Both the position numbers and the translations under genes were made by a program. Below, piece by piece: positions 1 to 64,000 of a stretch of 64,000 nucleotides of DNA (position 1 is its first letter; each line of letters starts with the position of its first letter). This stretch comes from Pirellulales bacterium (GTDB taxonomy: Bacteria > Planctomycetota > Planctomycetia > Pirellulales > PALSA-1355). Under the pieces are notes generated by a model. That model was not told where the DNA came from and did no database searches. It saw only the letters and a list, made by a program, of their open reading frames with translations. The DNA is taken from assembly GCA_040877415.1 (NCBI GenBank), contig JBBDNV010000128.1, forward strand, positions 14,953 through 78,952. Reading direction: 5' to 3'.

Positions 1-1741
1 GGCCGTTGATGATAAAGGAGTTGGCGGCAACCGGCGTGCCGACGTTGTTGGTAACCGTGAAGTCACTCGCGTCGACCGTCGTGGTTTTGATGTCGTCAGA
101 AAAGTTCGCGACGTAGTCAACCGGCACCGTGCTAACGACGGAGCCAACCGCCGGAACGGTGGTCGTTACCGTCAGGCCCAGCTCGATCTTCTTATAGTAA
201 ACGTTGGGATCCTTGCGCGGGGCTCCCCCGGGCAGGTCGGAACGGTTGTCGGACCAGACGACGTGGAAAGCGCCCGGCGTTGCGGCCGCATGGTTATAGT
301 CACCCATATAGACAGGGTTGATCCTCGTGTCGCGGCCGAACTCCGGCAGCGATGCAACGTTACTGACCGCGAAACTGGGCTCGAACGTGACCGTCGGGCC
401 GGAGATGCTGCCGACTCGTCCGTAGTACTTGAACAGGTTGTTGCTGACCGCGTCTTCCTGCCGGCTGTAATAGAAAATCCCCAGCTTGTCGCCACCCGGC
501 GAAACGGTGATCGTAGGAAACCATTGGTCCGTGGTGGTCGCGTCGTCGTTGACGCGGACGCGCGGACTCCAAGTGGCGCCGCCGTTGGTCGACATCACCA
601 TGAAGGCGTCACCCTTATCCACGCCGGCCGGATTGTCGTTAAAGGAGACGTAGACGTGGCCGTTGACGGGGTTGACGGCGGCGTGTGGAAACGCATTGCT
701 TCGGAAGCCGCTCGGGCTGCCTGTTCCCTGGCGAACGCCGGTCAGGCCCATGTCGCCGTTGGTTCCGACCGTGGCCAGCGAGGCGACCGTGACCTCGGGA
801 CCAAAGGTCACCCCGAAATCGATGGACTTTCGCATCTTGATCGTTTGCGGCGAGGACCGCTGATCGAAGAAGAACGTGTACACGTCGTGATTGGGGGCGA
901 CGGCCACATAAGCGCCCTGCACGTTGCCGCCCGAGCCCGAGGCAATCAGCGTGCCACCGTTGGGACCGAAGGTGTTTCCGTTGTCGGTCGAGCGGTAGAA
1001 GATCATCGAGTTGGCGGCGCCGAAGTCGCGCACGATGTGGTACACGTTCCCGTTTCCAGGGCCGGCGAAGTTGTCGACCGCGATCCACTGTTTGTCCGAG
1101 CTGCCGGCGCCCGGGGCGCCTTCGACCGGAGCCAACCACGACGCGCCGCCGGTGTCGGAGCGGAATATTCGGATGCCGCTGCCGCCGAACTCGAGGGTGG
1201 AAAAAAAGAGGCGACCGGTGGTGTCATTGCGCGCGAGCACGGGATCGCCCGCGTCGCCGAGCGAGTTTGTCGGAAGTTCGCCGCCGTCGGTGAAAGTGAG
1301 CCCACCGTCGATGGAGCGGGAAAAGCCGGTGAACTTGTTGCTAGCGACCGCGTTAGACCCCGAGTCATTGTAACCGACCACGACCGTGTTGCCGAATGCC
1401 AGGATCGTGGTCTCGCTCTGCGTGAAGAAGCCGGTGCCGGCGTTGCCCACGTTGTTGTTGGTCAGGATGTCCGGTTCGTCGCCCGGCGCGGCGGCCGGGT
1501 TGCTACTCACATTTCCCTCGTCGAGCGTCCCCGGATCGATCGTCGCGACCGTGTTGACGTTGGAAAGCGGGTTGATCAATTCCAGCATGCCGTCCGGCGA
1601 TGTCTTATCAGGCGATAACGACAAGGCCGCGCTCATGCTCAACACGACGCGCTCTTCCAAAAACTCCGTCATCAAGCGGGCATGGCCCGGCTGGCGTCTC
1701 AGGTCGTGTGGTCGTCGAGCGCGTGAACGGGTCTTTCGCAT
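1..1741 (-). CDS. BNR/Asp-box repeat glycosyl hydrolase (sialidase-like), partial. The N-terminus is at 1741 and the C-terminus lies beyond the window start.
   Basis: Manual minus-strand translation from ATG at 1741..1739 reads without a stop to position 1. It is absent from the ORF track because the stop codon lies outside the window. There are four Asp-box motifs (RSIDGGLTF, RSDTGGASW, RSTDNGNTF, MSTNGGATW). An in-frame stop lies immediately upstream of the ATG. The plus-strand 451-aa ORF 263..1618 is its antisense shadow. Confidence 0.6.
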   Translation of the reverse strand, partial: MRKTRSRARRPHDLRRQPGHARLMTEFLEERVVLSMSAALSLSPDKTSPDGMLELINPLSNVNTVATIDPGTLDEGNVSSNPAAAPGDEPDILTNNNVGNAGTGFFTQSETTILAFGNTVVVGYNDSGSNAVASNKFTGFSRSIDGGLTFTDGGELPTNSLGDAGDPVLARNDTTGRLFFSTLEFGGSGIRIFRSDTGGASWLAPVEGAPGAGSSDKQWIAVDNFAGPGNGNVYHIVRDFGAANSMIFYRSTDNGNTFGPNGGTLIASGSGGNVQGAYVAVAPNHDVYTFFFDQRSSPQTIKMRKSIDFGVTFGPEVTVASLATVGTNGDMGLTGVRQGTGSPSGFRSNAFPHAAVNPVNGHVYVSFNDNPAGVDKGDAFMVMSTNGGATWSPRVRVNDDATTTDQWFPTITVSPGGDKLGIFYYSRQEDAVSNNLFKYYGRVGSISGPTVTFEPSFAVSNVASLPEFGRDTRINPVYMGDYNHAAATPGAFHVVWSDNRSDLPGGAPRKDPNVYYKKIELGLTVTTTVPAVGSVVSTVPVDYVANFSDDIKTTTVDASDFTVTNNVGTPVAANSFIING

Positions 1742-1860
1742 GGCAGGGTTTCTCCAAGTAGTCTGTCAAAGCGGAAACGGCAGGTGGAGGGCGCGGAAGC
1801 TAGCGGTTGAGGAGCAGGGTCAAAGTACGGTCTCCTAATATAGATGGAGCGTTGTCACAA

Positions 1861-1895
1861 GCAACAAAAATGTACGATTTCCAGGATTTTTTTGG
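1861..1895. promoter_or_regulatory. Variant copy of the AAAAAT..ATTTTT palindromic motif upstream of DUF1501 gene 1
   Basis: The sequence acaaaaatgtacgatttccaggattttttt lies about 170 nt upstream of the DUF1501 start. It has the same AAAAAT/ATTTTT arms as the four consensus copies at 22580, 24075, 29945 and 29973. Confidence 0.3.
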
Positions 1896-2058
1896 CGCAG
1901 GGCCTGCCCCTTGCGCCCGGCCCGGCGACGTGATTCGAGCGATTTCGTTTCTCACACCGGCCCCACCACGGCAAAGCCCGAAGATTTGCCGGCGGCGATC
2001 CAATGTTGTAGGCTGGCGGCCGGAATCCGCCGCTTCGAGATCAAGCTTTCGCCAGCCG

Positions 2059-3444
2059 ATGCCCGCCCAACCTCAGCATGCCCCAGCAGTCTCAACTGGC
2101 CGCGTCAACCGCCGCCAACTGCTGCGCGCCGGCGGCCTCGGCTTTCTGGGCCTCAACCTGGCACATTTGTTCGAGGCCGAAGCGCGGGCCGGCATGATCG
2201 GCGGCGCCGCGCTGGCGAAGAACCCGATCGAGTCGTGCATCTTGATGTTCTACTACGGCGGGCCGAGTCATCACGACACGTGGGACATGAAGCCACTGGC
2301 GCCGGCCGAAGTGCGGGGCGAATTCAAACCGATCGCCACCAGCGTGCCCGGCGTGCGCATCAGCGAACATCTGCCGCGGTCGTCACAGATCGTCGATCGC
2401 CTGGCCGTCGTTCGCGGCATGCACCACACGATGAGCAACCACAATGCGGCGGCCGTCGAGGCGCTGTGCGGCCGCACGCCGCTGAAGGGCGATCTCGAGC
2501 TATTGTCCAACGACCCGACGACCGACTTTCCGTGTTACGGCTCGGCGCTGACCTATTTGAAAGGCGGCACGCCGTCGGTCCCGCCGCACGTGGCGTTGCC
2601 GCACGTGATGTACAACGTTGTCAAACTCCCCGGGCAGACGGCCGGTTTCCTGGGCGCCGCCTATGAGCCGCTGCAAGTGACCAAGGACCCCAACGCGCCC
2701 GATTTCCGCGTCGCCGAAATCGAGCTGCCCTCCGGCCTCTCGCTGGGGGAATTGGAGAACCGCCGGGCCCTGCTGTCGCGCATCAACGCCCGGATGCCGG
2801 ACGACAGGGCGCAGGGCAACATGAACGCCTTTTACCGGCGGGCGTTCGACCTGTTGCGCTCCGACGCCGTGCGGCGGGCCTTCGACATCGGCCGGGAAAA
2901 CGTCCGTACGCGCGAGCGCTATGGCCGCAACATCCACGGGCAAAGCGCGCTCTTGGCCCGGCGACTAGTCGAATCCGGCGTCCGGTTCGTCAGCATATTC
3001 GACCGCGTGCGCAACGGGCCGAACAACTGGGACACCCACGACAACAACTTCGGACGCCTGAAAGACGATTTGCTGCCGCCGTGCGACACGGCCTTTTCGG
3101 CGCTTGTCGAAGATCTCGAGGCCCGCGGGCTGCTGGATTCGACGCTCGTCGTCATGCTGGGCGAATTCGGCCGCACGCCCAAGATCAACGGCGCGGGCGG
3201 CCGCGATCACTGGCCCAACTGTTATAGCGTCGTACTGGCAGGGGGCGGAATCGCGGGCGGGACGATGTACGGCGCCAGCGACAAATTGGGCGCTTACCCC
3301 GAAACCAATCCGGTCACCCCGGGCGATCTGGCCGCCACTATTTTCTGGCGATTCGGGCTCGATCCGGCCACCGAATTGCACGATCCGGCCGGCCGGCCAT
3401 TCCGCCTGGCGGTCGGCGAGCCGATTCACGGGCTGTTCGGCTAG
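2059..3444 (+). CDS. DUF1501 family protein (sulfatase-like fold) with a twin-arginine signal
   Basis: An internal ATG at 2059 gives MPAQPQHAPAVSTGRVNRRQLLRAGGLGFLGLNLA, with an RR motif and a hydrophobic stretch. The body matches DUF1501 (GGPSHHDTWDMKP, GEFGRTP, GRDHW). The ORF-track start at 1807 is a TTG extension. Confidence 0.85.
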   Translation: MPAQPQHAPAVSTGRVNRRQLLRAGGLGFLGLNLAHLFEAEARAGMIGGAALAKNPIESCILMFYYGGPSHHDTWDMKPLAPAEVRGEFKPIATSVPGVRISEHLPRSSQIVDRLAVVRGMHHTMSNHNAAAVEALCGRTPLKGDLELLSNDPTTDFPCYGSALTYLKGGTPSVPPHVALPHVMYNVVKLPGQTAGFLGAAYEPLQVTKDPNAPDFRVAEIELPSGLSLGELENRRALLSRINARMPDDRAQGNMNAFYRRAFDLLRSDAVRRAFDIGRENVRTRERYGRNIHGQSALLARRLVESGVRFVSIFDRVRNGPNNWDTHDNNFGRLKDDLLPPCDTAFSALVEDLEARGLLDSTLVVMLGEFGRTPKINGAGGRDHWPNCYSVVLAGGGIAGGTMYGASDKLGAYPETNPVTPGDLAATIFWRFGLDPATELHDPAGRPFRLAVGEPIHGLFG

Positions 3445-3504
3445 CGCCGCAAAGACACCAGCCCGAAGCGGCAGTTCTAACAACTTTTTTGAAGGAGCTT
3501 TTAT

Positions 3505-4185
3505 ATGTTTCGCCCTTGGTTGGTGGCCGGCTCGGCGGTGGCTCTGGCCGTCTCGGTGGCTGCTTCGGCACAAGCGCAGTTTCCGCGCGGGATGCGCTTT
3601 CCCGCGTCGTTGCAGGACGTCTTCATGCTGCGCAACGAAGCCGTGCGAAAGGAGCTCAACGTCAACGACGAGCAGCAGGCGGTGCTTGCCAGTCTGGCGG
3701 CAAAGTTGCAGCAGGACGCCTTCGAGATCATTTCCGGATTGCAGGATCTCACGCCCGAGGAGCAAAAGGAGGCGATGGCCGACGTGATGAAGATGGTCGC
3801 CGAAAAGGGCAAGGAAGTGAAGCAACAGGTCGATGGGATCCTGGACAAAACGCAAATCGAGCGGTTCAAAGAGCTGTCGCTCCAGTCCCGGGGCGCACAG
3901 GCGCTCGAGGACGACGAAATGGTCGCCGCTCTCGAAATCACCGACGAGCAAAAGAAGCAATTGGCCGGCATCCGCGAAGACGGTATGCAGGCCGTCCAGG
4001 AGGCGTTTCAAAAATTGCGGGGCGGCGGCAGCGACCAGGGAGACATCCGCAAGAAGATAATGGAAATGCGCAACCGGTTGTCCGACAAAGCCTTAACGGT
4101 GCTCACTCCCGAACAGCGCGAGCAATTCGAGAAAATGAAGGGAGCTAAATTCGACTTTCCGGCTGGACGTGGCTTCCCTTTTTAG
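3505..4185 (+). CDS. Secreted LTXXQ-motif (Spy/CpxP-like) periplasmic protein
   Basis: There is a strong SD (GAAGGAG) 7 nt upstream and a signal peptide MFRPWLVAGSAVALAVSVAASAQA. LTPEEQ and LTPEQREQFEKM motifs sit within a charged helical sequence. Confidence 0.6.
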   Translation: MFRPWLVAGSAVALAVSVAASAQAQFPRGMRFPASLQDVFMLRNEAVRKELNVNDEQQAVLASLAAKLQQDAFEIISGLQDLTPEEQKEAMADVMKMVAEKGKEVKQQVDGILDKTQIERFKELSLQSRGAQALEDDEMVAALEITDEQKKQLAGIREDGMQAVQEAFQKLRGGGSDQGDIRKKIMEMRNRLSDKALTVLTPEQREQFEKMKGAKFDFPAGRGFPF

Positions 4186-4315
4186 AACCGATATTCTATT
4201 TTACGAAACACGCCACTTGCCACTCGGGTAGTATTGATATCCCGCGCTACCCGACTCTCATGCACAAAGGGATTCCAGCGCACGTTCACTCGAGTAGATT
4301 AACCGAGGTGTTAAG

Positions 4316-6133
4316 ATGGGCAAATTTCGGCATCTAGCATTGATTGCGGCGATTGTCGGCTGCGCTTCGATCTCGATCGCTGCCGACTCTCCGATCGGCA
4401 AGAAGATCGACAGTTTTTCGCTGCCCGATTTTCACGGCAACAAGCATTCGCTGAACGACTACGAGGGAAAGCCGGTGGTCATAGCGTTTGTCGGCACCGA
4501 ATGTCCCCTGGCGAAGAACTACGCGCCGCGGCTCACGAGCCTGGCGGCCGAATTCTCGGAAAAGGGCGTGGCCTTCCTGGCCGTTAACGCCAATGTGCAG
4601 GATTCCCTGATCGAGGTCGGCAACTATGCCCGGGACTACAAGATCCCCTTCCCGCTGCTGAAGGACAACAACAACGTCGTGGCCGACACGATGGGCGCGG
4701 TGCGCACTCCGGAAGTCTTTCTATTGGACAAGGACCGGGTGGTGCGCTACTGGGGCCGCATTGACGATCAATACGGCTTCAAAACCGGCGCCGGCTACGT
4801 CAAGCCCAAGCTGAAAGAACGGTACCTCGCTGACGCCATCACCGAGGTGCTCGCCGGCAAGGAAGTCAGCCGGCCGGAGGTCGCGTCGGTGGGCTGTTTC
4901 ATCGGCCGCGCCACAAAGACCGAGCCCAAGGGCGAGGTGACCTACTCCAACCAAATCGCCCGCATCATCCAGAACAACTGCGTGGAATGTCACCGCGCGG
5001 GCGAAGTCGCTCCGTTTACGCTTCTGTCGTACGACGACGTGTCGGCCTGGGCCGATACGATTCGCGAAGTGGTCAGCGAGGGACGCATGCCCCCCTGGTT
5101 TGCCGATCCGCGCTTCGGCCACTTTATCAACGACGCCCGGCTGAGCGATGAGGACAAACAGCAGATTTTCGCCTGGATCGACAACGGCTGCCCGGAGGGC
5201 GATCCGAAAGATCTGCCCGAGCCGCGCAAATTCGTCGAAGGCTGGCAGATCGGCAAGCCCGACCAGATCGTCTACATGCGCGACGAACCCTTCGCGGTTC
5301 CGGCCGAAGGGGTGGTCGACTATCAGTACTTTTCGGTCGATCCGGGCTGGACCGAAGACAAGTGGATTGCTGCCACGGAATGCCGCCCCGGCAATCGTTC
5401 GGTGGTGCACCACATCATCGCGTTTTTGCAGCCGCCCGGTGACAAGGACGTGGGAGATCGCGGTGGGATCGGCGGTTATGCCCCGGGCATGACGCCCAAC
5501 GTTCCCCCGCCCGGCACGGCGATCTTCGTGCCGGCCGGCTCGAAGCTGGTCTTCCAGTTGCACTACACGCCCAACGGCGTCGAGCAGACCGATCGCAGCA
5601 TGGTCGGCATCAAGTTCGCCGATCGCAAGACGGTCAAGCAAATCGTCCGCGGCGGCCTGGTGGGCGACACCGGCTTCCGGATTCCGGCGGGCGACGCGAA
5701 CTACGAAGTCACGGCCCGGCACTTGTTCCTCAAAGACACGCTGCTGTTGAACCTGACGCCCCACATGCACCTGCGCGGCAAGGATTTCAAGTTCGAAGCC
5801 GAGTATCCCGACGGTAGGCGCGAAGTGCTGCTCGACGTGCCGAAGTACGACTTCAACTGGCAGCTTCGCTACATGCTGGTCGAGCCGAAGCTGATGCCCA
5901 AGGGCACCCGGTTGCACTGCACGGCCCACTTCGACAATTCGGCCGACAACCAGGCCAATCCCGATCCCACCGACACGGTCACCTTCGGCGATCAGACGTG
6001 GAACGAGATGATGTTCGGGTTTTACAGTTCGATCGATCCCAAGCAGGATCTGACCCAGGGCCTGGCCGACCGCGGCTCGGGTGACGACAAGGTTGCCGGC
6101 CAGACCGCGACCGAAACGACCGCCAAGAACTGA
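4316..6133 (+). CDS. Secreted three-domain protein: redoxin/AhpC-TSA thioredoxin fold, c-type cytochrome (CxxCH), and a PHM/DBH-like copper type II monooxygenase domain
   Basis: RBS GAGGTG and a signal peptide are present. The N-terminal domain has the redoxin signature VVIAFVGTECPLAKNY...FLLDKDRVV. The heme motif is CVECH. The C-terminal domain carries the histidines HH (NRSVVHHIIAF), H (QLHYTPNG), HxH (TPHMHLRGK) and Met (NEMMFGF), with spacing like the CuH/CuM sites of peptidylglycine monooxygenase. Confidence 0.7.
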   Translation: MGKFRHLALIAAIVGCASISIAADSPIGKKIDSFSLPDFHGNKHSLNDYEGKPVVIAFVGTECPLAKNYAPRLTSLAAEFSEKGVAFLAVNANVQDSLIEVGNYARDYKIPFPLLKDNNNVVADTMGAVRTPEVFLLDKDRVVRYWGRIDDQYGFKTGAGYVKPKLKERYLADAITEVLAGKEVSRPEVASVGCFIGRATKTEPKGEVTYSNQIARIIQNNCVECHRAGEVAPFTLLSYDDVSAWADTIREVVSEGRMPPWFADPRFGHFINDARLSDEDKQQIFAWIDNGCPEGDPKDLPEPRKFVEGWQIGKPDQIVYMRDEPFAVPAEGVVDYQYFSVDPGWTEDKWIAATECRPGNRSVVHHIIAFLQPPGDKDVGDRGGIGGYAPGMTPNVPPPGTAIFVPAGSKLVFQLHYTPNGVEQTDRSMVGIKFADRKTVKQIVRGGLVGDTGFRIPAGDANYEVTARHLFLKDTLLLNLTPHMHLRGKDFKFEAEYPDGRREVLLDVPKYDFNWQLRYMLVEPKLMPKGTRLHCTAHFDNSADNQANPDPTDTVTFGDQTWNEMMFGFYSSIDPKQDLTQGLADRGSGDDKVAGQTATETTAKN

Positions 6134-6152
6134 TCGCTAGGGGGCAAGGTGA

Positions 6153-6200
6153 TCGTTCTTACGAGAGAGGCCGTCCGGGATTTCGGGCGGCCTCTCTCTT
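6153..6200 (+). terminator. Rho-independent terminator after the redoxin/cyt c/monooxygenase gene
   Basis: GC-rich hairpin gagagaggccg-tccgggatttcggg-cggcctctctc followed by ttttgcgcttt. Confidence 0.6.
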
Positions 6201-6323
6201 TTGCGCTTTCGGAGTCGCAGCTTCGCTTGACCTCCCGAGCGGGGATTTGTGTTGACTTTTCGCCCAAAATAGGGGCACAATAGCCTTCGGCGACTACTGG
6301 AACACGGAATGGAGGCTGGGGAC

Positions 6324-8222
6324 ATGCGATCTATCATGCGCGCTGTTGCCGTCTTCGCTTGCGTCGCCGTGAGTTTTCTTTACGGCCCCCCACTCGCTCG
6401 CGCCACAGAACCCACGTCCGCCGACACGCCCGAACAATTGGTGCGTGCGGCTCTCGAGTCGGAAGTTACAGGCGCCTCCGACGAGCGAGCGCGACTGCTG
6501 GCCGAAGCCCTTGCGCGCGATCCCAACTTCGCGCCGGCCCGCTGGCACTCGGGCTTCGTGCGCATCGGCGACGAGTGGATCCAGATCGACGACGTGCCCG
6601 GCCGCGTCGGCAACGACCCGCCACTGGCCGTCTATCGCCAGAAGCGCGACGCGCTGGTGGACACGGCCGACAATCACCGCGAGCTGGCCCGCTGGTGCCG
6701 CAAGAACCGCTTGAACGACGAAGAGCGCGTTCATTGGGCGAAGGTGCTGGAGTTCAACTCACAAGACGCCGAGGCACTTGCGGCGCTCGGATTGCAACTG
6801 TACGAAGGCCGCTTGATGACTCGGGCGCAGATTGAGAAGGCAAAGGTCGCGGCCGGCGAGCGGATGCGCGCCATGCGCAAGTGGCAGCCGCAACTGCTCA
6901 AGTGGCGCGCGGCCATCGAGCGCGGCGTTCCGAAGCGATTGGACGAGGCGCTGCGCGGCCTGAACGAACTGTCAGATCCCGAAGCCCTCGGGGCCTTGGA
7001 AACTGTGTTCGGCATGAGCGCCGACTCAGAAAGAACCAATCGGTTGAATTTGCTGTTGATTGAAGTTGCCGATCGGATTCACCACCCCGAGACAACGCAG
7101 GTGTTGTTGCGCCGGGCGGTCAATGCCGATTCGACGGACGTGCGTCTGGCAGCGTGCGAGGCGCTCAAAAGGCGACCGATGCACGCCTACGTGCCGCTGT
7201 TGATCGAGGCCATGCCCGGCTCGCTGTCGACGAAATTTCACATTTACACGCTGCCCAACGGCACCGTGATGCACGAGCACGAAATCCAGCTCAAGAACCG
7301 GCAAGGCACGGTTTCGATCACGTATGACTGGACGATTCATCCGACTGATCTGAGAGTGGCATCGGCCATTACTCCGCTGGCACTGGCCGGCGAATTGAAC
7401 AAGGCCGCGTCCATTGAAGCCGCTGCCCAAACCAGCGAGCAGCCGAATGGGCGGCTGCGCGAGCGGCTGCAATTCGTGCTGAAGTACACGACCGGTTTCG
7501 AAAGCGCCGACGACCCCGAGCTATGGCTCCGCCAATACAGCGAATACTACGGCTGGGGCATGCCCGATCAAGCGAAGAAAGACGTGCGCGTGTATGCCTG
7601 GCAATACGAAACTTATTTTCCGCTGCGGTCGCCCGAGGAGCAATCCAGCTCCAGCGGAACAGGGTTGACGGTCGCCCCGCGCAGCGAAAGTCCTCTGACG
7701 AGTCCCGGCTCTCGGCCCGTGTTTACGGCAATCTCGGGACCTGCGCTTACGCTTCGCGGCGAGTGCTTTCCGGCCGGAACGACCGTGCTGTCAATCAGCG
7801 GTCCGAAACCGATTGAGACCCTAAAGCCGGGCGATCGTGTACTGGCGCAGGATATCGCCACCGGCGAGCTCGCCTATAAGACCGTGCAACAGCGTACGCT
7901 GCGCCGCAGCGTCAAGCTCATGAATATCCGCTGCGGTCCGCGGACGATTTCCGCGACCCCAGGACATCCGTTTTGGGTCGTTGGCCACGGCTGGCAAGTG
8001 GCAAAACACCTCCAGATCGGCGCGCGTTTGCGCGGACTCGAGGAGGACACGGTGGTCGACAAGATCGAAGAACTTCCACCGCAGGAGGTTTACAACCTGA
8101 TCGTCAGCGACTTTGCCACCTTTTTTGTTGGCCCCCAGCGGCTGTTCGTGCACGACGATTCGCTGTTGAGTGAAACTTCGGTCCTGGTGCCGGGGCTCGC
8201 CGTGCAAACCGAGGCTCCTTGA
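6324..8222 (+). CDS. Secreted HEAT/PBS-lyase-like repeat protein with a C-terminal Hint (bacterial intein-like, BIL) domain
   Basis: A second ATG at 6324 has GGAGG 8 nt upstream. The signal peptide is MRSIMRAVAVFACVAVSFLYGPPLARA. The C-terminal roughly 150 aa start at Cys (GECFPAGTTVLSISGPKPIETLKPGDRVLA) and end with the Hint block VYNLIVSDFATFFVGPQRLFVHDDS. Confidence 0.7.
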   Translation: MRSIMRAVAVFACVAVSFLYGPPLARATEPTSADTPEQLVRAALESEVTGASDERARLLAEALARDPNFAPARWHSGFVRIGDEWIQIDDVPGRVGNDPPLAVYRQKRDALVDTADNHRELARWCRKNRLNDEERVHWAKVLEFNSQDAEALAALGLQLYEGRLMTRAQIEKAKVAAGERMRAMRKWQPQLLKWRAAIERGVPKRLDEALRGLNELSDPEALGALETVFGMSADSERTNRLNLLLIEVADRIHHPETTQVLLRRAVNADSTDVRLAACEALKRRPMHAYVPLLIEAMPGSLSTKFHIYTLPNGTVMHEHEIQLKNRQGTVSITYDWTIHPTDLRVASAITPLALAGELNKAASIEAAAQTSEQPNGRLRERLQFVLKYTTGFESADDPELWLRQYSEYYGWGMPDQAKKDVRVYAWQYETYFPLRSPEEQSSSSGTGLTVAPRSESPLTSPGSRPVFTAISGPALTLRGECFPAGTTVLSISGPKPIETLKPGDRVLAQDIATGELAYKTVQQRTLRRSVKLMNIRCGPRTISATPGHPFWVVGHGWQVAKHLQIGARLRGLEEDTVVDKIEELPPQEVYNLIVSDFATFFVGPQRLFVHDDSLLSETSVLVPGLAVQTEAP

Positions 8223-8239
8223 AACCGGCCCGCGATTCC

Positions 8240-9472
8240 ATGATCTTCTTCCGGGCATGCGTCGTCGCTGTAATCGTCTCGCTGGCCGCCGTTGCGCGGG
8301 CCGGACAGGGCGACGCGAGGGATGGCGCGGCGCGGCTGCTGGAGATGGCCGAAAAGAACACGCCGCCGGCCGTCGCCGCGGCCCGCGCCCGGTACGAACA
8401 GCTTAAGAAGGCAAATCCCGACGACGCGCGGATCGACTACGTTTACGGCGTCGCGCTGGTGAACCAGCACCTCTACGGCGAAGCGCTGCCGCTTGTGGCG
8501 CGATACCTGGCCCGCCACGCGGACGACGGCAACGCTATCCGCACGAAGATCTGGATCGAGCTTCACGATCGCCAATATGCGCCGGCCCTCAAAGACGCCG
8601 TCAGCCTGAGCCGGCTATTTCCCAAACGTTCCGGCGCGAAGCCGAATCCCGATTTCGAAGAGGCCGCGCGTTTCCTGGGAGCGGTTTTCGGCTACCTGGA
8701 GCTGGCCAGGCCCGAAGCCGTCGACGAGAAGCTCCGCGCGGCGGGCAAGAACCAGGTGTTGTCGGCGCTCGGCGATGCGTATCTGAGCCCGTTCGAAGAG
8801 GGGCGCCAAAAGGTCTCCGGCCGGCTGGCCGAGCTCGACAAAGAGCAAAAGGAGAAGCAAGACCAGGCGGCCGAGACGCTTGACGAGCGCCAAGGCAAAG
8901 TGAAAGAGGCGATTGCCGACGATCAACAGAAAATCGCCGCGGGCACTGAGACCATCCAGGCCAGCGCCGAGCAACTGCGCGACGCCCAGCGGCAGTTCGC
9001 CGTGCTGAGCACGCAGCTAAATTCGCTCGAAAAGGATCGCGCTCGATTGAGTGCGCAAATCGTGACGGTCCAAACACAACTGCTCGATCTTCAGAAGGAC
9101 GTCAAGCTCGATGCCAAACGCAGCCCGACCGTTTCCATCGACACGGCCGCGAAACTCGCGCAACTGAGCGTGATACTGGCCGGCCTCGACCGACAAGCTT
9201 TCGCGATGGACGAGAAGATCCTCGCCCTGCGGACTCAAGCGACCCAATTGGGCGCCAAGGGCAACAAGGAATCGCAAACGCTGGCCGCAAACCGGGCCGC
9301 GGTCGGGCAGGTCGAGCGGCGCGCCAAGGCGCTGGAAAACCAGGTCCGCCGGCTCGAGGCCAAACGGCCCGTGCGCCGCGCGCCGACGGCCGAAATGAAG
9401 AAGTTTTCCACCTACCTGTCCTTCCCGTTCGAGGAAGAGAAACAGCGCGTCCTCGGCTGGTTCGAAGAGTAG
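8240..9472 (+). CDS. Secreted or membrane-anchored coiled-coil protein with an N-terminal TPR-like segment
   Basis: The ATG at 8240 gives MIFFRACVVAVIVSLAAVARA. The track start TTG 8219 overlaps the upstream stop. A long heptad-like Q/E/K/A/L-rich region follows (LDKEQKEKQDQAAETLDERQGKVKEAIADDQQKIAAG...). It is translationally coupled to the upstream Hint gene. Confidence 0.55.
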   Translation: MIFFRACVVAVIVSLAAVARAGQGDARDGAARLLEMAEKNTPPAVAAARARYEQLKKANPDDARIDYVYGVALVNQHLYGEALPLVARYLARHADDGNAIRTKIWIELHDRQYAPALKDAVSLSRLFPKRSGAKPNPDFEEAARFLGAVFGYLELARPEAVDEKLRAAGKNQVLSALGDAYLSPFEEGRQKVSGRLAELDKEQKEKQDQAAETLDERQGKVKEAIADDQQKIAAGTETIQASAEQLRDAQRQFAVLSTQLNSLEKDRARLSAQIVTVQTQLLDLQKDVKLDAKRSPTVSIDTAAKLAQLSVILAGLDRQAFAMDEKILALRTQATQLGAKGNKESQTLAANRAAVGQVERRAKALENQVRRLEAKRPVRRAPTAEMKKFSTYLSFPFEEEKQRVLGWFEE

Positions 9473-9655
9473 CGATCTGTCGTTTGTGCTAAACCGCATG
9501 CGCGGCGGTGAGCCGCGGCGTTTGCTCACGCCGGCGGCGCGTGTTGCTTGCTCCGGTGGGGCGGGGTACAGTCAAGGTTTCGGTTGTCACGAGCGGGAAA
9601 CTCCCGCGCCGAAGTGAATCTTGTTACCGATTTGCCCAGCCTCGCCGTACGCTCG

Positions 9656-11551
9656 ATGCCGCCCAGCCGTGCCGTTGGAATCGATTTGGGGACGACCCGC
9701 GCCGCCCTGGCTCGCATCGACGAGCCGGCCCGAAGCGCGATGATTCGCGACGCCCAGGGCGACCTGTTGATTCCCAGCGTCGTATTCTTCGAAGACGACG
9801 AGCTGGTTTGCGGCCGCGCCGCCAAACTGGCCGCGGTCGCGCGGCCGGACCGGGCGGCGGAGTTCTTCAAACGCGATTTGGGCCAGGCCGCGTACTCTCG
9901 GGCCATCGGCGGCGAGCTGCTGTCGGCCGAGCTGATCGAAGCCTGCCTGCTCAAAAAGCTCGAAGCCGAGTTGGCCGACCAGGGCATTGCAAAACCGGCC
10001 GTCGCGCTCTCCATGCCCGCCAGCTTCAATCAAGCACAGCGCCGGGCCCGGCTCGATGCCGCCAAGATCGCGCGCGTCGAGCTGTTGGGCACGATCAACG
10101 ACCCGCTGGCCGCGGCCCTGAGCTACGCCGAAAGCCAGGGCTATTTGCACCCATCGACGCCCGACAAGCCGGGCTGCCGCGTGCTGGTATTCGACCTGGG
10201 CGGCGGCAAGCTGGACGTGGCCATCGTGGAAATCAAGCCGGGCCGGCTGCGCACCATGGCCGTCGGCGGCAACGCGAAGCTGGGTGGCCGCGATTGGGAC
10301 CTCCGGCTCGCCGAACATCTGGCCGAGCAGTTTGCCAAGGAATTCGGCCAGGATCCGCGCCACGACATGACCAGCGTGCGGCGGCTGTTGGAAAGCGCCG
10401 AAGAAGCCAAACAATCGCTCTCGGCCCGGCAACAGGCGCGCGTGCAGGTCGAGCGCGGCAAGAGCGCGGCCGCCATCGTCGTCACGCGGCAGGCCTTCGA
10501 GGAGATGACCGCCGACTTGCTCGACGAGGCTGCCGCGATCACCGAAGGCATCGTGGCCCGGGCCGGAATGGCCTGGCGCGACGTGTCCGGGTTGCTGTTG
10601 GTCGGAGCCGCCACGCGGATGCCGATCGTGGCCAAACGGCTCGAAGAGCTGACCGGGCTGGTGCCGGCTGCCGCCGTCCATGCCGACGAAGCCGTGGCTC
10701 GCGGCGCGGCACTGTATGCCGAATGTCTGCTCGCGGCGCGCGAAGGCCGCCAAACGGACCTGCACGTGGCGATCACCGACCTGACGGTCCATAGCCTGGG
10801 CTTGGAGTGGAATGACCCGCGCACCGGACGCGTCGAAAACGTGGTCTTGATCGCGCGCGGCTCGGAGCTGCCGTGCGGCACCGTCGCCGCAGCCACGACC
10901 GACACGGCCGGCCAGTCGTCCCTGGTGATTCAACTCTTGGAGGGCGAAAGCCGCGCCGCCGACCAGTGCGCGCGAATCGCGCTGTTGACGGTCCGCGATC
11001 TGCCCGACGGGCTGCCCAAGGGAACTCAGATCGACGTGCACTATCAATTCACCGCCGAGGGCCGGCTGCAAGTGAGAGCCCGGCTGCCGCGGAGCGGACA
11101 ATCGCTGCCGATCAGCGTGCGGCGCGAACAGGGCTTGACCGAAAGCCAGATTTCCGATTGGCAACAGCTCATCGCGCGCGGCCAGGGGCTGCGGGCCATC
11201 CACGCGCTGTTGCCCGAGCACCGGCGACAGCGCGAGGCCCTGGCGGCGGCTCAGCCCCCTGGGCCGCGCGCGGCGAGCTCGGCCGGGCCGCCGGCCTTGC
11301 CGAACGAGACGCCCGCCGACGAGGAATTTACTCTGGAGACCGGCAGCGACGCGACCGCCCGGCGCCTGAAGAAACGCAGAATGACGCCGCGCCGATTGGC
11401 CATCATGCTCGGCGGATACGTCGTCTCCGCCTTGGTCGGCACGGCCATAGGCTACTATATATTGATGAGGATCGATCCCAGCTACAACTGGTGGCACCTG
11501 CGGCTGCCCGGGCTGCGCGACGCGCCGGCCTCGAGCGCCGACGTTCATTGA
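9656..11551 (+). CDS. Hsp70-family (DnaK-like) ATPase with a divergent C-terminal region and a C-terminal transmembrane anchor
   Basis: The ATG at 9656 gives MPPSRAVGIDLGTT (phosphate-1 motif). It also has DLGGGKLDVAIV (phosphate-2) and GAATRMPIV (adenosine motif). The C-terminal hydrophobic helix is LAIMLGGYVVSALVGTAIGYYILM. The track ORF start at 9548 is an upstream extension. Confidence 0.75.
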   Translation: MPPSRAVGIDLGTTRAALARIDEPARSAMIRDAQGDLLIPSVVFFEDDELVCGRAAKLAAVARPDRAAEFFKRDLGQAAYSRAIGGELLSAELIEACLLKKLEAELADQGIAKPAVALSMPASFNQAQRRARLDAAKIARVELLGTINDPLAAALSYAESQGYLHPSTPDKPGCRVLVFDLGGGKLDVAIVEIKPGRLRTMAVGGNAKLGGRDWDLRLAEHLAEQFAKEFGQDPRHDMTSVRRLLESAEEAKQSLSARQQARVQVERGKSAAAIVVTRQAFEEMTADLLDEAAAITEGIVARAGMAWRDVSGLLLVGAATRMPIVAKRLEELTGLVPAAAVHADEAVARGAALYAECLLAAREGRQTDLHVAITDLTVHSLGLEWNDPRTGRVENVVLIARGSELPCGTVAAATTDTAGQSSLVIQLLEGESRAADQCARIALLTVRDLPDGLPKGTQIDVHYQFTAEGRLQVRARLPRSGQSLPISVRREQGLTESQISDWQQLIARGQGLRAIHALLPEHRRQREALAAAQPPGPRAASSAGPPALPNETPADEEFTLETGSDATARRLKKRRMTPRRLAIMLGGYVVSALVGTAIGYYILMRIDPSYNWWHLRLPGLRDAPASSADVH

Positions 11552-11594
11552 CCCGCGCAAGCTCTCAAGCGCCAAGGCCCTTCGTTGGACCGAT

Positions 11595-13187
11595 ATGACG
11601 AACGAATCACCGCCCGCGGTCGGAATTGATCTGGGCACCACCTATACGGCCGTGGCGTATATCGACGATACGGGCAGGCCGATTACGCTGGTGAACGCCG
11701 AAGGCGACCTGGTGACGCCCAGCGCGGTATTGTTCGAGGGCGATACGGCGATCGTGGGCAAGGAGGCGCTCAAGGCGATTGCCACGGAAGCGGATCACGT
11801 GGCGCAATGCGCGAAGCGCGAGTTGGGCGAGCGGGCATTCCACAAAGTATTCGACGGCCGCCGCTTTCCGCCCGAGGCTCTGGAAGCGTTCATTCTCAAC
11901 AAGGTGCGTCAGGACGCCATCCGCCACATCGGCGACTTCCGCAAAGTGGTGATCACCGTGCCGGCCTATTTCGATGAAGTGCGCCGCAAGGCCACGCAAG
12001 ACGCGGGGCACATGGCCGGCTTCGAAGTGCTCGACATCATCAACGAGCCGACTGCCGCGGCCATTGCCCACGGCTTTTTGAAAGGATTTCTCAACCGCGA
12101 CGGCGCCGCCAACGAGCCGCGCAAGCTGCTGGTCTACGACCTGGGCGGCGGCACGTTCGACGTGACGGTGATGGAGATTCGCGGGCACGACTTTGCGGCC
12201 TTGGCCACCGACGGCGATGTGCAGCTCGGCGGCCAGGACTGGGATCAAAGGCTCGTGGACTACGTGGCCGAGGAGTTCAAGCTGACCTACAAGCTCGACC
12301 CGCGCGAGGAGTCCAATACGGCCGGCCGGCTGTGGCGCGAATGCGAAGACGCCAAGCGCACGCTGTCGGCCCGCAGCAAGGTGTCGATCAGTTGCGATTA
12401 CAGGAGCCAGGCGCTGCGCGTCGAGGTGACGCGCGAAAAATTCGAGGAAATCACCCAGGATCTGCTGGACCGCACGAGATTCACCACCAGGCAGACGCTG
12501 CAGGCGGCCGGGATGACCTGGTCCGATCTGGACTACGTGCTGATGGTCGGCGGCTCCACGCGCATGCCGATGGTTGCCCGAATGCTCCGCGAGCTGACGC
12601 GCAAGGAGCCCGATGCGTCGGTCTCGGTCGACGAAGCCGTGGCTCACGGCGCGGCGCTGCACGCCGCGATCATCCTGGCCCGCACGCGCGGCGAAACTCC
12701 CGTCCTGAACATCAAGAACGTCAATTCGCACAGCCTGGGCGTGGTGGCCAGCGATCCGCGCACCGATCGCCGCCGCAACGCCATCCTGATTCCGCGCAAC
12801 ACTACGCTGCCGGTGACCGCCAAGCGCGTGTTTCGCACGCAGAAGGCCAACCAGAAATCGATTCTCGTGCAGATCGTCGAAGGCGAGAGCGCCTCTCCCG
12901 AGGATTGCTCGCAAATCGGCAAGTGCGTGGTCCGCGATCTCCCGCCCGACCTGCCGGCCCAGACGCCGATCGAAGTCTGGTTCGAGTATCAGGAGAACGG
13001 CCGCTTGAACGTGCGCGTGATCGTCGCCGGCACGGGCCGCGAGCTCCAGCACGAGATCGCGCGCGAGAACAGCATGACGACCGAACAGCTCGACGCCTGG
13101 CGTCTGTTTATCGGCGGCCAGTCGATGATCAGCCACTCGCAACTTCAACCCGACGACGATGATCTGACGATCGTCGACGAGCTGTAG
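11595..13187 (+). CDS. Hsp70-family ATPase paralog (short, about 530 aa, lid-less)
   Basis: It carries VGIDLGTTYTAVAY, NEPTAAAIAHGF, YDLGGGTFDV and VGGSTRMPMV. It starts 43 nt after the previous Hsp70-like gene. Its antisense shadow is the 945-aa ORF 11607..14444. Confidence 0.8.
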   Translation: MTNESPPAVGIDLGTTYTAVAYIDDTGRPITLVNAEGDLVTPSAVLFEGDTAIVGKEALKAIATEADHVAQCAKRELGERAFHKVFDGRRFPPEALEAFILNKVRQDAIRHIGDFRKVVITVPAYFDEVRRKATQDAGHMAGFEVLDIINEPTAAAIAHGFLKGFLNRDGAANEPRKLLVYDLGGGTFDVTVMEIRGHDFAALATDGDVQLGGQDWDQRLVDYVAEEFKLTYKLDPREESNTAGRLWRECEDAKRTLSARSKVSISCDYRSQALRVEVTREKFEEITQDLLDRTRFTTRQTLQAAGMTWSDLDYVLMVGGSTRMPMVARMLRELTRKEPDASVSVDEAVAHGAALHAAIILARTRGETPVLNIKNVNSHSLGVVASDPRTDRRRNAILIPRNTTLPVTAKRVFRTQKANQKSILVQIVEGESASPEDCSQIGKCVVRDLPPDLPAQTPIEVWFEYQENGRLNVRVIVAGTGRELQHEIARENSMTTEQLDAWRLFIGGQSMISHSQLQPDDDDLTIVDEL

Positions 13188-13283
13188 GCGGGCCCACGGC
13201 ACCGGGCGCGATTGCACCTGCCGGCTGGGGCGATTTATACTAACCGGGTCGCTGCGTGCTCGTTCCGCCAGGGAATTCCCTCC

Positions 13284-16280
13284 ATGAAAATCTTTCCCCG
13301 CGGCACCGCGATCGCCGCATGGGGCTTTTGCGTGCTGGCGGCGTGGGCCGCGCCCGCTTGCGCCCAATTGCCGCCGGATAAAGAGCTGGCGACGCTGCGT
13401 GCCGCGCCCCAGTTCGAGGTCTCGCTGTTTGCGTCCGAGCCCCTGATCACCAACCCCGCGGCCATCGACGTCGATACGCAGGGCCGCTTGTGGGTGGCTG
13501 AAATCCAGTGGTATCGCGGAGCCGCCAAGAGCCTGCCCGCCGACAAGATCAAGGTGCTGGAAGATACCGACGGCGACGGCGTGGCCGACAAAGCCACCGT
13601 TTTTGCCGACGACGTTTTCGCCCCGATGAGCATTTGCGTGGCCGGCGAGCGGGTGTTCGTCGCCACGAGTCCCGACCTGTGGGTCTATGAAGACAAGAAT
13701 GGCGACCTGGTGGCCGACGGCCCGCCCCAAAAGCTGCTCACCGGCTTCGGCGGCAAGAACCACGATCACGGCGCGCACAGCCTCGTGCTCGGGCCCGACC
13801 ACAAGTGGTGGATGTCGCACGGCGACCGGGGCTTTGACGTCCGTGGCACCGACGGCTCGCGCATCAAGTATCAGTGGGGCGCCGTCGTGCGCGGCGAATT
13901 GGACGGCAGCCGGCTCGAAACCGTGGCGGTCAATTTCCGCAATCCGTACGAAGTCTGCGTCAGCTCGTTCGGCGAAGCATTCGTAAGCGACAACGACAAC
14001 GACGGCAACGAAAGCGTGCGCATCTGCTGGATTCTCGAAGGGGGCAACTACGGCTGGTTCGGCGGCCCGCCGTTTGGAAAGCAAGAACTCGACGATCAAC
14101 TCCCCGCCGATACGCCGTTCCGCCGGCATTGGCACTTCCGCGGCCACGTGCCGGGCTTCGTGCCGGCCACGCTGGTCACCGGCTTCGGCTCGCCCTCGGG
14201 CATATGCTTTTACGAGAGCGACGCCTTTGGGCCGAAGTACAAAAACGTTCCGCTGCACGCCGACGCCGGCCCGCGCGAATGTCGCGTCTATCGCCACGAG
14301 CCGGCCGGCTTCGGCATGAAAGCCACGAGCGAAATATTCCTCGGCAACCAGGGGGACGATTACTTTCGACCCGACGACGTTTGCGCGGCGCCCGACGGAC
14401 GGCTGTACGTCGCCGACTGGTACGACGGCGGAGTCGGCGGACACGCTTACAACAATCCCGACCAGGGCCGCATCTTCGTGCTTGCGCCCAAGGGGAAAAA
14501 ACTTTCACGCCGCGAAAAACCGGGGCCGTACGCAAGCATCGCCGATGCCGTCGAAGGCCTCAAAAGCCCCAACCTGGCCACGCAATATCTCGCCCGCGAG
14601 CGGCTGCTGGCCGAAGGTCCTGCGAGCGTGCCGGCACTCGGCGAATTGTTGGCCGGCCCCGAACCGAACCATCGGGCCCGGGCCTTGTGGCTGCTGGACC
14701 GCATCGGGGACGGCGCGCGCGAATCGGTCGAGAGGCAACTAAAATCTCCGGAACCGGCGTTTCGCGCATTGGCGGTGCGCATCTTGCGCCGACACGGAAA
14801 CCAGCACGGCGATGCAATCCTGGCACTGGCCGGTGACTCGTCAGACGAAGTGCGCCGCGAAGTACTGTTGGCCACGCGCTGGCTCGACGGCGAGAAGGCC
14901 GAAGCGGCGCTGGCCCAATTCGCCGCCGACTACGACGGGACCGACCGTTATCTGCTGGAAGCCGTCAACATTGCCGCGGGCGATCGCCGCGAAGCGCTCC
15001 TGGCCCGATTGGAAGCACAAGGCCCGCTGTCGATCGAGCAATTTCCGCTGTTGCAACTGCTCAGTCCTAAGCGGGCGGCCGCCCAACTGGTCGATCGGCT
15101 CCGAGCGGACCATCTCGACGAAAAGACGGCCCGCGCGCTCATCGAAACCGCGGTGAACATTCCGGCGCCCGAGGTCGGCTGGGGTCTGTTGAAGCTGGCC
15201 GAGAATCGGGAACTTTCGGCCGCGCTGCGCCGCGCGGCGCTCGGCAAGGTGGCCGCGGGCGCCAGCCGCGGCGGCGTTTGGGGAGCCATGTCGCGCGATC
15301 CAAAGCTCACGGCCGCGCTAGGTGCCCTATTGGCCGACGACGAGCTGCGCACCACGGCATTGGCAGCCGTGGACGCGCTGCGATTGCGGAAGCTCTGCGA
15401 CAACGTGCTGGCGATCGCGCGCTCGGCCAATCTCGACCCGGCCCAGCGCGAACAAGCCATCGACGTGGCCGCGAACCTCAAGCCCTCGGGCATCGCGCCG
15501 GCCTTGCGCGAGCTTTTGTCCGATCCCGAGCCGGCGGTTTCCGGCGCCGCCTTGCGACGGCTGGTCGATTTGCAAGACATCAAGAGCTTGCGCGAAATAC
15601 TGGCAAGCGACAAATTCTCCGCCGACGCGCGCCGGCGAGCCGTTGACCAGGCCGTCGAAACCACGGCCGGAGCGATCCTGCTCGTGCGGCTGATCGACGA
15701 AGACCGCCTTTCGGACGAATTGAAACGAGCCGTGTTGACCAAGGCCGCCTCGCACGCCGATTCGAACGTCCGCGGGCTGTACGAAAAATTCATCCCCGAA
15801 GACCAGCGGTCGAAGAAACTGGGCAGCGCCATTTCGGCCGACGAGATCCTGGCCCTTGCGGGCGACGCGAACCGCGGGCGGCTGATCTTCTACCAGAGCT
15901 CGGCTGCGGGGTGCCAGCAGTGTCACGCCGTGCAGGGGTTCGGCGGAACGACCGGGCCCGAGCTATCGAATATCGGCAAGAAGTACGAACGAGGGGCGCT
16001 GTTGGAGACCATTCTCGATCCGTCCAAGGCCATCGCCCCGGAATACATACCGTACTTGCTCGAAACGAAAGGCGGCCAGGTGTACGCCGGCTTTCTGGTG
16101 GAGCGCCGGGACGACCGGGTCGTGCTGCGGGACGTCAAGAACAAGACCTGGCGCGTGGCGACCGACGAGGTCGAAGCCCTCGTTGGGCAGCAAAAATCGC
16201 TGATGCCGGAGTTGATATTAAGCGAAGTGACAGCACAGGACGCGGCAGACCTCTTGGCATTTCTCGCAAGCCTCAAGTAA
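13284..16280 (+). CDS. PVC-type membrane-bound dehydrogenase domain / HEAT repeat / c-type cytochrome (CxxCH) protein
   Basis: The ATG at 13284 gives the signal peptide MKIFPRGTAIAAWGFCVLAAWAAPACA. A beta-propeller-like N-terminus (LWVAEIQWY, DTDGDGVADK) is followed by HEAT-like repeats. The C-terminal heme motif is CQQCHAVQGFGGTTGPEL. Confidence 0.8.
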   Translation: MKIFPRGTAIAAWGFCVLAAWAAPACAQLPPDKELATLRAAPQFEVSLFASEPLITNPAAIDVDTQGRLWVAEIQWYRGAAKSLPADKIKVLEDTDGDGVADKATVFADDVFAPMSICVAGERVFVATSPDLWVYEDKNGDLVADGPPQKLLTGFGGKNHDHGAHSLVLGPDHKWWMSHGDRGFDVRGTDGSRIKYQWGAVVRGELDGSRLETVAVNFRNPYEVCVSSFGEAFVSDNDNDGNESVRICWILEGGNYGWFGGPPFGKQELDDQLPADTPFRRHWHFRGHVPGFVPATLVTGFGSPSGICFYESDAFGPKYKNVPLHADAGPRECRVYRHEPAGFGMKATSEIFLGNQGDDYFRPDDVCAAPDGRLYVADWYDGGVGGHAYNNPDQGRIFVLAPKGKKLSRREKPGPYASIADAVEGLKSPNLATQYLARERLLAEGPASVPALGELLAGPEPNHRARALWLLDRIGDGARESVERQLKSPEPAFRALAVRILRRHGNQHGDAILALAGDSSDEVRREVLLATRWLDGEKAEAALAQFAADYDGTDRYLLEAVNIAAGDRREALLARLEAQGPLSIEQFPLLQLLSPKRAAAQLVDRLRADHLDEKTARALIETAVNIPAPEVGWGLLKLAENRELSAALRRAALGKVAAGASRGGVWGAMSRDPKLTAALGALLADDELRTTALAAVDALRLRKLCDNVLAIARSANLDPAQREQAIDVAANLKPSGIAPALRELLSDPEPAVSGAALRRLVDLQDIKSLREILASDKFSADARRRAVDQAVETTAGAILLVRLIDEDRLSDELKRAVLTKAASHADSNVRGLYEKFIPEDQRSKKLGSAISADEILALAGDANRGRLIFYQSSAAGCQQCHAVQGFGGTTGPELSNIGKKYERGALLETILDPSKAIAPEYIPYLLETKGGQVYAGFLVERRDDRVVLRDVKNKTWRVATDEVEALVGQQKSLMPELILSEVTAQDAADLLAFLASLK

Positions 16281-16321
16281 ACTTCCCACCCGAGGCCCTC
16301 CTGTTCCAAGGTAACCCGATC

Positions 16322-19300
16322 GTGCAAACGCGGAAGCGAACAATTCGGCACGTCGTCCGAATCGGCCTGTTGCTTTTGGCGCTGGGCCCCGGCGTGCTCC
16401 CCGCCCAGCCGGCCTCGGCTCAAGCACTGACGCCCGAAGAAGCGCTCAAGCGCTTCAAGCTGGCCGACGGCTTCGACGTCGAGCTCTACGCCAGCGAGCC
16501 GCTGGTGCGGCAGCCGGTGACTATGACGTTCGACGATCGCGGGCGGATGTGGGTGATCCAGTATCTTCAGTATCCCAATCCCGCGGGGCTCAAGCCCCTC
16601 GAGGTCGACCGCTACCTGCGCACCAAGTACGATCGCGTGCCCGCGCCGCCGCCGCTGGGGCCGAAAGGGAACGACAAGATCACGATCCTGGAAGACACCA
16701 ATGGCGACGGCCGCGTCGACCGGGTTAAGGATTTTGTCACCGGACTGAACCTGGCTTCCGCCCTGGCGCTGGGGAACGGCGGAGTCTACGTCGGCCAGGC
16801 GCCCTATTTGTTGTTCTACCCCGATCGCAACGGCGACGACGTGCCCGACGGCGACCCGCAGGTGGTGCTCGATGGTTTTGGCATGGAAGACGCCCACGCG
16901 GTGATCAACTCGATCCAGTGGGGACCCGACGGCTGGCTGTACGGCGCGCAGGGCAGCACGGTGACGGCCGACGTCCGCGGCATCGGCTTTCAGCAGGGCA
17001 TTTGGCGCTATCATCCCCGCACGAAGCGTTTTGAATTGTTTTCCGAGGGGGGCGGCAACACCTGGGGCCTCGATTTCGACCGCCACGGAAACGCCATTGC
17101 CGGCACGAACTACTCGAATGCGGTTTGCCTGCACCAGGTCCAAGGCGGCTACTACGTCAAAGGATTTTCCAAGCACGGTCCGCTGCACAATCCGTACACG
17201 TTCGGCTACTTCGAGCACGTCACGCACCAGGGGCACAACGGCGGGCACGTCACCTGCGGCGGCATCGTCTATCAGGGCGGAGACTGGCCCGAAGAGTTCA
17301 CTGGCGCCTACATCGGCGCGAACCTGCTTTCGAACGCCGTTTACTTTAGCGCGCTGGAGCCGGCGGGTTCCACGTTCAGGACGCGCTACGTCGGCACGCT
17401 GCTGGAGACCGACGACGTCTGGTTCCGCCCGATCGATTGCCTCTGGGGCCCCGACGGCTCGGTGTTCGTCGCCGATTGGTACGACAAGCGGGCCAATCAC
17501 GTGATTCCCGAAGACACGTGGGACAAGACCAACGGCCGGATCTGGAAGATCGTCAAGCGCGGCACGCGGCGGGCCGAACCACTGGCCCTCTCCAAGCTTC
17601 CCAGCGACGAGCTGGTGGATTTGCTCGAGCACGCGAACGCCTGGTATCGGCGCGAGGCGCGGCGCATCTTGTCCGAAAGGCGCGACCTGACGGTGTTGCC
17701 GCGGCTGCGAAGGATGATTGCCACCGGCCGCGAAGCCGTGGCGCTCGAGGCCTTGTGGGCCCTCTATGCGAGCGGCGGCTGGGACGAGGAAACATCGCTG
17801 AGCCTGTTGGATCACGCCAGCGCCGACGTACGCGCCTGGAGCGTGCGCTTCATCGGCGACGACATGCCGCCGCTCGCGCCGGAGCTGCGAAAACGGCTCG
17901 TGCAAATGGCGGAAAAAGAAACCAGCCTTCAGGTGCGCAGCCAACTGGCCTCGACCGCGAAGCGGCTGCGCGCAGCCGACGGGCTGGCCATCGTCGAGAA
18001 ATTCCTGCGCCGCGCCCAAGACAACTCCGACCCCCACATTCCGCTCTTGGTGTGGTGGGCCATCGAGGACAAGGCGATTTCCGACTCCGATCGCGTTTTG
18101 AAAATCCTCGCCGACCCCCAGATCTGGCTGCTGCCGCTGGTTGAGAACACGATCGCCCCGCGGCTCGCGCGGCGCTACCTGGCCGAAGAAACGGACGCCA
18201 GCTTCAGCGCGTGCGCGCGGCTGTTGTCACTGGCCCCGCGCAGCGAAGACGTGCTGCGGCTCATCGCGGCCATGGACCAGGATTTTTCCGGCCGGCCGTT
18301 CGACGAGGTGCCGGCGCCGCTCGCCTCCCTGCTCGCGCGGCTCTGGGAAAGCGCCGATTCGGATCCGATCGTCACCCGGTTCGCCATGCGCATGGGAAAC
18401 CGCGCGGCATACCAGCGGGCGGTCGAGCGCATGATCGACCGCAACGAGCCGCTTAAAGCGCGGCTGGCGCTGGTGTCCGCCGTCGGCCAGGCCGCGCGGG
18501 CCGATGCGCTGCCGCGGTTGCTCAAACTGCTCGACGAGTCGTCATCCAAGGGCGACGCGGTGCGCATGGCGGCGCTGGCGGCGCTCGAACATTATCCGTC
18601 CCAATCGATCGCCCGCGAAGTGCTGGACCGCTACGGGCAGTTCACTCCCGAGCTGCGCAGCCGCGCGATCGGGCTTTTGGCGAGCCGCGCAACGTGGTCA
18701 CAGGCCCTGGTCGAGGAGGTCGCCGCCGGCAAGATCGAAGCGGCCGACGTTTCGGTCGATCAGCTTCGCCAGATGCTGGCGCTGGGCGATCCGGCGCTCG
18801 ATCGATCGATCGAAGCCCGCTGGGGCAAGGTTCGCCCCACCACCCCCGGCGAGAAAATGTCGTACGTCCCGGTGCTCGGCCGCGTGCTGAGCGCGGGACA
18901 GGGCGATCTGGATAGCGGCCACAAGCTGTACATGAAGCATTGCGGCACCTGCCACACGCTGCACGGCGAGGGAATCAAGATCGGGCCCGACCTGACCACC
19001 GCCGACCGCAAGAATCGCGACGCCCTGCTGCTCAGCATTCTCGATCCCAGCGGCTATATCCGCCCCGAGTTCGTCTCGCAAACCGCGCTGTTGAACGACG
19101 GCCGCCTGCTCACGGGGCTCGTGACCGAGTCGAGCCCCCGCGAGATCACGATTGTGGACGCCAAACAGCAGAAGACCACGCTTGCCCGCGACGAGATCGA
19201 CCAGATTCATCCATCGACCACGTCGCTGATGCCGGAGCGTCTGTTGGAAACGCTTGCAGAACAGGAGCTGCGCGACCTGTTCAGCTATCTGCAATCCGAC

Positions 19301-19333
19301 GCCCCGCAGATCCGCTCCGCGGCGAAGCCATAG
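16322..19333 (+). CDS. Second PVC-type membrane-bound dehydrogenase domain / HEAT / c-type cytochrome paralog
   Basis: An in-frame GTG at 16322 gives MQTRKRTIRHVVRIGLLLLALGPGVLPAQPASAQA (signal peptide). The track ORF start at 15911 overlaps the upstream gene. The architecture matches the upstream gene (RMWVIQYLQY, DTNGDGRVDR, HEAT repeats, CGTCHTLHGEG). Confidence 0.8.
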   Translation: MQTRKRTIRHVVRIGLLLLALGPGVLPAQPASAQALTPEEALKRFKLADGFDVELYASEPLVRQPVTMTFDDRGRMWVIQYLQYPNPAGLKPLEVDRYLRTKYDRVPAPPPLGPKGNDKITILEDTNGDGRVDRVKDFVTGLNLASALALGNGGVYVGQAPYLLFYPDRNGDDVPDGDPQVVLDGFGMEDAHAVINSIQWGPDGWLYGAQGSTVTADVRGIGFQQGIWRYHPRTKRFELFSEGGGNTWGLDFDRHGNAIAGTNYSNAVCLHQVQGGYYVKGFSKHGPLHNPYTFGYFEHVTHQGHNGGHVTCGGIVYQGGDWPEEFTGAYIGANLLSNAVYFSALEPAGSTFRTRYVGTLLETDDVWFRPIDCLWGPDGSVFVADWYDKRANHVIPEDTWDKTNGRIWKIVKRGTRRAEPLALSKLPSDELVDLLEHANAWYRREARRILSERRDLTVLPRLRRMIATGREAVALEALWALYASGGWDEETSLSLLDHASADVRAWSVRFIGDDMPPLAPELRKRLVQMAEKETSLQVRSQLASTAKRLRAADGLAIVEKFLRRAQDNSDPHIPLLVWWAIEDKAISDSDRVLKILADPQIWLLPLVENTIAPRLARRYLAEETDASFSACARLLSLAPRSEDVLRLIAAMDQDFSGRPFDEVPAPLASLLARLWESADSDPIVTRFAMRMGNRAAYQRAVERMIDRNEPLKARLALVSAVGQAARADALPRLLKLLDESSSKGDAVRMAALAALEHYPSQSIAREVLDRYGQFTPELRSRAIGLLASRATWSQALVEEVAAGKIEAADVSVDQLRQMLALGDPALDRSIEARWGKVRPTTPGEKMSYVPVLGRVLSAGQGDLDSGHKLYMKHCGTCHTLHGEGIKIGPDLTTADRKNRDALLLSILDPSGYIRPEFVSQTALLNDGRLLTGLVTESSPREITIVDAKQQKTTLARDEIDQIHPSTTSLMPERLLETLAEQELRDLFSYLQSDAPQIRSAAKP

Positions 19334-19438
19334 CTTTCGCGACGGGTCACGTTTCCCCCGGACCCACGCGTAGTTTCCCCAGGGCACTTCCGTCTGGTTC
19401 AGGCCGGCGGATGCCGCTCAATCATGGGAGTTCCGGCG

Positions 19439-19460
19439 GTTCAAATCCAGTTGCCCCGAC
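19439..19460. repeat. Direct repeat copy A (GTTCAAATCCAGTTGCCCCGAC) with a tRNA T-loop-like core; left boundary of the low-GC islet
   Basis: It shares GTTCAAATCCAGT with copy B and TCCAGTyGCCyCGACTyT with copy C. It cannot be folded into a full tRNA. Confidence 0.4.
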
Positions 19461-19616
19461 TTTTGGCCGCGACAGCGGCCAAAAATAGAGCAGGAGAGCT
19501 GTAGAGAGGAGAAAGGAGAGCCAAAAGACGAAGAACGTGCGGTCAACCGTTGAAGCACGGCAGGCCCCTCCTGCGGTCTCCTTTCTACTCTCTACTCTCT
19601 CGTCTTTAGGCACCCG

Positions 19617-19979
19617 ATGCCGTTCGCCTTCGAGAAGTTACAGGTCTATCAGAAGGCGATTTCATTCGCCGATGAAATCTGCACTCTCACGCGCGACCTG
19701 CCGCGAGGATACTTCTTTTTGGCCGACCAGCATAACCGCGCCGCGCTCTCCATCGCCGCCAACATCGCCGAAGGCAACGGCCGCTTCACCAAAGCCGATC
19801 GACGCAACTTTTTCGGCATCGCGCGTGGGTCAGTGCAAGAATGTGTGCCGCCGCTTGAATTGGCCGCGCGGCGGGGCTTGATCAAGACCACGCAGCATGC
19901 TCAATTCAAGTCTCAGCTCGAAGAGATTTCAATGATGCTCTCCGGCCTCATCAAGGGGCTGGACAATCGGGAGATCTGA
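19617..19979 (+). CDS. Four-helix-bundle protein (TIGR02436 / 23S rRNA intervening-sequence protein family)
   Basis: The 120-aa protein MPFAFEKLQVYQKAISFADEICTLTRDLPRGY...AANIAEGNGRF...GSVQEC is typical of the family. It lies in a lower-GC stretch. Confidence 0.7.
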   Translation: MPFAFEKLQVYQKAISFADEICTLTRDLPRGYFFLADQHNRAALSIAANIAEGNGRFTKADRRNFFGIARGSVQECVPPLELAARRGLIKTTQHAQFKSQLEEISMMLSGLIKGLDNREI

Positions 19980-20110
19980 CATGAGCGACTGGACGCCGGC
20001 CAGAAAAGTTCAATAACTGTCCGATTGCCGAGATTCTTGATGATGGGAATGTAATACGTTCCCACTAAGGTACATATAGCCGAGTCGCGACGGGTATTAG
20101 ACAAGACTAT

Positions 20111-20614
20111 GTGCCGAAGGACAACCGCGTGGACGAGACGTTCGCGGATTGCTGGAACCGCAAGCGGTCAAATCTCGGTTTTAAGGATATCGAGACCGAG
20201 TTCATCGATTGCGGTGGGCATGTGCTCCCAAGAGACGCCGCGCCGTGTCTCGTTTTCGATATGGCGGCCCGCCCAGCACCGATCTGGGAAGTGTTCGGCA
20301 TTCCGTCCGACTGGTCGCCGGCGGATCGCGAGCGGCTGGCGGCGTGCCGGATGATTGGCTCGGACGGTGCCGGCAATCCAATCTGCGTGGAGCTGGGCAC
20401 CGGGGTAGTCGTACTCCTCGATCACGAGGACTGGTTTCGCACTCGTCAGTTCGTGAATACGAGCGTCCAGAAACTCGCCGAGTGCTTGTTGGCGTACATT
20501 GGTCAGCAAGAGTCGGAGCGGTTCCGCTCAGCCGCGCAGGCCATCGATCCGGCAGCGTTTGCGGTGGGATCGTTCTGGTGGCACGATGCCGCTTGCTTGG
20601 ACACAGACGCCTGA
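20111..20614 (+). CDS. SMI1/KNR4 (SUKH-1) family protein, putative polymorphic-toxin immunity protein
   Basis: The SUKH core signature is present as IGSDGAGNPICVELGTGVVVLLDHEDW (compare IGxDGxGNxLCLDL...V..DHE). The local GC content is lower than in the surrounding genes. Confidence 0.6.
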   Translation: MPKDNRVDETFADCWNRKRSNLGFKDIETEFIDCGGHVLPRDAAPCLVFDMAARPAPIWEVFGIPSDWSPADRERLAACRMIGSDGAGNPICVELGTGVVVLLDHEDWFRTRQFVNTSVQKLAECLLAYIGQQESERFRSAAQAIDPAAFAVGSFWWHDAACLDTDA

Positions 20615-20662
20615 CGGAGCCCCCTTCACCACAGGCCCGGCGAAGGATTGCCCAGGGTGACC

Positions 20663-20686
20663 GTTCAAATCCAGTCGCCTCTCGCC
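20663..20686. repeat. Direct repeat copy B (GTTCAAATCCAGTCGCCTCTCGCC)
   Basis: It shares 13/13 nt with copy A (GTTCAAATCCAGT) and 12/12 nt with copy C (TCCAGTCGCCTC). It sits between the plus-strand gene pair and the minus-strand module. Confidence 0.4.
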
Positions 20687-20812
20687 GCACAGGCGAGGTT
20701 ACGCCGTGAGCTTCACGACCCTTGTCGCGATTTGGACTTCCGGCCCGGAATGCAGGAAGCTTGCCACGTAGTCGTGGACAAACGGTTCAAACGAGCGACA
20801 GTCGCCCCGATC

Positions 20813-21160
20813 TTATCGTAACGTCAAATCCCGTCGTCGGTTGCTACAGCGACTGGGGACCGGATTTGAACTTTTCTGAGCAATCATGCTCCAAATGGCT
20901 TTTGGCTTTCGTCGTCTCGACGGGGCACCTTGGCACTTCGACCTTTCTTGCTCCTGACGAAGTGCATAGCCATCGAGTCCTGAGTTTCGCTTCGTGGGGA
21001 AGACTCGACCGCCAGACTGCTGGTATCCTCCCGGCTGTGTAGCCCACCCCTGTTCTTTCTTCTTCCTCGCAAAGTACACCGCCTCAGCCTTACCTAAATT
21101 TAATTTACCGCACGCTGACGCGCAATCGATTCTTCCCGATACCGAAGATATTCCTTCCAC
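20813..21160 (-). pseudogene. Orphan-like gene fragment created by a ~135 bp duplication of the 3' region of the 270-aa gene
   Basis: The aa stretch GKAEAVYFARKKKEQGWATQPGGYQQSGGRVFPTKRNSGLDGYALRQEQE is about 90% identical to the C-terminal region of the 21530..22342 product. The flanking sequence is unrelated. It overlaps the 151-aa gene by 61 nt. Confidence 0.4.
20937..21072. repeat. ~135 bp direct DNA repeat, copy 1 (about 90% identical to 21719..21855)
   Basis: The near-identical string acgaagtgcatagccatcgagtcctgagtttcgctt.gtggggaagac...ctgttctttcttcttcctcgcaaagta occurs in both copies. Confidence 0.7.
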
Positions 21161-21555
21161 AACTTCAGCATTTGCACAACTTCATCGACGAGTTCAAGGC
21201 AATCGGTGTTGCCGCATTGTGCTGCCGCGTGAGCGCATTCGTCCATGAGCGCGTGAAACCGAGGCAATTGTTCGAGCGCCCACGTTTCCGACGCCGTCCA
21301 TTGAGGTGCGCTCGTGATAAAACCATCGAGCTGGATGTCAAACGCGAGGTACGTGTAGACAAACGCCGAGAATTTCCAAACCTTGCTGTCTGTCGCCGAT
21401 CTCCACTCCTGGTCGATAGGAGTTTCGTAAAGCCCCAGTTCGCACCCTCCGCAATTGAGTAAGCATTCGTCGAACGCGCACAGAAATCTTTTTGCGGGAT
21501 GCGTGTCCTCCAACGACATGACTGGACGATTAATGGTCTTGCGGCGATGTCTCAT
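21100..21555 (-). CDS. Hypothetical Cys-rich cytoplasmic protein, candidate immunity/partner protein of the upstream 270-aa gene
   Basis: The 151-aa ORF has diverse, non-GC-biased composition (ECLLNCGGCELGLYETPIDQEW...). It overlaps the upstream gene by 26 nt (translational coupling). No family was recognised. Confidence 0.45.
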   Translation of the reverse strand: MRHRRKTINRPVMSLEDTHPAKRFLCAFDECLLNCGGCELGLYETPIDQEWRSATDSKVWKFSAFVYTYLAFDIQLDGFITSAPQWTASETWALEQLPRFHALMDECAHAAAQCGNTDCLELVDEVVQMLKLWKEYLRYREESIARQRAVN

Positions 21556-22342
21556 TTTGTCGATTTTTTGCCTGTTTGATCGCGCGCTGTAACGCAGCTT
21601 CCAGCTCAGGATCGTCTAGCCGATCCGGGTGTCCTGTCCGCCCTTCCCCGGCTACACTAGCCTGCCCGCGTAAGTATTCAGGATCGTGCCCTTGCGCTAG
21701 TCCTCGCCTGAAGAAGTCTTCTTGCTCTTTACGAAGTGCATAGCCATCGAGTCCTGAGTTTCGCTTAGTGGGGAAGACGCGCCCGCCAGACTGCTGGTAA
21801 CCTCTCGGCTGTACTGCCCACCCTTGTTCTTTCTTCTTCCTCGCAAAGTATACCGCTTCCGCCTTGCCAAGAAAATCCATGGCAGACTTGTGAACGAGCG
21901 ACATCCGGTCGCCGGTCGGCTTAAAGCCTTGCGCCTCGGCGCCGAGCACGGCGGTGTTGAAGATCTGCACGGCATCGTCACGCGAGAGAGTTCCAGCTCG
22001 AACCCGTTTCTCAAGCTCGTAGACCCAGATCTGTGGCATCGCCTGAACGCCGGGCACGCGAGCCCAATAGGCCCCCAGGATGGCATTGCGAAGGCCACCT
22101 ATGAATGCGCCGGCTCCGATACCCGCCCCCACCGCTGCGCCAGCGCCGGCCCCGCTTCCGACTTTGGGAAGCCAAGAGCTCGTCGGCCCCGTCGTTGGCC
22201 AAGTCGACGATTGTGCGCCGCTGAAAGAAACGAGCTGCGCGGTTGTTTGGTCCCGTTGAAACGCCGCAGTTTGAATCGGATTGGATTCGGCGCCGCTTAC
22301 TTCGCAAAGCAACGCCAACAGCCGGTCACTCCAGACAGCCAA
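21530..22342 (-). CDS. Hypothetical protein with a glycine-zipper segment (GSGAGAGAAVGAGIGAGAFIGG); its C-terminal portion is duplicated downstream
   Basis: The 270-aa ORF is in the low-GC islet. It has a Gly/Ala zipper typical of membrane-inserting peptides or toxins. Its C-terminal 110 aa contain the duplicated module. Confidence 0.5.
   Translation of the reverse strand: MAVWSDRLLALLCEVSGAESNPIQTAAFQRDQTTAQLVSFSGAQSSTWPTTGPTSSWLPKVGSGAGAGAAVGAGIGAGAFIGGLRNAILGAYWARVPGVQAMPQIWVYELEKRVRAGTLSRDDAVQIFNTAVLGAEAQGFKPTGDRMSLVHKSAMDFLGKAEAVYFARKKKEQGWAVQPRGYQQSGGRVFPTKRNSGLDGYALRKEQEDFFRRGLAQGHDPEYLRGQASVAGEGRTGHPDRLDDPELEAALQRAIKQAKNRQNETSPQDH
21719..21855. repeat. ~135 bp direct DNA repeat, copy 2
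   Basis: See copy 1 at 20937..21072. Confidence 0.7.
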
Positions 22343-22358
22343 CTCTCGGTAAAAAAGT

Positions 22359-22376
22359 TCTAACGGTATCCAGTCG
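22359..22376. repeat. Direct repeat copy C (TCCAGTCGCCTCGACTCT); right boundary of the low-GC islet
   Basis: It shares 12/12 nt with copy B and 15/18 nt with copy A. Confidence 0.4.
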
Positions 22377-22579
22377 CCTCGACTCTGAAATCGAACAGCC
22401 CTTCATCGATCACGGTGCAGGGCTGTTCGTCGTTTCAGGAATGCGACTTACGGCGAATGCCAAATAAGTGGGCTGGGTTCAAATCAAGCGCGAGAAAGAC
22501 CGGGCGACGTCCAAAGTTTCCTACTGTTGGCTTTGGCGAGTTCAAACATCCCGTCGCCCCGCAACAAGATGATCGTGCC

Positions 22580-22602
22580 AGAAAATCGGTCGTTTTTCGA
22601 GA
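22580..22602. promoter_or_regulatory. 21-bp palindromic motif, copy 1 (agaaaatcggtcgtttttcgaga)
   Basis: Consensus cAAAAATCGGTCnTTTTTCGA with AAAAAT/ATTTTT arms. It lies immediately 3' of the DUF1501 gene 2 stop. Confidence 0.45.
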
Positions 22603-22617
22603 TCACTGAACGCGGCA

Positions 22618-24015
22618 TCACCCGATGATCTCCTTCACCACTTCGCCGCGGGAGATGGGGAACGGACGTCCGAGCGCGTCGTGCAGTTCGGCCGTCGGAG
22701 AATAGCCCAGGCAATGGTAAAGGGTGGCCAGCAGGTCCGGTGGGCGGACCAGTCCTTCCATCGGTTCGCCGCCGATCGCGTCGGACGCGCCGTGCACGTG
22801 TCCCCCACGGATGCCGCCTCCGGCCATGGCCACCGAAAACACATTTCCCCAATGATCGCGGCCGCCCGCCGCGTTGATTTTTGGAGTGCGACCGAACTCC
22901 GCCAGACAAACGACCAACGTGTCGTCGAGCATGCCGCGATCGACCAAATCGCCGAGCAAGGCCGAATACGCCTGGTCGAACTGCGGCAGCAGCACGCTGC
23001 GCAGCCGCTGGATCTCCCGGGTGTGTGAATCCCAGCACGGGGTATCTGAAGGCTCGTCGGGAGAGCGAAACCAATTGACTTGAACTAAGCTCACGCCCGC
23101 TTCCACCAACCGGCGAGCCAAGAGCACGCTCTGACCGAACTGCGTGCGCCCGTAACGATCGCGGGCGGCGGCTGGCTCAGCTTCGAGCTGGAAGGCGGCT
23201 CGCGAACGTGGCGACGTGAGCAGATCGAACGCCTGCCGCGTGGCGGCGTCGAACGGCGCCAGCGCTCCGCCGCGCTCGACGGCCGCGCGGTGCCCGTTCA
23301 TCACGGACAAAAGGGACCGTCGCCCTTCGAGCCTGGTCAGCGGCAAGTCAGTCGGCAGCGTAAATTCCGGAATCCTGAAGTTGGCCGACGCCGGCTCGCA
23401 GCGGAACATCCACGGGTCGAACGCACGACCGAGGAACCCGGCGTCTTGCCCCGGCCAAATGGAACCATCCGTATTGAAGATCTGGTGCGGCAATCGCACG
23501 GCCGAGGGCAGTGACGTAGCGCCGTCACGGAGGCGGCGAATCATCGAACCGAAACTCGGCCAGTTGTTGGGCGCGCCCGGATTGGCATTCTCCATGTTCA
23601 TCGGCGCATGGGGCTGACCGGTCAACATGTAGTAGCCGCTCGATGAATGGGCGTTGTCGCCCGTTCGCACGGCGCGCAACAGGCACAGGTGCCTGGCCAA
23701 CAAGGATGTCTTGGGCAGCAATTCGGCCACGTTCAGGCCGGGTACCGTCGTGGCAATGGACTTGAGTTCGCCGCGGACCTCGATGGGAGCGTCGGGCTTG
23801 GGGTCCCAGGTGGAATGCTGGGCGGGCCCCCCGAACAGAAACAGAACGATGCATGACTTGGCGCGCCCGCGACGAGGCGCGGCGTCTTCGGCGGCCGCCT
23901 GCCGCAACAAGTCGGGCAATGTCAAACCGGCCACGCCAAGCGACCCAATTCGCAGCATCTCTCGTCGCGAAATTCCATCGCACAATCGCACCGGCTGCGA
24001 CTCAATCGTGAACAT
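22618..24015 (-). CDS. DUF1501 family protein with a twin-arginine signal (second copy)
   Basis: The ATG at 24015 gives MFTIESQPVRLCDGISRREMLRIGSLGVAGLTLPDLLRQAAA. It carries DUF1501 motifs (GGPAQHSTWDPKP, AEFGRTP, GRDHW). The track ORF start at 24126 is an extension. Confidence 0.85.
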   Translation of the reverse strand: MFTIESQPVRLCDGISRREMLRIGSLGVAGLTLPDLLRQAAAEDAAPRRGRAKSCIVLFLFGGPAQHSTWDPKPDAPIEVRGELKSIATTVPGLNVAELLPKTSLLARHLCLLRAVRTGDNAHSSSGYYMLTGQPHAPMNMENANPGAPNNWPSFGSMIRRLRDGATSLPSAVRLPHQIFNTDGSIWPGQDAGFLGRAFDPWMFRCEPASANFRIPEFTLPTDLPLTRLEGRRSLLSVMNGHRAAVERGGALAPFDAATRQAFDLLTSPRSRAAFQLEAEPAAARDRYGRTQFGQSVLLARRLVEAGVSLVQVNWFRSPDEPSDTPCWDSHTREIQRLRSVLLPQFDQAYSALLGDLVDRGMLDDTLVVCLAEFGRTPKINAAGGRDHWGNVFSVAMAGGGIRGGHVHGASDAIGGEPMEGLVRPPDLLATLYHCLGYSPTAELHDALGRPFPISRGEVVKEIIG

Positions 24016-24074
24016 GGTTGTGATCTGTCGGACGGTGCGACCATCGCTGCACCCCGGCAGCGTCAGATTCTGGC

Positions 24075-24098
24075 CGCTCCTGGTCAAAAATCGGTCAT
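24075..24098. promoter_or_regulatory. 21-bp palindromic motif, copy 2 (tcaaaaatcggtcatttttcgaca), about 60 nt upstream of the DUF1501 gene 2 start
   Basis: This is the best palindrome of the family. Its position is consistent with an operator or promoter element. Confidence 0.5.
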
Positions 24099-24137
24099 TT
24101 TTCGACACGGCAAGGGGAACAAGCAAAGGACCGTAAT

Positions 24138-25283
24138 CTAATGCGGCGATCGAAGTTCACCACACGCAAAAAGCGCGAGGACGGCATACGCGGTCCCCGC
24201 GTTGGAGATGAGATGCCGCGTGTGCCACGCTTGGGACGGAGTGAACCACCGACCGCTTTCACGCTGATTACTTTTCAGCCACGTAAGGCCTCGCTGCAGA
24301 CGAGGATCGCCAGCTGACAGGCCTGCCTGACGAGCCACGAAGATAACGAAGCCTGTAGCGTATCCGTCACTCGAGAGAGAACTCTTGTAGGCGTCCTCAC
24401 GCCCAATGTAGGGAAGGAACTGGGTCCCGTACCCCTTTTCAGCCTTTGCTTTGGTCACTCGATCAGTCTCCAGCGACGGATCGTTGGCGTTGTCAACGAG
24501 GTTGGCCATGGACCAACCGCCATCGGGCCGCTGGACGTCCATCAGATTTGCCAGAATCTCTGCCTTGGCCTCAGCCGGCAGCAGGTCGTCAACGTAAATC
24601 GACGCCCAGAGCAACATCGCTTTCTGGTGAAGACTGACTGCCGTCGTTCTTCTCAAGAATCGACGAACGCCCTCGATTCCCGCTTTGGCTGTCGGGGTGT
24701 TGGCATAATCGCCCGGAGCCATTCCGGTTCCGACGGCAGCCAAGGTGACTCCGTAATGTTCATCAATCTTCAAGGGCGGTGTATCTCTGAACGGCCAGGC
24801 CCAGCCTCCGTCTGAGCGCTGAAGCGTCCACATGTGGTCGAGCGCTTGGCGGGTAAGCGGATGCAACTTGCCGGTCAGCCAGCGGTCGTTGAGGGCCATT
24901 GCCGAGGCCACGCCAATGGCAACGGCTCCGTCGACATCCTTGCACGAATAGTCGGGCATCGCCTCCCGCTTCCCTGCGACAATTTCCTCGAAGAATTGCC
25001 GAACTTCTGCTGATTGTGGCGAGACACTACCCAGTGTCGGCCGGGCCATCAAGTATGGGAACATCGTGTGGCACGCCGTGCAGGCATGAGTTTTCTGCCA
25101 GTCCAGCGCGGCGCTGTCGAGGTAGCGAGCCGCTCGCTCCAGGGAGAATTCCTTCGCGTGAGGCTCGTTTGGTGCAATGTCCGCAGGCGATTCGACAGAT
25201 TCCGGAGTTATTGGTTCCGTGGCTTTCGACACGGACGCGATGCAAGCGGTGACAATAAGGATTGGCCCGGCGAGTTTTCTCAT
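24138..25283 (-). CDS. Secreted c-type heme (CxxCH) protein with prenyltransferase/squalene-oxidase-like repeats
   Basis: A signal peptide is present. The heme motif is HACTACH. QW-type repeats are QRSDGGWAW, QRPDGGWS and NQRESGRWF. Confidence 0.6.
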   Translation of the reverse strand: MRKLAGPILIVTACIASVSKATEPITPESVESPADIAPNEPHAKEFSLERAARYLDSAALDWQKTHACTACHTMFPYLMARPTLGSVSPQSAEVRQFFEEIVAGKREAMPDYSCKDVDGAVAIGVASAMALNDRWLTGKLHPLTRQALDHMWTLQRSDGGWAWPFRDTPPLKIDEHYGVTLAAVGTGMAPGDYANTPTAKAGIEGVRRFLRRTTAVSLHQKAMLLWASIYVDDLLPAEAKAEILANLMDVQRPDGGWSMANLVDNANDPSLETDRVTKAKAEKGYGTQFLPYIGREDAYKSSLSSDGYATGFVIFVARQAGLSAGDPRLQRGLTWLKSNQRESGRWFTPSQAWHTRHLISNAGTAYAVLALFACGELRSPH

Positions 25284-25545
25284 GGCGTAAGCATACCGCT
25301 TGGAGGATTCGAACGAAAGTTAAAAACGTTGGTTTGCTGCGGCTCGCAGCAGGGCCAAATCGGCGCGAACTCGCAGCCGCGCGTCCTTCCGACAATACGC
25401 GTGAATTCTCGGGACGCTAAGACGGTCCTGTAAAACGGATGAGTTTTTGACACAGTCGGCGAGACGCGTCATCAAACGGTGGTTATTCGGCGCGTCGCAA
25501 GCAAGTCATGAGTTGACGCCGAGTGGAGCGGCAAGATGACGTAAG

Positions 25546-27960
25546 TCATTGATTTGGCCCAGCCGACCAATGGTTGCCCCAGCCAGAGTAGAGGTCATGA
25601 AGAAAGGCTCGCCATTCTTCAGTGGAACGGGAAGGCGGATAGGGAATAGGTGGTTCCGGCTTGGCGGCGGTCCAGACGACTTCGAATTGGCCGTCCGCTA
25701 GTACTCGGCCGATACGCGGAGTCTTGAATGTATGCTGGGTTGCGGGGTCGATGCGAACGTCGCCTCCCGGAGAACGAATTCTTTGGTTGAGCATGGCGCG
25801 GCGAATCTCTGACACGTCAGTGCTCTGCGCGTCAGCAACCGCTTTTGCCCAGAGCTTCACGCCGAAATAGGCGGCTTCCATCGGATCGGTCACTACTCGT
25901 TGAGGTCCGTATTTCGCGCGAAAGCTGGAAACGAATTTGTGATTCTCGGGCGACTCCACGCTTTGAAAGTAATTCCACGCCGCGTAGTCACCCACCATCG
26001 CCGAAACATCCAATTGTCTTAGCGTTTCCTCTTCGACGCTGAACGAGATTGTTGGCACTGACTGGGGCGTGATTCCTGCCTTCCGTAGGTCGGTGAAGAA
26101 CGCCAGGTTGGAATCGCCGTTTATCGAGTTGAGGATGACATCCGGTTTTGCGCTCCTGATCTTTTCAATAATGGGCTGAACGACAGTGCTTCCGAGCGGC
26201 AAATACTCCTCCCCGACCAATTCCGCGCCCAACTCTTTCAGTTGGTCTTTGATAATTGCGTGTGCCACGCGAGGAAAGACATAGTCGGAACCCACAAGAA
26301 AGAATCGCCGTTTGTTTTCGAACGCATACGCCCACTTAACAGCGGGGATGATTTGCTGATTCGGTGCAGCCCCCGTGTAAATCACGTTCGGCGATTCTTC
26401 GATTCCTTCGTACTGCACGGGATATACCAACAGATGATTGTGCTCTTCAAAGATCGGCACGACCGTTTTGCGACTTGCCGAGGTCCAACAGCCGAAGACC
26501 GTGCAAACATGCTCTTTGTTGATCAGCCGTTCAGCTTCGCGGGCGAACGTGGTGGAATCGGATCGGCCGTCTGCCACGACACCCTCGATGGGGCGTCCCA
26601 AGAGACCGCCATCGCGGTTTAGCTCGTGGATTGCCAATAACGTGGCATCGGCGACCGCCGATTCGTTGTGCGCCATAGTCCCCGTCAGCGAATGCAATAT
26701 TCCGACTCGGATCGGTTCACCGGTTGGAGGCGTGATCAAAGTTGGCGAGAGATTGTTCTTATTGGCTCCCGTATTGATTGCCTCCTTCGTGCCACCGTCG
26801 CGCGAGCCAAGACCAAACATGAAGAAAGCAGCAGCCGCGGCGGCTACCAGCGTCATTGCCGTCCCTGCAACCGCTGCCCAGCGAAACCGGCTCTGACTGA
26901 CTGGGGTCGGGGCGGCGGGCGGCCGTGACAGGTTTGTCGCGGATTGGCTGGGTAGCGTAATTCCGGCGCCGGACATCGCCGCCAAAAGGGCTTCCAAATC
27001 CGCACGCATTTCGTCCATCGACTGGTACCTTTGCTCTGGCTTAGTCGCCATCGCACGCTGGACGATCTGCGCACATACTGCGGGGACGGTCGCACTGACT
27101 TCGCGCGGATCTGGTGGGCCCGCGTTGCAGTGCGCGTACATCACTTGAATGATGCTAGCGCTGTCCTGGAATGGGCTCTTACCGGTCAGCAAACTGTAAT
27201 AGGTGCCTCCCAGAGAGTAGATGTCGCTCCGCGCATCAACTTCGCGCGATTCGCATTGCTCCGGGCTCATGTAGTACGGTGTACCGACAATGTGCCCGGC
27301 CTGAGTCATCAGCATTGTCTGGCTCTGCGTTCGTTTCGCCAATCCAAAATCAGAAACTTTGACGGTCCCGTTTTGCGTAAGCAAGAGATTGGCTGGCTTA
27401 ATGTCGCGATGGACCAGCCCTACCTCGTGCGCTGCAGACAGCCCCTTACACGCTTCAATGGCAATGCGAGTTGCTTCGCCGACAGAGTACGCGCCGGCTT
27501 GCTCTAAGTGTTCCGCGGCGCTTCCGGCTGATACGATTTCCATCACCAAGTAATGTGCGGGGCCTTCCTGGGCTACTTCATAAATCGTCACGGCGTTGGG
27601 ATGGTTGAGTTTGCCGGCGCTTTTGGCTTCGGCCAGGAAGCGGTGCAAACTGGCCTCATCCGCCGACAGATCGGCTGGCAAGACCTTGATAGCGACATCG
27701 CGTTCGATGGACGGATCGTGCCCCTTAAGCACCACGCCCATTCCACCAACGCCCAGGAGTGCCGTAATCTCGTACTTCCCCAATCGGCGTCCCACCCACT
27801 GTTCGGGGGCGCTCTGTAATCCGCTTTGCGACAAGGACGCGGTATCGCCGCTAAAGTTCATGGTTTCGCCAAATGAACTAGCCTTATCGCAGTCGACGCC
27901 TTTTTTCTCAGCGTCCGCGGCTCGTTCGGGCACCTGAGAATTCACGGTGAACCTTGGCAA
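25546..27960 (-). CDS. Ser/Thr protein kinase fused through a TM helix to a periplasmic-binding-protein (Leu/Ile/Val-binding, ANF-receptor-like) domain
   Basis: Kinase motifs are GVGGMGVVLKG, AIKVL, HRDIKPANLLL and DFGLA. The TM helix is AAVAGTAMTLVAAAAAAFFMFGL. The C-terminal type I PBP-like domain is ...VVADGRSDSTTFA...PVQYEG.... The true start may be an internal ATG (MNFSGD). Confidence 0.85.
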   Translation of the reverse strand: MPRFTVNSQVPERAADAEKKGVDCDKASSFGETMNFSGDTASLSQSGLQSAPEQWVGRRLGKYEITALLGVGGMGVVLKGHDPSIERDVAIKVLPADLSADEASLHRFLAEAKSAGKLNHPNAVTIYEVAQEGPAHYLVMEIVSAGSAAEHLEQAGAYSVGEATRIAIEACKGLSAAHEVGLVHRDIKPANLLLTQNGTVKVSDFGLAKRTQSQTMLMTQAGHIVGTPYYMSPEQCESREVDARSDIYSLGGTYYSLLTGKSPFQDSASIIQVMYAHCNAGPPDPREVSATVPAVCAQIVQRAMATKPEQRYQSMDEMRADLEALLAAMSGAGITLPSQSATNLSRPPAAPTPVSQSRFRWAAVAGTAMTLVAAAAAAFFMFGLGSRDGGTKEAINTGANKNNLSPTLITPPTGEPIRVGILHSLTGTMAHNESAVADATLLAIHELNRDGGLLGRPIEGVVADGRSDSTTFAREAERLINKEHVCTVFGCWTSASRKTVVPIFEEHNHLLVYPVQYEGIEESPNVIYTGAAPNQQIIPAVKWAYAFENKRRFFLVGSDYVFPRVAHAIIKDQLKELGAELVGEEYLPLGSTVVQPIIEKIRSAKPDVILNSINGDSNLAFFTDLRKAGITPQSVPTISFSVEEETLRQLDVSAMVGDYAAWNYFQSVESPENHKFVSSFRAKYGPQRVVTDPMEAAYFGVKLWAKAVADAQSTDVSEIRRAMLNQRIRSPGGDVRIDPATQHTFKTPRIGRVLADGQFEVVWTAAKPEPPIPYPPSRSTEEWRAFLHDLYSGWGNHWSAGPNQ

Positions 27961-28301
27961 ATTGTGGACTTCGGGCAGCAGCCCCGCAGCTGAAGCTTAG
28001 GAGTTTTTATTCTACCATGAGTTCTGAGTCACGACACAAGTGCTTAAGCGGTGCCCTAAAGATCGCCAATCGTGCGGTAGCCGGTCGTCAGACGGAGTGC
28101 AATTACGCATCACGGCAGAAAACCAAGTATCGTTGGGTTCTCGGCACGTCTCATAAAACCCCACATCGGCCGTTTCTCGGGACACCGGCTGGAGGTGCGT
28201 AAGAGAGGAGGCGTTTTTCGAGGCGAGCAGCGTCAACTTCCGGATTACAATGCGTGGCCGAGGGCACATCCATACGATGCTAGATTGTCGAGGCCCCAGC
28301 G

Positions 28302-29816
28302 ATGAACCGGGCGTCCGCAAGCGAACTCATTCCCCTTGTTGCGCAAGCGGCTGCACACGCAGGGCAGTTGGCGCTGGTGACAACCGAAGGGCGCTTCAGC
28401 TACGAGCAACTGCTGGACGCTTCGGCGCGCGGCGCATCGGTCCTTCTCGACGGACGTAAAGATCTCCGCGAGGCGCGGGTCGCATTCTTGCACCCGCCCG
28501 GCTTTGGCTACGCGACAACCCAATGGGCAATCTGGCGGGCGGGAGGCGTCGCCGTGCCCTTGGCCGTGATGCACCCACCCGCGGAGTTGGCCTACGTAAT
28601 CGAAGATTCGCAGGCTTCCACCGTGGTGGCCGACCCGGATTTACGGTCCATCGTGCAACCGCTGGCTGAAAAGTCCGGTTTACGGTTTGTCCTTAGCTCA
28701 CATGTCACCACGGGGCCGGCCAAATCACTGCCCCAGGTCGATCCGGCACGACGGGCGATGATCCTTTACACCAGCGGCACGACCAGCCGGCCCAAAGGTG
28801 TTGTTTCGACTCACGAAATGATTGCCGCTCAGATTGGCTCGCTGGTCGAAGCATGGGAGTGGACGGCAAACGATCACATTCTCCACGTGCTGCCATTACA
28901 CCACGTCCACGGAATCATCAATGCCTTGAGCTGCGCGCTGTGGTGTGGTGCAACCTGCCAGATGCTGCCGAAGTTCGATGCCCGGGAAGTCTGGCAGCGG
29001 ATCTGTCGGTCACACGAGCTGACCTTGTTCATGGCAGTCCCGACGATCTACGCGAAATTGATCGCCGAGTGGGAAACGGCATCGCCCGAAGATAAGAAAA
29101 TGATGTCTCAGGGCTGCAAGCGGCTCCGGTTGATGGTCTCTGGCTCGGCTGCCCTGCCTGTCAGTATGTTCGAAAAGTGGCAGTCAATCAGCGGTCACGC
29201 GCTCCTGGAGCGCTACGGCATGACCGAGATCGGCATGGCACTCTCGAATCCCCTCCGCGGCAAGCGGAAGCCTGGATACGTTGGCTTGCCGTTGCCGGGA
29301 GTCGAGGTCCGGTTGGTCGGCGACGACGGCCGACCGCCGGACGATGGATGTCCCGGCGAGATTCAAGTCAGGGGTCCGAACGTCTTTAAGGAATACTGGC
29401 GGCGCCCGGAGGCCACCCGTGCGGCGTTTACCGACGACGGTTGGTTCAGGACCGGCGACATCGCGGTGCGCGAAAGCGGAGTTTTTCGCATCCTGGGAAG
29501 GAATTCAGTCGACATCATCAAGACCGGTGGATACAAAGTATCGGCATTAGAGATCGAGGAAGTGCTGCTCGAACACGAGGCCGTCCGGCAATGCGCCGTG
29601 GTCGCTATCGAGGACCCCGAGTGGGGAGAGCGGGTTGGCGCAGCCGTTGTGCTTAGGCCCGGGCAGGATCTCACCTTAAGCCAGTTGCGCGCCTGGGCGA
29701 AGCGGCGCTTGGCCCCGTACAAGGTTCCAAGCAAATTGATTACGCTCGATGAGCTTCCGCGCAACACCATGGGGAAAGTGACCAAGCCCAAGGTCGTCGA
29801 ACTCTTTGACCGCTGA
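28302..29816 (+). CDS. AMP-dependent synthetase/ligase (acyl-CoA synthetase family)
   Basis: The AMP-binding motif is YTSGTTSRPKGV. Also present are GYGMTE, TGDIAV, and a C-terminal K in GKVTKPKV. Confidence 0.85.
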   Translation: MNRASASELIPLVAQAAAHAGQLALVTTEGRFSYEQLLDASARGASVLLDGRKDLREARVAFLHPPGFGYATTQWAIWRAGGVAVPLAVMHPPAELAYVIEDSQASTVVADPDLRSIVQPLAEKSGLRFVLSSHVTTGPAKSLPQVDPARRAMILYTSGTTSRPKGVVSTHEMIAAQIGSLVEAWEWTANDHILHVLPLHHVHGIINALSCALWCGATCQMLPKFDAREVWQRICRSHELTLFMAVPTIYAKLIAEWETASPEDKKMMSQGCKRLRLMVSGSAALPVSMFEKWQSISGHALLERYGMTEIGMALSNPLRGKRKPGYVGLPLPGVEVRLVGDDGRPPDDGCPGEIQVRGPNVFKEYWRRPEATRAAFTDDGWFRTGDIAVRESGVFRILGRNSVDIIKTGGYKVSALEIEEVLLEHEAVRQCAVVAIEDPEWGERVGAAVVLRPGQDLTLSQLRAWAKRRLAPYKVPSKLITLDELPRNTMGKVTKPKVVELFDR

Positions 29817-29944
29817 AGAGAACCGTTCAGCGCAACGACCAACGGAACGAGACTCTGCCTTCGAATCGCAATGGCCAAAGGGCAACTCACCGGACTAGGA
29901 ATCAGTCTGTCGATGGCGAACCGTGGCAGACAAATGCCCCGCCG

Positions 29945-29999
29945 GCTCAAAAATCGGTCTTATTTCAGGACGTTCCAAAAATCGGTCGGGTTTGATTGG
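29945..29999. promoter_or_regulatory. 21-bp palindromic motif, copies 3 and 4 in tandem (ctcaaaaatcggtcttatttcagga / tccaaaaatcggtcgggtttgattgga)
   Basis: Two adjacent copies sit 150-200 nt upstream of the small lysine-rich ORF. Confidence 0.45.
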
Positions 30000-30147
30000 A
30001 CAACGCAGAATCGAACTGCGACGATGTGGCGTTGGGGATGCGACCCTACCCTGGCAGGGAAAAATGCTGCGCGGGCGAACTTGAACAGCAGAAGCGAAAA
30101 CGTCGGGCTCACTTGAACGATGACTGACAATAGGAAAGGATCACGCG

Positions 30148-30255
30148 ATGGGAGACAAAGGCGGCAAGAAAGGCAAGGACAAGAGCAAGAAACAGAAGGC
30201 GATGAAACAGGAACAAACGATGAAAGGGAAGCAGGATAAGAACCGGCCGAAGTGA
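30148..30255 (+). CDS. Small lysine-rich protein, 35 aa (MGDKGGKKGKDKSKKQKAMKQEQTMKGKQDKNRPK)
   Basis: It lies in a 1.3 kb stretch without larger credible ORFs. GGAAAGGA is 7 nt upstream of the ATG. It is below the ORF-track size cutoff. Confidence 0.35.
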   Translation: MGDKGGKKGKDKSKKQKAMKQEQTMKGKQDKNRPK

Positions 30256-30569
30256 GGTCGACGCCCGATTGCTGGCCACGAGCGTGGTCCTCTATGCGAG
30301 AAGCCTGGCGGCCGTGCTGAGCCAGAGTCTGTCGGTCGAGGTCTAGCTCTGCGCTCTGCCGAGCGACATGCGGCGCAGCTTCGACGGGTTGATGCGAATG
30401 GCCGAAGAGCACCTCGAGCGGAACGTGCTGAAGGGAGGGCTGTTCGTGTTTGTCAACCGGCACCGCGACCGGGTGAGGCGAGCGTCCGAAACGCCGGTGT
30501 CATCTATCGGTCGTAATTCAGGGATCCGAAGAAACCGATGGATTTCTGGCACTGAAGCCGGGCTGGATG

Positions 30570-31007
30570 TCATGTCAACAGACGAGCGGCACTTCGGGCG
30601 TTCGACCGGAACTGGCGGCGAAGCAATGGCCTGCTGAAGAATTCGATCGTGCGACCGAGCCATCCCCACGGCGTGTCCCATTCGACCTCCACGGTGACGC
30701 GCGTGATTCCGTCAGCTTCTTGGAATCGGTCCTGTCCACGAAACGGCACGCCAAACGGCATTGTGCCCGCGATCTGACGTGAAACGCCTGGCTCACAGGC
30801 CATCACTTCCCAACGCCCCAGCCACTCGCGGCCGAGCAAGCGGATCACTTGTGTGTATCCGGCACCTGTGTGGTCGAACGGTCCGCGGACATCCCGGATC
30901 GAACTCCACTCCTTATTCCATTTCGTCCAGTCCTCAGGATCTGTGAACAGTTTCCAAACCCGGTCCAGCGGCGCCGCGAACTCAGCGGTTTCGATGATGC
31001 GGCCCAT
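30570..31007 (-). CDS. SRPBCC (Bet v1-like, polyketide cyclase/dehydrase fold) family protein
   Basis: The internal ATG at 31007 gives MGRIIETAEFAAPLDRVWKLFTDPEDWTKWN..., typical of the SRPBCC N-terminus. The track ORF extends implausibly upstream. Confidence 0.6.
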   Translation of the reverse strand: MGRIIETAEFAAPLDRVWKLFTDPEDWTKWNKEWSSIRDVRGPFDHTGAGYTQVIRLLGREWLGRWEVMACEPGVSRQIAGTMPFGVPFRGQDRFQEADGITRVTVEVEWDTPWGWLGRTIEFFSRPLLRRQFRSNARSAARLLT

Positions 31008-31099
31008 CGCCACTCGTTTATCAGAGAATCGGTATCGAACGAAGATTTTAGCGCAGACTTTCCTCAAGTCTTCGCCGCCTCGGCGGATACACGACACGG

Positions 31100-31243
31100 C
31101 TACTTCTTTGCCTTGTCCGAGTGCCGTTTGGTTTGCGCCACTTCTTGCTTCCGGTAATCGCCGATGACGCCTTTCAGGGGGCAGACTGAGAATGCCGGAC
31201 ACTTCTTGCAGCCGACTACTAGAGCGATTGGGCATAACGTCAT
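31100..31243 (-). CDS. Small Cys-rich protein, 47 aa (C-x7-C-x2-C-x5-C)
   Basis: MTLCPIALVVGCKKCPAFSVCPLKGVIGDYRKQEVAQTKRHSDKAKK. GGGAGA is 6 nt upstream of the ATG. It is immediately upstream of the SRPBCC gene and co-oriented with it. Confidence 0.35.
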   Translation of the reverse strand: MTLCPIALVVGCKKCPAFSVCPLKGVIGDYRKQEVAQTKRHSDKAKK

Positions 31244-31753
31244 CTCATTTCTCCCTTTTTGTTTGTGTGCGCTGCGGGCGGACAAGGGCTCGGAGTCGAA
31301 TTTACCCCACGGAAACCGGCCCCGATCCCCCTTATCCGTGCTCTAACGACTGAGTTCAGCCGCGTGCCGACCATTGGGTGGCGGCTGTGAACATTCTACC
31401 AGTTTTCCGGCACCACCGCGCTACGCCGGTCGCGCGCGTCATCAATCGGTGGAATGATGGCACGTTCGAGAAATCGTGTGAGATCATGACAAAGCGGACT
31501 GCCGGCGGAAAAATATCATTGGCATTCCAACGAGTGCTTGGCCGCGATCACCGAGACGCGTAAGCGTAACGTGGTGGACGTGGCAAAGCACCTTGTACGA
31601 ACTGAGGAACCGGGGCCGCCCGGAAAAACAGAGGAGAATTCACGATGCGCTAGATGCGAGGGGGGGTGGCGCGATGCTAAGATAGCGAGCATTCCTAGCC
31701 TGGATCGGTTTCGGGCTCAGTTCAAATGGGAAATTTCTGCCAGGAGGCGCATC

Positions 31754-32674
31754 ATGGTCACAGAACACGACATCGGCGCTGCGGCCCGACAGGCCGGTCG
31801 TGAATTGCGTCAACTACGGTCGAGTATGCCGAGCTTTGTCGAGTTGGCTACCTTGCTCGTCCTCCTCGCTATCAGTCTAGGACTCGCAATGTCTGTGGGT
31901 CAGACGAGTGTCGACTGGGGTATTTTCATTGGCCTGGCAGGTGCGATTGTTTCGGCACTCGTGGCCGCATCGATCAAAATCGCCAATCAATGGGAGCGGG
32001 GCCTTGTGCTCCGACTCGGCGAGTTCCAGTCGATCCGCGGGCCCGGGATGTTCTTCGTCGTGCCAATCATTGATCGGGTGCGGATGGTTGACACCCGGGT
32101 GCTCGCAGTAGACATTCCTCGACAAGAGGCCATCACCAGGGACAACGTTCCCGTGTCGATCAACGGAGCGCTGTTCTTCAAGGTGACGAGCGCCGAAGAT
32201 GCGGTGATGAAGATTCAGGACTATGTTTACGGCATTTCCTTGTTGGCCCAAACGGCGCTACGCGACGTGGTGGGCGGGATGCTGCTCGACGAACTACTGT
32301 CGGAGCGCGAACGGATCGGCAAGCAGGTTGTGCAAGCGGTCGAGACCGACTCGAAAGAGTGGGGATTGCACGTTACCGGCATTCGTCTGATGGACATCGA
32401 TATGCCGGAGGACCTGAAGCGGATTATGTCGCGACAGGCGGGCGCGGAGCGGGAAAAGCGGGCAACGATTACGAAGGCGGAGGGCGATAGGCTCGCAGCG
32501 GAGAATTTAGCGGCCGCCGCGGCAACGATGCTTGCCAGCCCCGGTGCCATGCAACTGCGCACATTACAGACGCTTGACGGACTTGGTCCCACTGCCTCCA
32601 ACACGGTCGTATTGGCCATTCCTGTCGAGGTCATGCAGTTGGCCGCGCGGCTCAGCCGGCCAGCGGGCACCTAA
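31754..32674 (+). CDS. SPFH/band-7 (stomatin/prohibitin-like) membrane protein
   Basis: The ATG at 31754 has CAGGAGG upstream. An N-terminal TM helix is followed by the SPFH core (RLGEFQSIRGPGMFFVVPIIDRV...DNVPVSINGALFFKV). Confidence 0.8.
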   Translation: MVTEHDIGAAARQAGRELRQLRSSMPSFVELATLLVLLAISLGLAMSVGQTSVDWGIFIGLAGAIVSALVAASIKIANQWERGLVLRLGEFQSIRGPGMFFVVPIIDRVRMVDTRVLAVDIPRQEAITRDNVPVSINGALFFKVTSAEDAVMKIQDYVYGISLLAQTALRDVVGGMLLDELLSERERIGKQVVQAVETDSKEWGLHVTGIRLMDIDMPEDLKRIMSRQAGAEREKRATITKAEGDRLAAENLAAAAATMLASPGAMQLRTLQTLDGLGPTASNTVVLAIPVEVMQLAARLSRPAGT

Positions 32675-32991
32675 AGTTTGGAGAACACTAAAAATCTTAA
32701 TCCCACGAATCGGCCTGCATCGGTTAGATCAAGCCGGAGGCCGAAACGGATGCCCAAAAACGTTCGGTTCTCAACACACTCGACCCACATGGCGGCCGCA
32801 GCGATCTGAAGACGACGCCGGGAACCGATGGAGCTGATGGCCGGGATGGGCAAGTTGACCGTGGAAATGATGGGAGGCGTCGGTTTCGCAAGCGAAAGCC
32901 GGACCGAGTGCTGACCGCCAGCTCGCGGAGGGTGAGGAATAGAACGAGCTTAAGGGCGCGGAGCATCGGAACCGCGCCCTTCGAGAGAGCG

Positions 32992-34755
32992 TCAGGGCGT
33001 GTCACCCGCCGTGCCGAGTACCCGCGGCGGGAAACGACGATCGATCAATTGCCGCGCTTTGTCCAGGAAAGTGGACCACGGACTACCGAGATCGGGCGCC
33101 ACGTGATCCCACTCATGGCTGACGTACGAAATATAGAAACCGCGATAGACGACGTAGTGATAGTAGCTTGAGCCGTCACGTCCGGAATTGCCGGTGAAAT
33201 CCGAGTCGTGGTCTTGAATGCCCTCGAGCGGAGTCGCCGAGTAGGACCGGATCGTGACCGTCAAGCCGGGACCGCTCTGAGGTTTTGCGGTCGGCCAGGT
33301 CTGTTGATGACTTTGCAAGATTGCTGCCGCGTCGGGAATCGACAGCGAGCCGATGAAGACTGACGTGTAACCGCTCGCGCGGCCGAACGTACCGCCGATC
33401 GTCCGCCCGTCGAAATAGATCCGTTCTTGTCCGCGGTCGGATCCTTCGAGGAGCGTTGCCAAATCGCCGATCTGGAAGCCGGTCGGTGCGGCCGGCGCGG
33501 CGGAGTGATCTTGCTGGAGGTCGTTGCCCCTGGCAGGACCCGCCGTCGAATTAGCGGCCGGCGTCGACGTCGTGTCACCGCCCGGATCGCTGTCGTGGGG
33601 GTTCGCGCCGCCTTGAACCCGCGGCGTGGCGGCGTCGGCCGCGTCGCGCGGCGAACTGCTGTAGAACCGCACCTGGATTCGACCGTCGGGCAGCACCGTA
33701 ATGCCCGTCACCAGCTCGGCCTGCGAGGGATCCGGGGGCGGACCGAGGTTGACGAACGAATCGGGATTCAGACCACGACCCCAGAGCGTCGAGAGCGCCT
33801 CGTCGAGCGAACGGCCGACGACGTCGGTCGGCTGCGGCGGATCGACCGAGCGCGGCATCGGCGGATTGAGCGGCGGGCCTGTTGGCTTTGCGGGCGTCGG
33901 CGTCGACCCCGCCGAATTCGTACTCGCCGAGGAGGGCCCGGCCGCGGTCGTGCGGCCCGTCGGTTGCCGGGTCGGCGATGTCCAGGCGCCGAACGTGCGA
34001 CCAGGCCATCCGCCCGCCGCGTCCATCACGATCAACAGATTCTCGACGTAGTCGTCCGCTAAAGGACCGGATTTCGAGTACCCGTTTGCGGTCGGTCTCG
34101 GCGAAGAGGTTCCAGATCGGTTGCCGTTGCTTGCGGGCGGGGTATTGCCGGAGGTCGCGGGCGGAGTCGATTCGCTTCGCCCCAAAGTTGGTCCGTGCTC
34201 CGCATGAACCGCCGTTACGAATGCGATTATCTGCATCAAGTCCAAGCCCGGATTGGACGCGGCTCTGCCAGCCGTTTGTGCATTCGGGTCCTTCTTGGCG
34301 GCCGCGGCGTTCGGGCGGACCGCGCCGACCATGTGATTGGGCGAAACCTGCAGTTGCAATTCGTCGCTCGCCGCGTCGTAGCGGCCGACCCAGGGCAAGG
34401 TCTGTGGCTGGGTCATTCGCTTGCCGTCGGGCCGAACTAGCAGCGTGCCCCGAATCGTAAACTCATTGCTGGCTCGACCGAGACCCTGCATCTCGACCGT
34501 CAACTCCGTCGGATCGTCGGCCGAGTAAGCAATGCGACCCAGGCCGCGGACGAGATACAGGTCGGGCGTCTGGGCCTCGATCAGCAGGGCGAACGGAAAC
34601 CGCTGGTCGTCGCTGACAAACAGCCCCTGCGACTGCGGCGGGGAAGAAACCGCAGCAGTCGTGTGCTCGACGGCCAAGCCCGCGCCGGCTTCGAGCAAGA
34701 GGACGCACACTGCGAGCAACGACGCGGCACGACGCCAGATTGCACAAGACATCAT
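32992..34755 (-). CDS. Secreted hypothetical protein with Pro/Thr/Ser-rich low-complexity linkers
   Basis: The signal peptide is MMSCAIWRRAASLLAVCVLLLEAGAGLA. Long PT-rich segments are present. No family was recognised. Confidence 0.55.
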   Translation of the reverse strand: MMSCAIWRRAASLLAVCVLLLEAGAGLAVEHTTAAVSSPPQSQGLFVSDDQRFPFALLIEAQTPDLYLVRGLGRIAYSADDPTELTVEMQGLGRASNEFTIRGTLLVRPDGKRMTQPQTLPWVGRYDAASDELQLQVSPNHMVGAVRPNAAAAKKDPNAQTAGRAASNPGLDLMQIIAFVTAVHAEHGPTLGRSESTPPATSGNTPPASNGNRSGTSSPRPTANGYSKSGPLADDYVENLLIVMDAAGGWPGRTFGAWTSPTRQPTGRTTAAGPSSASTNSAGSTPTPAKPTGPPLNPPMPRSVDPPQPTDVVGRSLDEALSTLWGRGLNPDSFVNLGPPPDPSQAELVTGITVLPDGRIQVRFYSSSPRDAADAATPRVQGGANPHDSDPGGDTTSTPAANSTAGPARGNDLQQDHSAAPAAPTGFQIGDLATLLEGSDRGQERIYFDGRTIGGTFGRASGYTSVFIGSLSIPDAAAILQSHQQTWPTAKPQSGPGLTVTIRSYSATPLEGIQDHDSDFTGNSGRDGSSYYHYVVYRGFYISYVSHEWDHVAPDLGSPWSTFLDKARQLIDRRFPPRVLGTAGDTP

Positions 34756-35254
34756 GAGGACTCCCTGCTAACAAAAGTCTCGATCCAATGGCAAGCAAGC
34801 CTAGTTCGCACAAAGGGGGGAAGGACGCGGTTTCCATCGGGTTTTTCTGCCGGTTTTGGTCGCAGCCGGTTGGCTGTGCTGGCGGCGGCGGTTAGTTAGA
34901 TAATGACGAGCACCAGCGCCAAACTAAGGATGCGGCGCGCACCTGAAGTGATGAACGAAAGGCCCCGGGCGTGAGCCGGCGAGAGCAGTCACCTTCGCAC
35001 CTAGCCGCGTGACGACGTGGCGTTCCTGGTTTTCAGACCCATTGCCGACGATTACAAATACTTTCGAAAAAAGATGCTGAACCTGTCGATCTCGCTGTCC
35101 CTCGTTTATCAAAGCGGGTATCGCGGAAGTCGAGATGGAGCTTCGCCAGCTGTTCGATCCGGCGGACTTCGGACCCGAGGGGGCGCAGGGGTAGACGCGG
35201 CGAGTGGCCGCCGCGGCGGATGTTCCACGCTACAAACATGAGGAGGAAGAATTC

Positions 35255-35659
35255 ATGCAATCGACTGCGCAAACCGCCGGGATCTCGAAGGCGAGCCTGT
35301 TGGCCGGACGGACGATCAGCACGCTCGCCGTGCTGTTCCTGCTTTTCGATGGCGTCACGAAAGTGCTGAAGGTGGCACCCGTCATGGAGGCCTGCGCTCA
35401 GCTCGGGATTCCCGAAAGCGTCGTCCCCGGGATTGGGATCGTCTTGCTCATCTGTACGGTCGTGTATGTGAATCCGCGGACATCCGTGCTGGGCGCGATC
35501 CTGCTGACCGGCTATCTCGGCGGCGCAACGGCGACGCACGTGCGCGTCGGCGGTCCCGTCTTTCCCGTCGTCTTCGCGGTCGTTTTCGGCGCGTTGGTCT
35601 GGCTGGGGCTGTTCTTGCGCGATGATCGGCTGCGCACACTCATCCCCCTGCGAAGATAG
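35255..35659 (+). CDS. DoxX family membrane protein
   Basis: The ATG at 35255 has GAGGAGG upstream. The roughly 135-aa product is four-TM (LLAGRTISTLAVLFLLFDGVTK...ILLTGYLGGATATH). Confidence 0.7.
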   Translation: MQSTAQTAGISKASLLAGRTISTLAVLFLLFDGVTKVLKVAPVMEACAQLGIPESVVPGIGIVLLICTVVYVNPRTSVLGAILLTGYLGGATATHVRVGGPVFPVVFAVVFGALVWLGLFLRDDRLRTLIPLRR

Positions 35660-35982
35660 GGCGGGCGGATCGTGCGCGACGTCGGCCTGGCTGAGGAGCT
35701 GGCGCAGGACGCTCTGGCGGCCGCGCTCGAGCAGTGGCTGCCCCTCCCGGCAGCAGGGCCGCCCGCGTTAGATCATCGCCAAAGGAACACTCGTCGAATC
35801 TCTCGCACGGTCTCAAACGCCATTTGTTCAAGCACTTGCGGCGCAAGCCCGGATTCGATTCGAACGATCCCCCCGCCGGCGTGTCGATCGGCTTTGGTTT
35901 TTATGTCGCAATTTCGATCGCTCGCGGCACATAACTAGTGGCGGCGAGCGAGCGGCCGGCACAAAGGCTTGAGAGACCCGTC

Positions 35983-36510
35983 ATGCAGAGCGACGCGGAG
36001 ATTGTCCGCCAGGTGCGCAACGGAAATCGCCAGGCATACGGCGTCCTCATCGAGCGCTACCAGCGGCTGGTGCAGGCAACGGCCATGCGGTTCACCGGCG
36101 ATCGGCACGCCGCGGAAGACGTCTCGCAGGAAACGTTCATTTTCGGCCTGAGGCAGCTCGGCTCGCTGCGCACGCCGGCGAAATTCGGCGGCTGGCTATT
36201 GGCCATTACCCGACGAACGGCGGCCCGGTCGAAAACCCGCAGGCTGCGCGCGCCGGTTTCCATCGGCGATCCCGATGCGCTGCCGGCTGGCGACGGCGAA
36301 GCGCTTTCCGCCCAGTCGCAAGAGCTGATGGAGCTTATGGACCGTTTGCCCCAACACGAGCAAGCGGTGGTGGCGCTGCGGTATTTGAACGGCCACTCGG
36401 TCCAGGAAATCGCTGACATGACGGGGCGGCCTGTAGGCACAGTCACCAAACAACTTTCGCGCGGTTGCCAGCGCCTGCGAAATTGGCTCGATAAGGAGGA
36501 CGCACGATGA
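35983..36510 (+). CDS. ECF (sigma-70 family group 4) RNA polymerase sigma factor
   Basis: Region 2 is YQRLVQATAMRFTGDRHAAEDVSQETFIF. Region 4 is LRYLNGHSVQEIADMTGRPVGTVTKQLSRG. Confidence 0.8.
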   Translation: MQSDAEIVRQVRNGNRQAYGVLIERYQRLVQATAMRFTGDRHAAEDVSQETFIFGLRQLGSLRTPAKFGGWLLAITRRTAARSKTRRLRAPVSIGDPDALPAGDGEALSAQSQELMELMDRLPQHEQAVVALRYLNGHSVQEIADMTGRPVGTVTKQLSRGCQRLRNWLDKEDAR

Positions 36511-38183
36511 ATCGCCAGATCGACATCGAAGAACGGTTTGCGCAGCTTGCCCGCGAAGTCGGCTCTCGACCGGAGCTGGCCCAAATCGTGTTGCAACAAG
36601 CGGACGAACTATTTCGAGCGCAGCCGGCGCCGAGATTGCTGGGGCGAGTTCCCGTGGGGTGGCGATGGGCTTCGGCTTGTGCGGCGGCATCGCTGATTGG
36701 GGTTTCCATTTGGCTGTTTTGGACGCCGCGGCCGCTCTCCGCGCAGATTCTCACGGCGCTTGCGCGCGTCGAAACCGTGCACGTGACGGGATCCACGAAC
36801 CGCATCGTTCGCAAATGGCCGCTGGAAGATCCCGCCGGCGCGCGTGCTGATGGCACGGAACTGGTGCCGCTGGAGGCCTGGTATTGGACCGACGGGCACG
36901 GGGTCGCCCGGTCGTATGAGCGACAAGGTCCCGTCACGCTCACCCGCACGGGCGGCGAACAGCGCGAATACCAAAAAGACGTCGATCTGCTCTACGTCCG
37001 CCAAGGCGGATACTCGAAAGACCGCGTGCAACAGATTTCCAGGCTGGCGGAATACTTGGAGGCGCTCGAACGTCCAGGCATGATCAAACGGAATCTGGGA
37101 ACCCGCAAAGAGGGCGATTCGGTCCTTGCAGGACTGGAGCTGCGGCACCGCGGGCGCGTGCAAACCGTCTGGTGGAACGCCGAAACTTTCCTGCCGGTGC
37201 GGATGTCGGAGCTAGGAACCACGGGCGAGGGAAAAACGGTTGAGTCGCATCTCGCCTTTACCTATAACCAGCCGGTTCCCGCGCAGGTCGCCAGCTACCA
37301 GGCTCCCAAGGCCAGGCAGGTGCGATACGGCGGATCGGACAAAGCGTCCTTGGCATGGCGCCAGCACGTCGAGGAAATCGAAAGGCGGCTCGCCGAACAA
37401 CCGCTCGCGGGTCGCGTCGAGGTTTTGCCACGCAAGAACGGCCGATTGTTTTCGATTTCCTGGACGTTGGCCACGCCCGACGGCAAATACGTGGTCACTC
37501 CGCTGTGCGGGCGAGCGGAAGACCTCTCGACGCTGGCGGATTTCATTCGCCTGCGGGTCGCAACCGGCGGTCCCGGGCGTTACCTCGCCTCGTGGCGCGT
37601 GCCCGAAGAGCTGCGCGAGTTGACCCTGCGGCACGACGTCGTGTACGAAGCAACGGTTCCGTGGCAAGAATGGATCCAAGTCGTGCTGGGCCATTTCGGC
37701 CTCGAGTACGTCGACGTCGCGGGGACGCAAACCGTGTGGGTCGCCCGTCACGACGAGCATTCGCACAAGCCAACCGGGCCGGTATCGCCACCGGTCCCCT
37801 ACATTGTCGAAGGGGGAATCGAGAAACGGGGTTATGTCAAGCCCGGCGTGGGGATGCGCCTCGCGCCCGTCACCCTCGAGACGCTGTTTCACGACTTCAA
37901 TGAGCGGCAAGCCATGGATTTTGACGGCGATTCGATCATCATCGAAGACCAGACCGGTTTGCCGCGGCCGCCGGCATTCGACAAAGAGGTTCACGGCACC
38001 TGGGAAGACTACTGGAAGAACGTCGTCGAACCGAAGTACCCGATGGCGACCGACAGCCCCTACTTTCGCGGCCCCGAATCGCTCGACATGGCCAGGAAGT
38101 GGTACCACGACCAGTTCGGTATCGCCTTCACCGAAGAGACGCGGCCGACGACGGTCCACGTGGTGCGGCGCAAGCAGCCGTAA
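36507..38183 (+). CDS. Putative anti-sigma factor: short cytoplasmic N-terminus, single TM, and a large periplasmic domain
   Basis: Its start overlaps the sigma-factor stop (ATGA). The TM helix is WRWASACAAASLIGVSIWLFW. There are 440 aa of extracytoplasmic sequence. Confidence 0.55.
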   Translation: MNRQIDIEERFAQLAREVGSRPELAQIVLQQADELFRAQPAPRLLGRVPVGWRWASACAAASLIGVSIWLFWTPRPLSAQILTALARVETVHVTGSTNRIVRKWPLEDPAGARADGTELVPLEAWYWTDGHGVARSYERQGPVTLTRTGGEQREYQKDVDLLYVRQGGYSKDRVQQISRLAEYLEALERPGMIKRNLGTRKEGDSVLAGLELRHRGRVQTVWWNAETFLPVRMSELGTTGEGKTVESHLAFTYNQPVPAQVASYQAPKARQVRYGGSDKASLAWRQHVEEIERRLAEQPLAGRVEVLPRKNGRLFSISWTLATPDGKYVVTPLCGRAEDLSTLADFIRLRVATGGPGRYLASWRVPEELRELTLRHDVVYEATVPWQEWIQVVLGHFGLEYVDVAGTQTVWVARHDEHSHKPTGPVSPPVPYIVEGGIEKRGYVKPGVGMRLAPVTLETLFHDFNERQAMDFDGDSIIIEDQTGLPRPPAFDKEVHGTWEDYWKNVVEPKYPMATDSPYFRGPESLDMARKWYHDQFGIAFTEETRPTTVHVVRRKQP

Positions 38184-38239
38184 AGCCGCATTGGGCATCC
38201 ATTGCCATCCCGTCGACGCCGCATTCGACGCGTCCGTCC

Positions 38240-39271
38240 TCACGCCGAAAACCAAAGCCGCCTGGCCGTTTCACCGAGAACCTGGCGCTGGGTGGCGGCG
38301 TCGAGGCCCAGCTCGTGCGTGAACACGCGAAGGTGCTCGGCATAGGTCGCCTTCGGGCACCACAGCTCGCAGGGGAAATCGCTTCCCCACACGCACCGCC
38401 CCGGGCCGTAAGCCTTGATGATCTCCCGGCACGACTCGTGCATGTCGCGAAAGGGATACTCCAGGGCGCTGCCGGTCACGACGTACGACAGCTTCGCGTG
38501 CAGGTTCGGAGTCTTGGCCAGGCCGATCATGTCGCCAAGAATCGCGTCGTAACTCTCACCGGCCGCCAGGTTCAGACAGTGGTCGATCACGATGGGCAAT
38601 TTCGGATAGCGGGCGGCGAGCGCTTCGAGCTCGGTCCGCTTGTCGCGATTCACGAGCACGCAGACGACAATCCCCAGCCGCGCGGCCGTCGACCACAGGT
38701 CGCGAACTTTCGGGTCGTCGAGCCGCCCGCTTTCCGCCGGAATGCTGCGCAGCCCGCGGATGTTCGACTCCTTGACGTACCGTTCCAGCACGCCCGGGCT
38801 CTCGGGATCGTCGGGATTAAGCAGGCACACGCCGGCCAGCAGATCGCGATTGTCCCGCGACGCATCGGCCACGAAGCGGTTGTCCCAGCGGTAGAACGTG
38901 AACGTATGAACGGCGGTGGCATGACGCACGCCGTTGGATTGCAACGTCTTTCGCAGGTGCTCGATGGTTCCACTGCCCGCCGGCGGCCGATAAGGCTTTT
39001 CGATGGGCGGATACGTTCGCTCGTCTTCGCTGTAAACGTGCGCGTGGCAATCGATGTAGAGCGGGAGAGCTTCGGCCGGATCGGCCTCGGCCGCCGTCGC
39101 CAAGGCCGGCATTCCCGCGGCCGCCGCGCCCGAGGCGGCCAGGAATTCACGTCGAGACAGATATTGGCCGGACACGGGGCGCGTCTCCGCTGCACGTTTG
39201 TCGGTGTGAAGGGGCAGGTTCATTGATAGGCGATATTTCCGTCGCGGTCCAACATCAGCTCGCGCCGCCAT
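38240..39271 (-). CDS. Amidohydrolase-2 family (TIM-barrel metal-dependent hydrolase) with a TAT signal
   Basis: The TAT signal is RREFLAASGAAAAGMPALATAAEA. The metal-binding motif is IDCHAHVYSED. Confidence 0.75.
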   Translation of the reverse strand: MAARADVGPRRKYRLSMNLPLHTDKRAAETRPVSGQYLSRREFLAASGAAAAGMPALATAAEADPAEALPLYIDCHAHVYSEDERTYPPIEKPYRPPAGSGTIEHLRKTLQSNGVRHATAVHTFTFYRWDNRFVADASRDNRDLLAGVCLLNPDDPESPGVLERYVKESNIRGLRSIPAESGRLDDPKVRDLWSTAARLGIVVCVLVNRDKRTELEALAARYPKLPIVIDHCLNLAAGESYDAILGDMIGLAKTPNLHAKLSYVVTGSALEYPFRDMHESCREIIKAYGPGRCVWGSDFPCELWCPKATYAEHLRVFTHELGLDAATQRQVLGETARRLWFSA

Positions 39272-40362
39272 TTCTGGAGCGGTTTGCCCGCGAACGCTTT
39301 TTCGTTCAGCTCGATCCCCAGGCCCGGCGTGTCGGGAACTTCGAGCCAGCCCTCGGAATACTTAAACGGTTTTTGAATCAAGTCGCGCGAGGGGGGCTCG
39401 TCGTCGGGCACGTATTCGAGGATCAGGAAGTTCGGCGTGCTGATGGCGAAGTGGGCCGAAACGGCCGTCGAGATCGGTCCCATCGGGTTGTGAGGCGCGA
39501 CGGTGAGATACTCCGCCTCGGCCATCGCCGCGATTTTCTTGGCCTCGAGCAACCCGCCGCACAAGAGCAGGTCGGGCTGCAGGATGTCGGCGGCATTGGC
39601 GGCGATCAGGTCGCGGAACTGGTATTTCGTGACGAGCATTTCGCCGGTCGCCAGCGGAATATCGATGTTTTGATGCAGCCGCGCAAGCGCGGCGATGTTC
39701 TCCGGCCGCAGCGGCTCTTCGTAGAACAGGGGCCGGAACGGTTTGACGACCTCGGCCAGCTCCTGCGCGCGGATCGGCTCGAAAATCTGGGCGTGCGGGT
39801 CGAGCGCAATGTCGACGTCTTCGCCGACCGCCCTGCGCAGGATTTCCATCCGCGTGCGCGTCTCGCGCAGGACCTGGCCCCACGGCAATTGCTGGTAGTG
39901 GGCAGGCTGCGGAGACACCTTGATGGCGGTGAAGCCCTGCTTCTTGACGACCCGGGCGACTTCGTCCTCGACTTGTTTCCGTGTGTCCCCGCCGCCGGCT
40001 GAGCGGTACACGCGAATTCGATCGCGGCAGCGGCCCCCGCAAAGCTGATACACGGGGACCCCGTAGGCCTTCCCCTTCAGATCCCAAAGCGCGATTTCGA
40101 TGCCGCTGATCGCCGCGTTGACCATCGAGCCGCCGGGAAACCGCGACCCGTTGTACAAGAGCCGCCACAAATGTTCGATGCGCGTCGGGTCCTGGCCCAC
40201 GAGCCAGTCCTTGAAGTAATGGATGATCTGCTCGACGGCCGCGTCGGGCCCGACTCGATACGCCTCGCCGATCCCGTACAGATGTTCGTCCGTCACCACC
40301 TTCACGAAAACATGGTTTCCGCCAAGGTGCACCGGATAGGTGAGAATGTCGATGATTTTCAT
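39220..40362 (-). CDS. Enolase-superfamily enzyme (mandelate racemase / muconate lactonizing / galactonate dehydratase-like)
   Basis: The N-terminus is MKIIDILTYPVHLGGNHVFVKVVTDEHLYGIGEAY. The typical MR/MLE capping and barrel domains are present. Confidence 0.8.
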   Translation of the reverse strand: MKIIDILTYPVHLGGNHVFVKVVTDEHLYGIGEAYRVGPDAAVEQIIHYFKDWLVGQDPTRIEHLWRLLYNGSRFPGGSMVNAAISGIEIALWDLKGKAYGVPVYQLCGGRCRDRIRVYRSAGGGDTRKQVEDEVARVVKKQGFTAIKVSPQPAHYQQLPWGQVLRETRTRMEILRRAVGEDVDIALDPHAQIFEPIRAQELAEVVKPFRPLFYEEPLRPENIAALARLHQNIDIPLATGEMLVTKYQFRDLIAANAADILQPDLLLCGGLLEAKKIAAMAEAEYLTVAPHNPMGPISTAVSAHFAISTPNFLILEYVPDDEPPSRDLIQKPFKYSEGWLEVPDTPGLGIELNEKAFAGKPLQKWRRELMLDRDGNIAYQ

Positions 40363-40410
40363 GCCGTGTTCCTCCTGGGTTGGGCGTCACGCGGCGACCA
40401 ACCGACTTCG

Positions 40411-41382
40411 TTAGAGGTGCTTTTCGATCCAGCCGACGGCGTGCCCAACGTAGTCGAGGGGCAATCGGTGGCCGGCCTCGAAAAACACCTGGTCGTTCGC
40501 TTTGCCGTCAAAGAGCGACTGGCGCTCCCGTGCGTGCTCGACGGGGCACATTTCGTCGTTGCGCCCCATGATCGCCAGAAACGGCCGATCGCCGATGGCT
40601 CGCACGAAGTTTTGCGGCGCGACCAGGGACCACTTCGACTTTTCGGCCGGGGCCGCGACCGCGACGGCAGCCTTGATCCGCGGTTCGACGCCGGCGAGCA
40701 GAAACGTTTGCGTCCCGCCCATGCTGTATCCGACGAGGCCCATCCGCGCCTTGTCGATCTCGGGCCGCGTTTCGAGATAGTCGATTGCCCGCCGGTAGTC
40801 GCGCGTCGTCTGGATGTAGATATCGGCGAGCGTGAAGTATCCCTTGCGCGGCATGCTGGCCGCGTTTTCAGCGACGTAATGATTCACCGGCGCGAAGTCG
40901 TTTTGCGCGATGCGGTCGCCGTGACACTGGGCGTCGAGAGCCAATACGGCGAATCCGGCCGCCAAGAGGGCCCGGCGCACGTTGCCGCCGCTGATGTAGT
41001 TGCCGTCCTGCCACCAGTTTTCCTTGGATCCCGACCATCCGTGCAGCAAGAGCACGCACGGATACGGGCCCGCGCCGCTGGCGGGAAACTGCAGATACCC
41101 CGGCACGAGAAACCCCTGGGCGCCGCGAAAGACGATCTTCTCGCGCACGAGTCCGTCTTTCTCGACCTTCTCGACGGTGCGAGCCTCGATCGGAATTGTG
41201 GCGTCGTACTCATAGAGCTCGGCGACGGCGCGGCTTGCCTCTTCGCCGAGCCTTTCGACCGCGGGCGCCTTCGCACCCGCGCTGGCGGTCGGCGAACTGG
41301 CCGGTTCATCGGCCCGGGCCGCCGCGACAGCGAAGAGCAAAATCACGGATAGTCCCATGCGCGGGCGACGACGGTCAATCAT
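40411..41382 (-). CDS. Secreted alpha/beta hydrolase (dienelactone hydrolase / acetyl-xylan-esterase-like)
   Basis: The ATG at 41382 has GGGGGAGG upstream. The signal peptide is MIDRRRPRMGLSVILLFAVAAARA. The nucleophile elbow is GYSMGG. LLLHGWSGSKENW is also present. Confidence 0.7.
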   Translation of the reverse strand: MIDRRRPRMGLSVILLFAVAAARADEPASSPTASAGAKAPAVERLGEEASRAVAELYEYDATIPIEARTVEKVEKDGLVREKIVFRGAQGFLVPGYLQFPASGAGPYPCVLLLHGWSGSKENWWQDGNYISGGNVRRALLAAGFAVLALDAQCHGDRIAQNDFAPVNHYVAENAASMPRKGYFTLADIYIQTTRDYRRAIDYLETRPEIDKARMGLVGYSMGGTQTFLLAGVEPRIKAAVAVAAPAEKSKWSLVAPQNFVRAIGDRPFLAIMGRNDEMCPVEHARERQSLFDGKANDQVFFEAGHRLPLDYVGHAVGWIEKHL

Positions 41383-41511
41383 CGGCAACCTCCCCCAAAG
41401 AAGAATCCGCCTGGCATTATCCTCAGAATCCTCTGGCGGCTGCAAATCCGCGTGACTATAGTCCTGGCTCGTGGAGCACTATGTGGACGGGCGTGGACGG
41501 GCGACAACCGC

Positions 41512-42648
41512 ATGACCGGGGATCGGCTCTATTTCGGCCTGGCGATCGCGCTGGTCGCGTTTTGCGCGGCGAGCCCCTGCCCGGGCGAAGTGGTTGTCGG
41601 AGCGTATTATTATCCCTGGTACGGGCCGTTCGCCGGCGGGCATGATCTGAACCAGAGCGTTCGCGGGCACCTGGTGCCGCCGCAGCCGCCGGCCATCGGT
41701 GCGTACAGCAGCCGCGATCCGAAGACCATTTCCGCGCACATCGACCAGAGTCACTGGGGCAACATTTCCTTCTGGGCCGTCAGTTGGTGGGGGCCGAATT
41801 CGGCCGAAGACGCCACGTTTCGCGACGCGATTCTGGCCCATCCGCGCCACGCGGAGCTCAAATATGCCGTGCATTACGAATCGACCGGACGACTGGGTTC
41901 GATCGACAATCCCGACTTCACCAATCTCGTACCCGATTTCCGGCACCTGGCGAACAACTATTTCGCCAATCCCAGCTACCTGCGCGTCGACGGCCGGCCC
42001 GTGGTTTTCATGTACGTGACGCGGGCCTATTTCAACAGCCAGGCCGCGCGCGACGCGGTGGCCGAGCTGCGCACGCTCATGAAATCCAAGTTCCAATTGA
42101 ATCCGTACCTGGTCGGCGACGATCTGTTCATCGGCGGAGTCGACCGGGGGCGGGCAAAACTCTGGGACGCGATCACCGATTTCGACGTCTACGGCACCGT
42201 GCTCCAACAAAAAGGATCCACGGCGGCCGCTCTCGTCGAATTGGCCAAGGTCTACGATGACGCGCGCGCGGCGATCGCTCCGCTGGGAATCGCGTTTGTG
42301 CCGACAGCTTCGCCCGGATTCAACGACAAAGGCGTGCGCGGCGGTCATCCGGCGGCGCCCCGATACCTGGTCGACGGGCCAAAATCAAGACCGGGCGACT
42401 TGTTCGCGCGCATGCTGACAAACGTGGCAGTGCCGCGCACCGATCCGGCGGCCGGCAATATCCTCATGATCAACTCGTTCAACGAGTGGCACGAAGACAC
42501 GCAAATCGAAGCCTCGGGAATCGCTCCGCCGACCAACGTCGACGACTCGGGCAAGGACCGATTCACGGAGGGGCACTACTACGAGGGCTATGGCGAGAAG
42601 TATCTAAAAATCCTGCGCGCGGCGACGGTGCGCAGCCCGGACAACTGA
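41512..42648 (+). CDS. Secreted glycoside hydrolase, GH99-like (endo-alpha-mannosidase family)
   Basis: The ATG at 41512 gives a signal peptide. YYYPWYG and SFNEWHEDTQIE resemble the GH99 signatures, including the catalytic Glu pair. Confidence 0.55.
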   Translation: MTGDRLYFGLAIALVAFCAASPCPGEVVVGAYYYPWYGPFAGGHDLNQSVRGHLVPPQPPAIGAYSSRDPKTISAHIDQSHWGNISFWAVSWWGPNSAEDATFRDAILAHPRHAELKYAVHYESTGRLGSIDNPDFTNLVPDFRHLANNYFANPSYLRVDGRPVVFMYVTRAYFNSQAARDAVAELRTLMKSKFQLNPYLVGDDLFIGGVDRGRAKLWDAITDFDVYGTVLQQKGSTAAALVELAKVYDDARAAIAPLGIAFVPTASPGFNDKGVRGGHPAAPRYLVDGPKSRPGDLFARMLTNVAVPRTDPAAGNILMINSFNEWHEDTQIEASGIAPPTNVDDSGKDRFTEGHYYEGYGEKYLKILRAATVRSPDN

Positions 42649-42718
42649 TGCGCGACAAGCTCGGGTGCAATTCCAGAACATGCTCACGCCGGGCGTGAGC
42701 ACGGCACGCGGTCCCGCG

Positions 42719-43738
42719 CTACAGCACTTCGCGGCGGAGCTGCGGAAACACCTTGGAAACCTTGTTCAACAGGTATTCGCCGTAGGTGGCGCCGATTTCG
42801 TGAACGCTCGCGCGGTCCCACCGCTCGTGGCTGTCGTCCTCGATGGCGTGGCCGGACAGCTCTGCGATCGGCCGCACCTCGGCATCGAAGTTGGGATCGA
42901 AGAAGAACGGGAAGGAAAGACGGTCGCGGCCGGCCGTATTGAGCACGCGATGCGGCGTGGAACGGTAAATGCCCCGCGTCAGGCGATCGAGCATGTCACC
43001 GATATTGCAGATGAACGAACCCTTAACCGGCGGCGCGTCGATCCAGCGCGATCGGCTCTTCACCTGCAACCCGCGCGTGTCGTCCTGCTTGAGGATCGTC
43101 AGCAATCCGTAGTCGGTGTGCTCGCCCACGCCCCAAGCGGGGTCTTTCTCATCAGGTGCGCCGGGCGAAGCGGGGTAGTTGAAAATGCGAAACAACACCA
43201 GCGGGTCGCCCGTGTAACGGTCGGCAAAATACGACTCGGCGAGTCCCAGGCTCAGCGCCAGTCCGGCCATCAGATGGTGGCCCAACTGCGTCAGTGCCGC
43301 CATGTACTGGAGCACGACTTCGCGGAACCCGGGGATCTCGGGAAAAAGGTTTTGGCCGAAAAGCGGCCTGCCGGCCACGACGGCCGGATGATCGAGGGGC
43401 AGTTCCGCGCCGAAGTAGATCCCCTCCTTGCGATCGGGCTTGCCCGAGGTCAGCTCGTCGCCGACGCGAAAATATCCCCGCCAGGCCCGGCCGCCGCGCG
43501 CCATGCCGATGCGCATTTTGTCCGCGGTGCTCAGGGCGAAGAATTGCCGGCTGAGCTCCGCCAGCCGCGCGGGCAATGGCTCGTCGACGCCGTGTCCGAC
43601 AACGTAGAAGAACCCGCATTCCCGGCACGCCCGGCCAAGCTGCCGCGCCACGTCGCCGCGCCCGCTGCTGCCGGCCACGAGCGGGCCGACGTCCACGAGC
43701 GGGATTTCGGCAAATTCAGCCGGGCCTTGGGGGGTCAT
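42719..43738 (-). CDS. 2-oxoglutarate/Fe(II)-dependent oxygenase (isopenicillin-N-synthase-like)
   Basis: The ATG at 43738 has GAAGGA upstream. The HxD...H facial triad is HTDYGLLTIL...TPHRV. The RxS motif is RLSFPFF. Confidence 0.8.
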   Translation of the reverse strand: MTPQGPAEFAEIPLVDVGPLVAGSSGRGDVARQLGRACRECGFFYVVGHGVDEPLPARLAELSRQFFALSTADKMRIGMARGGRAWRGYFRVGDELTSGKPDRKEGIYFGAELPLDHPAVVAGRPLFGQNLFPEIPGFREVVLQYMAALTQLGHHLMAGLALSLGLAESYFADRYTGDPLVLFRIFNYPASPGAPDEKDPAWGVGEHTDYGLLTILKQDDTRGLQVKSRSRWIDAPPVKGSFICNIGDMLDRLTRGIYRSTPHRVLNTAGRDRLSFPFFFDPNFDAEVRPIAELSGHAIEDDSHERWDRASVHEIGATYGEYLLNKVSKVFPQLRREVL

Positions 43739-43776
43739 CGAAATCCTTCGCCGGCGCGCTTCGCCCACGGGACGTT

Positions 43777-44163
43777 TTAGTCGCCCCAATTATAGACGCG
43801 GCGCATGGCGGCTTCGACCGTGCTGGTCAAGTCGCGGCGGCTGACGGGCTTGGACAACACGGAAAACGCCTGGGCCAGCTCGGCCTGGCGCACCAGCGCC
43901 TCGTCCAGTCCGGCGGAGATCAAGATGCACGGCAGGCGCGATTTGAACCGCTTCACCTGCCGCAGCGTTTCCAGACCCGTGAGCTTGGGCATGTGCATGT
44001 CCAACAGCACCAGGTGCACCTCCTGGCTGCGGACGATGTCGAGCGCCTCCTGGCCGTCGCCGGCCAGGATCGTGCGGAAGCGCGACTCGAAAACAGTGCG
44101 CACCGTCTCACGAAAGTCGTGATCATCGTCGGTGATCAACAGCGATGGCAATTCCAAACGCAT
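43777..44163 (-). CDS. Stand-alone response-regulator receiver (CheY-like) protein
   Basis: The start is MRLELPSLLITDDDHDFRE... An acidic pocket (DDD), the phospho-acceptor LDMHMP and a conserved K are present. Confidence 0.7.
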   Translation of the reverse strand: MRLELPSLLITDDDHDFRETVRTVFESRFRTILAGDGQEALDIVRSQEVHLVLLDMHMPKLTGLETLRQVKRFKSRLPCILISAGLDEALVRQAELAQAFSVLSKPVSRRDLTSTVEAAMRRVYNWGD

Positions 44164-44526
44164 GGCGCTATTACCCGTCGCACCAAAGCGGGCACGCAAG
44201 AACTCGAATTTGACGTGCCGCGTGAGCGAATCCCCCTAATGCAAGTTGAGTACCATTTCTCGCCGGGCCAACGTGCCAGACTGTGGCTCCGGACACGGTG
44301 CTCGGCGATAAGGCATTAATCGGTCGGTACTTATATAATAGTTCGGCTGGCTGGAAAAGATAAGTTGCGGAAGATGAGGGAAACAGAGACGCCATAAGCT
44401 CTGCCATTTAGGCAGTTTCCGCCGAATAAGACGGCCGCTGCTTCAGGGGCTCTTTTGGCTGCCCGGACGAACCCGTCGCTTCGCCCGAATCACAAAGTTC
44501 GAGCTGCTTGGATCGCAGGCTGAACG

Positions 44527-44560
44527 GTGCCACGGGTGGCTCGTTCCGCCCGTGCCGGCG
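44527..44560. repeat. REP-like palindromic element, degenerate copy
   Basis: ggtgccacgggtggctcgttccgcccgtgccgg shares ccacgggtggctcgt with the copies at 51731 and 52393. Confidence 0.4.
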
Positions 44561-44652
44561 ACCTTTTGGACCGGCGCGCGAGAGCGTTTGATCGCGGCTT
44601 GTCACCCGCACGAGCGCCCCTATACTGAATCGAAGTACTGAAGATTTTTCGC

Positions 44653-45513
44653 TTGCGATGCCGGTCCGCCCCCCTTGCCGGGCTCGAGGCGCTCAAGAGC
44701 CGAAAGACCACCCGCGTGGACAGCCCGTCCGTTTCCGCCGCTTCGACCACCGCCCTCCAGCCCTCGTTCCTCGTTCGCCACCAGTTTGTGATCTACCGCC
44801 TGTTCTCTTTAAGCGGGCTGATCCCGGTGGGGGCGTACCTGGTGGTCCACCTGGCGACCAATGCCTCGATCATTAACGGCCCGATGACCTTTCAGGAGCA
44901 GGTCGAGAGGATTCAGGCGCTCGGCGTGGTGCTGCCGTTTGTCGAGTGGACGTTTATCTTTATCCCGATTTTTTTTCACGCCGCCGTCGGTTGGCTGATC
45001 ATCGCGGGCGCTGTCCCCAACGCGATCACCTATCCCTACGCGAGCAATATCCGCTACACCCTGCAGCGGGCCAGCGGGATTATCGCGTTTGCATTCATAT
45101 TGTTTCACCTGGTGCAACTGCACCATTTTTTCGGCGCCCCGTTCAAGGATATCGAGGGCATGAAATTCGGCGCGCAGTTCGATCCCCAACATGCCGCCAG
45201 CAGCGCGGCACTCGCCTTGCAGCCGATGTGGATCAAGGTGATCTACGCGGTCGGCGTGCTGGCGGTCGTATACCACTTTGCCAACGGGCTGTGGACGCAG
45301 GGAATCACCTGGGGATTGTGGACCAGCGCGGCTGCGCAGCGTCGGGCCGGTTGGGTAAGCGTCGTCGTGGGCGTCGCCTTGACGGTCGTGGCCACTAGCG
45401 CGCTCGTGGGCATGTGGACCGTCGACGTCGACAAAGCCGTGCGGATCGAAAACGCCATGCAATCCGAGCGCTCGGCCGTGCTCCAATTGGACGAAGGGCG
45501 TGGAGAACGATAA
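44653..45513 (+). CDS. sdhC: Succinate dehydrogenase/fumarate reductase cytochrome b membrane subunit (Bacteroidetes-type)
   Basis: Five TM helices with conserved His residues (LVVHLATNA, FFHAAVGW). It is followed directly by sdhA and sdhB. The start is uncertain: TTG at 44653 or GTG at 44713. Confidence 0.7.
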   Translation: MRCRSAPLAGLEALKSRKTTRVDSPSVSAASTTALQPSFLVRHQFVIYRLFSLSGLIPVGAYLVVHLATNASIINGPMTFQEQVERIQALGVVLPFVEWTFIFIPIFFHAAVGWLIIAGAVPNAITYPYASNIRYTLQRASGIIAFAFILFHLVQLHHFFGAPFKDIEGMKFGAQFDPQHAASSAALALQPMWIKVIYAVGVLAVVYHFANGLWTQGITWGLWTSAAAQRRAGWVSVVVGVALTVVATSALVGMWTVDVDKAVRIENAMQSERSAVLQLDEGRGER

Positions 45514-47536
45514 CCCGATGACATGCAAGCGCGTCATGATCGTCGGAGGCGGCCTGGCCGGCCTTTCGGCCGCCATGAAACTGGCAGAGCTGGGCACGAG
45601 CGTCGACCTGATGAGCCTCACGCCGGTCAAACGATCGCACAGCGTCTGCGCCCAAGGCGGCATCAACAGCGTCAACCAGGCCACCCGCGAGCAAGGCGAC
45701 AGCGAATGGCTCCACTTCGACGACACCGTCTATGGCGGCGACTTCCTGCAGCATCAGCCGCCGGTCAAGGAAATGGCCGAGTGGGCCCCCAGGATCATCG
45801 ACCTGATGGACCGCCTGGGCGTGCCTTTCAATCGCACGCCCGAGGGCTTTCGCGATCAGCGGCGTTTCGGCGGCACGCTCTATAGGCGCACCGCGTTTGC
45901 CGGCGCCACCACGGGCCAGCAGTTGCTCTACGCGCTGGACGACCAGGTGCGCCGCTTTTGCGTGGCGGGCAAGGTCAAAATCTACGAAGCGTGGGATTAC
46001 CTCGGTCCGGTGATCGACGCGGGCGGCGTTTGCCGCGGCGTCGTGGGGCAGGATCTCGTGACGATGGAGATTCGCGCCTTCCCGGCCGACGCGGTGGTGA
46101 TCGCGTCGGGCGGCTGCGGGCTGATTTACGGGCGCTCGACGATGTCGATGGTCTGCACCGGCAGCGCCGCCAGCCGCACGTTCCAGGCGGGGGCCAAATA
46201 CGGCAATCCCGAATTCATCCAGGTCCACCCCACGGCCATCCCCGGCGCCGACAAGCTGCGCTTGATGAGCGAAAGCGCCCGCGGCGAGGGCGGACGCCTG
46301 TGGGTGCCGCGCAAACCGCAGGATCCGCGCCCGGCCGCCGAGATTCCTGAAAACGAGCGCTTCTATTTCCTTGAGGAGCGCTATCCGAAGTACGGCAACC
46401 TGGTGCCGCGCGACATCGCCACGCGCGAAATCTTCAACATTTGCAGCGCCGAAGGGCTGAGCGTCGAGAAAGACCGCCTGTGCGTGTACCTCGATCTGAC
46501 GCACATCCCGGCGCGAACGCTCGAGTTGAAGCTCGGCGGCATCCTGGAGATCTACGAAAAATTCCAGGGCGTCGATCCGCGGCGCGTGCCGATGAAAATC
46601 TTCCCCGCCGTGCACTACTCAATGGGCGGGCTGTGGGTCGACTATGAAAAGAGCGCCGGGGGCGGACTGGCCGTCGGCTCGCCGCGCAACCAGCGCACGA
46701 ACATTCCAAACCTGTACGCCATCGGCGAGTGCGACTATCAGTATCACGGCGCCAATCGGCTGGGCGCCAATTCGCTGTTAAGCTGCATCTTCAGCGGATT
46801 GATCGTCGCGCCGGGCATCGTCAACTTGCTCAAAGGGGCGAAGGGCCGGGCGGCCGAACAGCCCGCCGCGCTATTCCAGTCGGCCCGAGCCCGGCATCAG
46901 GCGGCTCACGACCAGTTGCTCGGGCGTCCCTCGGGGGGCGAAAACCCGTACTTGCTGCACCAGGAGCTGGGAGCCGTGATGACCAAGGCCGCCACCGTCG
47001 TGCGTCACAATGACACGCTGCGCGAAGCGCTCGAAAAAGTGAACGACATGGCCGTGCGCGTGAAGCGCTCGTCGCTTTCCGACACCGGCAACTGGACGAA
47101 CCAGAACGTCGTGTTCACCAAGTCGCTGGCCGACATGTTTCCGCTGGCCAAGGCGATCCTGGCCGGCGCGATTGCCCGCGACGAGTGCCGCGGCGCGCAT
47201 TATAAGCCCGAGTTCGCCATGCCGGGCCTGGAGGCGACCGATCCGGCCGACCGGCGCCGCGCCGCCGAACGTTGGTGCGACCGGTTCGAAGCCAACACGG
47301 CCCGCTGGCTGAAAACGACGATCGCCACGCCGGGGGCCGACGGCGAGCCCGTGTTGAGCTACGAAGAGGTCGACCTTTCGCTCATTCCGCCGCGGCCGCG
47401 CCTTTACGGCCTGGCGGGCGCCGAAATCATCGAGGAAGTCTGGAAGCTGCGCCAAGCCGGCAGGCTGGCCGGCGCGAGGGGAGATTCAAGCGGGCCGCAA
47501 AAAACGCCCGCCGACAGGCCGGCGACGGTGCGCTAA
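45500..47536 (+). CDS. sdhA: Succinate dehydrogenase/fumarate reductase flavoprotein subunit
   Basis: FAD motifs are MIVGGGLAGLSAA and HSVCAQGGIN (covalent-FAD His). The full FrdA/SdhA domain order is present. Confidence 0.9.
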   Translation: MENDNPMTCKRVMIVGGGLAGLSAAMKLAELGTSVDLMSLTPVKRSHSVCAQGGINSVNQATREQGDSEWLHFDDTVYGGDFLQHQPPVKEMAEWAPRIIDLMDRLGVPFNRTPEGFRDQRRFGGTLYRRTAFAGATTGQQLLYALDDQVRRFCVAGKVKIYEAWDYLGPVIDAGGVCRGVVGQDLVTMEIRAFPADAVVIASGGCGLIYGRSTMSMVCTGSAASRTFQAGAKYGNPEFIQVHPTAIPGADKLRLMSESARGEGGRLWVPRKPQDPRPAAEIPENERFYFLEERYPKYGNLVPRDIATREIFNICSAEGLSVEKDRLCVYLDLTHIPARTLELKLGGILEIYEKFQGVDPRRVPMKIFPAVHYSMGGLWVDYEKSAGGGLAVGSPRNQRTNIPNLYAIGECDYQYHGANRLGANSLLSCIFSGLIVAPGIVNLLKGAKGRAAEQPAALFQSARARHQAAHDQLLGRPSGGENPYLLHQELGAVMTKAATVVRHNDTLREALEKVNDMAVRVKRSSLSDTGNWTNQNVVFTKSLADMFPLAKAILAGAIARDECRGAHYKPEFAMPGLEATDPADRRRAAERWCDRFEANTARWLKTTIATPGADGEPVLSYEEVDLSLIPPRPRLYGLAGAEIIEEVWKLRQAGRLAGARGDSSGPQKTPADRPATVR

Positions 47537-47542
47537 CACACA

Positions 47543-48400
47543 ATGAGCAATTCTCAACCAAACGAGCACGCGCAGGCCCGGCGAACCTTCGAAGTGCGCG
47601 TTCTGCGCCAGGACGATCCGGGCTCGCCCAGCTATTGGGAACGCCATCGCGTCGAGCACGAGCCCGACATGAACGTCACCAGCGTGCTCGAGCGCATCGC
47701 CGCGGTGGCCGAAACGATCGACGGGCTGAAGGTGGCGCCGGTCGCTTACGAGGCGAACTGTCTGGAAGAAGTTTGCGGAGCCTGCACCATGATCGTCAAC
47801 GGCCGCGTGCGGCAGGCCTGCTCGGCGCTGGTCGACAAGCTGTTGGCTGAGCAGCCCCAGGAGATCGAGCTAGAGCCGATGGCCAAGTTCCCCGTGATCC
47901 GCGATCTCGTCGTCGATCGCCGGCGGCTGTTTCGCGCGTTGGAAAAGGTGAACGCCTGGCTGCCGGTCGACGGTTATTACGACATGGGCCCGGGCGAGCG
48001 CCAATCGCAGGACGAGCAAGAGCGGGCTTACCCGCTTAGCCAGTGCATGAGCTGCGGCTGTTGTCTGGATGCCTGTCCGCAGTACGCGCGGATCGAAGTC
48101 GCGCGCCGCGAAGGCGAGACCGGCGAGCCGTTCGCGGCCCGCGAGAATGCCACGTTCGACTTGCATTTCATCGGAGCGCACGCCATCAGCCAGGCGATTT
48201 ATTACAACTCGCATCCGACCGGCAAGCTGAACGCCGGCCCTCGGGTCGACGCCCTGATGGCCCCCGGCGGGATCCAGGTTTGCGGCAACGCGCAGAACTG
48301 CGTGGCCGTGTGCCCCAAGGAGATTCCGCTGACCACCTCCATCGGCCGCGCCGGCCGCGAGACGACCAAGCGGATGTTTACGAAGTGGTTCGACCGATAG
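47543..48400 (+). CDS. sdhB: Succinate dehydrogenase/fumarate reductase iron-sulfur subunit
   Basis: Cys clusters are CGACTMIVNG...C (2Fe-2S), CMSCGCCLDACP and CGNAQNCVAVCP (4Fe-4S / 3Fe-4S). Confidence 0.9.
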   Translation: MSNSQPNEHAQARRTFEVRVLRQDDPGSPSYWERHRVEHEPDMNVTSVLERIAAVAETIDGLKVAPVAYEANCLEEVCGACTMIVNGRVRQACSALVDKLLAEQPQEIELEPMAKFPVIRDLVVDRRRLFRALEKVNAWLPVDGYYDMGPGERQSQDEQERAYPLSQCMSCGCCLDACPQYARIEVARREGETGEPFAARENATFDLHFIGAHAISQAIYYNSHPTGKLNAGPRVDALMAPGGIQVCGNAQNCVAVCPKEIPLTTSIGRAGRETTKRMFTKWFDR

Positions 48401-48436
48401 GTCGGCGAGCTGTTGCTACGCGGCCGGCGCCGGCCG

Positions 48437-49240
48437 TTACAGAAAATACCAGTCGCCGCTGAGCACGACCCAGATTCCCAACAGCAGATTCGTCACCGCG
48501 TGGGCCACGACGCAGTCCCAGATGCTTCGGGTCTGGTACATCAGCCAGGTGACCAGCGTAAACCAGACGGCCGCCGCGAACAGTTCGGCCGGATGCATGA
48601 GCACCGGAACCAGCGTGCCGGCGGCAATGGCGGCGGGCGTGAGCGTGCCGAAGGGGACTTTCCACCAGTCGGCGCCGATGACGAAGCGCATCACGAAGGC
48701 GCGTATGAAAAACTCCTCGACAAACGGCACCACCGCCACCAGGCCCCAGAACCGTACGGCCAGAAACCCATAGGCCCAAAGCGGCCGATCCGATAATTCC
48801 TCGAAGGGATTAAACGCGCTGCGCGTGCCCAGACCCAAAAGCGACTCCAGGCCCAACGGCCCCAGCAGCGTCGATTCCAATTCCAGCTTGCAGATGCCGA
48901 TCCACAACAGCACTCCCACGGCGCCCACGAAGGGCGCCAAGAGCGTCACGCGAAACGGAAACTGCCGATAGCCGGGCCAGACCGCACCAATCGCGGCCAT
49001 CGTCAAGAGAATCTTGACGGTGTAGACCACCGGATACGCCGAATACTCGATGACGAATCCCAACAGCCGAAACGGCTTTTCCTCGGTCGGCTCAAAGGCC
49101 CCGCACAGCATGTACACGGCAAACGGCAACACCAGCGGAATCCACGGATAGCGCGCCGGCCACTCGGAATCGCCGGGCTGCGCGCTCGTTAGCGGCTTGT
49201 TAGCCCCCGAGGTATCGCCGTTTTGCACGTGTCTGGCCAT
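48437..49240 (-). CDS. CPBP-family (CAAX) intramembrane metalloprotease
   Basis: The product is multi-TM. Motifs are EEFFIRAF and HAVTNLLL. Confidence 0.75.
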   Translation of the reverse strand: MARHVQNGDTSGANKPLTSAQPGDSEWPARYPWIPLVLPFAVYMLCGAFEPTEEKPFRLLGFVIEYSAYPVVYTVKILLTMAAIGAVWPGYRQFPFRVTLLAPFVGAVGVLLWIGICKLELESTLLGPLGLESLLGLGTRSAFNPFEELSDRPLWAYGFLAVRFWGLVAVVPFVEEFFIRAFVMRFVIGADWWKVPFGTLTPAAIAAGTLVPVLMHPAELFAAAVWFTLVTWLMYQTRSIWDCVVAHAVTNLLLGIWVVLSGDWYFL

Positions 49241-49572
49241 TGGTGTGAAAAGCTAATTTCGCCAATGAGATATGTCGAACTGACAGCGGGTCGCTCGCGG
49301 CCGTCCGGGCGAACCGAAGGGTCAGGAATCGGGTCGTTTTTCACGCCGCCACGGGGCCGTTTGACTAGTTTTGCTATATGCCGCCGGCCGATCCCTGCGT
49401 AATATATTTAGTCTACGCTGCCCAGTACAGCCAACTCCCCCTGGCAACGCCTAGGCGGACAATCGGGACCGCCCCGGCGGTATGGTTCCCTTGAGCGATT
49501 GACGCGGCTGGCACACCTTTTGCGCCGGCCTGTTCGACGGTCTCTTTTGACGGTGAGGCGCCGAGGTTCCCC

Positions 49573-51660
<2,088 letters not shown>

Positions 51661-51677
51661 CGCCCGTTTCCAGTCGG

Positions 51678-51708
51678 CCCAGGGAAGGCCTTCCCTGGGC
51701 TTTTTTAT
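51678..51708 (+). terminator. Rho-independent terminator after EF-G
   Basis: cccagggaagg-cc-ttccctggg followed by cttttttat. Confidence 0.75.
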
Positions 51709-51730
51709 GCGCGCGCTGTTTTTTGACCGG

Positions 51731-51759
51731 TGCCACGGGTGGCTCGTCCACCCGTGGTG
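51731..51759. repeat. REP-like palindromic element (CCACGGGTGG-ctcgt-CCACCCGTGG)
   Basis: A perfect 10-bp stem with a 5-nt loop. It lies between the EF-G terminator and the DUF421 gene. Confidence 0.55.
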
Positions 51760-51783
51760 CGTGCAACCCCCGCTCGCGAGCGC

Positions 51784-52359
51784 TCACGCGCGTCCGGCCA
51801 GCGCCCGTTCGACGTCGGCCAGTTGACGGCTGATCGCGTCGAGGCGGCTCGTCAACTCGCCGCGGAGCACCTCAGCCGGCGGGGGCTCTTTGCCCACGAA
51901 CGAAATCACGCCGCTCGGCTCGAGCACAGCCTTGTCGATCTCGTCGAGCGAGGCGAAACCCTGCCGGTGAGCGGCAATCTCCAGTTCGAATTTCGTGATC
52001 AGCTCGCGCTGCATTCGATCGCGCTGCATGGTGCCGTGCTGCACCAGCGGCGTCGGCTCGCCTTCCACCAGCCGGTCGAACCTCGGATGCGCAAACAGAT
52101 ACCGCACGACGGCGTAGTTGAGCGCCAACAGCGTGGCGGCCCCGATCAAACCGCCGGTCACGCTGTTGTCGTTGCCGATGATCGCGTTTTGCACCGTGTT
52201 GGCGATCACGAGCAGCACGACCAGGTCCATGGCGTTCAACTGCGCCAGCTCGCGCTTACCCGCCAGCCGGAACCCGACAATTAGAAACGCGTACACAATC
52301 ACCGGCCGGATGATTTTTTCCAGCATGCTCAGGTCGAGATCGAACATATTGGCCCACAT
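51784..52359 (-). CDS. DUF421 (YetF-like) membrane protein
   Basis: The N-terminal TM helices and C-terminal soluble domain (MWANMFDLDLSMLEKIIRPVIVYAFLIVGFRL...) are typical of DUF421. Confidence 0.7.
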   Translation of the reverse strand: MWANMFDLDLSMLEKIIRPVIVYAFLIVGFRLAGKRELAQLNAMDLVVLLVIANTVQNAIIGNDNSVTGGLIGAATLLALNYAVVRYLFAHPRFDRLVEGEPTPLVQHGTMQRDRMQRELITKFELEIAAHRQGFASLDEIDKAVLEPSGVISFVGKEPPPAEVLRGELTSRLDAISRQLADVERALAGRA

Positions 52360-52392
52360 GGTTGCTGCCTTTCCTTTCGATTGAGGGGCATT

Positions 52393-52419
52393 GCACGGGT
52401 GGACGAGCCACCCGTGGCA
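52393..52419. repeat. REP-like palindromic element, inverted copy (CACGGGTGG-acgag-CCACCCGTG)
   Basis: Same stem as 51731..51759 with the reverse-complement loop. The two copies bracket the DUF421 gene in inverted orientation. Confidence 0.55.
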
Positions 52420-52425
52420 CCGTGG

Positions 52426-53502
<1,077 letters not shown>

Positions 53503-54072
53503 CCGCGGGCGGATATCGAGCTCGACGGCCAGGTTGTCATGACTGGCGTTTGCCATGGGCGTTGGGCAGCCGGTCGAAATGGTAAAGGTCAGTTGCTAGC
53601 AGGCCCCACGCACGCCGCATAGTTTACCGAGAACGTACACGTGGACCACCGCGACTCGAAGCGAACCCGTTCCTCGCAATCCCGGCGGAACCTGGGAAAA
53701 CTTGACCGCATCTGCCGGTTTTGTCACGACCCGATTTCCTTTTGCAGCGGCCGGGGCGTTGGGTCGATGACTGTTGTGCGGGCTGTTCGCCTGGTGAGGT
53801 TCGAACCGATTAAAGTCGACTCATCGCACCAGGCACGATGTGCCGCGGGCAATCCGACTCGGAGCTTGCGGCGCGCAACGTCCCGCAAGCGGTACCACAG
53901 ACTCCGCGTTCCTCGACAGTCGCGCTCGAGCCGGCCGGCTAGCGTCCTATCAAGACTTCCGCAACGTCACCACTCCTCGCCAAGACTCCCACCCCGGCCG
54001 CGTCTGAGCTCCCCACTCAGGCGCGGCTATTTTTTGCGCGCTAAGGGTGGCTCGCAAGCGGGCCGTTTCGCG

Positions 54073-55599
54073 TCACACCGGCCGCACCCGTCGCTTGCGG
54101 AACACTTCCTTGAGAGACGCGCGGTTTGCACCGCCGTTGAGGTTCTCATCGGCGTCGAGAATGGCGCGTGCGCCCCGGGGAAACGTGGTGAATCCGTCGA
54201 GCTGGAAGTGGCTTTCCAGGATGAGGCGGTCGGCTTCCTCGCGCCCCATCTTCCCGCGCACGTCCCATAGCGTTGCGGACCAGATCTCGCCGTTGTCGTG
54301 CTCGTCGTCACCCTCGATGAAATCGTCATAGGTCCAGTCCTCGTCGACGCGCCGAAGCCCGGGAGGATCGAGCCCTCTTTCCAGGCCGATCAGCAGCCCA
54401 TCCCACGTCATCACGGTTGACCTGTATCGCGCGGGCTTGGTTTCGGCGAAGAAGCTGGCGGCGAAATAGTCGCCAAAGCCCTCGCCCATTGCCGCCGCCT
54501 CTTCCGACTGGCCAAAGTCCGGGACGATCGCGTCCTGGATCGCATGCCCGAATTCGTGGAGGATCGTTTCACCGTCTTCGGCGTCGTCGATCGCGCCGAT
54601 GCCAAACGTCAGGAGCTTTTCCGCCGGGCTGTACCAGGAGTTGTCCTCGCGGGTCCCATTGACGTCGACGCGGACGGGCGCGCCAAAAATCGCCCGCGAG
54701 CCGCGAAAGCCGAGGCGCTCGATGTAACGGATGGCCCGGTCGATGTGATGGTAGACCATCACTTCCTCGAACCCCTTCTCCCTGGAAGTAAAAAGGAAGC
54801 TGCGGTCACGGCGCCGCACCCGCCTGCCCGCGCGGGTCGGCTGCGTAGTGACCCACTTGCCTTCGAGGCGCCCGTTGGTTTTGAGATCGCGCAGCGTGAC
54901 GGTCGCATAGGCCGGCGCGGGCGGTATCCGGTGGTTTCCTTTGGCCGTCAGCAGGGCGTCGTGGTCACCCAGGGCCGTCACCGGACTGGGGTCGAAGACA
55001 CGACCCCGACCGGTCGCCTTCGAGAGATTGTCATAGCGACTCAAGAACCCGCCGGTCCGCGCATTGATGTACACAATCCACTCCTCGCGAGGACTCGTTC
55101 GAGCGAGTCGTATGCGCCAGGCCGGAACGAGACGCTCTTCCTTCGGGAACCACAGTTCCTCTGTGCCTTGCTCGGTTGCTCGGCGTCCCGCGCTCGGCAA
55201 CCTGCGCCGCGCGCGGCGCACGGCTTCGTTGACGCCCAAGCGGAACTCCGCTTTGCTCGGCAGCAGCGGCCGCGGCACCGCGCGGTTTTTCGCCAGGTAG
55301 ATCTGCCCTCGATTGCCAACGTGGACGGTGACGTACGCCCGATGGACCCGACGCCCGGCGTGCATCTGCTGCCAAATGACGTGCCTGGCGCCGAGACTCA
55401 AAATCGTCTTCTGATGCACCAGCTCGCCGAGGTCCGACTCGAGGCCGAGCAACGCCGAATTGGCGATTAGAAACTCCTTCGCGATTCCCTCCGGCCGACC
55501 TTTTTGGCGCGACGTCCGAAACCCCCAAAGCTCCTTCGGGGTCCCATAGAACTCTCCCGGCTCCGTACGATAGGCCCCCTTTTCCAGCGGCTTCATCAC
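54073..55599 (-). CDS. Zinc metalloprotease, HEXXH gluzincin (thermolysin M4 / M36-like)
   Basis: The motif is ILHEFGHAIQD followed by GEGFGDYFA, a third Glu ligand in a thermolysin-like arrangement. No obvious signal peptide is present. Confidence 0.65.
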   Translation of the reverse strand: MMKPLEKGAYRTEPGEFYGTPKELWGFRTSRQKGRPEGIAKEFLIANSALLGLESDLGELVHQKTILSLGARHVIWQQMHAGRRVHRAYVTVHVGNRGQIYLAKNRAVPRPLLPSKAEFRLGVNEAVRRARRRLPSAGRRATEQGTEELWFPKEERLVPAWRIRLARTSPREEWIVYINARTGGFLSRYDNLSKATGRGRVFDPSPVTALGDHDALLTAKGNHRIPPAPAYATVTLRDLKTNGRLEGKWVTTQPTRAGRRVRRRDRSFLFTSREKGFEEVMVYHHIDRAIRYIERLGFRGSRAIFGAPVRVDVNGTREDNSWYSPAEKLLTFGIGAIDDAEDGETILHEFGHAIQDAIVPDFGQSEEAAAMGEGFGDYFAASFFAETKPARYRSTVMTWDGLLIGLERGLDPPGLRRVDEDWTYDDFIEGDDEHDNGEIWSATLWDVRGKMGREEADRLILESHFQLDGFTTFPRGARAILDADENLNGGANRASLKEVFRKRRVRPV

Positions 55600-55968
55600 A
55601 GGGCTCCTGGGTAACGGGCTTTGATTTTTTTACACCGCCGATCATCGACGTTTCGCTGGCGTGGTTCCGTCGCACGCTGCGGACAGGCGCAGGGCGCCGA
55701 TTATCTCAGCTTTCGGCGTGCTTCGCGACGCCCGACGGCCAGCCTCAAACGGGGGTCGTTTCTCGGCGCCGTAGCCGCCGCCGAGCGGCTACTGGGAAGG
55801 CGCGATTGCGGGCCCGTCGCGGAGGTGCGATTTTGGCCGTGTTTTTGGGGCTTTTTTCGGCGCCAGCCGGCGGCCGGGAACCCTCCTTGACCACCTCCCC
55901 CGGCGGCCCGGAAAAGGGTACAATTCACGCTGCTCGATTGACCGATTTTTGGCTTAAACGGCACCCTC

Positions 55969-57057
55969 TTGTTGGACGGAACCACAGTGGTTAACGGCGT
56001 CTTGACGATCCCCTTATCGGGGATAAGTTTCGGCTCGTCGCAGGCGGCCGATGCGCGCGCGATCCGCTTGTCGCAGTTCGTCGCCGGACCGGAAAACGCG
56101 CTTGTAGCCGCCGCGCTTGGCCCCTTTCTCGATTCAAGGGCGACCTGCTACAGCCCGCTTGTGTTGTGCGGCCCGCACGGCAGCGGAAAGTCGCACCTGG
56201 CGTGTGGTTTGGCCGATTGGTGGCGCCGGCATTTCCCCGACGCTTCGCTCGTGTGCCTCACTGGCTCGGAGTTTGCCCGGGAGCATACGGCCGCGATGGC
56301 CGAAGGCCGACTGGAAGCGTGGCGCGCGGAAGTGCGCGGGGCGGGGTTATTCGTCCTCGACGATCTCGGCGAGTTGGTCGACAAGCGCTCGGCGCAGCGG
56401 GAACTGCTGCACGCGCTGGATGCGTTGTCCGACAGCGGGGGGCTGGTGGTCGTGACGGCTCGAACGTTGCCGGGCCATTGGCCCGTTTTGCTGCCGGCGC
56501 TCGGCGGGCGTTTGTCGGCCGGATTGGCGGTGTCGCTGGCGTTTCCGGCGCGTCCCGCGCGGCGAGTCCTTCTTCAGCAGCTCGCGGCGGGGCGGGGCGT
56601 TTCGCTGCGACCCGAAGCGCTCGACGGCCTGGCCGCCGGGCTCGAGGGTGGCGTGCCGACGTTGATTTCGGCGATTCTCGAATTGGAACTGGCCGCTTGC
56701 GCCCAAGGACAGTCGATCGATTCCGAGCGCGTACGGCAATTCGTTTCCGAGCGGGACGGCGCCGCAAAGCCCACGCTGCGCCAGATCGCCGGGCTGACGG
56801 CGAAGTACTTCGGCTTGAAAGTTTCGGAGCTAAAAGGCCCGGCGCGGCGAAGGTCGCTGGCCGCCGGCCGCGGAGTGGCCATGTACCTGGCGCGGCAATT
56901 GACCAACAGCAGCCTGGGCCAAATCGGCAGCTATTTCGGTGGTCGCGACCACACGACCGTCCTGTACGGGTGCCGCCGGACCGAAAAGCTCTTACACCGC
57001 GATCGGGCGACCCGGCAGGCCGTCACCGAATTGAAAAAACTGCTGGCGTCCTCATGA
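55969..57057 (+). CDS. dnaA: Chromosomal replication initiator DnaA, short form (AAA+ domain III plus DNA-binding domain IV, minimal N-terminus)
   Basis: Walker A is CGPHGSGKSHL. The domain IV signature is LTAKYFGLKVSELKGPARRRSLAAGRGVAMYLARQLTNSSLGQIGSYFGGRDHTTVLYG. The dnaA-dnaN-dciA-gyrB synteny supports the call. The start is TTG 55969 or GTG 55987. Confidence 0.8.
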   Translation: MLDGTTVVNGVLTIPLSGISFGSSQAADARAIRLSQFVAGPENALVAAALGPFLDSRATCYSPLVLCGPHGSGKSHLACGLADWWRRHFPDASLVCLTGSEFAREHTAAMAEGRLEAWRAEVRGAGLFVLDDLGELVDKRSAQRELLHALDALSDSGGLVVVTARTLPGHWPVLLPALGGRLSAGLAVSLAFPARPARRVLLQQLAAGRGVSLRPEALDGLAAGLEGGVPTLISAILELELAACAQGQSIDSERVRQFVSERDGAAKPTLRQIAGLTAKYFGLKVSELKGPARRRSLAAGRGVAMYLARQLTNSSLGQIGSYFGGRDHTTVLYGCRRTEKLLHRDRATRQAVTELKKLLASS

Positions 57058-57400
57058 CGGGGCAAGGTGAACGAATTGTCGTTGCGTTGTTCGATCCACC
57101 ATCGACCCACCAACGTCCACCGACACGACGCGCAGACCCCGGCTCAAAGGACATGACGACAACGGCAGACTGCCGACCGAGGCCCAACACGATGGCGACA
57201 GGTTACTCACCACGCTCGGGCGGCCGCGAGCCGTTCGCAAGTCGTGACGGCGCGGTGCTTAGCGTTGGGCCGCGACGCTGCTTTCGACAGCCGGGTAGCG
57301 CCGTATTACTATTACTTCTGAATACTCAAATATTGAAGAAGAACCAGGCATCATCCGCGTCGAAGCACTCGCACCGTCGAGTCGAAGAAAGGCACCTGGC
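57058..57400. other. Putative oriC (dnaA-dnaN intergenic region): DnaA-box-like array and AT-rich DNA unwinding element
   Basis: Three boxes, gaTCCACCat, gaCCCACCaa and cgTCCACCga, occur at 57095, 57106 and 57116 with 10-11 bp spacing. A roughly 40 bp AT-rich stretch (attactattacttctgaatactcaaatattgaagaagaa) lies at 57304..57343 in an otherwise 67% GC region. Confidence 0.5.
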
Positions 57401-58516
57401 ATGAAAGTCACCTGCGACCGCGAGGCATTGTTGGCGGCATTCCAGACTGCGGCGGCCGTCGTGCCCTCGCGCAGTCCCAAGCCGATCCTGCAAAACATCA
57501 AGCTCGAAGTCAGCGACGCGGGAGCGATCTTGCTGGCGACGGATTTGGAAGTCGGCATCCGCCTTCAGGTCGCGGGAATCCAGCCCGAAGTCCCCGGCAG
57601 CGCCATTTTGCCGCTTTCGCGGTTTGGCTCGATATTGCGCGAAAACTCCGACGCGACGTTGCGCCTCGAAGCCGACGGCGAGGCAACGATCGTGCGCGGC
57701 GACCGCAGCGAATTCAGGCTGCCGGCGGAAAACCCGCAAGAGTTCCCCACCGTGGCCGATTTCACCGACAAGGCGTTTCACGAACTTTCTGCGCGCCTAT
57801 TGCGCGAATTGATCCGCCGCACGATTTTCGCCACCGACAACGAAAGCAGCCGCTACGCGCTCGGCGGAGTGCTCTTGGAAATGGGTCCCGAGAAGATCAT
57901 CGGCGTGGGCACCGACGGCCGGCGGCTGGCCAAGATGGAAGTCCCGGCCAGAAGCGAGGGCGGACACCAATCAGGCGATAGCATGACGATCGTGCCGACC
58001 AAGGCGATGCAGCTCATCGAACGGGCACTCTCGGACGGCGACGCCGAAATCCAACTGGCCGCCCGCACCAACGAGATCCTGGTCCGCAGCCCGCGGGCGA
58101 CGATTTATTCCCGCCTGGTCGAGGGCCGGTTTCCCAAGTGGCGCGACGTGTTTCCCCAGCGCACCGGGGTCTCGCGCATCGAATTGACGGTCGGGCCGCT
58201 GCACTCGGCGGTGCGCCAGGCGGCCATCGTCACCAGCGAGGAGAGCCGCGGCGTCGACTTCAGCTTTGAAGCGGGCCTGCTCGTGCTCAGCGGCCGGGTG
58301 GCCGACGTCGGCCAGTCGCGCGTCGAGCTGCCGATCGCTTACGACGGGCCGACCATATCCATCACGCTCGACCCCCGCTACGTCAGCGACTTTCTCAAAG
58401 TGCTCGATCCGGAAAAGGTCGTAACCATAGAGTTGAAAGACACCGAAAGCGCCGCCGTGTGTACGACCGACGACGGTTATGGATACGTGATCATGCCCCT
58501 GGCCCGCGACCATTAA
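57401..58516 (+). CDS. dnaN: DNA polymerase III beta subunit (sliding clamp)
   Basis: The N-terminus MKVTCDREALLAAFQTAAAVVPSRSPKPILQNIKLEV is typical. The length is 371 aa. It lies directly downstream of dnaA. Confidence 0.9.
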   Translation: MKVTCDREALLAAFQTAAAVVPSRSPKPILQNIKLEVSDAGAILLATDLEVGIRLQVAGIQPEVPGSAILPLSRFGSILRENSDATLRLEADGEATIVRGDRSEFRLPAENPQEFPTVADFTDKAFHELSARLLRELIRRTIFATDNESSRYALGGVLLEMGPEKIIGVGTDGRRLAKMEVPARSEGGHQSGDSMTIVPTKAMQLIERALSDGDAEIQLAARTNEILVRSPRATIYSRLVEGRFPKWRDVFPQRTGVSRIELTVGPLHSAVRQAAIVTSEESRGVDFSFEAGLLVLSGRVADVGQSRVELPIAYDGPTISITLDPRYVSDFLKVLDPEKVVTIELKDTESAAVCTTDDGYGYVIMPLARDH

Positions 58517-58585
58517 GGAGGTTTTTGCGTTGCGGTCCGGGCGGCGCCGGCCTGGCGCTGCCGCATCGCACGGCTTTTTCCAGCC

Positions 58586-58891
58586 ATGACCCACGGCCAA
58601 CCTCAACGGATCGGCGACGTGCTCGCGCAACTGCTGGCCCGCCGGGGCTATGCCCGCGTGCGATCGGGTGGCGCCTGCGCGGAGGCGTGGCGCCAGGCGG
58701 CGGGCGAGCGGCGGGCTTCGTCCACGCGGGCCACGGGGGTTCGCCGCGGCGTGCTGGAAGTGCTGGTCGAGAATTCGACGTTGGTCCAGGAAATGAATTT
58801 TGAAAAGAGAGCGTTGATCAGCCGGCTGGCGGAACTGCTGCCGGATGAGAACATACGCGACGTGAGGTTTCGCGTTGGCCCTGTGACGTGA
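58586..58891 (+). CDS. dciA: DUF721 / DciA-like protein (helicase-loading factor family)
   Basis: The roughly 100-aa ORF lies between dnaN and gyrB. The C-terminal motif IRDVRFRVGP and the GVLEVLVENSTLVQEMNF pattern are DUF721-typical. Confidence 0.65.
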   Translation: MTHGQPQRIGDVLAQLLARRGYARVRSGGACAEAWRQAAGERRASSTRATGVRRGVLEVLVENSTLVQEMNFEKRALISRLAELLPDENIRDVRFRVGPVT

Positions 58892-58978
58892 CGCGAAACG
58901 CCGGCGGCCGGCGCGCTGGAGCGCTCCGCACGGCTTTGCGGGACGCGCGCAAGCGGTCCCGGCCAGGATGGCGAGTAA

Positions 58979-61552
<2,574 letters not shown>

Positions 61553-61662
61553 GCGCGCGCCGGCCGGCTCGCGATTTCGTCGCGGTGGTTTGCGCATTGC
61601 GAATCGTCCGGTATCATGCAGGGCAACGGACGCCCTCCCTTGAGAAACCGGAGTTCTCCCGC

Positions 61663-63510
61663 ATGACCACTAAGAACCCCGCCCAAACGGCCAATACGAT
61701 TCTCTGCGGCGACTGCATCGAGGGCATGAACGGGCTGGCCGCCGGCGGCGTCGATCTGGCGTTTGCCGATCCGCCGTTCAATATCGGATACGACTACGAT
61801 GTCTACGACGATCGGCAAGAGCGCGACAAATACCTGGCCTGGTCGCGCGATTGGATTGCGGCCGTTTACCGGGTGCTCAAGCCCGATGGGGCGTTCTGGC
61901 TGGCCATCGGCGACGAATACGCGGCCGAGCTGAAAATCGAGAGTCAGAAAATCGGCTTTCACTGCCGCAGTTGGGTCGTCTGGTACTACACGTTCGGCGT
62001 CAACTGCGACAGGAAGTTCACCCGCTCCCACGCCCACCTGTTCCACTTCGTCAAGAACCCGAAAGAATTCACCTTTCGGGCCGACGCCCTGGAAAACCGC
62101 ATCCCGTCGGCGCGGCAACTGGTCTACAACGACAAGCGCGCCAATTCCACCGGGCGGCTGCCCGACGACACGTGGATCATTCGCCCCGCGGAATTCGCCG
62201 GGCTGGTGGACGACGACGGCGCCTGGCCGCCGGCGAAACTGCCGGCGCCGGCGGATCAAGACCAATCCTGGACGCTGCGGCCGCAAGATCTCGGCGAATG
62301 TTTTGGGCCGGCCGAAAACACCTGGTACTTTCCCCGCGTGGCCGGCACGTTCAAGGAACGGGCCGGCTTTCATGGCTGCCAGATGCCCGAGCAGCTATTG
62401 GCGCGAATCATTCGCGCGTGCTCCGAGGAAGGGGAGCTCGTGCTGGACCCGTTTTCCGGCAGTGCCACGACCGCGGCGGTCGCCAAGAAGCTCGGCCGGC
62501 GCTACCTGGCGTTCGACGTTTCGGCCGATTATGTAAAGCTGGGGCTGGCGCGCCTCGAGCGCACGCGCGTCGGCGATCGATTGGACGGGTCGGCCGAACC
62601 GCTTATGTCAGCTCCCAGAACGGACAAGCCGCGATCGCGTTCCCGATCCGTCAAAGGCGCGCGAAAATCGACCGCGATTGCAGTTCAACCGGACTATCGA
62701 CAAACCGAAGAGTGTTACGACCTGGTTCAACTTGAGATGACGCTGCGCGGCATCGTCGAGGCGTTTCGCCTCGTGCACGACGGGTTTTCGGCCGATCGCG
62801 TGGTGACGGATCCGAGCCTCGACAACCGCTTCGTGGAACAATGCCGAAAGTTGGGCCTGATGGGCGACGCCCGCACCTGGAACATCCTCTTGTTTCGGCT
62901 GCGAAAAGCCGGCAAGCTCGCGCACCTGCCGACCCGGGAGCGAACCGCAATCTCCTGGGAAGCGTGCGACGACTATTTCTTTGCCAGTGAGATCGCGCTT
63001 GAGCTCGTGCTCGCTTCGGGCAAGGCCGAGAGCCTCGACGAGATTCTGTGCGATCCCGACCTGGCCGGCGAGTTCGACAAGCTGGCCGCCGATTTCGCGC
63101 CGGGGCGGCAGTCGTTCGAGTACCGCTGGGCGGCGCTGAAGCTTCGCAAGCAGGCGAAAATTGCGCGCAGCCGCGGCGCCGTGCTGGTGCCGCCCGCGCG
63201 CTTGAGCCGCGAAACGCCTGTTGATCAGCTCGACGTGCGCGGGATTCCGCCGCGGCCGGGAGTCTATTTGCTCAGTGGAAACAAGTCGCAAAAGCTGTAC
63301 GCGGGCGAGGCGCTGAATCTGCGGAGCCGGCTGGAAACGCAGTTTGAATCCGGCCGGCGCGTAGTTTTGGGCCGTTTCCCCGGGCCGCTCTCCTTGCGGA
63401 CCTTCCTGACGCACACGCTACCTGCCGAAATGCTTGCGTGGCAGAGTTGTCTGGTGCGAAAATACAAGCCTCGGCTTAACTATCGGGAGCTGCGCGCGGT
63501 AGGGTCCTGA
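61663..63510 (+). CDS. Beta-class DNA methyltransferase (N6-adenine or N4-cytosine) fused to a C-terminal GIY-YIG (UvrC-like) nuclease domain
   Basis: Motif IV is [12 protein letters not shown]. It precedes motif [16 protein letters not shown], which is the beta-class order. The C-terminus [30 protein letters not shown]...[11 protein letters not shown] matches the UvrC/I-TevI GIY-YIG consensus. The single in-frame ORF of 616 aa is embedded in the artefactual 1405-aa track ORF 59293..63510. Confidence 0.75.
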
Positions 63511-63544
63511 CGGCGTGTCGCCGGAGGAACGGGCTTGATCTCCT

Positions 63545-63892
63545 TCAAAGAATCCTGGCTTGACAATGGGGGCAGGAAGCAGCGTCGTCCCGGATTCGCA
63601 TGCGACGTGGCTTGAAGTTCCCTGAGCCGCATTTCCATAGACTGCCTCGGCAGTGTGGGCACGTGACCATGCTTCTGCACAGCACCGAGGTCGCGGCCCA
63701 ACAGACCAATCCAGGCACGCCCAAGAATAGGATGAGTGCGAGCCAGGATTGTTGGAACCTTGCCGGAAGGGCGACGAGCAGGAACAGCGCGGCCGGTACG
63801 CCGAAGAGTAGCGTTATAGCAGATCGCGCTTGGGCGGCTCTCAACAGTGCCTTGTGGAGTGCCATCCGGCTGATTGTGCGATCATCTCCCAT
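63545..63892 (-). CDS. Small membrane protein with a C-terminal zinc-ribbon (CPHC...CPHC)
   Basis: Two TM helices are followed by TCPHCRGSLWKCG...SCPHCQARIL. It is convergent with the MTase gene. Confidence 0.4.
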   Translation of the reverse strand: MGDDRTISRMALHKALLRAAQARSAITLLFGVPAALFLLVALPARFQQSWLALILFLGVPGLVCWAATSVLCRSMVTCPHCRGSLWKCGSGNFKPRRMRIRDDAASCPHCQARIL

Positions 63893-64000
63893 GTGCGAAT
63901 TCTAGTACCGCCGATTCCAAAAAAGTTCCAAAAAAGGGGACGCAGCCAATCCTGTTCGGCACTGAGATTGCTGCGGGGATTGTAGCATGGATTCTGGAGC

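Follow-up and report, generated by a model that had tools for sequence, protein, structure and literature searches.

What is the short AT-rich motif that recurs within a 64-kb stretch of a Pirellulales genome (the window, the whole stretch of DNA analysed here)? A preliminary description of this DNA had presented it as a 21-bp near-palindrome associated with DUF1501 genes, and possibly an operator of a regulon or a promoter element for an alternative sigma factor. We examined its copies, their conservation at orthologous loci and their distribution elsewhere.

An asymmetric 12-mer recurs between genes

The motif is genuine and commoner than chance: with up to three mismatches, the 20-mer consensus given earlier has three matches (22581, 24086 and 29949) against 0.03 expected, and none of 100 shuffled sequences reached three. 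Its conserved unit is the asymmetric 12-mer CAAAAATCGGTC, which occurs five times in the window, exactly at 24085, 29948 and 29976 on the forward strand and at 55940-55951 on the reverse strand, and with one mismatch at 22580. The embedded 10-mer AAAATCGGTC is exact in all five (22582, 24087, 29950 and 29978, forward; 55940, reverse). The whole near-palindromic 21-mer is common to copies 1 and 2 only, and dyad symmetry, formerly considered the defining feature, is thus found in two of the five copies; what copies 3, 4 and 5 share is limited to (C/T)CAAAAATCGGTC, their right arms being degenerate or absent.

Individually, copy 1 (AGAAAATCGGTCGTTTTTCGA, 22580-22600, forward) departs from the core at one base and its right arm is good, and copy 2 (CAAAAATCGGTCATTTTTCGA, 24085-24105, forward) alone combines a full near-palindrome with an exact core. 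The core is also exact in copy 3 (CAAAAATCGGTCTTATTTCAG, 29948-29968, forward), which has a degenerate right arm, in copy 4 (CAAAAATCGGTCGGGTTTGAT, 29976-29996, forward) and in copy 5 (CAAAAATCGGTC, 55940-55951, reverse), where the forward strand reads GACCGATTTTTG. All four good copies of the original inventory were recovered, three of them with corrected starts (24085, not 24075; 29948, not 29945; 29976, not 29973), but the exact-core copy upstream of dnaA had been missed. The fifth site then listed, a 'looser variant' at 1866-1886 (forward, CAAAAATGTACGATTTCCAGG), precedes the first DUF1501 gene (ATG at 2059) by about 175-190 nt and has no CGGTC core. In a weight-matrix scan, the five copies scored 26-36 bits and everything else at most 16 bits; the variant scored 11.2 bits, with about 14 other sites scoring higher, and we excluded it from the family.

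All five copies are intergenic, although intergenic DNA makes up only about 16% of the window, and CAAAAATCGGTC is the sole AT-rich entry among its most frequent 12-mers. At least four copies of any 12-mer appeared in 1 of 100 simulated intergenic sets with an order-1 Markov model, and in none of 100 with an order-3 model. Copies lie on both strands and in either orientation with respect to flanking genes, and the similarity between copies ends after 21-31 nt. The repeat exists and is non-random, strictly intergenic, sharply bounded and, as described below, partly inherited.

Both arms are present in copies 1 and 2, the left arm of copy 1 being weak, and also in sites from two other genomic loci, L051 and L026. 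In these fuller sites the core is placed between an A-tract and a T-tract, following the layout TCAAAAA-TCGGTCN-TTTTTCGA, which can be read either as an imperfect dyad or as two tandem 11-bp units (CGAAAAATGAC and CGATTTTTGAC).

Copies 1 and 2 flank a single DUF1501 gene

Copies 1 and 2 form a direct repeat with a spacing of 1505 bp and enclose exactly one gene, a DUF1501 gene (22618-24015, reverse; Pfam PF07394, E-value 4.5e-92). Copy 1 lies 17 nt downstream of its stop codon (22618-22620), and copy 2 lies upstream of its ATG (24015), as initially described, at a distance of 69 nt rather than about 60; copy 2 also follows another reverse-strand gene (24138-25283), 32 nt beyond its stop codon (24138-24140). 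The proposed association with DUF1501 genes thus amounts to two copies flanking one gene, the other DUF1501 gene having a weak look-alike only, and no copy accompanies the cytochrome-c/HEAT genes (4316, 13212 and about 16300). An exact look-up of the DUF1501 protein returned no record, and contig L053, from the same sample, is 100% identical to the window and silent on population variation.

Orthologues of the DUF1501 gene show 85-94% identity and have different gene neighbours in every relative examined. At the position of copy 1, L135 contains TCGAAAGATGACCGTTTTTGA, likewise 17 nt after a stop codon that aligns with that of the window. Homology flanks copy 1 on both sides, and the L135 sequence is an orthologous full site; identity is about 74%, no better than that of the flanks, and the core is mutated in L135. 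Copy 2, in turn, aligns over 40 nt (82.5%) with a homologous site in L051/L052, located 254 nt upstream of the orthologous ATG, with 20 of 22 nt identical across the motif and 13 of 20 in the next 20 nt. This L051 copy is about 200 nt upstream of a TATACT promoter that is kept in six orthologous loci; in the window, copy 2 stands just upstream of GAATCT, which aligns with that box. L135 retains the downstream copy only and L051 the upstream copy only, and no motif was found at four of the seven orthologous DUF1501 loci (L134, L136, L046 and L048). With the L051 copy so far from its ATG and most of the orthologous loci empty, the DUF1501 regulon does not hold.

A tandem pair and a copy in the dnaA leader

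Copies 3 and 4 form a tandem pair, 28 nt apart from start to start, in the spacer after the acyl-CoA synthetase gene (28302-29816, forward). The stop codon of this gene precedes the start of copy 3 by 132 nt, and copy 4 is about 150 nt upstream of a 35-aa lysine-rich ORF (30148-30255, forward). The two have the identical 12-mer, but of the 16 bases that follow, only about 4 agree. Both are absent from the orthologous loci L137 and L138.

Copy 5 lies in the dnaA leader, between a conserved TACAAT box (55919-55924) located 15 nt upstream and the GTG start codon (55987) located 35 nt downstream. We aligned this leader with those of L139, L140, L055 and L054: TTTTTGGC is invariant in three close genomes, and the -10 box does not vary among the three closest genomes and survives in two that are more distant. 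The region upstream of dnaA is 82% identical where the DnaA proteins are only 74-79% identical. Copy 5 itself is only partly conserved: L140 has GACCGA, with a 1-nt insertion inside the 12-mer, L054 has an approximate version and L139 has lost it, and the terminal T of AAAAAT varies (AAAAAG in L140, AAAAAA in L139). The motif resembles neither TTATCCACA nor TGTTNCACGTGAAACA (DnaA box/parS), and identity with a DnaA box or parS was rejected; no canonical parS occurs in the window, and the candidate DnaA boxes of the dnaA-dnaN spacer are of the CCACC type.

Distribution beyond the window

Copies were also found in L051/L052, L135, L140 and L026, the last a separate Planctomycetota MAG, indicating that the motif family is older than the source genome. 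An exact scan for AAAATCGGTCNTTTTTCGA across 185,579 species genomes, a collection that does not include the source genome, returned 45 single matches in unrelated phyla, about the same number as the roughly 17 that we estimate for chance. Four of these, from Bryobacteraceae/Bryobacterales, correspond to a single orthologous segment of coding sequence where trpF ends, and L026 was the only non-coding look-alike. Scans of viral contigs gave no match the first time and five scattered matches the second, arguing against a link with phages. Among metagenomic relatives of the dnaA region (80 loci, 455 kb), we found no exact 12-mer and five one-mismatch matches, a chance-level number, which indicates that the motif is restricted to the source lineage.

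A candidate site for a lineage-specific DNA-binding protein

We tentatively favour the possibility that the motif is a short cis-acting site for a DNA-binding protein specific to the lineage of this Pirellulales MAG and its near relatives. The operator first proposed would thus be retained as a protein-binding cis-element, the most economical reading, and lose its DUF1501/DUF1553/cytochrome regulon. We infer both the binding of a protein and the effect of that binding. A sequence-specific protein would recognize the asymmetric 12-bp core CAAAAATCGGTC, and the A/T arms of the fuller sites might let a second subunit bind, or bend the DNA. Copies 3 and 4, with an exact 12-mer followed by unrelated bases, look less like a decaying duplication than like the outcome of selection on the 12-mer, and protein sites, unlike promoters or RNA signals, typically occur on both strands and in either orientation, as these copies do. 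Copy 5 is placed at about +9 to +21 of the predicted dnaA transcript, where a bound protein could hinder transcription.

The putative binder is more likely to be a general or nucleoid-type protein than a dedicated DUF1501 regulator. Some sites follow the ends of genes, one is well upstream of a promoter, two stand in tandem in a long spacer and one is within the leader of dnaA. Several observations speak against a binding site. The position of the copies relative to promoters is inconsistent, the neighbouring genes (DUF1501, prenyltransferase-like, acyl-CoA synthetase, lysine-rich ORF, dnaA and M36 peptidase) have no common theme, and no candidate gene for the binding protein was found adjoining any copy in the 64 kb examined. 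Conservation at orthologous places also appears weak, and four identical copies are tighter than is usual for transcription-factor sites, which recent copying could explain instead.

Alternative explanations

The copies could alternatively be non-functional relics of a short AT-rich segment that was duplicated a few times, its survival and the bias of intergenic DNA towards A/T tracts together creating the semblance of a motif. We regard this as doubtful. It is consistent with copy 1 evolving no slower than its flanks relative to L135, with the absence of the motif from most orthologous loci, and with copies 2 and 3 agreeing at 8 of 12 additional positions left of the core, as duplication predicts; furthermore, A/T-tract k-mers in general are enriched 5-15-fold in intergenic DNA. 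However, an exact 12-mer persists in four copies with unrelated flanks, and the other 16 nt of the tandem pair have diverged to random. Four copies of any 12-mer were also rare in the composition-preserving simulations, and the dnaA-leader copy persists across widely diverged genomes.

The copies might instead be boundary or recombination sites of small gene modules, moved by a recombinase encoded elsewhere, which we consider unlikely. With two inverted A/T arms around a 7-bp centre, the 22-bp site resembles the core of a tyrosine-recombinase site, both arms being found in copy 2, the right arm in copy 1 and the left arm in copies 3 and 4. Moreover, the direct repeats bracket one gene with varying neighbours, upstream of the DUF1501 gene the window and L051 become homologous exactly at the outer edge of the motif, and copies 1-4 have the same orientation within a poorly syntenic stretch (20-32 kb) whose GC content is 0.57-0.60, compared with about 0.64. 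Against this, a Pfam scan of the window ORFs revealed no integrase, transposase or Xer gene, and copy 5 occupies no breakpoint but the dnaA leader, which is deeply conserved. Point changes relative to the full site of L135, and not a junction, account for the weak left arm of copy 1, and this orthologous site undermines the 'hybrid att site' pattern that we considered. Gene order is also fluid around the acyl-CoA synthetase gene, and varying neighbours are thus not peculiar to DUF1501. There are no target-site duplications, nor any likeness to attC (no GTTRRRY) or dif. A stronger version, in which the 22-bp site bounds a new class of integrase-less single-gene modules in Pirellulales that recombine at TCAAAAA-TCGGTCN-TTTTTCGA, seems quite improbable to us. 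The genomes of planctomycetes are notorious for their scrambled gene order, which such modules, if real, would help explain.

A terminal repeat of a MITE or insertion sequence was also rejected: similarity ends after 21-31 nt, with no shared longer body, and we found neither paired inverted ends nor duplicated flanks.

A promoter component, be it a UP-like A/T tract, a weak -10 box (AAAAAT plus a GC-rich discriminator) or the box of an alternative sigma factor, is a rather improbable identity for the motif. In its favour is the acyl-CoA synthetase gene, where the right-arm-only element GTTTTTCGAGG (28213-28223, forward), of uncertain kinship to the motif family, ends 22 nt upstream of a TACAAT box (28246-28251). 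This element is kept in the same place in L137 and L138, the latter adding a TCAAAAA left arm, so that in three genomes it precedes the box by 22-23 nt, approximately the position of a UP element. Copy 2 is similarly placed just upstream of GAATCT, the counterpart of TATACT in its orthologues, and AAAAAT satisfies a loose -10 criterion. Nevertheless, no second block occurs at a fixed distance, whichever orientation is considered. We observed two isolated 7-mer coincidences, GATTCTG in copies 2 and 4 and TCTGGCC in copy 2 and L051, the latter because of homology. Promoters at copies 1 and 2 and at the L051 and L135 sites would fire antisense into flanking genes, the L051 motif is some 200 nt upstream of the real promoter, and the last base of the would-be -10 box, T, is unconserved in the dnaA leader. 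The alternative-sigma promoter proposed at the outset suffers additionally from the inconsistent orientation of the copies and from the ECF sigma gene of the window (35938), which has no copy upstream. A scan with a sigma-70-type consensus found nothing at the copies beyond what shuffled sequence yields.

Finally, an RNA-level element (a terminator, attenuator, small RNA or protein-binding RNA motif) is very improbable, even if copies 1 and 2 and the L135 site follow stop codons by 17-32 nt in sense orientation, each strand has a T-run after the GC-rich core and a terminator scan weakly flags copy 3, because fold energies are like those of shuffled sequence (z-scores -1.7 to +0.8), possible stems are of 3-5 bp or of A-U pairs only, and copies face both ways with respect to transcription. 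Terminator-like matches were no commoner than in shuffled sequence, a tRNA search was negative, and Rfam gave no hit at the gathering threshold in the whole window and none at E-values up to 5 in 29800-30600, the surroundings of copies 3 and 4.

Comparison with known systems

The motif currently is a modest, lineage-restricted repeat whose function is putative. We found no description in the literature of a Planctomycetota promoter consensus, or of an intergenic repeat beyond REP surveys, and the cis-regulatory signals of this phylum are almost unmapped. Comparison with the consensuses of sigma-54, IHF, Fis, CodY, cre and H-NS gave partial resemblances only.

DNA uptake sequences have a similar build, in that AT-rich tracts come after an exact core of 9-12 bases and identical copies lie dispersed over the genome; however, they occur about once per kb, largely inside genes, whereas the 64 kb contain five copies of the motif, all outside coding DNA. 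We know of no natural competence in the source organism. Like UP elements and A-tract bends, the motif contains A5/T5 tracts about one helical turn apart, and its right arm is conserved around 40 nt upstream of one predicted transcription start; unlike UP elements, most copies have no fixed distance to a -10 box, and the invariant part is the mixed-sequence core rather than the tracts. Copy 2 has the inverted 7-8 bp arms and 7-bp centre of tyrosine-recombinase core sites (dif, loxP-type), but most copies lack one arm through ordinary mutation.

REP and BIME extragenic palindromes carry GTAG or CGTC tags (PMC3733652). They are, like the motif, small repeats between genes, often right after stop codons, but the motif has neither these tags nor a GC-rich stem, its arms consisting of A/T only. 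The window does hold a genuine REP-like hairpin of unrelated sequence, CCACGGGTGG-CTCGT-CCACCCGTGG, in three copies.

With transcription-factor operators and nucleoid-protein sites the motif shares its short length (12-22 bp), intergenic position, occurrence on either strand and sharp boundaries, and also the dyad-like form of two copies, the tandem arrangement of one pair and the location of one copy just downstream of a -10 box. It differs from them in its asymmetric core, in lacking a regulon theme and in the unusual uniformity of four copies. If such a role were confirmed, the 12-bp site would provide a handle for fishing out a new DNA-binding protein in this phylum.

A 12-bp core recurs at five intergenic sites

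The preliminary description had proposed a 21-bp near-palindromic operator motif tied to DUF1501 genes. Scanning the window (62.9% GC) with that consensus at up to three mismatches gave matches at 22581, 24086 and 29949, three against 0.03 expected, and no shuffle gave three. The 10-mer AAAATCGGTC occurs exactly five times: in the four copies originally reported, whose true 21-mer starts are 22580, 24085, 29948 and 29976 (plus strand; copies 1 to 4), and at an overlooked site, 55940–55949 on the minus strand (copy 5). The part common to the aligned copies is (C/T)CAAAAATCGGTC. The near-palindrome stands for copies 1 and 2, which alone continue as N-TTTTTCGA, but not for copies 3, 4 and 5, whose right side is degenerate or unrelated.

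Of the 12-mers that occur most often in the window, only CAAAAATCGGTC is AT-rich. In simulations of intergenic composition, four copies of any one 12-mer arose in 1 of 100 sets under an order-1 model and in 0 of 100 under an order-3 model, and all five copies of the motif fall within the approximately 10 kb of intergenic DNA of the window. Weight-matrix scores were 26–36 bits for the five copies and at most 16 bits for every other site; the look-alike at 1866, previously taken as a variant of the motif, scored 11 bits, was surpassed by some 14 other sites and was discarded. The observation is thus real and beyond chance once its coordinates are corrected, and the conserved unit is narrower than first described: an asymmetric core of 12 bp, present in five copies, of which one lies at dnaA.

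Two intergenic regions (25460–25483 and 31430–31453) share a further, weak repeat, GCGTCATCAA(A/T)CGGTGG; its core, CAWMAAWCGGTS, resembles CAAAAATCGGTC, so the repeat may be related to the motif in degenerate form.

A scan for the 19-mer in one genome per species returned single matches at chance level, except for one non-coding copy in L026, another Planctomycetota MAG. Matches in Bryobacteraceae were rejected because they correspond to a coding stretch of trpF, and a scan of viral contigs found nothing. The L026 site (3901–3945) belongs to an unrelated MAG and lies around 230 nt past a gene end, in a spacer of about 1 kb without convincing genes; its right arm is repeated 20 nt downstream (GTTTTTCGACAC ... 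ATTTTCCGACAC).

Genes adjoining the copies

A DUF1501 gene (22618–24015, minus strand) has a copy at each end: copy 1 lies 17 nt 3' of its stop codon, and copy 2 lies 69 nt 5' of its ATG. Copy 2 is also 32 nt 3' of the stop codon of the gene at 24138–25283 (minus strand), which weakly matches a squalene-hopene cyclase C-terminal domain. These two copies, the fullest, are direct repeats 1505 bp apart and thus bracket a single DUF1501 gene. Copies 3 and 4, in tandem (28 nt from start to start), begin 132 and 160 nt 3' of an acyl-CoA synthetase stop codon (gene at 28302–29816) and precede by roughly 150–200 nt a lysine-rich ORF of 35 aa that matches no family. Copy 5 lies between a gene for an M36-type peptidase and dnaA, in the order dnaA, dnaN, gyrB. 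Among the window genes examined, no regulator, recombinase or transposase gene adjoins any copy.

The suggested DUF1501/DUF1553/cytochrome regulon was not borne out: the other DUF1501 gene (ATG at 2059) has only the weak look-alike at 1866 upstream, and the cytochrome-c/HEAT genes of the window have no copy.

Upstream of copy 1, around 2 kb of lower-GC DNA (20615–22580) has no convincing genes and contains a direct duplication of 150 nt (20945–21094 and 21719–21868, 90% identical) carrying a promoter-like box, GCGGTATACT, at 21852 on the minus strand. Fragments resembling a tRNA T-arm, GTTCAAATCCAGT(T/C)GCC, form direct repeats 1224 nt apart (19439–19455 and 20663–20679), with an inverted copy nearby (20857–20871), and flank a 23S-rRNA-IVP-family gene and a SUKH-4 immunity gene. 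ARAGORN called no tRNA at these fragments, which may be integration-site remnants. A strong hairpin, TTTTGGCCGCGACAGCGGCCAAAA, lies at approximately 19462–19485.

Conservation in related genomes

Orthologues of the bracketed DUF1501 gene (85–94% identity) were found on seven independent contigs, with different neighbour genes in all. Six of the seven loci have in common a TATACT box some 45–50 nt 5' of the ATG and a conserved leader; the window gene has no such box. In L051/L052 (92% identity) the sequence TCGAAAAAGGACCGATTTATGA, oriented as copy 2 and homologous to it across 40 nt (82.5%), lies 254 nt 5' of the ATG, which places it about 200 nt ahead of the TATACT box. Compared with L051, the window has suffered a deletion of around 180 nt that took out the promoter and moved the motif near the gene. 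In L135 (89% identity), TCGAAAGATGACCGTTTTTGA occupies the position orthologous to copy 1, 17 nt 3' of the aligned stop codon; the core carries mutations, and at about 74% identity the site is no closer to copy 1 than the flanks are. The remaining DUF1501 loci (L134, L136, L046 and L048) have no copy. This distribution indicates that the pair was inherited from the common ancestor of a sub-clade. Copy 2 is not part of the core promoter of the gene.

The same deletion (window 24016–24084 versus L051 9780–9960) also removed part of the leader kept in six orthologous loci, and GAATCT aligns in the window at the TATACT position; expression of the window gene may be weak or may depend on read-through from the gene before it.

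At the acyl-CoA synthetase locus, the orthologues in L137 (87%) and L138 (86%) resemble the window for approximately 80 nt 3' of the stop codon and then diverge, and neither contains a counterpart of copies 3 and 4. A surprise was that all three genomes conserve the right arm by itself, GTTTTTCGAGG, 22–23 nt ahead of the TACAAT box of the synthetase gene; in L138 a TCAAAAA left arm even accompanies it. The conserved segment after the stop codon (window 29817–29895 versus L137 7185–7260; around 90%, the protein being 87% identical) ends abruptly and may represent an element conserved in the 3' UTR.

Upstream of dnaA, which starts at the GTG at 55987 in the public annotation (356 aa), identity among the window, L139 and L140 reaches 82%, with DnaA proteins only 74–79% identical. 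A TACAAT box (55919–55924) is invariant in these three close genomes and persists in L055 and L054, which are more distant; copy 5 starts 15 nt past it. The TTTTTGGC portion of copy 5 does not vary among the three close genomes, whereas GACCGA is kept with a one-base insertion in L140, roughly kept in L054 (GCCGATTTTTTCGA) and replaced in L139, indicating that a T-rich element at this site is old but that the 12-mer itself has not been kept intact throughout. An exact 12-mer is absent from the 455 kb of eighty more distant dnaA loci.

Compared with L139, L140, L055 and L054, the segment 55780–55990 shows the invariant GGTACAATTCA box together with phased T-tracts (GCGATTTTGG, GTGTTTTTGGGG, GCTTTTTTCGG). 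The window DnaA is some 100–150 aa shorter than is typical, a length consistent with a protein without N-terminal domain I-II. The dnaA-dnaN spacer (57058–57400) contains three direct CCACC-type boxes (GATCCACC, GACCCACC and GTCCACC; 57094–57122) spaced about 10–11 nt apart and an AT-rich stretch (around 57300–57345), and looks like the replication origin. Canonical TTATCCACA boxes form no cluster. Directly 3' of gyrB lies an ORF for an N6/N4 DNA methyltransferase (61600–63510, plus strand; PF01555, E-value 1.6e-48).

A candidate protein-binding site

The general idea of a protein-binding cis-element remains our best guess, and we tentatively propose the core as a site for a sequence-specific DNA-binding protein. 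The sharp end of identity at the 12-mer between unrelated flanks, best seen in the tandem pair, would mark such a site, and restriction to non-coding DNA and occurrence on either strand would be expected of it. In the fuller copies the core lies between an A-tract and a T-tract, which could form an imperfect dyad or two 11-bp tandem units (CGAAAAATGAC / CGATTTTTGAC). The sites lie at gene ends, far upstream of a promoter, in a long spacer and, at roughly +9 to +21, in the dnaA leader, where protein binding could create a roadblock. Given such varied locations, and neighbour genes of unrelated function, we lean towards a general or architectural binder rather than a pathway regulator. We keep this proposal, and the presumed cognate protein, tentative because conservation is patchy and the four identical copies could equally mean recent copying.

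That the copies are relics of duplication is unlikely: their weak conservation fits, but exact cores with unrelated flanks do not. Less likely still is a module boundary or recombination site. The site-gene-site layout, the neighbours that vary among relatives, a homology boundary coinciding with a motif edge and the common orientation of copies 1 to 4 in a lower-GC segment of poor synteny argue for it; however, no recombinase gene was found among the window ORFs scanned against Pfam, the flanks of copy 1 are orthologous in L135 and copy 5 sits within a conserved leader. A role as promoter component is more doubtful again, its only real support being the right arm conserved upstream of the acyl-CoA synthetase promoter. 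A signal acting in RNA is very improbable, with essentially nothing in its favor.

Comparison with known element classes

No second conserved block occurs at a fixed offset from the copies, their orientation to genes is inconsistent and consensus scans were silent there, which excludes a two-block promoter; the alternative sigma factor once invoked was dropped for the first two of these reasons and because no copy precedes the ECF sigma gene at 35938. The -10 boxes of the clade look like (G)G-TA(T/C)A(C/A)T (TACAAT, TATAAT, TATACT; window 28246, 44334, 44621 and 55919, and orthologous loci); several are confirmed by conservation in relatives, and none has a recognizable TTGACA-type -35 box at 16–18 nt.

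Single-strand folds of every copy, on both strands, were no stabler than those of shuffles (z between -1.7 and +0.8), ruling out an RNA structure or terminator; an Rfam search of the window found no known RNA family, and the window has no tRNAs. The motif is not a REP element, having neither a GC-rich stem nor a GTAG or CGTC tag. A REP-like hairpin of other sequence, a perfect 10-bp GC-rich stem (CCACGGGTGG-CTCGT-CCACCCGTGG) with CGGTG in front, occurs in three intergenic regions: upstream of sdh (44525–44560, plus strand; 3' arm degenerate), after fusA (51728–51760, plus strand) and between YetF-like and GFO/IDH genes (52403–52435, minus strand). Nor does the motif fit a DnaA box, for which the CCACC-type boxes of the dnaA-dnaN spacer are candidates instead, or a parS site, of which the window has no canonical example. 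The element fits no described family, appears confined to one Pirellulales lineage and is so far mechanistically unsurprising.

Follow-up and report, generated by a model that had tools for sequence, protein, structure and literature searches.

A beta-class DNA methyltransferase gene of a Pirellulales bacterium with a GIY-YIG-type C-terminal module lacking the catalytic glutamate

Genes and features of the locus

The window, which here means the whole 64-kb stretch of DNA that was analyzed, contains downstream of gyrB a complete coding sequence for a DNA methyltransferase (MTase) with a long C-terminal extension. The genes, domains and residues referred to in this work are the following:

59018..61552, + strand: gyrB, given as context only and outside the system (Pfam DNA_gyraseB, Toprim and HATPase_c)
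61663..63510, + strand: complete CDS of 615 aa plus stop, comprising MTase domain, linker, helical domain and a GIY-YIG domain without the catalytic Glu
61684..62577, + strand: beta-class amino-MTase domain, probably N6-adenine, aa 8-305 (Pfam PF01555)
61768..61779, + strand: motif IV, DPPF, aa 36-39 (read directly from the sequence)
62080..62373, + strand: inter-motif region, aa 140-237, at the usual position of the target-recognition domain (TRD) in the beta class (conserved blocks)
62446..62472, + strand: motif I, the AdoMet-binding loop DPFSGSATT, aa 262-270 (aligns to the motif of CcrM and M.RsrI)
62578..62697, + strand: basic, variable and flexible linker, aa 306-345 (AF2 and alignment columns)
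62698..63198, + strand: all-helical domain with a tandem repeat of ~45 aa, aa 346-512 (AF2 and hhalign)
62788-62919 and 63031-63162, + strand: the tandem ~45-aa repeat units of the helical domain (hhalign)
63244..63492, + strand: GIY-YIG fold without the catalytic Glu, aa 528-610 (Y535, Y546, G548, R556 and N606 retained)
63340..63342, + strand: codon CAG for Gln560 at the R+4 position, which is His in the standalone paralogue (alignment)
63442..63444, + strand: codon CAG for Gln594, in place of the metal-anchoring Glu (alignment to 1ycz and 1yd6)

A preliminary description of this DNA had reported a single polypeptide with an MTase, a middle region and a GIY-YIG domain, encoded immediately downstream of gyrB. 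Both points were confirmed, as the product is encoded by one open reading frame that starts 110 bp past the end of gyrB, in the cluster dnaA-dnaN-dciA-gyrB. A database protein annotated as 'DNA methyltransferase [Pirellulales bacterium]' is 100% identical to this product. On the 3' side only a convergent ORF of 114 aa without family match was found. An ORF of 1405 aa in the same frame was dismissed as a gene, being a high-GC read-through over gyrB in an alternative frame, and a promoter and terminator scan around the MTase gene returned nothing that exceeded the shuffled expectation.

The methyltransferase domain

Pfam N6_N4_Mtase (PF01555) covers aa 30-293 in the N-terminal domain, with a score of 166.1 bits that lies well above the cut-off of 26.7 (E = 1.5e-48). 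Motifs IV and I are both intact, and their order, DPPF followed by DPFSGSATT, is that of the beta class; together with the Pfam match, this upholds the earlier assignment, which had been made from DPPF preceding FxGxG. In 42 homologues D36, P37 and P38 of motif IV show no variation, F39 is kept in at least 90%, and in the AdoMet-binding loop D262, P263, F264, G266, S267 and T270 are invariant among homologues. PDB matches of the domain were CcrM (6pbd), M.RsrI and M.MboIIA, and the MTase core was modeled with confidence by AF2. The best NCBIfam matches, PRK11524 (165 vs 292 bits) and CcrM NF050803 (117.3 vs 830 bits), both lie under the equivalog cut-off, and PADLOC returned generic Type II and orphan MTase models and sub-threshold matches of PDC-S14/UzuA to the GIY motif, nothing else. 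By its motifs and family matches the gene product is a beta-class DNA methyltransferase, most likely of the N6-adenine type.

The inter-motif region contains nearly invariant blocks, such as [24 protein letters not shown] and [21 protein letters not shown], which are retained in MTase-only homologues from viral contigs. Despite this near-invariance, the region has low pLDDT values in the DNA-free full-length AF2 model.

The linker and the helical domain

The linker is disordered in the full-length AF2 model at aa 312-341 (pLDDT <50) and shows no column conservation. The helical domain that follows has pLDDT values >95, and a model of aa 334-615 reached a pLDDT of 94 and a pTM of 0.89. In a profile comparison with hhalign the two repeats matched each other with E = 1.1e-5, and no significant relative of the domain was found in PDB or Pfam. 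The middle region had earlier been called uncharacterised, which holds for the ~220 aa after the MTase domain, as they have no family match. It had also been suggested to be a target-recognition domain. This is still plausible. However, the helical domain is shared with a standalone nuclease paralogue (36-42% identity, see below) and is part of that lineage rather than of the MTase, and highly conserved sequence already fills the usual TRD position (aa 140-237).

[quoted passage not shown]

Over their full length the C-terminal ~85 aa can be aligned with the N-terminal domains of UvrC proteins, and they have the alpha/beta GIY-YIG fold. The agreement with the GIY-YIG consensus, described earlier as almost residue for residue, turned out to be far looser: the identity to UvrC is 24%, Gln594 occupies the place of the catalytic Glu, and Pfam PF01541 scores 14.0 bits with the whole protein and 16.9 bits with the C-terminal fragment, below the gathering threshold of 22.6. 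A UvrC or Cho excinuclease was rejected as identity of the protein, as only model positions ~5-90 align (18.8 vs 285 bits) and the GIY-YIG domain lies at the extreme C-terminus; UvrB-binding, EndoV-like and HhH domains do not follow it.

HMMER aligned E76 of UvrC, equivalent to E142 of Eco29kI and E149 of Hpy188I, to Gln594. In the structure of Hpy188I this helix Glu anchors the single catalytic metal (PMC3045582). Among 120 close homologues of the fused protein, 112 have Gln and three have Glu at position 594, and no Glu was observed in the 81 species representatives, where Gln was found in 70, Lys in five, Arg in two, Leu in two, and Ala, His and Trp in one each. An exhaustive library search gave the same picture, with Glu in none of the 25 MTase-containing representatives and with all 11 Glu forms lacking an MTase. 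The other signature residues are well kept in the 120 homologues (Y535 in 117, Y546 in 119, R556 in 114 and N606 in 119), and Gly548 is also conserved in at least 95% of them. Checking the catalytic Arg, Glu and Asn by alignment, as the preliminary description had proposed, thus gave a divided answer, with R556 and N606 present and the Glu replaced. The replacement is accompanied by further changes relative to the active paralogue described below. Gln is found at the R+4 His position as well (Q560, in 77 of the 120 fused homologues), Cys at the position of a second Glu (E239 of the paralogue), and the HSDN block is absent.

The preliminary description had offered, among its candidates, a fused Type II restriction-modification (R-M) enzyme or a methyl-directed nicking or repair enzyme, that is, a single chain with an active GIY-YIG nuclease. 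Such a reading can draw on the fold, on the conservation of four of the five signature residues and on the purifying selection that acts on the domain. The conserved E549, or E609 in close homologues, could in principle also provide a carboxylate. As a substitute metal ligand E549 was nevertheless rejected, as it is equally invariant in the Glu-containing paralogue (E185) and is thus not compensatory, and E609 was rejected because it varies in distant members. By sequence comparison, the chain does not hold a competent nuclease domain of the kind found in Type IIC/IIG-like enzymes. Since the Glu is absent from all 81 species representatives, with Lys, Arg or Leu sometimes in its place, and since three further features that are invariant in the active paralogue (the His at R+4, the second Glu and the HSDN block) are lost, it is unlikely that the protein is a fused Type II R-M enzyme or that it acts in nicking or repair. 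The separate canonical nuclease encoded at ~20% of the loci would moreover be redundant were the fused domain able to cut. Taken together, we regard an active single-chain nuclease as very improbable. The fused protein is almost certainly a methylase only, from which nuclease activity would not be expected. Residual or partner-dependent catalysis by the fused copy may occur, because Gln can weakly ligate metal and the dimeric GIY-YIG restriction enzyme Hpy188I has its Glu supplied in trans (PMC3045582).

A standalone nuclease paralogue in relatives of the locus

Relatives of the fusion were identified in at least 594 species-level genomes of Planctomycetota, and the locus counts given here cover the best 80 of these relatives. 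In 16 of the 80 loci, about one fifth, a gene of ~252 aa abuts or overlaps the stop codon of the fused gene, often by an ATGA overlap, and in the remaining 64 the MTase gene stands alone. The ~252-aa protein is paralogous to the C-terminal half of the fused protein, with the helical domain followed by GIY-YIG (36-42% identity, E down to 5e-42). At 34.6 bits its GIY-YIG domain scores above the Pfam threshold, and it has a complete active site, with Tyr172 present in 116 of 117 sequences and Tyr182, Arg192, His196, Glu237, Glu239 and Asn249 each in all 117. This form adjoins the fused MTase in all 16 nuclease-bearing loci, and in three of three long contigs it lies directly 3' of the fused MTase gene with a 4-bp overlap. 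A third gene of ~119 aa, without family match but with a conserved PSCFC tail, is present in 10 of the 16 nuclease loci and was never seen without the nuclease.

The nuclease of this three-gene cassette is linked to an MTase at each locus inspected while the MTase is also found alone, which is the linkage of a Type II R-M system; this applies to the relatives and not to the window. Among distant relatives of the Glu type, which carry other N-terminal domains such as DUF6575, two cases were found in which a D12-class (Dam-class) adenine MTase gene follows immediately, which is the arrangement of a classic R-M gene pair. These observations suggest an R-M character for the standalone nuclease lineage. 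In the window, neither the nuclease paralogue nor the third gene was found, and a tblastn search of the 64 kb with 14 standalone nucleases matched only the fused gene. Within the window the MTase is thus solitary, with no adjacent nuclease gene; the part of the genome beyond the visible 64 kb may still encode a standalone nuclease.

In a neighbor-joining tree the standalone copies form one clade (100 of 100 bootstraps), and each shares 30-37% identity with its own fused neighbor. One clade combined with this low identity fits one ancient duplication. Repeated local duplication as the source of the standalone nuclease is ruled out by the same monophyly. Between fused and standalone proteins the helical domains share ~33% identity, so that the two may read different sequences.

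Distribution, selection and inheritance

MTase/GIY-YIG fusions had been considered unusual in the preliminary description, which does not agree with their occurrence in at least 594 species-level genomes of one phylum. Seventy-nine of the best 80 relatives are labeled Planctomycetota (Planctomycetia, Sedimentisphaerales and Kuenenia) and one only 'bacterium', and the fusion is spread over three classes of the phylum. All of these 80 encode one uninterrupted ORF from the MTase through the C-terminus. A frameshift or stop separating the domains in relatives, which the preliminary description had named as the way in which the fusion might prove spurious, was thus found in none of them.

Purifying selection acts strongly on each of the three domains, also at loci that lack an adjacent nuclease gene. 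In close pairs from partner-less lineages the median omega (dN/dS) was lowest in the helical domain (0.037), followed by the MTase (0.055) and the GIY-YIG domain (0.075). Given the low omega of a GIY-YIG domain without Glu, this dead domain is functional rather than decaying.

If the domain is maintained for a function other than cleavage, one candidate is protein-protein contact. The C-terminal half would then mainly pair with the active nuclease, yielding a controlled enzyme, a nickase or a site-restricted enzyme, and would mediate self-association of the MTase where the MTase is solitary. CcrM acts as a dimer, which is in line with such a role. The module is also paralogous to the adjoining, translationally coupled nuclease, and some GIY-YIG restriction enzymes are dimeric with active-site residues provided in trans (Hpy188I, PMC3045582). 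However, the constraint is equally strong in lineages without an adjacent nuclease, and the best-conserved residues of the GIY-YIG domain are the DNA-phosphate contacts (Tyr, Tyr and Arg), with no obvious interface. In some lineages Lys or Arg has taken the place of the metal-anchoring Glu, which likewise fits phosphate binding. We therefore consider a mainly protein-protein module unlikely, though it deserves to be kept in mind.

The sequence clusters of the fused gene disagree with taxonomy, and cassette-bearing and solitary loci are interleaved. One MAG carries two copies of the fused gene that are 55% identical. Paralogy or transfer of the fused gene within the phylum is likely, and a strictly vertical 'housekeeping' inheritance is not supported by the clusters or by the two-copy MAG. 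In addition, complete MTase-only homologues of 254-345 aa were identified on seven IMG/VR viral contigs. They share 50-60% identity with the fused protein and end after the MTase domain, which suggests that the MTase domain can stand alone. No nuclease gene was found on these seven contigs, and the ±5 kb around the MTase-only genes gave no independent confirmation of their phage nature.

Position relative to the replication genes

The gene had previously been placed at the origin of replication and proposed as a candidate CcrM-like cell-cycle methylase. Support for the origin is given by gene order alone: DnaA boxes were at chance level (four found vs 3.7 expected), and no GC-skew switch was seen in the window. 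Across the 80 loci no conserved flanking gene was identified besides the cassette genes, and only two of the 80 have gyrB upstream in the same orientation. The idea of an origin-tied methylase has thereby lost its main support, and the proximity to dnaA in the window is incidental.

More generally, the protein might be a housekeeping, CcrM- or Dam-like regulator of the cell cycle, or an epigenetic regulator coupled to replication, for which the position in the dnaA-dnaN-dciA-gyrB cluster would be meaningful. The wide distribution of the gene over three classes of the phylum, the near-invariant blocks in its recognition region, the strong purifying selection, and the location within a replication-gene cluster in the window are all consistent with such a regulator. 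This has to be set against the rarity of the gyrB adjacency and the missing origin signals, and also against an inheritance that, judged by the clusters and the two-copy MAG, is not simply vertical. The nuclease gene found next to it in some relatives and the MTase-only homologues from viral contigs point instead to an R-M history, and we find a housekeeping regulator of this kind improbable.

Interpretation and significance

The explanation we favor, with moderate confidence, is that the gene encodes a solitary beta-class MTase which has kept a catalytically disabled, ancient paralogue of a restriction-type nuclease as a DNA-docking module. The Tyr, Tyr, Arg and Asn retained in the dead copy are phosphate-contacting residues, and the title of PDB entry 3mx4 describes an inactive E142Q variant of R.Eco29kI bound to DNA. 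The dead nuclease module would still bind DNA and act as a docking or reader module, and the flexible linker of ~35 aa would hold the MTase domain at or near sites recognized by the nuclease lineage. Where the active nuclease is present, methylation would in this way take priority over cleavage. Where it is absent, as here, the protein would be a methylase only, with a built-in DNA anchor whose role may be functionally comparable to that of the C-terminal DNA-binding domain of CcrM. The locus in the window would either have lost the nuclease and the third gene or never have had either.

A bolder version is possible, and we put it forward tentatively. Here the family would represent a new R-M architecture native to Planctomycetota, in which an MTase with a dead paralogue of its own nuclease, sharing the helical reader domain but with a neutralized metal site in the GIY-YIG domain, serves as a non-cutting 'site guard' that occupies the targets of the nuclease and methylates them, and the third protein with the PSCFC tail completes the system. 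The nuclease would have been lost in most lineages with the guard-MTase retained by strong selection as an epigenetic enzyme, and phages would counter the system with MTase-only copies. As to the target site, an inference based on palindrome avoidance gave no motif that tracks the presence of the cassette. The methylome of Kuenenia MBR1 contains six m6A motifs without enzyme assignment, and the orphan MTase M.PspCM1200mP2I from Planctomycetaceae has the target CAAAT.

If the favored explanation is true, a natural nuclease has been turned into a DNA-binding pseudoenzyme by the same Glu-to-Gln change as in the engineered, inactive R.Eco29kI whose crystal structure contains DNA (3mx4). This pseudoenzyme would have been recruited by the MTase that once protected against it, a new coupling of the modification and restriction arms of R-M systems, and a path would be outlined by which R-M methylases become permanent epigenetic enzymes throughout a phylum. 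There is also a blind spot in annotation, with hundreds of fused proteins labeled merely 'DNA methyltransferase'; the GIY-YIG part goes unannotated because the domain scores under the Pfam threshold. For the window itself the gene is to be read as a putative methylase and not as a nuclease, and its interest lies at the level of the family.

Comparison with known systems

In the searchable literature we found no description of an MTase that carries a dead paralogue of its own nuclease partner. The MTase domain has the same catalytic class and motif order, with DPPx before the AdoMet loop, as CcrM from Caulobacter (6pbd), M.RsrI, M.MboIIA and YhdJ/PRK11524 from E. coli. CcrM is also similar in having an extra C-terminal region past the catalytic domain, and, again like CcrM, the fused protein has no adjacent nuclease in most genomes. 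The extension described here is, however, ~300 aa long and nuclease-derived, whereas the ~80-aa domain of CcrM is unrelated.

A combination of amino-MTase and GIY-YIG in one polypeptide is known from Lactobacillales, where a fusion of a COG4123 N-MTase with an Slx1-like GIY-YIG domain was inferred to have arisen from an MTase-nuclease operon (Dunin-Horkawicz et al. 2006, PMC1564403). That fusion differs in its MTase (COG4123, with NPPY), in its GIY-YIG domain, which is Slx1-like and not UvrC-like, and in that the domains are adjacent without a helical domain in between; loss of the catalytic Glu is not described in PMC1564403. Type IIG/IIC enzymes also have nuclease-type and MTase domains on one chain. 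In those of the MmeI family the N-terminal part is an active PD-ExK nuclease, and the MTase is of the gamma class and comes with a TRD (PMC2731913, PMC4752239), whereas the fused protein has its nuclease-type domain at the C-terminus, with the GIY-YIG fold and without the catalytic Glu. The cassette of the relatives resembles DnmA-YeeB-YeeC and OspHL35III in being a multi-gene system with a GIY-YIG nuclease downstream of the MTase (PMC4752239, PMC9973331). In those systems the MTase is MmeI-like and accompanied by a helicase/translocase, unlike the beta-class MTase without translocase observed here; their MTase carries no pseudo-nuclease, and the third gene is a different one.

The standalone paralogue, with its full set of Tyr, Tyr, Arg, His, Glu and Asn and its linkage to an MTase, is most similar in kind to R.Eco29kI and R.Hpy188I. 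The known GIY-YIG Type II restriction enzymes are nevertheless separate proteins with unrelated MTases and without the helical tandem-repeat domain, and in no reported case does their MTase carry a dead copy of the nuclease. The fused copy in turn naturally has the same Glu-to-Gln change that was engineered in the E142Q variant of Eco29kI (3mx4).

Gene start and neighborhood in the window

The start of the fused methyltransferase (MTase) gene was placed at the ATG at 61663, in agreement with the N-termini of its homologs. A 1405-aa open reading frame (59293-63510, + strand), in which the MTase frame runs back through gyrB, was rejected as a longer gene and is an alternative-frame artefact of high GC content. 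dnaN and gyrB are separated by a small gene that encodes a homolog of the DciA-family helicase loader (PF05258, E = 1.4e-15), and the order of the cluster is therefore dnaA-dnaN-dciA-gyrB, without recF. As listed, the DnaA reading frame is short (362 aa). Downstream lies a convergent 115-aa reading frame in which the motif CPHC occurs twice, together with a hydrophobic segment; its product is possibly a membrane-anchored zinc-ribbon protein and had no match in Pfam.

58586-58891, +, DciA-family helicase-loader homolog
63545-63892, -, convergent 115-aa reading frame

The palindrome CAGCTG is strongly depleted in the window (1-64000), with 6 counts over both strands (3 sites) where a Markov model predicts 52 (O/E 0.11, z = -6.4). 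This depletion suggests restriction pressure, past or present, at a PvuII-type site, with no tie to the fused MTase gene established.

Genes associated with the fused MTase in related loci

In about one-fifth of the related loci, the fused MTase is translationally coupled to a standalone nuclease of ~252 aa, composed of a helical domain and a canonical GIY-YIG domain and labeled in databases merely as "GIY-YIG nuclease family protein". This gene is absent from the window. A third gene (~119 aa), with conserved ELMLRYWxHP and WYAEW motifs and a PSCFC tail, is restricted to loci with the standalone nuclease (10 of 10) and gave zero matches in Pfam, NCBIfam, and PHROGs.

Cassette genes in related loci (L-numbers)
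L015:9809-10564, standalone nuclease
L017:9818-10573, standalone nuclease
L081:6001-6759, standalone nuclease
L082:6001-6756, standalone nuclease
L083:6001-6759, standalone nuclease
L017:10587-10943, third gene
L034:10543-10890, third gene
L064:7118-7474, third gene
L081:6770-7129, third gene

Overall, sequence clusters of the fused-MTase family do not mirror taxonomy. Two copies with 55% identity to each other (L036 and L079) occur in a single MAG, Planctomyces sp. isolate GFS_4656, one being solitary and the other part of a three-gene cassette.

MTase-only homologs and divergent nucleases

On IMG/VR viral contigs, we identified MTase-only homologs (254-345 aa, 50-60% identity) ending directly past the MTase domain. 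These could be phage counter-restriction methylases; their flanking regions gave no confirmation that the contigs are of phage origin.

MTase-only homologs on IMG/VR contigs
L084:4902-5939
L085:5004-5789
L086:5031-5828
L087:5004-5837
L088:882-1646
L089:1862-2626
L090:4887-5735

Divergent, Glu-type relatives of the standalone nuclease (364-401 aa) are followed immediately by a gene for a D12-class (Dam-like) adenine MTase, as observed in L092 (nuclease 654-1859, MTase 1895-2692) and for the relative P0237 on an 11.6-kb JGI contig. One such relative carries an N-terminal DUF6575 domain, and one is adjoined by DnaB-helicase and EndoU-like genes.
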